A DNA stretch of 13,762 nucleotides from Geobacter metallireducens GS-15. Lineage in GTDB: Bacteria > Desulfobacterota > Desulfuromonadia > Geobacterales > Geobacteraceae. The translations under genes were made by a program, and so were the position numbers. Positions 1-13,762 of this stretch are shown piece by piece; within the stretch, counting starts at the first letter, position 1, and each line of letters starts with the position of its first letter. The notes under the pieces were generated by a model. The model ran no database searches and was not told where the DNA came from. It saw only the letters and a program-made list of their open reading frames with translations. The stretch is taken from positions 1 through 13,762 of the forward strand of contig NC_007515.1 in the NCBI RefSeq assembly GCF_000012925.1, read 5' to 3'.

Positions 1-78
1 GGCGGCATGGTCAAGGACATGATCGGACCAGATACAGCCGATAATGTGCGCGGTGTGCAATACCTCATGGTGGCTTAG
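1..78 (+). CDS. 3' end of an unidentified CDS (partial, runs off the left edge)
   Basis: Frame 1 is open from the window edge to TAG at 76-78 (..GGMVKDMIGPDTADNVRGVQYLMVA*). A C7-T8 tract follows at 99-113. No family recognised. Confidence 0.3.
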   Translation, partial: GGMVKDMIGPDTADNVRGVQYLMVA

Positions 79-551
79 TTCGTCCGGTTTCGCCACAACC
101 CCCCCTTTTTTTTGGTCGGTTCACCTCTCACCTAAATAACAAAGGATCACCAAAAAATGTCTGCCCCCGGCGGCATTAATACCGGTGTACCCCCAATTTA
201 CGGTAGAGAGGTATTGTCAGAATGAAAATTATCGAAATATTACGGCTCGTTGCGACTATTTTGAAGGTCATTTATTGGATAACAATTGTGATACTGAAAA
301 TCTTGTCTGAGTTTTAACGCCCAAATTTCGTTTTTAAGCGGTTTTCTCGGGACGGTCAAGGGGCATGTAAGGGGTAAAAGATAAAAACGGCTCCTTGGTG
401 TGGTTTTGGCTCTCTCGGCATTATTGCCGGTGTCGGTTTCTGCCTCTGCCGTTTGGGTTGCCCTTGTCTATCATTCTAAGCTCGCCTTTTGATCCCGTCC
501 AGGAGTTGTGGGTTCCGGCGTAGCCGTCGCCGTCCTGGGAGGGGAAGAAAC

Positions 552-603
552 AACGGGGTGGGGCGCCAGCCCCGTTTGCCCCGTTGCATTTTCTGTTTTG
601 ATT
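552..603 (+). terminator. Nested GC-rich hairpin with T-rich tail (terminator-like) in a non-coding region
   Basis: Outer stem AACGGGG (552-558) pairs with CCCCGTT (579-585). It encloses an inner hairpin GGGGC-gcca-GCCCC (560-573). The tail is gcaTTTTcTGTTTTgaTT. No convincing upstream CDS, so it may end an ncRNA. Confidence 0.3.
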
Positions 604-619
604 CGGGGGGTTCCGGAAA

Positions 620-641
620 TTTTCCGTCACTTTTCTCACTG
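620..641. repeat. Degenerate fourth iteron copy (18/22 match)
   Basis: TTTTCCgTCacTTTTCTCACTg compared with the iteron TTTTCCTTCGATTTTCTCACTC. Confidence 0.45.
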
Positions 642-670
642 CTAGGGGGGTTGAAGGGGGTCGATCCTCT

Positions 671-695
671 CCCGAAAAGCGGGGGCGGTTGACCG
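671..695. repeat. Left copy of a 25-bp perfect inverted repeat (partner at 13434-13458)
   Basis: CCCGAAAAGCGGGGGCGGTTGACCG is the exact reverse complement of 13434-13458. Patchy similarity extends into the flanks. Confidence 0.9.
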
Positions 696-760
696 CTTCG
701 CGCTGTTCTCCCCTCCCTGAGAGGGAGGGGCCGGGGGGTGGGTGCTACTTACCCTGGAAG

Positions 761-769
761 TTTTCCACA
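761..769 (+). promoter_or_regulatory. DnaA-box-like 9-mer
   Basis: TTTTCCACA fits the relaxed DnaA box TTWTNCACA. It lies next to an AT-rich patch (about 781-830) and the iterons, the usual layout of iteron origins. Confidence 0.4.
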
Positions 770-866
770 AGTGGGGGTGTCTCTACTAAAAGGCTTTTAA
801 AAAAGCTATAGGCTTATACTATAGGGGAAGCTGTGAAGCCGCATGGTTCAAGGGTTTGATGGGTGG

Positions 867-964
867 TTTTCCTTCGATTTTCTCACTCGGCAACCTAAAT
901 TTTCCTTCGATTTTCTCACTCACGCCCGAAAAAGGAGATAAATTTTCCTTCGATTTTCTCACTC
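867..964. repeat. Three 22-bp direct repeats (iterons), the core of the candidate oriV
   Basis: TTTTCCTTCGATTTTCTCACTC is perfect at 867-888, 900-921 and 943-964. Copies 2 and 3 share an extended 30-mer. Start-to-start spacing is 33 and 43 bp. Copy 3 overlaps the rep stop codon (963-965). Confidence 0.8.
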
Positions 965-2063
965 ACGCCGCCACCCGTTTAACAGCCTTTTGCACATGGG
1001 TAGGGGATGGAAAAAGGGTTAGCTCCTTGGCATTGACGGAGAGCTTTGCATGGGGGTAAACGACCCTAACTTTTTTGAGGGCGTCTTTGAATTTTGTACG
1101 GAAGTTGTCTAGGTCGCTTGTCTCTGGGCCGAATTGGCTTTTAAGCTGCGGCCAGGATAACGGATAGGGTGCCGCCAAGTGGCACATACGCAACGTGAGC
1201 CACATATAAATGTCTAGGGCCATAGGTGATTGTTTCAGCGCCGCAAGCGCCCTAAGATCAATCGGGAAAGGCGCATTTAACGCCATGGCATAAAAATCTT
1301 CTCCCACCACAACAAACGATTCATCTAGGGTGAATTGATCCGGGTTCTTTGTATCCCACCACATAGCCGCCTTTGTGGCAACGTTGCACCGCTGGAATTG
1401 CCATGATTCTTTGCTGTTGTACTTCAGCTTGATGTCAGCAGAGAATAGCCGCTTTATCTGTTGTTCAACCTGTTTCCTGGTACGACTGTCCAGCCCTACA
1501 CCAATTGATCTTAAAAAATCGCTAAAACACTTGCCAAGAACAATCCGGCGGCTATTCGTCCGGACAATCTCAGTTACTAACCAACACGTTATCAAGCGGG
1601 GATAAGTACCATAAGGGATTCCATGATCTGGATCGGCTGTGATAATCAGGGAATATTTCCCACTGTCGCACCGATAATAAGGGGTTTTAGGGTCCCGGTG
1701 GGGAAAGGTGACTTGCACCAACGCTTTCGCTTGGTAGGCAATTTGACCGGCCGTTTTGGCCGGGACCTGCTCTATTTCAACCGCTTGTGTCAACAGCTTT
1801 TCGACCTTTTTAGTCAACAACGGTTTATCTTTTTTAGCTTTCTTAGTCAGTAATTTTTTAACTGCTATTTTTGCTTTCTCTTTGAAATCCTCTTCTGATA
1901 CTCCCCACAATCCATTGTTTTCAAAGTATGTCTGTAAAATATTCCCTATTGCCGCCATAGGGTCAATTGTCTTGCCGGTCTTCTCTTGCAAGTATTCAAT
2001 ATAAAGCTGTAGCTCTTCAAAGACGGCCTTGGGTATCTCTATTTCCATTTCAGTGAATAACAT
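963..2063 (-). CDS. repA: Plasmid replication initiator, RepA_C-type (plasmid-encoded RepA family)
   Basis: 366-aa ORF. The central segment GIPYGTYPRLITCWLVTEIVRT and the C-terminal half resemble the plasmid RepA family as I recall it. Iterons lie immediately 3'. The start is 3 nt after the upstream ORF stop. Confidence 0.8.
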   Translation of the reverse strand: MLFTEMEIEIPKAVFEELQLYIEYLQEKTGKTIDPMAAIGNILQTYFENNGLWGVSEEDFKEKAKIAVKKLLTKKAKKDKPLLTKKVEKLLTQAVEIEQVPAKTAGQIAYQAKALVQVTFPHRDPKTPYYRCDSGKYSLIITADPDHGIPYGTYPRLITCWLVTEIVRTNSRRIVLGKCFSDFLRSIGVGLDSRTRKQVEQQIKRLFSADIKLKYNSKESWQFQRCNVATKAAMWWDTKNPDQFTLDESFVVVGEDFYAMALNAPFPIDLRALAALKQSPMALDIYMWLTLRMCHLAAPYPLSWPQLKSQFGPETSDLDNFRTKFKDALKKVRVVYPHAKLSVNAKELTLFPSPTHVQKAVKRVAA

Positions 2064-2066
2064 GAT

Positions 2067-2378
2067 TCACCCCGCTATTGAATAAAGAGTTTTCTTGTTT
2101 TTCAATTGGTCCTCAGTGTAACCCAAAGAAGTTTCAAGGTACGTTTTACCATTTTTACATTTAAAAATGTACGCCTTATGCCCTTCTTCTTCAGCTTCAA
2201 TAATCTCAGTAATAGTGCTTACGCTCATTTCATCATCTTCATTCTGATACCGTGGACTGAATAAACTTACCTTGAAATTATCAAGGGTCCCGGCGGCGTA
2301 TAATACGTCATGAACACTATTCACCATGACACGATTCCAATATGGCCCCTCCTCTTCATGGTTAATAGTGTATTCCAC
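2067..2378 (-). pseudogene. 3' fragment of an IS-disrupted gene (orf140), unknown function
   Basis: The ORF begins only at a GTG inside the target-site duplication. Its frame continues exactly from the fragment at 3678-3812 once the IS and one duplication copy are removed. Confidence 0.7.
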
Positions 2379-2379
2379 T
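2371..2379. repeat. Target-site duplication, left copy (TATTCCACT)
   Basis: An identical 9-mer abuts the other IS end at 3694-3702. Confidence 0.8.
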
Positions 2380-3693
2380 CACTACTGTCCGGTTAATAGT
2401 TGAATAAGTTCAGTTGGTTGCGCTCAGGATAATCAGCATTTCGCTTGAGAGCCTCCGCAACCAGCGATGAAATGGGCTTTTTCTCGAACAAGTTGACCTC
2501 CAGAATCTGTAGAAAAGTGTAGAGCGAACACGGAACCCCCAACTTCTTTTTCGTGATCGCCACCAGCAGATAGATGCACAAGGCAACCCATATCTGGCTC
2601 TTCACGGCATTGACTGACGTTCCGATGAACGACTTGATCCGCAGGTGCTGTTTGATCCATTTGAAAAACAGCTCCACCTGCCAGCGCTGCTTGTAAATCG
2701 CAGCCACCGTCGCTGCCGGAATCTCGAAGTTGTTCGTGAGAAATACGAGTCGCTTGTTCCGTTCTTTGTCAACATAGCTGACCCGGCGCAGTTTCTCCGG
2801 ATACCCCTTTTTCGACTTCTGCGTCACCAGGGTGATAATCTGGTCTGCCCGTACACCTGATTCCTTGTCCTTCGGATGGGAATATAACCGCTGGCATTTC
2901 AGGTTGTCCTTTGCCCGAACTACGAAGAATGCTCCCTGCTTGTGGATGGAGTGGAGCCGGGCAAAATCGACATACCCTCTGTCCATCGTGTAAATGGCAT
3001 CCTTTGCAACCGGCAGATGGTCCAGCATCCTGACATCGTGGACCTTGCCAGTGGTAATAGTGACCCAGGTCGGAATGGGACCACGCAGATCAATGAGCGT
3101 ATGCATCTTGACCGCCGCCTTGGTTTTGCGGAACTCGGCCCATGGGAACAGCGTAAGGCACAGGTCGATAGTGGTCGAGTCAAAGGCGTAGAGCGGTTGC
3201 GTAAGCTCAACGGAGATGGCATCAGCCTGGTACAGCTGCTGAGCTATGCCGATCAGTACATGACCGAAGTCTTGGAAGATACGCCAGTCCCTGCGCTCGT
3301 TCGCGTCGGCAAGGGTCGTGCGGGAGACATCACCACGAAAGCCGATGTGGTACAGCTTCTCCTGGTGGGAGTTCAGGCAGGTCTCGATATCCCGCAAGCT
3401 CTCACGGCCAGCCATCTGGGCATAAGCCAGGCAGAGGAACTGGTCATAGGTCGAGAACTTCTTCTCCCGATACTCGCCACGGTGTCGGCGAACGCAGAGA
3501 TTGAATTCGTACCGGGGCAGAAACTGCAGAAGTTGTTTGAAAACGGTCGGACCGGTGTGCATTGCTCCCCTCCTGTAAAGGGAGGAAGGCTACACTCAGA
3601 ACGAATTCATGTCGAAAAAAGAACAATTGTGCCAAAGAGCAATAAAGTTCAACAAGTTACAGCTGTACAATCAAAGTTTACCGGACAGTAGTA
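2380..3693 (-). mobile_element. IS4-family insertion sequence (1314 bp)
   Basis: Terminal inverted repeats are CACTACTGTCCGGTTAA (left) and TACTACTGTCCGGTAAA (right end, reverse complement), 15/17 matching. There is a single transposase ORF and flanking 9-bp direct repeats. Confidence 0.85.
2393..3562 (-). CDS. IS4-family DDE transposase
   Basis: 389 aa. The C-terminal YKQRWQVELFFKWIK gives the Y-2-R-3-E-6-K signature of IS4-type transposases. DRGY and other DDE-region motifs are present. SD AGGAGGGG lies upstream. Confidence 0.9.
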   Translation of the reverse strand: MHTGPTVFKQLLQFLPRYEFNLCVRRHRGEYREKKFSTYDQFLCLAYAQMAGRESLRDIETCLNSHQEKLYHIGFRGDVSRTTLADANERRDWRIFQDFGHVLIGIAQQLYQADAISVELTQPLYAFDSTTIDLCLTLFPWAEFRKTKAAVKMHTLIDLRGPIPTWVTITTGKVHDVRMLDHLPVAKDAIYTMDRGYVDFARLHSIHKQGAFFVVRAKDNLKCQRLYSHPKDKESGVRADQIITLVTQKSKKGYPEKLRRVSYVDKERNKRLVFLTNNFEIPAATVAAIYKQRWQVELFFKWIKQHLRIKSFIGTSVNAVKSQIWVALCIYLLVAITKKKLGVPCSLYTFLQILEVNLFEKKPISSLVAEALKRNADYPERNQLNLFNY

Positions 3694-3812
3694 TATTCCA
3701 CTATAAAAATATCCATGTTGAGCATAATTCGTACACATTTGTAAGAAGCGGCCCCCGGATTGTCAAAGATGGGTGGAATCGGCACTCTCCATTGCTCATA
3801 GACTTCAAACAT
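3678..3812 (-). pseudogene. 5' fragment of the IS-disrupted gene (orf140)
   Basis: ATG at 3810-3812 has the SD AAGGAG 7 nt upstream. It reads MFEVYEQWRVPIPPIFDNPGAASYKCVRIMLNMDIFIVEY, then runs into the IS end and stops (TAA at 3678-3680). Confidence 0.7.
3694..3702. repeat. Target-site duplication, right copy (TATTCCACT)
   Basis: Identical to 2371-2379 and directly abuts the IS end. Confidence 0.8.
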
Positions 3813-3861
3813 GATCTGTCTCCTTAAAAAGGTATGGGTCTATATGGAGCTTTACCCGCAA

Positions 3862-4071
3862 TCATTCATTTTCGCAATCCCGGTTTCTCAGGTCGGCAAG
3901 ATCACGATGCAAGGTCTGCATCCCGGCGCAACTGGCGGCGGCCTCAAGCCCTAGCATTTTCCCCCATGTGACAAGCCGTAGTTCTTCGGTTGCGGCGTTG
4001 TAGGCTTTTCGGGCCTCTGCGTGGTCGCTGGTAAGATGGGTTATAAAGGTCTGACGCTCTTTGCCGTTCAT
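3862..4071 (-). CDS. Hypothetical 69-aa helical protein, second gene of the rep operon
   Basis: The start overlaps the upstream stop in ATGA (4068-4071), implying translational coupling. No family recognised. Confidence 0.5.
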   Translation of the reverse strand: MNGKERQTFITHLTSDHAEARKAYNAATEELRLVTWGKMLGLEAAASCAGMQTLHRDLADLRNRDCENE

Positions 4072-4409
4072 TGGTTCCCCTCCTTTATGTCCTGGGCAAC
4101 GGCAAAGGCCCGTTTCATCCGTTCCGAAGTGTCCGGACGGCCTGGGCGGATTGTCGTGGTAGGATCATAATTCGCGGCGTTGACGGTAAATTGGACAATG
4201 CCAAGTTCCCGAAGATAAGCAACAAGGGTTTCTATTTTCCGAAATATGCGGACTTTCCCCCCCCTGACGCCTAATGCCCGTTCGGTCATGCCGTACTTAA
4301 AAATGACGCTCCACCCCCCCGGCTGGCCGATTACCTCGGCCCCCCGGATGGCTCCGGCTTCAATGAGCCGTTGCAGGATTGCATAATCTATAGTTTCCGT
4401 ATTTGCCAT
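4068..4409 (-). CDS. Hypothetical 113-aa protein, first gene of the rep operon (possible DNA-binding or regulatory role, inference only)
   Basis: SD GAGG lies upstream of the ATG at 4407-4409, and a promoter-like element lies upstream of that. The sequence (..GGWSVIFKYGMTERALGVRGGKVRIFRKIETLVAYLRELGI..) feels plasmid-typical but I cannot name a family. Confidence 0.6.
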   Translation of the reverse strand: MANTETIDYAILQRLIEAGAIRGAEVIGQPGGWSVIFKYGMTERALGVRGGKVRIFRKIETLVAYLRELGIVQFTVNAANYDPTTTIRPGRPDTSERMKRAFAVAQDIKEGNQ

Positions 4410-4444
4410 TTTGCTTACCTCTGCCGGTCAAATCATTTGCAATG

Positions 4445-4473
4445 TTTATAACAAAATAACAGCAAACGTGCAA
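4445..4473 (-). promoter_or_regulatory. Candidate sigma70 promoter of the rep operon
   Basis: The minus strand reads TTGCAC, 17 nt, TATAAA, about 35 nt upstream of the orf113 start. Confidence 0.35.
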
Positions 4474-4527
4474 GAAAATTGTTTAAATTTTCCCTGTCAA
4501 CTTAACATATCATCCCTTCCAGGACGC

Positions 4528-4552
4528 AAAAAAGGCCGGGGGGTTCCCGGCC
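4528..4552 (-). terminator. Rho-independent terminator of the toxin-antitoxin operon
   Basis: The minus strand reads GGCCGGG-aaccc-CCCGGCC followed by TTTTTT, about 20 nt after the stop at 4575. Confidence 0.65.
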
Positions 4553-4574
4553 TGGGGGTTCTGCGTTTCTTCTC

Positions 4575-4784
4575 TCACTCTTCAAGTTTTTCCCTCAGCC
4601 AGGCTTTACCCTCTTCCTCGGTGAGAAACCCATTATCTAGGGCTTTCTTTGCCCTCTCGCCCCATGGGATAGCCTCCCGGATGAAATCCGCGTCCAGTTC
4701 CGGGGAGTCGGTAAGGTCGATTTCTTCGTCCTTCATGGCCTCGATCCGGGGCCAGTCGGTTCTTGATTCCGGGGTTTTGCTCAT
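4575..4784 (-). CDS. Small acidic protein coupled to relE, with an N-terminal motif like BrnA/DUF4415-type antitoxins
   Basis: 69 aa. The ATG overlaps the relE stop (ATGA at 4781-4784). TDWPRIEAMKDEEIDLTDSPELDADF resembles the TDWxRxxAMxDEEID..PEL motif I associate with DUF4415/BrnA proteins. The usual C-terminal RHH-like part seems absent. Confidence 0.6.
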   Translation of the reverse strand: MSKTPESRTDWPRIEAMKDEEIDLTDSPELDADFIREAIPWGERAKKALDNGFLTEEEGKAWLREKLEE

Positions 4785-5053
4785 CTTTCGTAGACCTCCC
4801 GGCGGTTGCCTACCCTCACAACGAGAATTACTAACGCCTCGTCTTCTATGCTGGTGATGATCCTATAGTCACCTACGCGGTATTTCCAAAAGTCTCCGAA
4901 TCTGGAACCCTTCAGGGCCTCCCCGATACTGCGGGGATCGTCAAGGCGTGCGACACGCTCAAAGAGGAATTTCAAGACCCTCCCGCTTATTTGAGGGTCC
5001 AGCTTCTTTAATTCCCGCCGGGCGGCGGGGTCTATTTCAACTTTCCAGACCAT
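4781..5053 (-). CDS. relE: RelE/ParE-superfamily toxin (RelE/StbE-like)
   Basis: 90 aa. It shows the typical pattern MVWKVEIDPAARRELKKLD..ALKGSRFGDFWKYRVGDYRIITSIEDEALVILVVRVGNRREVY and overlaps the upstream antitoxin gene by 17 nt. Confidence 0.85.
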   Translation of the reverse strand: MVWKVEIDPAARRELKKLDPQISGRVLKFLFERVARLDDPRSIGEALKGSRFGDFWKYRVGDYRIITSIEDEALVILVVRVGNRREVYER

Positions 5054-5261
5054 ATTCTTTCATCACTTCTTCAAGGGGTATGGTTTTGGTTCGTCCGGCC
5101 CTAATGTCTTCAAGGCGCTTCTCGGCCAAGTAAATGTCTTCCAGGTCGTCAAGATATTCAACAAGGGCCTCCCGGACGTAATAGCTTTTGCTCCGGCCGG
5201 TGGCCTTGGCGAGGGAGTCAAGGCGGGTTTCGATTTCCTCGGGCAGTCTGATTGCTAACAT
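5037..5261 (-). CDS. relB: Ribbon-helix-helix antitoxin (RelB/CopG-like)
   Basis: 74 aa. The N-terminal segment MLAIRLPEEIETRLDSLAKATGRSKSYYVREAL is RHH-like. DDLEDIYLAEKRLEDIRAG is typical of RelE-partner antitoxins. SD AGGAGG is present. Confidence 0.8.
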   Translation of the reverse strand: MLAIRLPEEIETRLDSLAKATGRSKSYYVREALVEYLDDLEDIYLAEKRLEDIRAGRTKTIPLEEVMKEYGLES

Positions 5262-5276
5262 GGGCTTGTTCCTCCT

Positions 5277-5296
5277 TTGTTATACACGTATAACAA
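5277..5296. promoter_or_regulatory. Palindromic operator candidate for relBE autoregulation
   Basis: TTGTTATAC-ac-GTATAACAA has perfect 9-bp arms. It sits directly upstream of the relB SD and overlaps -10-like TATA hexamers (minus strand TTGCTC, 17 nt, TATACG). Confidence 0.5.
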
Positions 5297-5320
5297 ATTT
5301 TCCCCAAAAGAGCAAGCCCC

Positions 5321-5809
5321 CTACTTCCGGCCGAAGAGACGGCCGAAAAATCCCCGCTTCGGTTCCTGGGGAGGATCGGGGACCGGTACAGGATCAGCCG
5401 GGGGAGGCTCGGAAGGGTGGGCTTTGTGTTCCAGGAGCCGGTGAGCGGTGGCAAGCTGTCCGGTCAATTCATCGACTTTCCCTTGTAGCCAGGTTTCCCG
5501 CTTGTCGGCGGCCTTGATGGCCTCGCGTAGTGCTTCAACTTCGGCCTGTAAAGCCGCGTTTTTTATGTCATTTTCCCGTGTCATATTTTGTAAAGCATGA
5601 ATGTCGCTTGACGGGTCGGGCGTTGACTGGCCTTTAGGGCCGGGCAAACGGCCGTTGAATACCCTCATCAGTTCGGCGGTGTCAATACACGGCTTTTCGT
5701 TTTCGTCTTTTTTCACCGTTAAAACGCCGGGTTTTATGTATTTGGTGTAAAGGTATTGACGACTTATCCCGGCAAGCCGGGCGGCCTCTGTAATCGTGAC
5801 ATTTGCCAT
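5321..5809 (-). CDS. HTH DNA-binding protein with coiled-coil and a proline-rich basic tail
   Basis: The preferred start is MANVTITEAARLAGISRQYLY.. (ATG at 5807-5809, SD AGGGGG), giving 162 aa. The N-terminal HTH is excisionase/MerR-like. The central segment is heptad-like and the tail reads PPPADPVPVPDPPQEPKRGFFGRLFGRK. Confidence 0.65.
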   Translation of the reverse strand: MANVTITEAARLAGISRQYLYTKYIKPGVLTVKKDENEKPCIDTAELMRVFNGRLPGPKGQSTPDPSSDIHALQNMTRENDIKNAALQAEVEALREAIKAADKRETWLQGKVDELTGQLATAHRLLEHKAHPSEPPPADPVPVPDPPQEPKRGFFGRLFGRK

Positions 5810-5884
5810 ATCAAGCCCCCTGTCATAACTTGTTAAGTGTTTACCATGAGGCTGTAAACCTAGCATTTGACAGGCAAAAAGGCA

Positions 5885-5919
5885 ACGGAAACGAGAAAGG
5901 GCCGGGGGTTTCCCGGCCC
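5885..5919 (-). terminator. Terminator-like hairpin ending the trbL-trbJ-lipoprotein transcript
   Basis: The minus strand reads GGGCCGGG-aaacc-CCCGGCCC followed by TTTCTCGTTTCCGTT, an interrupted T tract. It is homologous to the terminator at 4528-4552. Confidence 0.45.
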
Positions 5920-5968
5920 TTCTGGGGGTACTGCCAGCCCGGCAAAGCTCCGTTGCCGTGTCTACCCA

Positions 5969-6000
5969 GTTTCAATCCTCGCCCTTGTGGGGCGCTCCGG
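5969..6000 (-). CRISPR. Solitary CRISPR-repeat-like element (type I-C-like), single copy, no array
   Basis: The minus strand reads CCGGAGCGCCCCACAAGGGCGAGGATTGAAAC. The recalled I-C repeat is GTCGCGCCCCGCACGGGCGCGTGGATTGAAAC. Ungapped identity is 22/32, and the last 10 nt are identical. A 5-bp GC stem with a 5-nt loop ends exactly 11 nt from the 3' end, as in I-C repeats. Confidence 0.4.
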
Positions 6001-6010
6001 CCTGGGCCGG

Positions 6011-6196
6011 TTACTTCTTTCCTTTGTAGTAGTCCAGCATGTTTTTTTCCGGTCCCGCCTTCGGGAGTTCCCCTTTCTTGAGGGCCTTTGCCGGTTGGCC
6101 GTCCGCCGTGTAACCCTCGGGGGCCTTGTTGCACCCTGCAACCAACATCGCCCCCATAACAACTACAACCAGCCCCATAATAACTTGTTTTTTCAT
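6011..6196 (-). CDS. Small lipoprotein (61 aa), TrbK-like position, candidate entry-exclusion protein
   Basis: MKKQVIMGLVVVVMGAMLVAGC carries the lipobox LVAGC. SD AGGAGGG is present. Only the last 61 codons of the 176-aa track ORF are credible. Small lipoproteins next to trbJ are typically entry-exclusion factors such as RP4 TrbK. Confidence 0.7.
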   Translation of the reverse strand: MKKQVIMGLVVVVMGAMLVAGCNKAPEGYTADGQPAKALKKGELPKAGPEKNMLDYYKGKK

Positions 6197-6236
6197 AGCT
6201 TTTCCCTCCTTTGTGGTTGTGACCGATTCCGGCCGG

Positions 6237-6956
6237 TTATTTTTTCTTCCTGAGATAGTCGAGCATGTTTCTATCGTCCCCCTTTGGTAAGTCCCCTTTC
6301 TTGAGGGGCTTTGCCTTTTCGGCGGCCTGGGCGGCCATGTAGGACGATTGTTCACGGGCACTTGTTGCCATGATCTGCTGTAGCTGGATGAGTTGTTGCG
6401 CCACCATTGCCGAAATCTGGTTGCCCGCCTGGGCGGCGGCAAGCTGGCCGTCTGCGCTGTTGGAAGCGGCGACAAGGGCGTTGAGGGCGTCTTGATCGGT
6501 AGCGGCGTTGCTGATAAGGCCCTGGGCCAACATGGCGTCACGGACGGAGTTTTGAAGCTGCTGGTTTGCCTTGGCGGCCTGGGCGGCGTAGTCCTTCCCG
6601 CTCATGCCGTTGTAGGCGGCCATGTCCGGGTAATACTGGTCAAAAGCCCCCTCCGTGCGGCCGTAATCGTAAGTAATGCCCCTGGTCTTCTGCTGGATTT
6701 CGGCAAGCTGCCGAATGCCGTTCATGATCCGGCCGCGTATCTGGTCGCTGTTGAGTTGCCGGGCCTGTCGTATGGCAACTTCAAGTTGCTGGTATTGAGT
6801 GGCTAGTTGCTCGGCGGTGTTGATGGCCGTGGCTACCTGCTGCACGTAGCTAAACAGGTTCTGTGCCCAGTTGGTGTAATCGAGCACCGGGATTGTTGCA
6901 TGAGCCTGGGCGGACATGCTCAGGATCAGGACGGTGACAATAAGTGCTTTTTTCAT
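6237..6956 (-). CDS. trbJ: P-type conjugative transfer protein TrbJ (VirB5-like)
   Basis: The preferred start is MKKALIVTVLILSMSAQAHA (signal peptide, SD AGGAGG, ATG at 6954-6956), giving 239 aa. IPVLDYTNWAQNLFSYVQQ and the Q-rich helical body are TrbJ-like. Confidence 0.8.
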   Translation of the reverse strand: MKKALIVTVLILSMSAQAHATIPVLDYTNWAQNLFSYVQQVATAINTAEQLATQYQQLEVAIRQARQLNSDQIRGRIMNGIRQLAEIQQKTRGITYDYGRTEGAFDQYYPDMAAYNGMSGKDYAAQAAKANQQLQNSVRDAMLAQGLISNAATDQDALNALVAASNSADGQLAAAQAGNQISAMVAQQLIQLQQIMATSAREQSSYMAAQAAEKAKPLKKGDLPKGDDRNMLDYLRKKK

Positions 6957-6974
6957 GGTTTGTTCCTCCTTTGC

Positions 6975-7034
6975 CCCCCATATCTTGTATCCTGGTCGGC
7001 TGGATCGTCCGGGCCTCGGCACAAGATATGGGGG
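6975..7034 (-). repeat. 14-bp perfect inverted repeat (stem-loop) in the trbL-trbJ intergenic region
   Basis: CCCCCATATCTTGT (6975-6988) pairs with ACAAGATATGGGGG (7021-7034) around a 32-nt loop. In the mRNA the stem ends 4 nt upstream of the trbJ SD. No U tract follows it. Confidence 0.85.
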
Positions 7035-7042
7035 TTACGTTG

Positions 7043-8494
7043 TTAATCGACGTGGAGCCGGACCCCTGCCCCGCCTCCGGCGCTGGCGTCCTGGGGAACT
7101 GCTCTTTGGCTCTGCTGCCATGCGTCTTGTAGGCTGCTCCGGCGGGGTTGGCCCTTACCGTTCCCCCCTCCGCTTCCGACGTTGGACCCTTGCAAGCTGC
7201 TGGTGCCTCCGCCGGTCCCCGTGGTCGGCGCTGGTTCGGTCTTCCCGGCATCGGTTGCGGTGGTGTCTGCGCTGCCAGTCGCCGGGGGTGTGGCGTCTGT
7301 GGTTGTAGCGGTGGTGTCTGCTGCCGGTGCCGGTGTGGGGGTGGCCTCAGTCTTCCCGGTGTCTGCTGCTCCTTTGGCTGCTGCATCGGCGGCCGGTTTA
7401 AGGCTGCTGCCTCCCGATGCCGGTTTGATCCCTCCGGCGCTCCCGGCTTCGGCGGCTGAAATGGCCCCGCTCTTGGCGGCCTGGAACGCGGACGCTCCGG
7501 GCATTGCTCCTGCTGCGGCTCGGGCAACGTTGCCAAGGAAAGAGCCGTTCCCGGCTGCTGCTGCGGCCTTGGCTCCGGCGAGGCCTCCGGCTACTGCTGC
7601 CCCTCCGGTTGCCATACCAGCGGCGGCCATGGCTGGTGCTGCTGCCCCTGCGGCGGCACTCAAGGCGGTACCGGCGGCGGCTCCGGCGGACAGGGAAGGG
7701 GACCCGGAAAGGACGGCGGAAGCCACACCGGGGGCCTGGGCAACCACAAAGGCAATAACGGCCACCGTTACACCTAATGTCATCATTTGATTAAACGTTG
7801 GATCAGGCCCAAGAGCCGGGAGAGCCAAAAGGACCGGCTGGATCACCGCCACCACGAATGACAAAACCATTAACTTGATCCCGAAGGCGATTATTGCGCC
7901 GATGGCCTTTTCCGACAAAAACGCGGTGTGCTTACTGATTCCGAAGGGGAGAAGGATGATACCAAGGGTGGAAACGATGCCAAATTCGATGAAGGTAATC
8001 ATTATCTGACACGCCATGACGACATAAGCCAGAATCACAATTAGATAACAGCCGTAAGCCATGAGCCTGTCACCGATTGCAGTTATAGCCATGTGTTGTA
8101 TAGCGTCATAGATTGGATCAGCAGCCAGAAAGCCCGCCGAAATCAAGGACGAAGGGTTTTTCATGGAAAAGGATACCCCCGCCCCTCCGGCCTTCAAACC
8201 TACCGCAATAAAGCCGTCAAGGATGATTTCAGCGAGGCCGGAACGGGCGACCCCTTGAACCAGAAAAATGAAAAAACCGATGGTGAGGATCTTTTTAACC
8301 AATGGGGGGATTATGTTGTCTTCCCCCCCCTTCAGGGCATGAAATGCCCCCAAGAGGACCATTTCGATTACTGCCAGGGCTCCGGCAATATACATGGCCC
8401 ATGACAGCAAGGCCCCTTTGCCGGTCCCAAAAACGGAGTTAAAGGTTTCAAGTACCTGGGTGAGAATTTGAACATCTGGGGTTGCGGTTGCCAT
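7043..8494 (-). CDS. trbL: P-type conjugative transfer protein TrbL (VirB6-like)
   Basis: The preferred start is MATATPDVQ (ATG at 8492-8494, SD AGGAG), giving 483 aa. It is a polytopic membrane protein with a long Ala/Gly/Thr/Pro-rich C-terminal tail, as is typical of TrbL. Confidence 0.8.
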   Translation of the reverse strand: MATATPDVQILTQVLETFNSVFGTGKGALLSWAMYIAGALAVIEMVLLGAFHALKGGEDNIIPPLVKKILTIGFFIFLVQGVARSGLAEIILDGFIAVGLKAGGAGVSFSMKNPSSLISAGFLAADPIYDAIQHMAITAIGDRLMAYGCYLIVILAYVVMACQIMITFIEFGIVSTLGIILLPFGISKHTAFLSEKAIGAIIAFGIKLMVLSFVVAVIQPVLLALPALGPDPTFNQMMTLGVTVAVIAFVVAQAPGVASAVLSGSPSLSAGAAAGTALSAAAGAAAPAMAAAGMATGGAAVAGGLAGAKAAAAAGNGSFLGNVARAAAGAMPGASAFQAAKSGAISAAEAGSAGGIKPASGGSSLKPAADAAAKGAADTGKTEATPTPAPAADTTATTTDATPPATGSADTTATDAGKTEPAPTTGTGGGTSSLQGSNVGSGGGNGKGQPRRSSLQDAWQQSQRAVPQDASAGGGAGVRLHVD

Positions 8495-8571
8495 GGTGAC
8501 TCCTTTCTTTTCGGCAGAGTGCCTTATTTGGCTATACCGAAAATGCACGAAAAACCCAAATTACAGCCTGT

Positions 8572-10803
8572 TTAGCGGTCCATGCCCTTCCCACGGTCAA
8601 TATCCTTTTGCACCCGGTTAATCTGCTGCTGAATGTCTTTGACGATCTGGCGTCGGTCCCGTGGATCGGTGCCGGGTTCCAGCTTATAGGCCCGGTCTTT
8701 CTTCGGGTCGGCGGCAAGGGTCTTTTCGATCTTCTTCAGGTCTGCCCGGTAGGCCCTGGCCTCTCTGGTTTCCTGGTCAACCGCGTTGATTTTGGCCTCT
8801 TCCGCCTGTACCTGCTTTTGCACTTCAGGCCGTTCCAGGTAGCTATGGAGCCGGGCCGTGTTGACTTCGTTTGTGGCGAGTCGTGCGGTAAGCTCTTCTC
8901 TATTAATGGTTGATACTTTGCCACCGGCCATGTCGGTTGCGAGTTTCAGGGCTTCGGCGTCCAGGTCTGTCCGCTCTTTCTTGATTGCCTCGGAAATGCC
9001 TTTAGTGGCGGTCTGCTCTGCTACCCTTCGGGCGTCGGTTTTGCCGTCGATCTGGCCTTTTTCGGCAAGCCATTTTTCGCCCTGGTCGATCTTGGCCGTA
9101 ATGATCTTGATTTCATCCCGGATTTCCGGGAGGAGCTCCCGGCCCTTGATCTGCTGGCCGATGCCCTGAGCCTTCTTCAGTTCGGCAATGTAGGGCTGTA
9201 GCTCTTTATTCGTTATCTCGATGCCAAGTTTCACGGCTTCGGCTGCTGCGAGGCGCTTCCAGGCCGTCGAGCCGGTAAGCTCAAAGGATCGGCCGAATTT
9301 CTCTTGACTCAGGAGGAGCCCCGCCTTGATCGCGGCCGGGTCGTTCTTCGAGTGGCCCAAAAAGAGGAGTTGACGGCCGGTGTCCCGGTAGGCTTCGGCC
9401 CCGCTCTTGTCCAGGAAAGAGACGTTGCCGTGTCTCGATACCTTGATTTCAAGGTCTTTCAGGGTAGTAAGCGGGGTTTTCTTTGCGGCCTCTTCTTCTC
9501 CTGTGGTGCCGGGCTCCGGGGCTTCAACTTCCAGGCGGTTCTTTTTCTGCCGTAGCATGTAGATAGCCGCTTCGTTGCCCTTGTTGGCCCGTTCGACAAG
9601 GTACTTGTCCCACCCCTTCTTAGCCTCGCCAAATTCGCCAAGGGCGGCCCGTTTCTCTGCGGCCCTGTCTTCTATCTCGGCTTTGCGCCGGGCGGCTCCA
9701 AGGTTGATTGCGGCCCTCTGGGCTCGTTTCTCGATGCCCGGAAGGTCCGATTCCTTCAGGGCCTTTACCTGCTCTTTCTTCCATTCGATAATCTCTTTTC
9801 TTCCGGCCGTGAGTTCGGCGGTTATGGCCTTGCGCTCCTCGGCGTGGTGCTTCCATTCCTCCTGATAATCCTTAAATTCCCGGTAAAGCTGCTTTTGCTC
9901 GGGCTCCACTGCAATCATCTTTTCCGTGTCGCTTTTGTAGTCGATCACGGGGGCAAGGTCTTTGACTCTGGCGGTCGGTTCCTGGTACGGGCCTAATGCT
10001 TTTTCCAGCCGTCCGCGTGATAGTTGCCGGGCGATTTCTGACGCCTTCGCGTGGTACTGATCCGGGTCGTTTCGGTCTACGATCACAAGGCCCTGATTCT
10101 TAGGATCAGGCCGGATATCCAGGTTATATTTTGCTGCTGCCCGGTGTAGATCGTCCCACGATCCGTCGGCGAGAGCGGCGGTTAAATCCTTCCCGGCCCG
10201 TTCCTTGGCCCACGTCTTAAAGCTCTTCTCCCCGGTTTCAATTTCCCGCCTTCTATTGCCCTGGTCCAGGGAAAACGGGCGGTCTGGATCATGGGACTTT
10301 TTGACGATTTCCCCCTTGTCATTAATCATATAGCTGCCGTTGTCACGCTCGAAACCATGTTGTAATTCCATCTCCCGGCAAGCCTTGTCGAGCTTCATTC
10401 GGTCCTTGTCGATGGGCCGGACATGACCCGTCCGGTAGTCAATCCGGTTGATACAAATGTGCAAATGATAGTTATCAGTGTCACGGTGGAAACCGGCCAC
10501 GGCCTGTAAATCTTCCATGCCTAATGCCTTTAAGGCATGGTCAAAACATGCCTCTATTTCTTCTCTGGTCGGCTTCTCTCCCTCCCGCCACGAAAACCCG
10601 AAATGATAGGCGGCATGGGCGCTCTTCCCGGTCGATTCGACAAACTCCATTTCTTCAATGGCGGTGTTAATGTCGTCAACATTCCGGGTCAATTCGTATT
10701 CGACTTTTTCGTGTGGCTCAAAGTCTTTCCCAAGGCCACGAATGTATTTGATCGTAGCGGAAAAGCTACGACCGCCGGGGGCGTCCCATACTCTGCTAAT
10801 CAT
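8572..10803 (-). CDS. Conjugative relaxase (relaxase/mobilisation nuclease domain, RP4 TraI / MOBP-like)
   Basis: The preferred start is MISRVWD (ATG at 10801-10803, overlapping the mobC stop), giving 743 aa. Tyr20 lies in ATIKYIRG. The histidine triad motif is HRDTDNYHLHICINRI (RP4 TraI has HTDTDNLHIHIAINKI). The middle is a long coiled-coil, and the C-terminal segment resembles relaxase-associated domains. Confidence 0.9.
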   Translation of the reverse strand: MISRVWDAPGGRSFSATIKYIRGLGKDFEPHEKVEYELTRNVDDINTAIEEMEFVESTGKSAHAAYHFGFSWREGEKPTREEIEACFDHALKALGMEDLQAVAGFHRDTDNYHLHICINRIDYRTGHVRPIDKDRMKLDKACREMELQHGFERDNGSYMINDKGEIVKKSHDPDRPFSLDQGNRRREIETGEKSFKTWAKERAGKDLTAALADGSWDDLHRAAAKYNLDIRPDPKNQGLVIVDRNDPDQYHAKASEIARQLSRGRLEKALGPYQEPTARVKDLAPVIDYKSDTEKMIAVEPEQKQLYREFKDYQEEWKHHAEERKAITAELTAGRKEIIEWKKEQVKALKESDLPGIEKRAQRAAINLGAARRKAEIEDRAAEKRAALGEFGEAKKGWDKYLVERANKGNEAAIYMLRQKKNRLEVEAPEPGTTGEEEAAKKTPLTTLKDLEIKVSRHGNVSFLDKSGAEAYRDTGRQLLFLGHSKNDPAAIKAGLLLSQEKFGRSFELTGSTAWKRLAAAEAVKLGIEITNKELQPYIAELKKAQGIGQQIKGRELLPEIRDEIKIITAKIDQGEKWLAEKGQIDGKTDARRVAEQTATKGISEAIKKERTDLDAEALKLATDMAGGKVSTINREELTARLATNEVNTARLHSYLERPEVQKQVQAEEAKINAVDQETREARAYRADLKKIEKTLAADPKKDRAYKLEPGTDPRDRRQIVKDIQQQINRVQKDIDRGKGMDR

Positions 10804-11176
10804 CTTCGGCCCCCTCTTCTGCGGCAAATTGCCGCTGAATTGCCACGGCTGCCCGGCGGATTTCGTCCAGGGCAATATCAATATTCCCTAGGTTTTTTTG
10901 GGCCTCCTCGGGGGTGATTTCCTTACGGGTCATGAGGTATTTTTGCAAGCCGCCGAAGCGGCGAAGCTCACCCACTGCCCGGCGTAGATCGGCTACGGCG
11001 GCAATGGTCGTCTTGCTCGGCGTAGCCCGTCCATCGAGACAACGGCGGGCGAGTTCTCCGACAGATACCCCGGAGGCCGTGGCCTTGGCTGTGTAGCGGG
11101 AAAGGTCCTCGGCGGTAACTCTGATATGGATCATTTCACTTTTATTCCGGCGTTCGCTTCCTGACTTAGCTTTCAT
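10796..11176 (-). CDS. mobC: MobC/TraJ-like relaxosome accessory protein (RHH)
   Basis: 126 aa. IHIRVTAEDLSRYTAKATASGVSVGELARRCL is the usual MobC-type RHH segment. It lies directly upstream of and overlaps the relaxase gene. SD AGGAG is present. Confidence 0.7.
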   Translation of the reverse strand: MKAKSGSERRNKSEMIHIRVTAEDLSRYTAKATASGVSVGELARRCLDGRATPSKTTIAAVADLRRAVGELRRFGGLQKYLMTRKEITPEEAQKNLGNIDIALDEIRRAAVAIQRQFAAEEGAEDD

Positions 11177-11308
11177 GGTGTGGCTCCTTTCTCCCTGCGC
11201 CTAGCAGGGACGGCCAAGGGCCGTTAAGGGGTTCGGGTCCGGGGCGTAAGCCCTGGCAGGACAGCTAGGGATATTGCGACGCCCGAAGGGCCAGGAGCAA
11301 ATCCCGGT

Positions 11309-11351
11309 GTATCGACCGCTATTTATAGCGGAGATACAAGCGCTATCCTGT
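11309..11351 (+). other. Candidate oriT core: imperfect inverted repeat plus nick-site-like TATCCTG/T
   Basis: The inverted repeat is GTATC-ga-CCGCTAT-tt-ATAGCGG-a-GATAC (11309-11337). Then comes aagcgc, TATCCTG (11344-11350), then T. This matches the MOBP nic consensus YATCCTG/Y. It lies in the mobC-upstream intergenic region, next to an AT-rich stretch. Confidence 0.5.
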
Positions 11352-11354
11352 CTT

Positions 11355-11382
11355 CTTATACTCTTATTATATTTAGATGCAA
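11355..11382 (-). promoter_or_regulatory. Candidate promoter of the mobC-relaxase operon, overlapping oriT
   Basis: The minus strand reads TTGCAT, 16 nt, TATAAG, firing toward mobC. Confidence 0.3.
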
Positions 11383-11627
11383 TATAAATGCCGACGCGAG
11401 GCGGAAACCCTTATTTCTTCGTTTACCCGCCGGGCTGGGTGTCATGGTGTGATATCATATATACAGTTTCAAGCCCTTAACAGTTGCGGTTTCACAGATT
11501 GCTATATGCAACATGATGTCACTTTGTAAGACAAAATGACGCCATGTTTTATGGCCGTTTTTATGCCGACACGGCACAGATAGTGCAAATATTCAATGTA
11601 AGACACGATAACAACAGGGGGTGCAAC

Positions 11628-12224
11628 ATGGGAAATGACAAAAATACAGCTAAAACGCTGAAAATCAGTAAGTCAAAAAGCGGACAGAGTGACGAAAAAC
11701 CGACATATTCAGTTGACAAAATGCGTCAATGGTTGAATGACAACGCAAGTGACACAACGCCGGATAAAACGCCTACAATTTGGGATAGACTCATAGAAAT
11801 CAAAGACGATATTGCAGCCGTCTACCCTTCCAAGATGAGCGCCGATAAAGTGGTGAAGGGGCTTAAAGACAATGGTCTTGATATTACAAAGACAACGTTC
11901 CTGACGTACTGGCAATTAATCAAGGCGGGGCATACTACACGGCCATCGACCAGCAAGAAAAAACAGCCGGTTTCTGAGCCTGAAAATTCCGGAAAAAATG
12001 AATCTGGTTTTGATGAAAACCCGGCTCCGGTTTCTGAGGAAAAAACGGGCGAGGATTTGAAAAATTCTGAAGGGGAAAAAGAAACCTACCCTTGCCCTAA
12101 GTGCAAACGTATTTTGACAGTTATGAGAGAGACAAAACCCGGCGTTCATCTGGGGCAAAAATACATTAGTTGCGATGCCGACACCGGGGGGTGTGGGTAT
12201 TTCTCATATGACGACGGGAAATAA
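11628..12224 (+). CDS. Hypothetical protein with a C-terminal topoisomerase-type C4 zinc ribbon (orfA)
   Basis: The preferred start is MGNDKNTAK (ATG at 11628, SD GGGGG), giving 198 aa. The C-terminus CPKC-x22-CDADTGGC resembles the Topo I/III C4 zinc finger. The middle is low-complexity and acidic. An HTH-like segment SADKVVKGLKDNGLDITKTTFLTYW is present. Confidence 0.65.
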   Translation: MGNDKNTAKTLKISKSKSGQSDEKPTYSVDKMRQWLNDNASDTTPDKTPTIWDRLIEIKDDIAAVYPSKMSADKVVKGLKDNGLDITKTTFLTYWQLIKAGHTTRPSTSKKKQPVSEPENSGKNESGFDENPAPVSEEKTGEDLKNSEGEKETYPCPKCKRILTVMRETKPGVHLGQKYISCDADTGGCGYFSYDDGK

Positions 12225-12303
12225 AAAACCCCTGCCATAAATGACAGGGGCCATGAATCAAGGCGGGCGCTCTTTGGACGGAAAACCCGCCTCAATCTCA
12301 CAG
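12223..12303 (-). ncRNA. Candidate small RNA encoded by module copy 1 (hypothetical)
   Basis: The minus strand reads TGGTATAAA (extended -10-like, 12308-12316). The transcript would then be CCACUGUGAG.., a stem-loop, and a canonical terminator hairpin plus U6. The 5' end is a guess. Confidence 0.25.
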
Positions 12304-12334
12304 TGGTTTTATACCACGGGAAGGATGGAAAAAA
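12223..12334. repeat. Structured intergenic module, copy 1
   Basis: A6, then hairpin CCCCTGCCATaAATGACAGGGG (12229-12250). A second hairpin GGCGGG..CCCGCC spans 12262-12291. The conserved box is CTCACAGTGG-ttt-TATACCAC (12297-12317), followed by a purine-rich SD. It is homologous to 12966-13084. Confidence 0.85.
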
Positions 12335-12967
12335 ATGAAAAAAGAGTCTCCAAAACATGAACTGAAGTCGTTAAAGGATCTTCTCGACTTTGTGAGAGAC
12401 TACCCGGAATTTATGGATGAAATCACGACAGCCATGCCAAAAGCAACCGCGTTGCCCGGCAGCAATCAATCAGACTTCATACAACCGATAATGCCCCACA
12501 TTGTCAGGTTGAAAATTTGGGGAATGTCAGACAACTCTATACGTCAGCTTATTGATTTTGAAGGGCCATTTTATTTTGATCCTCGCGGCTTCGGCAAAGT
12601 GCTTCATACAGCAATAAAAAAATATGCGCGTTCTGTTCGTTATGAAATTGCCGAAGAAGTAGGAAAAATAATTCGTGAATCCGGCGGTGACGACGGCCAT
12701 TTAACAGAGACGTACATGGATGAAGCTATCCATCTTTTCGACAAGTGGCGTTTCCCAGAAGATCAAGGCTATGAAAATGTCACTGATTACGAATTCGGCG
12801 AGGCTATTCTTTGGGCCATGCGGGGTTTTGATCCATCTCTTTATTTCCGTCGTGTGACTGCTCAAGTCCTGGGCCGGAAGATGGTAAAGCGGCTCAAGCT
12901 CCTTTATGAAATTGACTTTGACAGTAACGAGACTCATCCGGCCGAACCCGCCCACAAGGCGGCATAA
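12335..12967 (+). CDS. Hypothetical 210-aa protein (orfB)
   Basis: Clean ORF with SD GGAAGGA. No family recognised. Confidence 0.7.
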   Translation: MKKESPKHELKSLKDLLDFVRDYPEFMDEITTAMPKATALPGSNQSDFIQPIMPHIVRLKIWGMSDNSIRQLIDFEGPFYFDPRGFGKVLHTAIKKYARSVRYEIAEEVGKIIRESGGDDGHLTETYMDEAIHLFDKWRFPEDQGYENVTDYEFGEAILWAMRGFDPSLYFRRVTAQVLGRKMVKRLKLLYEIDFDSNETHPAEPAHKAA

Positions 12968-13052
12968 AAAAACCCCTGCCATGAATGACAGGGGCCGTGG
13001 ATCGCGGCGGGGTGCCCTCGGTGAAACACCGTCCCCGCCTTAACTCTCACAG
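12966..13052 (-). ncRNA. Candidate small RNA encoded by module copy 2 (hypothetical)
   Basis: Same architecture as copy 1 on the minus strand: TGGTATAGC, stem-loop, terminator hairpin plus U7. The 5' end is a guess. Confidence 0.2.
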
Positions 13053-13084
13053 TGGAGCTATACCACAGAAAGGAAGGAAAAACC
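12966..13084. repeat. Structured intergenic module, copy 2
   Basis: A7, then hairpin CCCCTGCCATgAATGACAGGGG (12973-12994). A second hairpin GGCGGGG..CCCCGCC spans 13006-13039. The box is CTCACAGTGG-agc-TATACCAC (13046-13066), followed by an SD. Confidence 0.85.
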
Positions 13085-13333
13085 ATGGCCGCACAACGTT
13101 TTTTTGAGATTGGATCACGGGGGTTTGTTGTTAATTTCCGCATTATGTGCCGGGGAGGGTTCCAGGCCCATTGTCAGGACGTGCCACACCGGGCGAAGGG
13201 GACCACGATTGACGGGGCGTTTTCGGCGTTCCTGGAAACTCTCCCGGATGCCTGGGTGGATGGTGTAATAGACTCTCTGCCGGTCCAGGATCAACGACAA
13301 GTGCGGTTGTGGCGTCAGGATGAGGCGGCGTAG
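13085..13333 (+). CDS. Hypothetical 82-aa protein (orfC)
   Basis: The preferred start is MAAQRFFEIG (ATG at 13085, SD AAGGAAGG). There is a faint resemblance to the HicB/UPF0150-like fold (GGFQAHCQDVPHRAKGTTIDGAFSAFLETL), but it is not reliable. Confidence 0.55.
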   Translation: MAAQRFFEIGSRGFVVNFRIMCRGGFQAHCQDVPHRAKGTTIDGAFSAFLETLPDAWVDGVIDSLPVQDQRQVRLWRQDEAA

Positions 13334-13377
13334 AAGGGCGAACGTCCTAAAATCGGTTTTGAGCGGTTTTCAGGTCA

Positions 13378-13408
13378 AGGGGATAGGCAACTATCCCCTT
13401 TTCTTTTT
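13378..13408 (+). terminator. Rho-independent terminator of the orfA-orfB-orfC operon
   Basis: AGGGGATA-ggcaac-TATCCCCT followed by TTTCTTTTT. Confidence 0.7.
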
Positions 13409-13433
13409 GGACGCAACAGCGGCCCGACAGGGC

Positions 13434-13458
13434 CGGTCAACCGCCCCCGCTTTTCGGG
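13434..13458. repeat. Right copy of the 25-bp perfect inverted repeat (partner at 671-695)
   Basis: CGGTCAACCGCCCCCGCTTTTCGGG is the exact reverse complement of 671-695. Confidence 0.9.
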
Positions 13459-13571
13459 GTTGCCGTCGGCAATCCCCCCTTTCAACAACTCGCCTTTCCG
13501 GGGTCTGGTTTCTGTATCGTACCAGACAGAAAAGTAAGTAAAAAGTCAAGGTCGCAAGGGATTTCAACGGG

Positions 13572-13673
13572 TTAGCGTTTTCGGGGCTTCTTCGTGGCGT
13601 GGAGCAGGTAAAGGCCGGTGCCGATGATCCCGGCCAAGTAGATCAACAGGGACAAGGTACTTGTTTCGATCAT
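13572..13673 (-). CDS. Small (33 aa) single-pass membrane peptide, last gene of an operon entering from the right
   Basis: MIETSTLSLLIYLAGIIGTGLYLLHATKKPRKR. The ATG overlaps the stop of the upstream partial ORF (ATGA at 13670-13673). It is below the ORF-track size cutoff. Confidence 0.4.
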   Translation of the reverse strand: MIETSTLSLLIYLAGIIGTGLYLLHATKKPRKR

Positions 13674-13762
13674 GGCGTTTGCCCTCCCACGGCGACGTAA
13701 AAGGCCCCGATTGCCTCGGCTATCTTCTCGGCCTGGGCCTTTAGTTCCGGATTTCCCTGCAC
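13670..13762 (-). CDS. 3' end of an unidentified CDS (partial, runs off the right edge)
   Basis: An open frame runs from the window edge (..VQGNPELKAQAEKIAEAIGAFYVAVGGQTP*) and is coupled to the downstream peptide. Confidence 0.4.
   Translation of the reverse strand: MQGNPELKAQAEKIAEAIGAFYVAVGGQTP

What the first reader, a model, noticed from the sequence alone, without database searches (positions are those of the whole stretch)
5900..6010. Solitary type I-C-like CRISPR repeat in the 3' UTR of a plasmid transfer operon (RNA anti-CRISPR or Cas-hijacking candidate)
Ten nt after the lipoprotein stop, the minus strand (the same sense as the surrounding genes) reads CCGGAGCGCCCCACAAGGGCGAGGATTGAAAC (6000 down to 5969). 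I recall the canonical I-C repeat as GTCGCGCCCCGCACGGGCGCGTGGATTGAAAC. Against it, ungapped identity is 22/32 and the terminal 10 nt GGATTGAAAC are identical. A GC stem (CGCCC/GGGCG) with a 5-nt loop ends exactly 11 nt before the 3' end. That is the geometry at which Cas5d cuts I-C repeats, leaving the ..ATTGAAAC handle. The window holds one copy, no array and no cas genes. The element would be transcribed with trbJ and the lipoprotein gene and is followed by about 47 nt and a terminator. Solitary repeat units on phages and plasmids have been reported as RNA anti-CRISPRs that sequester Cas proteins. Mini-arrays on mobile elements have been reported as weapons against competing elements. Either role would suit a conjugative plasmid entering I-C-bearing hosts.
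Basis: partly seen in the sequence, partly recalled or inferred. Interest (0 to 1): 0.8.

Follow-up and report, generated by a model that had tools for sequence, protein, structure and literature searches.

The report
Lone CRISPR repeat on Geobacter plasmid
The small plasmid pMET1 of Geobacter metallireducens carries a single shortened copy of its own host's CRISPR repeat just after its transfer genes. It most likely makes a decoy RNA that ties up the host's CRISPR proteins, a known trick of mobile DNA seen here in a natural, testable plasmid-host pair.

Summary
The window is the complete plasmid pMET1 (13,762 bp) of Geobacter metallireducens GS-15.

**The element.** Minus strand 5997-5969 reads GAGCGCCC-CACAA-GGGCG-AGGATTGAAAC. 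It starts 13 nt after the stop codon of the last mobilisation-operon gene and ends 47 nt before a terminator hairpin. It is the only significant Rfam hit in the window (CRISPR-DR9, E 2e-5, below the gathering score).

**Match to CRISPR.** Arrays of this repeat family sit next to type I-C cas operons. The host's only CRISPR array has the repeat GTAGCGCCCGCCTACATAGGCGGGCGAGGATTGAAAC. The plasmid copy keeps the 5' flank, the lowest 5 stem pairs and all 16 3' bases. It replaces the upper stem and loop with 5 nt. The stem base and 3' tail that it keeps are the parts Cas5c is reported to need.

**Supporting evidence.** A related plasmid contig has its own solitary copy at a different site, directly after a stop codon, with a different loop.

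**Against a guide role.** No target was found for the downstream tail, and the apparent second repeat is mostly ancestral terminator.

**Verdict.** The best reading is a type I-C solitary repeat unit acting as an RNA anti-CRISPR decoy. Its function is untested. It is a new member of a known kind.

The parts
6237..11176 (-). Mobilisation operon upstream of the element: nikA (10796-11176), relaxase (8572-10881), trbL (7043-8548), trbJ (6237-6956).
   Evidence: Pfam NikA-like, Relaxase/TraI_middle/LPD7 and TrbL. TrbJ is named by NCBI for the identical protein P0001. PMC2700814 predicts Gmet_A3575-A3574-A3573-A3572-A3643 as one transcription unit.
6011..6196 (-). Last gene of the operon (Gmet_A3643): a 61-aa lipoprotein with a signal peptide and Cys. 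Its C-terminal 25 aa duplicate the TrbJ C-terminus.
   Evidence: Sequence. Direct repeat D2, 6055-6104 vs 6278-6327, 78%. No homologue in TrbJ relatives apart from the TrbJ tail.
5997..6010 (-). Small hairpin CCGGC-CCAG-GCCGG, directly after the stop codon and abutting the repeat.
   Evidence: RNA fold.
5969..5997 (-). Solitary type I-C-type CRISPR repeat unit: GAGCGCCC CACAA GGGCG AGGATTGAAAC. The 5' arm is 5994-5990, the loop 5989-5985, the 3' arm 5984-5980 and the 11-nt handle 5979-5969. The predicted Cas5c cut lies between G5980 and A5979.
   Evidence: Rfam RF01322, 36.7 bits, E 2.3e-5. Compared with the host repeat, the 5' part (GTAGCGCCC) matches 8/9 and the 3' part 16/16. Compared with Geobacter-type repeats that start GAGCGCCC, the match is 8/8 + 16/16. 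Folds. Cas5c cleavage rule from PMC8524198.
5922..5968 (-). 47-nt tail, pMET1-specific: TGGGTAGACACGGCAACGGAGCTTTGCCGGGCTGG (a 35-nt 'pseudo-spacer') followed by CAGTACCCCCAG (a possible stump of a second repeat).
   Evidence: Backbone homology with relatives starts only at about 5923-5921. No protospacer was found. AGTACCCC matches AGCGCCCC at 6/8 (read from the sequence).
5884..5921 (-). Terminator-like hairpin AAGGGCCGGG-AAACC-CCCGGCCCTT (5921-5897) with a T-rich tail (5896-5884). It belongs to the ancestral backbone.
   Evidence: Fold. Conserved in L276 (91%), L277 and L278, where it follows the relaxase gene directly. Not listed by the simple terminator scan.
5321..5809 (-). Next gene, Gmet_A3571 (162 aa, N-terminal HTH), with its own palindromic promoter region. 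Not part of the element.
   Evidence: ORF. Faint HTH_17 hit. Conserved in backbone relatives.

Best explanation
The element is a solitary repeat unit derived from a type I-C CRISPR repeat of the Geobacter kind. It is carried by plasmid pMET1 and probably works as an RNA anti-CRISPR (Racr-type decoy).

The proposed mechanism has four steps:

1. The element is transcribed as the 3' UTR of the nikA-relaxase-trbL-trbJ-lipoprotein mRNA.
2. The short hairpin plus the authentic 11-nt AGGAUUGAAAC tail is recognised by the host or recipient Cas5c, which probably cuts after G5980.
3. This leaves an RNA of roughly 85-95 nt with a genuine crRNA 5' handle, a non-guide body and the terminator hairpin.
4. 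Cas5c, Cas7 and Cas8c assemble on this RNA, or stay bound to the uncut hairpin. They are therefore withdrawn from real crRNAs, which lowers interference and primed spacer acquisition against the plasmid.

What is shown: the sequence and structural identity with I-C repeats, the match to the host array, the sense orientation and 3' UTR position, and an independent second copy in a related plasmid.

What is inferred: transcription, Cas5c binding and cleavage, and any effect on immunity.
For: 1. **Host.** The window is pMET1 of G. metallireducens GS-15. The length is 13,762 bp and the proteins are those of strain RCH3.
2. **Match to the host array.** The host's sole array, CRISPR3, has the repeat GTAGCGCCCGCCTACATAGGCGGGCGAGGATTGAAAC. 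The plasmid copy is identical in 8/9 5' bases and 16/16 3' bases. It matches the repeats of Geobacter MAGs at 8/8 + 16/16.
3. **Significance.** It is the only significant Rfam hit in the window, E 2.3e-5. Chance expectation is 7e-6 or less.
4. **Subtype.** Arrays of this family flank I-C cas operons in Nitrosospira, Moorella, Nitrospirales and Geobacteraceae.
5. **What is kept.** The stem base and the whole 11-nt 3' tail are retained, while the upper stem and loop are replaced. Cas5c is reported to recognise the cut site, stem base and 3' overhang, not the loop or the 5' overhang, and to leave an 11-nt handle (PMC8524198). The hairpin ends exactly 11 nt from the 3' end.
6. **Position.** The element is in the same sense as the operon, starts 13 nt after its last stop codon, lies upstream of a terminator, and has no promoter of its own predicted. 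The validated type I-C RacrIC1 lies 11 nt after acrIC5 and is co-transcribed with it (PMC10651486).
7. **Second copy.** Backbone relative L276 (A3571 88% identical) carries its own solitary copy, CAGCGCCCCTTAATCGGGGCGAGGATTGAAAC. It sits at another site, directly after the stop codon of another operon's last gene and in sense to it. It has the same conserved parts and a different loop, and it is the only CRISPR-DR hit in 56 kb of relatives.
8. **Published precedent.** SRUs on phages and plasmids usually match the host subtype (PMC10651486).
Against: - There are no expression, processing or binding data.
- The stem has only 5 bp (-9 kcal/mol), against 9 bp in the host repeat and 7 bp in the canonical I-C repeat. 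It may be too weak for Cas5c.
- The Rfam score is below the gathering threshold (36.7 vs 45).
- The host array is tiny (12 spacers), and none of the spacers targets pMET1.
- The host cas locus has two IS elements between cas7 and cas4 (PMC2700814 supplement), so the system may be weak or inactive.
- I could not retrieve the host cas genes to confirm the subtype.
- All 10 other contigs that carry the element are 99.97-100% identical to pMET1, so there is no evolutionary test of constraint at this site.
- Relatives lack the element at this position.
- No acr gene is evident nearby.
Confidence: 0.5

Rival explanations
1. The element encodes a crRNA-like guide, as in a one-repeat mini-array or a Cracr/crlRNA. 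After Cas5c cleavage, the 11-nt handle plus the 35-47-nt tail would program the host's I-C Cascade. The target could be a competing plasmid or phage. With partial complementarity it could instead be a host promoter such as that of the cas operon, which would be silenced.
For: The geometry resembles a crRNA: an authentic handle, a 35-nt body (host spacers are 33-41 nt), then a hairpin. After exactly 35 nt the sequence reads cAGTACCCC, 6/8 identical to the repeat's 5' end AGCGCCCC. A 17-nt stretch resembles the element itself (14/17, shuffle P about 0.013). Cracr RNAs, including type I-C ones and 16 on plasmids, have been described (bioRxiv 10.1101/2024.10.29.618823). Viral mini-arrays that target relatives are established (PMC11656645).
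Against: No protospacer was found in PLSDB or phage records (best E 0.4-4), in IMG/VR (exact 20- and 21-mers), in 1.6 Mb of fetched loci including related plasmids, or in pMET1 itself (best 23/35). A seed-plus-PAM search gave only chance-level hits. Most of the 'second repeat' similarity is the ancestral terminator, which is present in relatives without any repeat. The L276 copy is followed directly by backbone sequence, with no spacer.
Confidence: 0.15
2. The element is a neutral relic. A fragment of a Geobacter I-C array (repeat, spacer, stump of the next repeat) was captured during the rearrangement that inserted trbL-trbJ-lipoprotein into the plasmid backbone. It has since decayed, including an internal deletion of the hairpin top, and has no function.
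For: The element lies inside a lineage-specific mosaic block next to a chimeric gene. The plasmid carries an IS element. The hairpin is truncated. There is a possible stump of a second repeat after 35 nt. The element is absent from relatives at this site.
Against: The decay would have spared exactly the parts needed for Cas5c recognition, with 24 of 24 flanking bases identical to Geobacter repeats, while removing only the dispensable top and keeping a closed hairpin. A second, independent solitary copy with a different but still closed hairpin sits in a related plasmid, again in sense and right after a stop codon.
Confidence: 0.25
3. The element works at the DNA level. It could provide a homology patch for recombination of the plasmid with host CRISPR arrays, or a stray integration site for Cas1-Cas2.
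For: This idea was raised for viral solitary repeats in the literature cited by PMC10651486. The L276 copy is bounded by an 8/9 direct repeat, CAGCGCCCC / CAGCGGCCC.
Against: Only 8 + 16 nt of interrupted identity is available, which is too short for efficient homologous recombination (general knowledge). There is no leader-like sequence. None of the contigs carrying the plasmid shows array growth or an integrated form.
Confidence: 0.04
4. The resemblance is chance: an ordinary 3' UTR hairpin followed by a purine-rich stretch.
For: In very large metagenome scans, some isolated matches to the pattern look like a hairpin followed by a Shine-Dalgarno sequence (GAGGA) in front of housekeeping genes, for example L164, L172 and L188. 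The motif alone is therefore not proof in a huge database.
Against: Within a 13.8-kb plasmid the expectation is 7e-6 for the 16-mer alone and 2e-9 with the 5' flank. The match is to the repeat of this plasmid's own host. No start codon follows the element.
Confidence: 0.01

Closest known systems
RacrIC1, the type I-C RNA anti-CRISPR of a Bifidobacterium pseudocatenulatum prophage (Camara-Wilpert et al. 2023, PMC10651486)
   Same: A solitary I-C repeat mimic on a mobile element. It lies about 11 nt downstream of a protein gene and is co-transcribed with it. It matches the subtype of the host system.
   Different: RacrIC1 follows an acrIC5 gene and is phage-borne. It was shown to restore phage infection in a heterologous I-C test strain (PAO1 carrying a I-C system). 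The pMET1 unit follows a lipoprotein gene at the end of a mobilisation operon and is plasmid-borne. Its hairpin is cut down to 5 bp, and it is untested.
Solitary repeat units (SRUs) found by SRUFinder in viruses and in 90 PLSDB plasmids (PMC10651486)
   Same: An intergenic single repeat with no neighbouring repeats or cas genes, on an MGE whose host has the matching array.
   Different: Rows read in the SRUFinder output show about 90% or higher identity and coverage to a known repeat. This unit has a 7-8-nt internal deletion relative to 37-nt repeats and might be missed. Neither pMET1 nor this repeat is found in the PLSDB copy searched here. Geobacter does not appear in the paper's held supplements.
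Type I-C CRISPR repeats of the 37-nt 'GTAGCGCCC...GGGCGAGGATTGAAAC' family (Rfam RF01322, CRISPR-DR9)
   Same: The 5' flank, the lowest 5 stem pairs and the entire 11-nt 3' handle are identical. The hairpin ends 11 nt from the 3' end.
   Different: The element is single, not in an array. It is 29-30 nt rather than 37. The upper 4 stem pairs and the tetraloop are replaced by a pentaloop. It scores below the family's gathering threshold.
Cracr / crlRNAs (CreA/CreR mimics) of phages and plasmids (bioRxiv 10.1101/2024.10.29.618823), and viral CRISPR mini-arrays (PMC11656645)
   Same: A repeat-derived handle followed by a short body, which could load Cas proteins.
   Different: Those RNAs have a demonstrable target: at least 9 PAM-proximal nt against a host cas or creT promoter, or a full protospacer in a related virus. 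They usually also have a second, degenerate repeat. No target was found here, and the 'second repeat' is mostly backbone terminator.

Membership tests
Type I-C CRISPR repeat, Rfam RF01322 (CRISPR-DR9) | Sequence-and-structure score reaching the family's gathering threshold (45 bits) | tested here: not met
   36.7 bits, E 2.3e-5. The shortfall comes from the loop region, 5 nt instead of 12.
Type I-C CRISPR repeat, Rfam RF01322 (CRISPR-DR9) | Hairpin followed by the 11-nt 3' tail AGGAUUGAAAC, which becomes the crRNA 5' handle after Cas5c cleavage | tested here: met
   The 16 3' nt are identical to the family consensus and to the host repeat. The stem ends 11 nt from the 3' end.
Type I-C CRISPR repeat, Rfam RF01322 (CRISPR-DR9) | Occurs as an array of repeats separated by spacers, next to cas genes | tested here: not met
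   One copy in the window. No cas domains in the plasmid ORFs scanned.
Type I-C CRISPR repeat, Rfam RF01322 (CRISPR-DR9) | The family is associated with type I-C cas operons | tested here: met
   NCBIfam finds Cas3, Cas5c, Cas8c, Cas7/Csd2, Cas4 and Cas1c beside such arrays in L045, L026 and L062. Cas8c lies beside the Geobacteraceae array L099.
Solitary repeat unit / RNA anti-CRISPR (Racr) candidate | A single repeat-like unit in an intergenic region of a mobile element, with no further repeats nearby | tested here: met
   The plasmid is pMET1. The unit lies between Gmet_A3643 and Gmet_A3571. No second copy exists. The putative second repeat is mostly ancestral terminator.
Solitary repeat unit / RNA anti-CRISPR (Racr) candidate | The host carries a CRISPR-Cas system whose repeat the unit mimics | tested here: met
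   The host CRISPR3 repeat is taken from PMC2700814. The type I-C subtype of the host cas genes is inferred from the repeat family and from the cas7...cas4 annotations. It was not verified.
Solitary repeat unit / RNA anti-CRISPR (Racr) candidate | High identity and coverage to a known repeat (rows of the SRUFinder output that were read show roughly 90% or more) | tested here: inconclusive
   24-25 of about 25 flanking positions are identical, but there is a 7-8-nt internal deletion. SRUFinder itself was not run.
Solitary repeat unit / RNA anti-CRISPR (Racr) candidate | Transcribed, either from its own promoter or by co-transcription | not testable with these tools
   The unit is in sense, lies 13 nt after the operon's last stop codon and precedes the terminator. 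No own promoter is predicted. No RNA data are available.
Solitary repeat unit / RNA anti-CRISPR (Racr) candidate | Binds Cas proteins and inhibits interference or adaptation | not testable with these tools
   Needs experiments.
CRISPR mini-array / crRNA-like regulatory RNA (Cracr) | A second (often degenerate) repeat after one spacer | tested here: inconclusive
   A 14/17 similarity lies 35 nt downstream. Most of it is the terminator shared with repeat-less relatives. Only an 8-nt stump (6/8) is plasmid-specific.
CRISPR mini-array / crRNA-like regulatory RNA (Cracr) | The spacer matches a related MGE, or has at least 9 PAM-proximal nt against a host cas or toxin promoter | tested here: not met
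   No match in plasmids, phages, IMG/VR, the fetched relatives or pMET1 itself. The host chromosome could not be searched.

The most novel reading that the evidence does not exclude
The 3' UTR of the plasmid's mobilisation mRNA is cut by the host's Cas5c into a crRNA-like guide. Its 35-47-nt body would reprogram the host's type I-C Cascade to bind, and so silence, a host locus such as the cas operon, or to attack a competing Geobacter element. Related plasmids would move such minimal-hairpin repeat cassettes between the 3' ends of different operons.
Probability: 0.12. Interest if true: 0.7.

Novelty: new member of a known kind. Interest (0 to 1): 0.5.

Why it matters
Solitary repeats as RNA anti-CRISPRs were demonstrated mainly with phage-derived units, and in part in heterologous test strains. 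Plasmid examples are few (90 in PLSDB) and showed no clear association with acr genes.

This case is a native pair: a small, fully sequenced plasmid and its cultivable, genetically tractable host. The host's only CRISPR array uses the mimicked repeat.

The unit keeps only the hairpin base and the handle. If it is active, it would define the minimal Cas5c-binding decoy for type I-C.

Its position in the transfer-operon mRNA, and a sister copy at the end of the divergent operon of a related plasmid, suggest that expression of the decoy is tied to plasmid transfer and establishment.

It also shows that searches demanding near-full repeat coverage will miss hairpin-shortened mimics.

Tried and rejected
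- **Public plasmid and phage records.** I looked for the plasmid or the region in PLSDB and INPHARED. There was no match, so no annotation was available.
- **Conservation via exact-protein look-ups.** The 10 contigs with the lipoprotein are all 99.97-100% identical to pMET1 and therefore uninformative.
- **TrbJ relatives.** Relatives at 79-89% aa identity have a different gene order and no repeat.
- **Genome and metagenome pattern scans.** The isolated metagenome copies are a mixture of array ends, possible SRUs (L142 phage, L207, L218, L258, which have a terminator after 25-55 nt) and likely chance hairpin-plus-SD sites. I did not build on them.
- **Host cas locus.** Three routes failed: homologues of a Geobacteraceae Cas8c, the plasmid's IS transposase, and the candidate P0096, which turned out to belong to a different organism with the canonical 32-nt repeat.
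- **Self-targeting.** None of the 12 host spacers matches pMET1.
- **Pseudo-spacer targets.** None was found. The 13-nt match in the relaxase gene (D12) has no PAM and is not at the seed. It is at chance level.
- **Second-repeat idea.** It looked promising and was then largely explained by the ancestral terminator.
- **A second near-match in the window.** GGGCGAGGATT at 12047-12057 lies inside an ORF and has no hairpin, so it is chance.
- **Prior reports.** The held supplements of the Racr paper do not list Geobacter or this sequence.
Full report
**What the window is.** The ORFs encode NikA, a MobA/VirD2-type relaxase, TrbL, a TrbJ-like protein and a 61-aa lipoprotein. These are followed by a 162-aa HTH protein, an RHH/ParE toxin-antitoxin pair, a ParC-like partition gene, an IS4-family transposase and a RepA_C replication protein. 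The TrbJ-like and 162-aa proteins are identical to proteins that NCBI names from Geobacter metallireducens RCH3. The longest contig carrying them is 13,762 bp. Aklujkar et al. 2009 (PMC2700814) describe plasmid pMET1 of G. metallireducens GS-15 as 13,762 bp with exactly this organisation. They predict Gmet_A3575-A3574-A3573-A3572-A3643 as one 'mobilisation' transcription unit. The window is therefore the complete pMET1. It is absent from the PLSDB and phage collections searched here.

**The observation.** The minus strand 6000->5969 reads CCGGAGCGCCCCACAAGGGCGAGGATTGAAAC, as reported. The lipoprotein stop codon (TAA, 6013-6011) is followed by a small hairpin at 6010-5997. Next comes the repeat-like unit GAGCGCCC-CACAA-GGGCG-AGGATTGAAAC at 5997-5969, then a 47-nt tail at 5968-5922. 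A GC-rich hairpin with a T-rich tail lies at 5921-5884. The whole 146-nt stretch folds better than shuffles (z -2.8). The stem ends exactly 11 nt before the 3' end of the unit. The simple scan predicts no promoter in 5500-6500. It also did not list the hairpin as a terminator.

**Is it more than chance?** A scan of the whole window against all 4,227 Rfam families gives one significant hit. It is RF01322 (CRISPR-DR9) at 5998-5969 on the minus strand, 36.7 bits, E 2.3e-5. The 5' GnAGCGCCC and the 3' GGGCGAGGAUUGAAAC equal the consensus, and only the loop region is short, 5 nt against 12. The score is below the curated threshold of 45 bits for that reason. The exact 16-mer is expected 7e-6 times in the window, and the 8-mer + gap + 16-mer 2e-9 times. 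Shuffles give 0.24 hits even when three mismatches are allowed.

Almost all are arrays of a 37-nt repeat, GTAGCGCCC-(12 nt)-GGGCGAGGATTGAAAC. They occur in Nitrospira, Nitrosomonas/Nitrosospira, Gallionella, Rhodocyclales, Dehalococcoidia, Moorella thermoacetica and several Geobacter/Geobacteraceae genomes. The genes beside these arrays are Cas3, Cas5c, Cas8c/Csd1, Cas7/Csd2, Cas4 and Cas1c by NCBIfam. A Geobacteraceae locus (L099) has Cas8c next to such an array. The family is therefore a long-hairpin variety of type I-C repeat, and 'I-C-like' is right.

**The host connection.** PMC2700814 states that G. metallireducens has a single CRISPR locus, CRISPR3. It has 13 repeats with consensus GTAGCGCCCGCCTACATAGGCGGGCGAGGATTGAAAC and 12 spacers of 33-41 bp. 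The plasmid unit matches the 5' part at 8/9 and the 3' part at 16/16. The inner GCCTACATAGGC is replaced by CACAA. Repeats of Geobacter MAGs (L038, L099, L114) begin GAGCGCCC, so against them the flanks match at 8/8 and 16/16. The same paper's supplement lists cas genes near Gmet_1067 (a Cas7-type protein) and Gmet_1070 (Cas4), with two IS elements between them. I could not fetch the host locus to verify its subtype or integrity. None of the 12 host spacers matches pMET1 (best 24/40).

[quoted passage not shown] Recognition depends on the cut site, the stem base and the 3' overhang. It does not depend on the pentaloop or the 5' overhang. The pMET1 unit keeps a closed 5-bp stem base and the entire handle, and discards only the top of the hairpin. 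Its stem is weaker, at -9 kcal/mol. The host repeat folds at -19.6 and the canonical I-C repeat at -14.3.

**Comparative evidence at this site.** Ten other contigs with the lipoprotein gene, from G. metallireducens RCH3 and from sequencing runs, are 99.97-100% identical to pMET1. All carry the unit, so they add nothing. Relatives found through TrbJ (79-89% aa) have a different gene order, no lipoprotein homologue and no repeat. Relatives found through the downstream gene A3571 share the pMET1 backbone. In L276 (88% aa), L277 and L278 the relaxase gene is followed directly by the same terminator hairpin and A3571 promoter. Nucleotide homology to pMET1 starts at window 5923-5921. Hence trbL-trbJ-lipoprotein, the repeat unit and the 47-nt tail form a pMET1-specific block inserted into an older backbone, while the terminator is ancestral.

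**An independent second copy.** L276 has its own solitary repeat of the same family, CAGCGCCCCTTAATCGGGGCGAGGATTGAAAC (L276 6096->6065, minus strand). It lies immediately after the stop codon of a 119-aa gene that corresponds to a gene of pMET1's divergent operon. It is in sense to that gene. At the equivalent place pMET1 has an unrelated 84-nt terminator segment. It is the only CRISPR-DR hit in 56 kb of related plasmid contigs (RF01322, 29.4 bits, E 0.013). The two copies share AGCGCCC...GGGCGAGGATTGAAAC but have different, still-closing hairpin tops: 5 bp with CACAA against 6 bp with UUAAUC. Two related plasmids thus carry such a unit at different sites, both in a 3' UTR and in sense. This is the best available argument for function rather than debris. 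It is also why I rank the decoy reading above the relic reading.

**Guide or decoy?** The 35 nt after the unit have spacer length, and a 17-nt stretch after them resembles the unit (14/17, P about 0.013). Most of that similarity, AGAAGGGCCGGGA, is the ancestral terminator found in relatives that have no repeat. Only cAGTACCCC (6/8 to AGCGCCCC) is plasmid-specific and could be the stump of a second repeat. I found no protospacer in plasmids or phages (E at least 0.4) or in IMG/VR. There was none in 1.6 Mb of fetched loci including the relatives, nor in pMET1 itself. A seed search gave chance-level hits. The L276 copy has no spacer at all. A guide role (mini-array, PMC11656645; or Cracr, bioRxiv 10.1101/2024.10.29.618823) is therefore less likely. 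It is not excluded, because the host chromosome could not be searched.

**Comparison with what is known.** Solitary repeat units on viruses and plasmids act as RNA anti-CRISPRs (PMC10651486). RacrIF1 sequesters Cas6f and Cas7f. I-C, I-E, I-F and V-A candidates inhibited immunity. 83% of SRUs match the host subtype. 90 SRUs were found on PLSDB plasmids. RacrIC1 lies 11 nt after acrIC5 and is co-transcribed with it. The pMET1 unit fits this class in position, sense and host match. It differs in three ways: the hairpin is shortened, it sits at the end of a mobilisation operon rather than an acr locus, and it is untested. Neither Geobacter nor this sequence appears in that paper's held supplements. 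The repeat has no match in the PLSDB or phage collections used here. I therefore found no prior report of this instance.

**Other isolated copies.** One IMG/VR phage contig (L142) has a solitary copy just downstream of a promoter-like sequence (my reading of the sequence printed, not a scan). Several metagenome contigs (L207, L218, L258) have short-hairpin copies followed after 25-55 nt by strong terminators. Others look like a hairpin plus a Shine-Dalgarno sequence in front of housekeeping genes and may be chance in so large a database. I use these only as context.

**Verdict.** The element is a solitary type I-C repeat mimic of the plasmid's own host, and most likely an RNA anti-CRISPR decoy (confidence about 0.5). 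The alternatives are a neutral relic (0.25) and a crRNA-like guide (0.15). It is a new member of a known kind, of moderate interest because it offers a native and tractable plasmid-host pair and a minimal hairpin.

Noticed in passing
window 6011-6196 (-) and 6237-6327 (-): The 61-aa lipoprotein gene looks chimeric. Its last 25 codons (6055-6104) duplicate the 3' end of trbJ (6278-6327, 78% nt identity). TrbJ relatives have no such gene.
   Followed up: partly
window 5922-8548 vs L276 2684-2811 and L277 3997-4137: Relative to backbone relatives, trbL-trbJ-lipoprotein-repeat-tail is an insertion between the relaxase gene and the terminator/A3571 promoter. pMET1's relaxase is also longer (769 aa vs 575-580 aa).
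   Followed up: partly
L276 6065-6096 (-): A related plasmid contig has its own solitary I-C-type repeat, directly after the stop codon of a gene of the divergent operon. The unit starts CAGCGCCCC and is followed at once by backbone CAGCGGCCC (an 8/9 direct repeat). This may be microhomology at the insertion point.
   Followed up: partly
window 11544-12224 (+): Gmet_A3576 ends in a zinc ribbon with a faint Pfam hit to the restriction-alleviation protein Lar (E 0.004, below cut-off). The divergent operon might be a leading-region anti-defence module. In L276 the solitary repeat sits at the end of that operon.
   Followed up: no
window 12047-12057 (+): An exact 11-mer GGGCGAGGATT (part of the repeat's 3' half) lies inside the ORF 11544-12224, with no hairpin before it. 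Judged a chance match.
   Followed up: yes
window 5939-5963 and 9411-9435: The tail after the repeat shares 20/25 nt (13 exact) with a stretch of the relaxase gene. There is no TTC PAM and the match is not at the seed, so it is at chance level. The same tail segment (GGCAACGG) can also pair with CCGTTGCC just past the terminator in the MFE fold.
   Followed up: partly
window 616-969; 671-695 / 13434-13458; 2381-3692: Replication-origin iterons (four 31-nt copies). A perfect 25-nt inverted repeat joins the two ends of the window. An IS4-family element (DDE_Tnp_1 + DUF4372 transposase) is bounded by 16-nt inverted repeats.
   Followed up: no
window 12223-12333 vs 12967-13082 (+): Two intergenic modules of the divergent operon (a hairpin with an A-run, then an RBS region) are duplicated at 84-89% identity (D3 and D5).
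   Followed up: no
L142 5537-5566 (+), IMG/VR contig IMGVR_UViG_2831813989_000001: A phage contig (tail baseplate hub gene nearby) carries a solitary copy of the same repeat family, CGCCCGGTCGGGCCGGGCGAGGATTGAAAC. It lies just downstream of a promoter-like TTGACG...CATCAT (my reading of the sequence, not a scan) and is followed by a short tandem of other repeats.
   Followed up: partly
L278 1117-1135 (+) / L279 1845-1863 (+): About 30 nt after the A3571 homologue of another backbone relative lies GAGGGGGAAGGATTGAAAAG (13/16 to the repeat's 3' half). It has no preceding hairpin and is followed by a strong terminator. It may be a degenerate remnant or chance.
   Followed up: partly

Follow-up and report, generated by a model that had tools for sequence, protein, structure and literature searches.

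The interval just 3′ of the predicted nick in the window (the whole 13,762-nt stretch of DNA analysed here) is probably the leader operon of a small MOBP mobilisable plasmid, a counterpart of stbABC in R388 and R46 and of traKLM in RP4. This assignment follows from the first of its three genes, orfA, whose N-terminal domain is predicted to be of the StbA type. The putative operon departs from the classical ones in (i) the recombination of the HTH domain with zinc ribbons, (ii) the loss of the ParA-like partner, and (iii) a gene slot bounded by structured spacers. An "unknown operon" would thus become a recognisable module, and the StbA/TraK-type leader operon would extend to a small MOBP plasmid family. 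The window comprises an entire circular plasmid plus an IS, as judged from the NCBI copy (L001), which has 12,448 bp.

The mobilisation side of the plasmid contains the following features.

8572..10881, minus strand: MOBP relaxase gene (NF041893 TraI_MobP_relax, 5.5e-91; Pfam Relaxase, TraI_middle and LPD7)
10796..11176, minus strand: gene for a NikA-like (RHH) relaxosome accessory protein (PF21983 NikA-like, 1.3e-13)
11308..11338, plus strand: oriT inverted repeat, a 6+6 bp hairpin 5′ of the nick motif
11344..11351, plus strand: MOBP nick motif TATCCTG/T, the single YATCCTGY of the window
11366..11394, minus strand: sigma-70-like promoter TCGGCA-17-TATAAT (10/12 matches; a consensus match only)
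11573..11586, plus strand: GGCAC-N6-TGC motif, 42 nt 5′ of the orfA ATG, the single match in the window

The MOBP nick consensus is (C/T)ATCCTG(C/T), and the relaxase attaches to the 5′ end (PMC3772185). Nick motif, 5′ inverted repeat, and relaxase family are each as expected of a MOBP oriT, in agreement with the leading-region position that the initial annotation had proposed; the nick is predicted between 11350 and 11351, with the + strand from 11351 onward transferred first. The inverted repeat folds as DNA at −10.6 kcal/mol (z −3.70) and is near-identical in the relative L008. Across relatives, conservation is near perfect up to the nick motif and collapses just past it. The relaxase gene likely starts at the ATG at about 10803. 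For the NikA-like gene, NCBIfam adds weak hits to MobA and TraJ. The candidate sigma-70-like promoter faces nikA and the relaxase gene across oriT. The GGCAC-N6-TGC motif is invariant and identically placed in L008, L010, and L011, with diverging flanks, and could be a sigma-54-type −24/−12 element or a GCAC-N5-GTGC operator.

Divergent from nikA and the relaxase gene, and beginning 277 nt past the predicted nick, the interval itself is organised as follows.

11628-12224, plus strand: orfA, 198 aa, starting at the ATG that follows GGGGG
11766-11936, plus strand: predicted StbA-type HTH domain of orfA, aa 47-103 (hhalign, PDB 7pc1)
aa ~111-150 of orfA, plus strand: acidic low-complexity linker
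12081-12200, plus strand: C4 zinc ribbon of orfA, aa ~152-191, of Topo/GRF type
12222..12334: element copy E1, from the orfA stop codon to the orfB ATG, with three hairpins
12335-12967, plus strand: orfB, 210 aa, pI 5.7, predicted all-helical and soluble
12966..13084: element copy E2, from the orfB stop codon to the orfC ATG, with the same architecture as E1
13085-13333, plus strand: orfC, 82 aa
13377..13408, plus strand: terminator of the unit, a 10-bp stem followed by TTCTTTTT

All three are genes under purifying selection. Their dN/dS values between the window and L008/9 (0.24 for orfA, 0.20 for orfB, 0.13 for orfC) are comparable with those of the backbone genes (0.16-0.30), which marks them as genuine, and they occur in the same order on at least 23 contigs read and in the ~75%-identical relative L008/L009. 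Each is preceded, at 6-10 nt, by a purine-rich SD. The three co-oriented + strand ORFs of the initial annotation are thereby borne out, as is the terminator assigned to them: the hairpin at 13377-13400 with its T-run is the sole + strand terminator among the post-gene hairpins and is kept in L009, L010, L011, and L012, whereas the hairpins directly after orfA (12227-12252) and orfB (12971-12996) are terminator-like on the minus strand only. We infer that the genes form one operon. The plasmid also carries a RelE/ParE-RHH pair and, according to an NCBIfam search, a separate ParC-like gene, which means that orfA need not, a priori, serve in segregation. The plasmid family is barely sampled by PLSDB, the GTDB representative genomes, and the JGI metagenomes.

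The N-domain of orfA is, by profile comparison, an StbA-type HTH DNA-binding domain, homologous to residues 1-75 of StbA. The orfA alignment (A9) matches an alignment of seven StbA proteins from oriT-adjacent stbA-stbB-stbC loci (A10) with an hhalign Prob of 97.3% and an E of 2.6e-11, columns 47-103 pairing with 14-70. A profile search of the PDB retrieves StbA (7pc1) at an E of 0.0021, placing the orfA segment lkdnGLditlkTFRtYW against lnanGFdvnlnTFRsYL, and local HMM matches between orfA and StbA are reciprocal at 20-34 bits. Foldseek with the orfA model likewise ranks 7pc1 as the top probability (0.89, TMt 0.66), although at a non-significant E of 0.49; the AF2 model reaches a pLDDT of ~85 only at residues 50-100. 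The link to StbA is confined to the ~57-residue HTH domain and is weak by single sequence (R46 StbA, E 0.14), and tblastn of orfA against PLSDB gave no match. The initial annotation had recognised no transfer or maintenance function in any of the three genes, which no longer holds for orfA, as StbA is a segregation and conjugation-control protein.

Relatives of orfA agree in the N-domain and differ in the C-terminal part; StbA-type HTH domains appear recombined with differing zinc ribbons over a common linker. The ribbon of orfA gives sub-threshold matches to Lar_restr_allev and GRF and also matches Zn_ribbon_16, while those of its relatives match Zn_ribbon_recom, GRF, and Zn_ribbon_Top1; the relative P0005 scores 43 bits against the last and has a bona fide topoisomerase-type ribbon. 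Topo/GRF-type ribbons (PF01396, PF06839) are single-strand DNA binding modules. Against Lar (PF14354), the full protein scores 18 bits and the isolated ribbon 22.3, both short of the Pfam gathering threshold of 28.6.

StbA proteins have 135-175 aa, with a conserved N-domain and a variable C-half, and bind stbDR arrays (9-bp direct repeats spaced by 2) around their own promoter; their loss affects plasmid stability and raises or otherwise changes conjugation frequency. [quoted passage not shown] Like stbABC of IncW R388 and of IncN R46/pKM101, the interval adjoins oriT on the first-transferred side, diverges from the relaxosome genes, and holds three co-oriented genes in T-strand sense, the first of which has a homologous HTH domain; here, too, the N-domain appears better conserved than what follows it. 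This three-gene layout in T-strand sense is also found in R46, pAN70-1, and plasmids of Xanthomonas, Pseudomonas, Moraxella, and Agrobacterium. In contrast to stbABC, the relaxase here is MOBP and not MOBF, there is no StbB ATPase, orfC is unrelated to StbC on comparison, a variable slot between structured repeats occupies the middle position, and orfA (198 aa) ends in a zinc ribbon behind an acidic linker. A stbDR-like array is also missing: between 11340 and 11640, no R388-like 9-bp direct-repeat array precedes orfA, only scattered two-copy motifs and GGCAC-N6-TGC. L008 carries a 2 × 89-bp repeat.

The traK-traL-traM operon of RP4 shares with the interval a MOBP relaxase, a YATCCTG/Y nick with a 5′ inverted repeat, transcription away from oriT, entry as the first DNA, and a first gene encoding an oriT-region DNA-binding protein (by prediction in the case of orfA), the tie between TraK and StbA being taken from the literature. 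The difference lies in the canonical second gene. StbB and TraL are ParA/Soj/MinD-type ATPases with a (deviant) Walker A motif, whose gene defines the stb operons and is their most conserved one. The StbB HMM matches nothing in the window, whereas relaxase relatives with 33-37% identity (L030, L036, and others) encode, at this location, an StbB/TraL-like protein with a Walker-A motif and a small membrane protein; where StbA/TraK would be expected they also keep a small gene, whose assignment is positional only (hhalign E 0.14).

As a leader operon, the unit would be read away from oriT, opposite in direction to nikA and the relaxase gene. By analogy with StbA, orfA may bind sites in the oriT-orfA spacer, repress its own promoter, aid plasmid positioning and stability, and tune transfer, with the ribbon possibly providing a second nucleic-acid or partner contact in lieu of the non-conserved C-terminal half of StbA. 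At the second position, StbB/TraL is absent and an element-bounded slot takes its place, with orfC as a fixed small partner. Slot contents are presumably exchanged by recombination within the elements, which would hold both the RBS for the next gene and a minus-strand terminator.

In the slot, orfB is present in the window and L008, an unrelated membrane protein takes its place in L011, and L010, L014, and L040 have an empty slot; the variable slot beside oriT for which related plasmids were to be checked therefore exists. On these searches orfB is an ORFan without relatives beyond the plasmid family. Its single relative in searches of 5.8e9 proteins and 1.84e9 representatives (the latter by exhaustive HMMER) is P0002, at 76%; it has no match in family libraries (Pfam, NCBIfam), PDB, or PLSDB, and hhalign against the StbB alignment gives a Prob of 0.2%. 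The AF2 model of orfB has a pLDDT of 48 and is therefore unusable. The orfC proteins form seven clusters with 65-100% identity, all inside this plasmid family, and likewise match nothing in Pfam, NCBIfam, PDB, or PLSDB. In every relative, orfC lies directly 3′ of an element copy.

The two elements bounding the slot, E1 and E2, are direct repeats of one another and copies of a conserved structured element of ~115 nt, 10 distinct copies of which were aligned; in the window, the covariance model R1 picks out these two and no others, and no Rfam family matches them. Their conservation spans exactly the stretch from stop codon to start codon, SD included, as would be expected if they were features of the + strand mRNA only, namely a 3′ stabiliser or partial attenuator and a structured 5′ leader with the RBS, with no minus-strand RNA and a slot-border role that is a by-product of homology. 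This account is a serious contender, though we lean against it. It is favoured by a plus strand that folds better than shuffled sequences (z −1.3 to −2.6), by covariation that is not significant in the element alignment, by the first 30 codons of orfC, which show no excess synonymous conservation, and by the absence of a convincing minus-strand promoter within the element: none was called, the nearest being TGGTATA plus two variable bases, lacking both a −35 and a T at −7. The strand bias of the fold speaks against it. In each of the four copies folded, the minus-strand RNA is the more stable one by 8-14 kcal/mol (E1, −47.3 kcal/mol, z −5.45 as the lowest value, vs −36.1, z −2.59, on the plus strand; E2, −47.1 vs −38.8 kcal/mol), and RNAalifold gives −37.0 for the minus and −28.2 for the plus strand. 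On the minus strand, one pair of the first hairpin reads U.G in 7 of the copies, U-A in 2, and C-G in 1; on the plus strand, the 7 U.G copies have a C.A mismatch there. A 6-bp G.U-rich helix forms on the minus strand only, and in all copies the T-run follows the hairpin on that strand only, making the first hairpin and T-run of E1 a minus-strand terminator at 12227-12252, with its equivalent in E2 at 12971-12996.

The elements possibly specify a short antisense RNA, as they have the stem-loops and the hairpin with U-run opposite a target leader that characterise antisense sRNAs. FinP (against traJ) and CopA/Sok similarly consist of stem-loops with an intrinsic terminator, here opposite the orfB and orfC 5′ leaders and with pair changes via G.U; the elements differ in being duplicated as gene-slot borders, in being known from sequence alone, and in matching no Rfam family. 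A minus-strand RNA, if real, would be a new plasmid antisense regulator, and its polarity matches what RNA polymerase would make with the incoming transferred strand as template. A fuller version, in which the elements are both genes for short minus-strand RNAs and recombination borders of an RNA-controlled one-gene slot that replaces StbB, with occupants (orfB, the L011 membrane protein) that supply new establishment or anti-defence functions, is very doubtful. The exchange of one gene between conserved, repeated, structured sites also recalls integron cassettes. However, the repeats here lie upstream of the genes and include the RBS, and no integrase family was found among the plasmid Pfam labels and the ten window proteins scanned. 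Mosaic elements such as that of L014 point to homologous exchange, unlike integron cassettes.

The preferred reading as an StbA-like leader operon has to be weighed against other roles for its genes. It is conceivable, although unlikely, that orfA is mainly a TraK-type relaxosome or oriT-architecture protein that wraps oriT for nicking in the donor, with orfB and orfC as donor-side transfer helpers and not maintenance genes. StbA and TraK_RP4, which occupy the same position, are joined by iterative PSI-BLAST (PMC3098194), and the HTH type co-varies with the oriT type (type 1 with the window-type inverted repeat, type 2 with a AACTATCCGGAGGATAGTT repeat in L013 and L040); an ssDNA-binding ribbon would, moreover, suit a protein at melted oriT. 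The co-variation may nevertheless be mere linkage, orfB is dispensable in relatives, and the StbA that orfA matches is of the R388 type, with segregation and repression as its tested roles. A TraK-like oriT binder among the three proteins was a finding that the initial annotation had named as contrary to its own proposal; with orfA of StbA type and StbA related to TraK, it is partly at hand.

That proposal, which took the three genes as candidate early establishment or anti-defence functions (anti-restriction, anti-CRISPR, SOS inhibition) from their leading-region position, now appears improbable; what may survive is the weaker form, in which orfB alone is exchangeable cargo. As in the leading-region islands of ArdA, ArdB/KlcA, PsiB, SSB, and Acr genes (Samuel and Burstein 2024), the genes occupy the first kilobases past the predicted nick and include a variable one, and an ORFan in a presence/absence/replacement slot is typical of arms-race cargo. 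A type IIG-like methyltransferase/endonuclease gene is found close to the element+orfC module of L012. The sub-threshold Lar_restr_allev score of the orfA ribbon (22.3 bits, cut-off 28.6) could be read in the same sense, but that ribbon also matches the generic GRF zinc-finger model, and those of its relatives match Zn_ribbon_recom and Zn_ribbon_Top1, which are likewise generic. Orientation argues otherwise. Known leading-region anti-defence genes use the transferred strand as template (PMC11541004). In R46, ardA, ardB, and ccg are oriented opposite to stbABC. Here, the nick motif and the three genes share the + strand, the opposite of the ardA/psiB/ssb pattern and the same as stbABC; their sense strand is the transferred strand, so they would not be transcribed from incoming ssDNA and would be expressed only once the complementary strand is made. 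Nor is a Frpo/ssi-like ssDNA promoter apparent, the oriT-orfA spacer folding as ssDNA with a z of only −0.62 and the elements forming only 4-10-bp stems with no duplexed −35/−10. No anti-defence, SSB, PsiB, or methyltransferase homologue of the three proteins was found in Pfam, NCBIfam, PHROGs, PADLOC, or PDB sequence searches, structure searches link none of them to a known anti-defence protein, and orfB, mildly acidic at its pI, is no obvious DNA mimic. The first genes after oriT are often stb-type, reading with the transferred strand and not expressed from ssDNA, so orientation relative to the nick should be checked before anti-defence candidates are named; prediction from position alone calls for caution.

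An addiction module unrelated to transfer, with orfB and orfC as a toxin-antitoxin or other two-gene pair, is highly improbable. The two are small, adjacent, and co-oriented, on a plasmid that also bears the RelE/ParE-RHH pair, but they are separated by 117 nt with no overlap or tight coupling, neither matches a TA family, and hhalign finds no relation between orfC and a HicB-like protein. The pattern of presence and absence largely refutes such a module: L010, L014, and L040 have orfC but no orfB, and in L011 its companion is an unrelated gene.

The most fitting description of the interval to the right of the predicted oriT is a leader operon of StbA type, carried by a mobilisable MOBP plasmid. 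It is best read as a new variant with four features: (i) a first gene encoding an HTH domain, a linker, and a zinc ribbon, (ii) no StbB, (iii) an element-bounded, one-gene variable slot, and (iv) a fixed small third gene.

The window comprises an entire small plasmid together with one insertion sequence (IS); without that IS, the replicon also exists as the 12,448-bp NCBI contig L001, and parts of it are also present on dozens of Logan contigs. The minus strand encodes RepA_C, an IS4/5-type transposase, a ParC-like protein, a RelE/ParE-RHH pair, and an HTH protein, together with the transfer proteins: a TrbJ-like protein, TrbL, a TraI/MobA(P) relaxase (NF041893, 5.5e-91), and a NikA-like accessory protein. 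No coupling protein is encoded on the plasmid, and mobilisation must therefore depend on a helper. RepA has its best match (40%) on a Pelobacter plasmid, relaxase-based scans return only relatives at 33-37% identity, and neither the studied region nor the IS has a near match in PLSDB.

Several further features of the backbone were recorded. The IS4/IS5-type transposase insertion (2393-3562, minus strand, and flanks) is the 1,314-bp difference from L001. The TrbJ-like and TrbL genes (6237-8548, minus strand) are the sole mating-pair-formation genes on the plasmid, and TrbL has a long tail rich in Ala, Gly, Thr, and Pro. Relaxase length varies among copies (769, 767, and 743 aa). Between the HTH gene and the TrbJ-like gene, the non-coding DNA contains a lone match to Rfam CRISPR-DR9 (5969-5998, minus strand) that scores 36.7 bits, short of the gathering threshold of 45, and no array is present.

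The features of the studied interval are as follows.

11308-11338, 6+6-bp hairpin (z -3.7) in the GC-rich non-coding stretch right of nikA
11344-11351, plus strand, predicted nick motif TATCCTG/T
11366-11394, minus strand, sigma-70-like promoter
11628-12224, plus strand, orfA, good Shine-Dalgarno, order kept in relatives
12222-12334, first intergenic element
12335-12967, plus strand, orfB, good Shine-Dalgarno, order kept in relatives
12966-13084, second intergenic element
13085-13333, plus strand, orfC, good Shine-Dalgarno, order kept in relatives
13377-13400, plus strand, intrinsic terminator after orfC

MOBP plasmids are nicked at the consensus (C/T)ATCCTG(C/T), with an inverted repeat 5' of the nick, and the relaxase joins the new 5' end (PMC3772185). 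TATCCTG/T is the only YATCCTGY in the window, and its nick lies 12 nt past the hairpin base at 11338. The relative L008, which is ~75% identical, matches the window almost perfectly from nikA to the nick motif and diverges sharply a few bases beyond; conservation ending just past the motif is the pattern expected of an oriT recognition region. The positional reasoning of the initial annotation, built on a nick at TATCCTG/T, a 5' inverted repeat as in RP4-type oriTs, and genes next to oriT, is sound, and the direction of transfer predicted from the nick is well supported. Immediately right of the predicted nick is the region's best sigma-70-like promoter, TCGGCA-17-TATAAT; it is directed leftward through oriT to nikA and the relaxase gene, as in RP4-type oriTs.

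That annotation had also called three co-oriented genes, and these hold up as real on the basis of their Shine-Dalgarno sequences, their conserved order, the plus-strand terminator after orfC, and purifying dN/dS values against L008/L009 (0.24 for orfA, 0.20 for orfB, and 0.13 for orfC, with 0.16-0.30 for nikA, the relaxase gene, and trbL). The three are presumably co-transcribed.

orfA has few visible relatives: family libraries return weak zinc-ribbon matches only, the protein database holds just three clusters, and tblastn against PLSDB finds nothing. A profile search of the PDB aligns its residues 49-102 with residues 17-70 of StbA (7pc1, E 0.0021), the first product of the R388 (IncW) stbABC plasmid-positioning and transfer-control operon. 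Seven StbA proteins were collected from plasmids annotated as relaxosome genes - oriT - stbA-stbB-stbC (R388-type pAN70-1; Xanthomonas, Pseudomonas, and Moraxella plasmids; Agrobacterium pAt3; pYKBG020; R46). When the orfA N-domain family is compared with these seven profile to profile (hhalign), the probability is 97.3% and the E-value 2.6e-11 over 57 columns, which are exactly the HTH domain, and the orfA-family and StbA-family HMMs each find the other. In the AF2 model of orfA, confidence is limited to a four-helix bundle at residues 50-100. Foldseek against the PDB ranks 7pc1 highest by probability (0.89, TMt 0.66), although, given the small size of the domain, its E-value does not reach significance. 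Hits of the family profile to single sequences are weak (E 0.14 for both R46 StbA and a 126-aa protein of L030). Of these comparisons, the profile-profile one alone is decisive, and by this measure orfA is a StbA-type protein. StbA has no Pfam family, as the StbA paper also states (bioRxiv 10.1101/2022.04.29.490116), and library scans saw nothing of the kind in orfA because of this.

Beyond the N-domain, orfA consists of an acidic low-complexity linker and a C4 zinc ribbon. The window ribbon has sub-threshold matches to the Lar_restr_allev and GRF models. Among the relative clusters, P0004 matches recombinase and GRF ribbon models, and P0005 carries two ribbons, the second of which is significantly topoisomerase-type (43 bits against a cut-off of 32). 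The relatives in L008 and L014 carry yet other ribbons, and that in L040 pairs an L014-type HTH with an L008-type ribbon; N-domain and ribbon therefore reassort across a shared linker. The family as a whole is modular, with two HTH types, at least four unrelated zinc ribbons, and a common acidic linker, and the HTH type goes with the oriT type.

The orfA relatives lie at the following positions.

L009, 13-612
L010, 315-1058
L011, 215-817
L014, 280-783
L040, 223-843

The motif GGCAC-N6-TGC stands 42 nt upstream of the orfA ATG, occurs nowhere else in the window, and is unchanged across four diverged relatives; its positions include the following.

Window, 11573-11586, plus strand
L008, 6532-6545
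L010, 260-273
L011, 172-185

It would fit a sigma-54 -24/-12 promoter (GG-N10-GC) and a palindromic operator (GCAC-N5-GTGC) equally well. L008 further has an 89-bp tandem repeat in two copies between oriT and orfA (6325-6502), with GATGATATCACTTGCAACAC in each copy; the window lacks this repeat.

In R388 and many MOBF/MOBP plasmids, the three-gene stbABC operon adjoins oriT and diverges from the MOB genes (PMC3098194). StbA is poorly conserved and related to RP4 TraK, pTF-FC2 MobC, and NAH7 TraD; the best-conserved stb product, StbB, is a ParA-like ATPase, and StbC is an orphan (PMC3098194). When stbA is deleted, the plasmid becomes unstable and its transfer rises 50-fold (PMC3098194). The StbA N-domain binds stbDR repeats and represses transcription, and the non-conserved C-terminal half is required for segregation and positioning (bioRxiv 10.1101/2022.04.29.490116). 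The orfA-orfC interval is, by predicted oriT and gene order, the positional counterpart of this known maintenance/transfer module, with a first gene that is also homologous. Three differences set it apart. No StbB is found in the window with a StbB HMM; the array of 9-bp repeats known from R388 has no equivalent upstream of orfA; and, unlike the classical first gene, orfA continues through the acidic linker into the C4 zinc ribbon. The hhalign comparisons of orfB with StbB, orfB with StbC, and orfC with StbC are all negative. What occupies this place in relaxase relatives of 33-37% identity, recovered from metagenomes and MAGs (L030, L036, and others), is the canonical arrangement, with a small gene, a Walker-A StbB/TraL-like gene, and a gene for a small membrane protein in that order. 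There the small gene is assigned to StbA/TraK by position only (hhalign E 0.14 for L030). The StbB-less arrangement here looks derived.

The initial annotation had suggested a synteny search for a variable slot next to oriT, and such a slot is present in relatives. Between two element copies, it holds orfB in the window and L008 and, in L011, the gene for an unrelated protein of 171 aa with predicted membrane helices; in L010, L014/L013, and L040 it is empty, and a single element copy joins orfA to orfC. orfC always directly follows an element, including in L012. The L014 element copy is a mosaic of both window copies, which points to slot exchange via recombination within elements. An integron-cassette origin was rejected: no integrase family occurs among the genes called or scanned on the plasmid, and the repeats include the ribosome-binding site. 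The idea that orfB and orfC are a toxin-antitoxin pair was likewise rejected, given their presence/absence pattern.

orfB has no match in Pfam, NCBIfam, PHROGs, PADLOC, PDB sequence searches, or tblastn against PLSDB, and whether 5.8e9 proteins are searched through a word index or 1.84e9 representatives exhaustively with HMMER, P0002 is the only relative. Its AF2 model (pLDDT 48) and best Foldseek match (E 1.7) are uninformative. orfC has no match in family libraries, PDB profile search, or PLSDB, and a HicB-like fold is unsupported by hhalign. In L012 (1-6022), the element and orfC occur on a different backbone, with no orfA-like ORF visible in the 230 nt upstream; the neighbours are a 789-aa N6_Mtase/Eco57I-type (type IIG-like methyltransferase/endonuclease) gene and a MerR-like gene.

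The two intergenic regions repeat one another in direct orientation. An alignment of ten distinct copies, drawn from six plasmid types, extends from the upstream stop codon to the downstream ATG and has a mean column identity of 83%. A minus-strand RNA of ~80-110 nt, antisense to the orfB and orfC leaders, is slightly favoured over the main alternative, in which the element acts purely as a plus-strand mRNA feature. In four copies the minus-strand RNA folds at -47.3, -47.1, -52.8, and -45.2 kcal/mol (z -2.5 to -5.45) and the plus-strand RNA at -36.1, -38.8, -38.8, and -32.0 kcal/mol (z -1.3 to -2.6); the alignment folds at -37.0 versus -28.2. G.U pairs account for this gap. Only the minus strand has the T-run after the first hairpin, in all copies, and the six-pair helix around the second. 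On the minus strand, one terminator-stem pair reads U.G in 7 of 10 copies, with U-A in two others and C-G in the last; on the plus strand it is a C.A mismatch in the seven U.G copies. Four results weigh against an RNA gene: covariation statistics do not rise above shuffles, the element contains no convincing promoter for a minus-strand RNA, the first 30 codons of orfC show no excess synonymous conservation, and Rfam has no corresponding family. Read-through from the convergent small genes beyond orfC could be another source of minus-strand transcripts, as those genes and 12996 have no minus-strand terminator between them.

The element has no Rfam family (a HepC_CRE match, E 0.027, is spurious), has no exact-pattern match in GTDB genomes, JGI metagenomes, or IMG/VR, and yields no additional copies in any fetched locus with a covariance model. 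A Frpo/ssi role was rejected, as there is no long hairpin and the two strands differ little as DNA.

From position, the three genes had been proposed as anti-defence or establishment functions. An anti-CRISPR gene on the complementary strand makes conjugation considerably less efficient than one in the leading-region position on the T-strand (PMC11541004). In this plasmid, the three ORFs share a strand with the nick motif; the transferred strand is therefore the sense strand and cannot be transcribed. R46 shows both directions: stbABC points away from oriT, and ardA, ardB, and the ccg genes farther on point toward it. As single-stranded DNA, the oriT-orfA spacer is not unusually structured (z -0.62), and the elements form short stems only. 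Searches of sequence libraries and the PDB link none of the three products to ArdA, ArdB/KlcA, PsiB, SSB, methyltransferases, or defence-related families. For orfA, which has a StbA-type HTH, the proposal is not supported, and the Lar match is below threshold and also common to generic ribbon models. For orfB and orfC it is unsupported but may still hold; the variability of the slot around orfB is the only feature still favouring anti-defence-type cargo.

Beyond orfC, a gene for a 33-aa hydrophobic peptide (13572-13673, minus strand) overlaps a ~62-aa ORF (13670-13762 continuing 1-96, minus strand) that crosses the window junction. Both ORFs point toward oriT, and the transferred strand would therefore be their template. 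No family was found for either product; in L010, a HicB-like antitoxin gene (PF15919, 6.1e-08) takes their place. In the non-coding stretch after orfC, the 18-bp CTGTATCGTACCAGACAG (window 13512-13529) occurs as its exact reverse complement in L009 (~1944-1961) and L011 (~2087-2104), a small inversion between CTGT/ACAG arms.

What the first reader, a model, noticed from the sequence alone, without database searches (positions are those of the whole stretch)
12223..13084. Duplicated structured intergenic module of about 110-120 nt that reads as a small-RNA gene on the opposite strand
The orfA/orfB and orfB/orfC spacers are homologous copies of one element. Each has an A6-7 run and a near-identical hairpin CCCCTGCCAT(A/G)AATGACAGGGG. 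Each has a second hairpin whose stem is kept while its loop differs in sequence and length (GGCGGG-18 nt-CCCGCC versus GGCGGGG-20 nt-CCCCGCC). Each has the strictly conserved box CTCACAGTGG-N3-TATACCAC, then the SD of the next ORF. On the + strand the first hairpin has no U tract, so it is not a terminator for the operon. On the minus strand each copy has three parts: an extended -10-like TGGTATAAA/TGGTATAGC, a transcript of about 80 nt with an internal stem-loop, and a textbook terminator (10-bp stem with one mismatch plus T6-7). This suggests two paralogous antisense sRNAs complementary to the operon's intercistronic RNA. Alternatives are cis-acting RNA leaders or processing sites for each cistron, or single-strand initiation signals on the incoming T-strand, because the + strand is the predicted transferred strand and would template exactly this RNA. 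The hairpin arm CCCCTGTCAT is also complementary to the SD region (ATGACAGGGGG, minus strand of 5816-5826) of the HTH gene. That 10-nt match may be coincidental.
Basis: partly seen in the sequence, partly recalled or inferred. Interest (0 to 1): 0.75.

Follow-up and report, generated by a model that had tools for sequence, protein, structure and literature searches.

The report
Repeated antisense small-RNA modules in plasmid operon
The two spacers between the three genes next to the transfer origin of the Geobacter metallireducens plasmid pMET1 are conserved copies of one about 110-base module that most likely encodes a short structured RNA on the opposite strand, an ordinary kind of plasmid regulator in an unusual, repeated and portable arrangement.

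Summary
The window is the whole 13,762-bp plasmid pMET1. Spacers 12223-12334 and 12967-13084 are 85% identical copies of a three-hairpin module.

I found 12 distinct copies in related environmental plasmids whose relaxases are only 39-72% identical. All lie in spacers of the operon that leaves oriT, always in the same orientation, and nowhere else.

The comparison favours the minus (antisense) strand as the folded RNA:
- Minimum folding energy is lower on the antisense strand in all 11 copies tested, and the z-score is better in 10 of 11.
- 20 stem sites carry G·U on the antisense strand, against 2 that would be G·U on the sense strand.
- Hairpins H1 and H3 show compensatory changes.
- H1 is a minus-strand terminator.
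- The conserved box carries TGnTA (extended -10-like) in all 12 copies.

Four Clostridia phage- or mobile-element-like loci contain the same box. There it is a perfect antisense promoter (TTGACA-17-TGnTATAAT) followed by a terminator.

Best reading (about 0.55): each module is a gene for a cis-antisense RNA of about 80 nt that damps the neighbouring cistrons. No transcript data exist, Geobacter copies lack a -35, and a role as a single-strand priming signal on the transferred strand is not excluded. The 10-nt match to the HTH gene is not conserved. The modules also mark the breakpoints where cargo genes are exchanged.

The parts
12223..12334 (-). Module M1: the complete orfA/orfB spacer. On the minus strand it reads promoter-like box, then the H2 stem-loop, then the H1 terminator.
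   Evidence: It is 88.5% identical to its orthologues in L001 and L075, while the flanking coding sequences are 54-79% identical.
12967..13084 (-). Module M2: the complete orfB/orfC spacer, a paralogue of M1.
   Evidence: It is 87.3% identical to the single module of L076, against 78.7% for orfC.
12224..12301 (-). Predicted antisense RNA 1, about 78 nt. The 5' end is inferred at about 12299-12301, roughly 7 nt after the hexamer. The 3' end lies in the U-run 12228-12223.
   Evidence: Minus-strand RNA fold -47.3 kcal/mol, z -5.1, against -36.1, z -2.8 for the plus strand. Both ends are inferred, not measured.
12967..13050 (-). Predicted antisense RNA 2, about 84 nt.
   Evidence: Minus-strand fold -47.1 kcal/mol, z -2.4, against -38.8, z -1.5. 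Both ends are inferred.
12229..12250 (-). H1 of M1: a 9-10 bp GC-rich stem with one U·G, loop UUUA, followed by U6. It is an intrinsic terminator on the minus strand. On the plus strand the same position is a C·A mismatch and there is no U-run.
   Evidence: The U·G is replaced by U-A in L75a.
12973..12994 (-). H1 of M2: the same stem, loop UUCA, followed by U7.
12252..12302 (-). H2 of M1: a long stem-loop. The core is GGCGGG/CCCGCC. A lower stem, GUGAGAUUGA/UUGAUUCAU, pairs only on the minus-strand RNA, through several G·U pairs.
   Evidence: Six pairs of this helix vary on one side only, passing through G·U.
13000..13051 (-). H2 of M2: core GGCGGGG/CCCCGCC, with an inner hairpin CGGUG/CACCG.
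12297..12317 (-). Box/H3 of M1. The minus strand reads GTGG-TATAAAA-CCAC-TGTGAG. The extended -10-like TGG TATAAA lies at 12316-12308, and H3 is the short hairpin GTGG(T)/(A)CCAC.
   Evidence: TGnTA is present in all 12 copies. The H3 pair at position 4 is G-C, A-T or C-G in different copies.
13046..13066 (-). Box/H3 of M2. The minus strand reads TGG TATAGC at 13065-13057.
11628..12224 (+). orfA (Gmet_A3576), first gene of the operon leaving oriT. It has a DUF5338-like N-terminal part and a zinc-ribbon C-terminus. The likely start is 11628, not 11544.
12335..12967 (+). orfB (Gmet_A3577), the variable 'cargo' gene bracketed by M1 and M2. No family match.
13085..13333 (+). orfC, 82 aa, no family match. 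The operon terminator follows at 13377-13400.
11316..11351 (+). oriT core: inverted repeat CCGCTAT-TT-ATAGCGG, then the nick-region motif CTATCCTG|T on the plus strand.
   Evidence: The same layout is present in L001, L066 and L077. The relaxase and NikA genes lie to its left.

Best explanation
Each spacer is a compact gene for a cis-encoded antisense small RNA, read on the minus strand.
- Promoter: an extended -10-type promoter whose core is the conserved box (TGnTA inside hairpin H3). It sits just upstream of the Shine-Dalgarno sequence of the next plus-strand gene.
- RNA: an RNA of about 80 nt whose 5' end is buried in a long stem-loop (H2).
- Terminator: an intrinsic terminator (H1 plus U-run) that ends exactly at the stop codon of the previous gene.

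The RNA is fully complementary to the intercistronic part of the orfA-orfB-orfC mRNA. I infer that it lowers expression of the neighbouring cistrons. It could do so by RNA-RNA pairing followed by duplex cleavage or a translation block. It could also do so by head-on interference between the antisense promoter and operon transcription.

The plus strand is the transferred strand and has the sense polarity. Neither promoter can therefore fire until the complementary strand has been made. The design would then give a pulse of leader-operon expression after entry, followed by damping as the stable RNA accumulates.

Shown here: the repeat, its conservation, the strand asymmetry of pairing, the terminator, and the promoter-like motif. 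Inferred: the transcription itself, the RNA ends, the target effect and the timing role.
For: 1. Real, conserved and context-specific.
- There are 12 distinct copies in plasmids whose relaxases are 39-72% identical to pMET1's.
- All lie in spacers of the operon leaving oriT, in one orientation, with none elsewhere on those plasmids.
- The module is more conserved than the flanking genes: M1 is 88.5% identical, against 54-79% for the coding sequences.

2. The folded strand is the antisense strand.
- RNA minimum free energy is lower on the antisense strand in 11 of 11 copies.
- The z-score against dinucleotide shuffles is better in 10 of 11, for example -5.1 vs -2.8, -5.0 vs -1.2 and -5.6 vs -2.7.
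- In single-sequence folds, antisense structures hold 60 G·U pairs and no A·C 1x1 mismatch. Sense structures hold 13 G·U pairs and 11 A·C mismatches.
- On the consensus structures, 94.8% and 97.9% of cells pair on the antisense strand, against 76.5% and 84.0% for the mirrored sense strand.
- 13+7 stem sites carry G·U on the antisense strand, against 1+1 that would be G·U on the sense strand.
- The expected mutational bias cannot explain this. C-to-T deamination of the exposed sense or transferred strand would create the opposite pattern (inference).

3. Compensatory changes.
- The H3 pair at position 4 is G-C, A-U or C-G in different copies.
- The base of H1 is G-C, C-G or U-A.
- In the distant lineage, 0 of 500 shuffles reach the observed pairing or covariation score.

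4. Terminator. H1 plus T6-7 is the top terminator-like site on the minus strand. H1 of L066 copy A also qualifies.

5. Promoter.
- TGnTA is invariant in all 12 copies, and the antisense hexamer is always at least as good as the sense one.
- The inferred start falls at the foot of the H2 stem.
- Four homologous Clostridia loci with the identical box have TTGACA/T-17-TG-TATAAT on the antisense strand (12/12, 11/12 and 11/12 in the three loci scanned), followed by a terminator. The -35 was not part of my search pattern.
Against: - No expression data of any kind.
- In the Geobacter-type copies the hexamers are TATAAA, TATAGC and TATAGG, so they lack the usually critical final T. The -35 matches only 1-3 of 6 (my reading of the sequences). 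The consensus scan reports no promoter there.
- In the distant lineage the antisense H3 stem can extend by U·G and C-G pairs. That would place H3 inside the RNA and the promoter further upstream.
- H1 of L066 copy B has no U-rich tail.
- One stem site in L069 is G·U on the sense strand and A·C on the antisense strand.
- In the 7 close copies covariation is not above shuffles (84 of 500). The distant lineage has only 4-5 sequences.
- Homology between the Clostridia and Geobacter modules is uncertain, because the Clostridia loci were found through the box itself.
- The predicted RNA does not cover the Shine-Dalgarno sequence of the next gene. It shows no general complementarity to it beyond shuffled controls.
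Confidence: 0.55

Rival explanations
1. Single-strand initiation signals. On the incoming transferred (plus) strand the three hairpins would recruit primase or RNA polymerase, and the RNA made would prime complementary-strand synthesis across the preceding gene.
For: - The plus strand is the transferred strand, by the nick-motif orientation.
- It would template exactly the minus-sense RNA.
- The modules occur only in the first-entering operon.
- The plus strand still folds better than shuffles as DNA, with z -1.4 to -5.1.
- A three-hairpin layout recalls G4-type priming signals (own knowledge).
Against: - The transferred strand is the worse-folding strand in 11 of 12 copies as DNA. It carries conserved C·A mismatches where the other strand has G·T or G·U.
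- Selection for a single-stranded DNA structure on this strand should have removed these mismatches.
- The hairpins are far too short to form a double-stranded -35/-10 mimic like Frpo.
- No primase gene was found on pMET1.
- The Clostridia relatives have an ordinary double-stranded promoter with a -35 outside any hairpin.
Confidence: 0.1
2. Antisense-facing terminators or insulators without a promoter of their own. H1 would stop read-through from the convergent minus-strand genes right of orfC. H2 and H3 would be accessory structures of that read-through RNA or of the sense mRNA.
For: - H1 is a strong minus-strand terminator.
- Minus-strand genes converge on orfC from about 13,580 onwards, and the hairpin at 13377-13400 has a T-run only on the plus strand.
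- The promoter motif in Geobacter copies is weak.
Against: - A second terminator (M1) behind the first would rarely be reached, yet it is the better conserved copy.
- Module position follows the gene junctions in plasmids with different downstream contexts, such as TraT and the coupling protein.
- This reading does not explain the invariant TGnTA, the box, or the perfect promoter in the Clostridia versions.
Confidence: 0.12
3. Cis-acting elements of the sense mRNA. These would be intercistronic processing or stability hairpins, with H3 acting as a 5' stabiliser or translation element in front of each Shine-Dalgarno sequence.
For: - The modules are certainly part of the operon transcript if orfA-C are co-transcribed, as predicted in PMC2700814.
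- H3 lies 2-6 nt before the Shine-Dalgarno sequence and shows compensatory changes that do not discriminate between strands.
- The H3-to-Shine-Dalgarno stretch CCACAGAAAGG is the part most conserved between lineages.
Against: - Sense-strand folds are weaker in every copy and close to shuffles in several, with z -0.6, -0.8 and -1.2.
- H1 and H2 are interrupted by C·A mismatches on the sense strand.
- This reading does not explain the A-run/T-run polarity.
Confidence: 0.1
4. Recombination sites or cassette boundaries. The repeats would exist because they mediate gain and loss of cargo genes, by homologous recombination or as attC-like folded sites, with no RNA function.
For: - Gene-content differences between relatives break exactly at the modules.
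- orfB (12345-12966) is replaced by an unrelated 171-aa gene in L075.
- L076 has one module and no middle gene.
- L066 differs from L068 by one [123-aa gene + module] unit.
Against: - These small plasmids carry no integron-type integrase. pMET1 has only an IS4-family transposase.
- There is no R/L box (GTTRRRY) organisation.
- Three separate hairpins, a terminator polarity and strand-asymmetric G·U pairs are not needed for homologous recombination.
- Exchange at repeats can be a by-product of having them.
Confidence: 0.05
5. H3 is an operator. The palindrome GTGGTA...TACCAC would bind a plasmid repressor that controls each cistron.
For: - H3 is a perfect 7-bp inverted repeat in some copies: GTGGTAC-AGG-GTACCAC in L066 and GTGGTAT-T-ATACCAC in the Clostridia loci.
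- A palindrome that overlaps a -10 is a common operator layout (own knowledge).
Against: - Spacing between half-sites varies (N7, N8, N9).
- The position-4 pair takes three different identities. That fits a hairpin, or neutral positions, better than a fixed protein contact.
- This reading could coexist with the main explanation.
Confidence: 0.05

Closest known systems
Phage cis-antisense RNAs made from an intercistronic promoter: lambda OOP RNA (77 nt) and P22 sar RNA (own knowledge)
   Same: All are short RNAs of about 70-80 nt. Each is transcribed against an operon from a promoter that sits between two cistrons and ends at an intrinsic terminator at or inside the 3' end of the upstream gene. 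Each acts on the operon mRNA by pairing.
   Different: Here the unit is repeated before each distal cistron of a plasmid leader operon and is portable between different cargo genes. It shares no sequence or Rfam relationship with those RNAs. The predicted RNA stops at the stop codon rather than overlapping much coding sequence.
Plasmid countertranscripts (ctRNAs): CopA of R1, RNAII of pMV158, the RSF1010/R1162 ctRNA, and Rfam ctRNA_pGA1 RF00236 (own knowledge for the biology)
   Same: Both are two-stem-loop RNAs with a U-tail, encoded opposite an intercistronic or leader region. Both have their own promoter and terminator, and loops that could start kissing contacts. H1 loops UUUA, UUCA and UUCG fit the YUNR motif.
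   Different: The target is not a replication gene but the operon next to oriT. There are two paralogous copies per plasmid. The only Rfam contact is a chance-level hit of L066 copy A to ctRNA_pGA1 (23.8 bits against a gathering score of 45, E 0.9).
Frpo/ssi single-stranded DNA promoters of plasmid leading regions (Masai & Arai 1997; PMC11541004)
   Same: Both are structured non-coding elements in the first-entering region, repeated in front of leading genes. The transferred strand would template the RNA.
   Different: Frpo is a long imperfect hairpin that carries -35 and -10 in its stem and drives the leading genes from the transferred strand. Here the transferred strand is the sense strand of the genes and the hairpins are 4-14 bp. 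The strand with the better structure is the non-transferred one.
Integron attC sites / gene cassettes (own knowledge)
   Same: Both are imperfect-palindrome spacers between promoterless open reading frames, and gene content varies exactly at the spacers.
   Different: There is no integrase, no R''/L''/L'/R' boxes, and three separate hairpins rather than one long bulged one. The element here has terminator and promoter features.

Membership tests
cis-antisense small RNA / plasmid countertranscript (functional class) | A structured RNA is encoded on the strand opposite the target mRNA | tested here: met
   Antisense folds are better in 11 of 11 copies by energy and 10 of 11 by z-score. G·U sites number 20 on the antisense strand against 2 on the sense strand. 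Pairing is 94.8% and 97.9% against 76.5% and 84.0%.
cis-antisense small RNA / plasmid countertranscript (functional class) | Own promoter | tested here: inconclusive
   TGnTA is invariant in 12 copies, but the Geobacter hexamers lack the final T and there is no -35. The consensus scan is negative in the window. Clostridia loci with the same box score 11-12 of 12 with TG.
cis-antisense small RNA / plasmid countertranscript (functional class) | Intrinsic terminator at the 3' end | tested here: met
   H1 plus T6-7 on the minus strand in both window copies. The same holds in L001, L075 and L076. In the distant lineage it is partial: copy A of L066 qualifies and copy B does not.
cis-antisense small RNA / plasmid countertranscript (functional class) | The transcript is detected and has an effect on the target | not testable with these tools
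   No expression data are available here. The pMET1 genome paper does not describe the elements.
Any Rfam family (ctRNA families included) | Covariance-model match at the gathering score | tested here: not met
   Permissive cmscan of the window and of L066, L069, L075 and L076 gave only chance-level hits on the modules: HepC_CRE E 0.027, ctRNA_pGA1 E 0.9 and NsiR1 E 0.76.
Frpo-type single-stranded DNA promoter | The transferred strand is the template of the downstream leading genes | tested here: not met
   The nick motif CTATCCTG|T and its inverted repeat are on the plus strand, which is the sense strand of orfA-C. The same holds in L066.
Frpo-type single-stranded DNA promoter | A long hairpin whose stem carries -35 and -10 | tested here: not met
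   The stems are 4-14 bp and separate. There is no -35 in or near a stem.
Primase- or primosome-type ssi signal | The single-stranded DNA structure on the transferred strand supports priming | not testable with these tools
   Indirect evidence only. The transferred strand folds (z -1.4 to -5.1) but less well than its complement in 11 of 12 copies.
Integron attC | R/L core sites (GTTRRRY) in one bulged palindrome, plus an integron integrase | tested here: not met
   By reading the sequence I found no such core sites in the two window modules. No integrase was found on pMET1 or on the related small plasmids.
Dispersed genomic repeat (REP/BIME/MITE-like) | Many copies scattered regardless of context | tested here: not met
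   The box pattern gave only 50 single hits in 185,579 species genomes, below my rough estimate of about 280 chance matches for 16 specified bases in that collection. None was in Geobacter and none has H1. The H1 pattern gave 13 metagenome hits, none with the module. nhmmer finds modules only in leader-operon spacers. Caveat: the host chromosome itself could not be searched directly.

The most novel reading that the evidence does not exclude
The transferred strand is the template of these RNAs. They could therefore be the first molecules made on the incoming single strand. The short H3 hairpin would re-create the double-stranded TGnTA part of an extended -10 promoter on single-stranded DNA. 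RNA polymerase would then lay down a structured RNA behind each leading gene that primes complementary-strand synthesis. That would be a minimal, distributed counterpart of Frpo working in the opposite gene polarity. The same portable promoter-terminator cassette may also be shared by mobile elements of distant phyla (Desulfuromonadota plasmids, Clostridia phage- or ICE-like elements) and may mark exchangeable cargo slots.
Probability: 0.1. Interest if true: 0.8.

Novelty: new member of a known kind. Interest (0 to 1): 0.5.

Why it matters
If the RNAs exist, pMET1 and its relatives carry an undescribed family of antisense regulators. They sit in the operon that enters a recipient first, not at the replication genes where plasmid antisense RNAs are usually found. 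There is one copy in front of each distal cistron.

This would be a simple, testable way to give newly arrived plasmids a pulse of 'establishment' gene expression in a lineage where the transferred strand has the sense polarity, so the Frpo route is unavailable.

The modules also delimit the slots where unrelated cargo genes are swapped between plasmids, which links a regulatory element to gene-content evolution. Practically, pMET1 is the native plasmid of a model metal-reducing bacterium, so its control elements are relevant for vector design.

Tried and rejected
- Rfam, permissive threshold, on the window and four related loci: nothing meaningful on the modules.
- PLSDB and phage collections with DNA (near and distant modes) and with orfA and orfC proteins: no match.
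- Box pattern in species genomes: 50 hits at chance level, apart from two Clostridia loci.
- H1 pattern in metagenomes: generic terminators and one unrelated conserved element.
- More distant relaxase relatives (L077-L080): same oriT layout but no module.
- Antisense open reading frames of 69-70 aa across the modules (12146-12358 and 12934-13143, minus strand): no Pfam match, and they run through the terminator. I did not compare their translations, but the two copies differ by indels, so one reading frame cannot be shared. Rejected.
- Sense-strand promoter in the box: the hexamers (TTTTAT, AGCTAT, ACCTAT, TACAGG) are never better than the antisense ones, and the Clostridia loci have no -35 on that strand. 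Rejected as the main reading.
- Trans target at the HTH gene Shine-Dalgarno region (5817-5826): not conserved in L001.
- General complementarity of the predicted RNA to the next gene's translation start: not better than shuffles. In that script the motif search that delimited each RNA and start site mis-set the limits for Gm1 and Gm2, so the result rests on the other ten copies.
- One MAFFT alignment of both lineages misaligned H2 and H3, so the lineages were analysed separately. No covariance model was built.
- PHROGs for orfA, orfB, orfC and cargo genes: no hits.
Full report
**What the window is.** orfB is 100% identical to GeomeDRAFT_3335 of Geobacter metallireducens, and the longest contig carrying it is 13,762 bp. 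The window is therefore the complete circular plasmid pMET1. The genome paper lists the three plus-strand genes as an operon of unknown function (Gmet_A3576-A3577-A3644) and does not describe the spacers (PMC2700814).

Gene content by Pfam:
- RepA_C, 963-2063 (-)
- IS4-family transposase, 2393-3562 (-)
- ParE/RHH pair, 4781-5261 (-)
- TrbL, 7043-8548 (-)
- relaxase (MobA/VirD2 + TraI_middle + LPD7), 8572-10881 (-)
- NikA-like, 10796-11176 (-)
- orfA, orfB and orfC, divergent on the plus strand

Between the two gene sets the plus strand reads as an inverted repeat (11316-11331) followed by CTATCCTG|T (11343-11351). From my own knowledge this is the MOBP nick-region consensus, with the repeat on the 5' side. 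The plus strand is therefore the transferred strand, and orfA-C enter first in sense polarity, like the RP4 leader operon.

**The observation.** The two spacers align at 85% identity. The box and H1 patterns each occur exactly twice, against none in 200 shuffles. H1 plus its T-run is the best terminator-like site of the region, on the minus strand in both copies. The operon's own plus-strand terminator comes only after orfC. The 'mismatch' in H1 is C·A on the plus strand and U·G on the minus strand.

**Relatives.** orfB has one homologue (75% identity), on an environmental contig (L001). That contig has the same gene order and both modules. Searches with the relaxase and with an orfA profile brought further small plasmids.
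- L075 and L076 are Geobacter-type.
- L066, L068, L069 (with identical copies in L070, L071, L073 and L074) and L091 form a second lineage with relaxases only 39% identical.
- All carry the same three-hairpin module in spacers of the operon leaving oriT. An nhmmer profile finds 12 distinct copies there and none anywhere else on these plasmids.
- More distant relaxase relatives (L077-L080) have none.
- The second lineage has different stem sequences but the same layout: H1 is GCCCCTCTAG...CTAGAAGGGC, H2 is GAYTGTYCGG...CCGAACAATC and H3 is GTGGTAC-AGG-GTACCAC.

The module is not a dispersed repeat. The box pattern gave only 50 single hits in 185,579 species genomes, below my rough chance estimate of about 280. 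None was in Geobacter and none has H1. The H1 pattern in metagenomes gave 13 hits without the module. M1 is more conserved (88.5%) than the flanking coding sequences (54-79%).

**Which strand folds.**
- As RNA, the antisense strand has the lower minimum free energy in all 11 copies tested.
- It has the better z-score against dinucleotide shuffles in 10 of 11. Shuffle means are similar on both strands, so base composition is not the cause.
- Antisense folds contain 60 G·U pairs and no A·C 1x1 mismatch. Sense folds contain 13 G·U pairs and 11 A·C mismatches.
- On RNAalifold consensus structures, 94.8% (7 Geobacter-type copies) and 97.9% (4 second-lineage copies) of cells pair on the antisense strand. 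The same pairs mirrored to the sense strand give 76.5% and 84.0%.
- G·U occurs at 13+7 stem sites, while only 1+1 sites would be G·U on the sense strand. These structures were predicted on the antisense alignment, which biases the count. The single-sequence result is symmetric and agrees.

Informative substitutions all go the same way. H1 U·G becomes U-A in L75a. H2 U-A in L66A becomes U·G at two positions in L66B and L68. Between lineages the conserved 5' arm GAUUG pairs with CAAUC in one and UUGAU in the other.

Compensatory changes occur in H3 (G-C, A-U, C-G) and at the base of H1 (G-C, C-G, U-A). In the second lineage 0 of 500 shuffles reach the observed pairing or covariation score. In the closely related Geobacter-type set covariation is not significant (84 of 500).

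**Promoter.** On the antisense strand H3 begins GTGnTA in every copy, so TGnTA (extended -10, positions -12 and -11) is invariant.
- The hexamers are TATAAA, TATAGC, TATAGG, TACCCT, TACCAT and TACTAT.
- None has a convincing -35, and the consensus scan does not call them.
- The inferred start, about 7 nt after the hexamer, falls at the foot of the long H2 stem. That gives RNAs of about 78 nt (12301 to 12224) and about 84 nt (13050 to 12967), each with two stem-loops and a U-tail.

Support comes from outside the family. Most hits of the box pattern look like chance matches. Four of them (L003, L031, L088, L090, from Clostridia MAGs and IMG/VR contigs) are homologous to one another and share the design. 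They have an A-run plus hairpin, then about 20 nt, then CACAGTGGTATTATACCAC, then RRAAAG...GTCAAG-ATG. On their antisense strand the box is TGGTATAAT. Exactly 17 nt upstream lies TTGACA or TTGACT, formed by the GTCAA just before the sense start codon. The scan scores L031 at 12/12 and L088 and L003 at 11/12, each with TG. It also calls a terminator about 40 nt downstream in L088 and L031, but none in L003; L090 was read by eye only. The -35 was not in my query. Whether these elements are truly homologous to the Geobacter modules is uncertain, because they were found through the box.

**Mechanism.** Best reading: each spacer is a cis-antisense small-RNA gene. The RNA is complementary to the intercistronic mRNA and ends at the upstream stop codon. 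The promoter sits on the ribosome-binding region of the downstream gene. I infer repression of the neighbouring cistrons by pairing (duplex cleavage or a translation effect), by head-on transcriptional interference, or both. Because the transferred strand is the sense strand, I also infer an expression pulse after complementary-strand synthesis, followed by damping.

No general complementarity of the RNA to the next translation start was found. In that script the motif search mis-set the RNA and start-site limits for Gm1 and Gm2, so the result rests on the other ten copies. The M1-type H2 loop does duplicate the Shine-Dalgarno region of the next gene, but this holds only for three close copies. 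The 10-nt match to the HTH gene is not conserved in L001.

**Rivals.**
- Priming signals on the transferred strand. That strand still folds as DNA, but less well than its complement in 11 of 12 copies and with conserved C·A mismatches. I cannot exclude this without biochemistry.
- Promoterless antisense terminators.
- Sense-mRNA elements.
- Cassette recombination sites.
- An operator at H3.

All are listed with their evidence in the Rival explanations section.

**Gene exchange.** The cassette observation is real in itself. Homology between pMET1 and L075 stops 10 nt into orfB and resumes at M2, with an unrelated 171-aa gene in between. L076 has one module and no middle gene. L066 and L068 differ by one gene-plus-module unit.

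**Comparison and verdict.** The design works like lambda OOP RNA, P22 sar RNA or plasmid countertranscripts (own knowledge). It matches no Rfam family, and the only paper I retrieved on pMET1 does not describe it. It fails the defining features of Frpo and of attC. I rate it a new member of a known kind, and real and conserved. The antisense-RNA reading is favoured at about 0.55, and interest is moderate.

Noticed in passing
window 5969-5998 (minus strand); L075 1857-1891 (+): Solitary CRISPR-like repeats, with no array. GGAGCGCCCCACAAGGGCGAGGATTGAAAC hits Rfam CRISPR-DR9 at 36.7 bits (gathering score 45; E 2.6e-7 in a local search). A second one in L075 (35.2 bits) lies just after the orfC homologue in the leading region. 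They could be solitary repeat units of the RNA anti-CRISPR type.
   Followed up: partly
window 12345-12966; L075 931-1446; L076 1056-1184; L066 5494-6114 vs L068 672-795: The modules are the breakpoints of gene-content differences. orfB is replaced by an unrelated 171-aa gene in L075 and is absent, with a single module, in L076. L066 has one extra [123-aa gene + module] unit relative to L068.
   Followed up: yes
L003 284-496; L031 1925-2153; L088 5140-5370; L090 9490-9721: This is a family of spacers in Clostridia MAG and IMG/VR contigs with the identical box. On the strand antisense to the flanking genes it forms TTGACA/T-17-TG-TATAAT and is followed by a terminator. In L088 and L090 the upstream gene is a 32-aa hydrophobic peptide with a KKKK tail (MNGMDIAVAITCIIMVWSFRGLLPQKKKKNRS) that looks like a type I toxin. 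The L088 context is phage- or ICE-like: PcfJ, Gp157, integrase, cI-type HTH.
   Followed up: partly
window 12276-12285 vs 12323-12332: The loop of H2 in M1 (GGACGGAAAA on the sense strand) duplicates the Shine-Dalgarno/spacer region of orfB (GGATGGAAAA). The antisense loop UUUUCCGUCC could therefore also pair with the orfB translation start. The same is true in L001 and L075 M1 copies, but not in M2 or in the second lineage.
   Followed up: partly
window 671-695 / 13434-13458 and 316-346 / 13341-13371: A 25-nt perfect inverted repeat and a 31-nt direct repeat (81%) bracket the junction of the circular plasmid, between the end of orfC and the iterons. The motif CTAAAATCGGTTTTGAG after orfC is conserved in L001, L075 and L076.
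   Followed up: no
window 616-969: Four 31-nt iteron-like direct repeats, two of them identical at 896-926 and 939-969, lie next to the 3' end of repA (the RepA_C protein, 963-2063 minus strand).
   Followed up: no
window 11450-11458 (+); L001 about 6340-6470: A candidate promoter for the orfA operon is also of the extended -10 type (TGATATCAT). In L001, TGATATCAC occurs twice inside two direct repeats of about 95 nt upstream of orfA.
   Followed up: no
window 11544-11627: The listed orfA start (11544) is probably too far upstream. The database protein and the L001 homologue start at the equivalent of 11628 (MGNDKNT...).
   Followed up: partly
L053-L055, L057, L059, L060, L064: Seven soil and sediment metagenome contigs share an unrelated conserved element that begins with the same hairpin: CCCCTGCCAGAAATGACAGGGGGTAAACCATCACGACATGCTATATAACTAACC. 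An A-run precedes it. It looks like the 3' end of a conserved small RNA read on the other strand.
   Followed up: no
window 5263-5279, 6197-6213, 6957-6973; 6005-6104 vs 6231-6327: Minus-strand genes share near-identical translation-start regions (reverse complement of GGNTTGTTCCTCCTTTG). A stretch of about 100 nt is repeated at a spacing of 223-226 nt, which suggests a partial tandem duplication in the 176/261-aa gene region.
   Followed up: no
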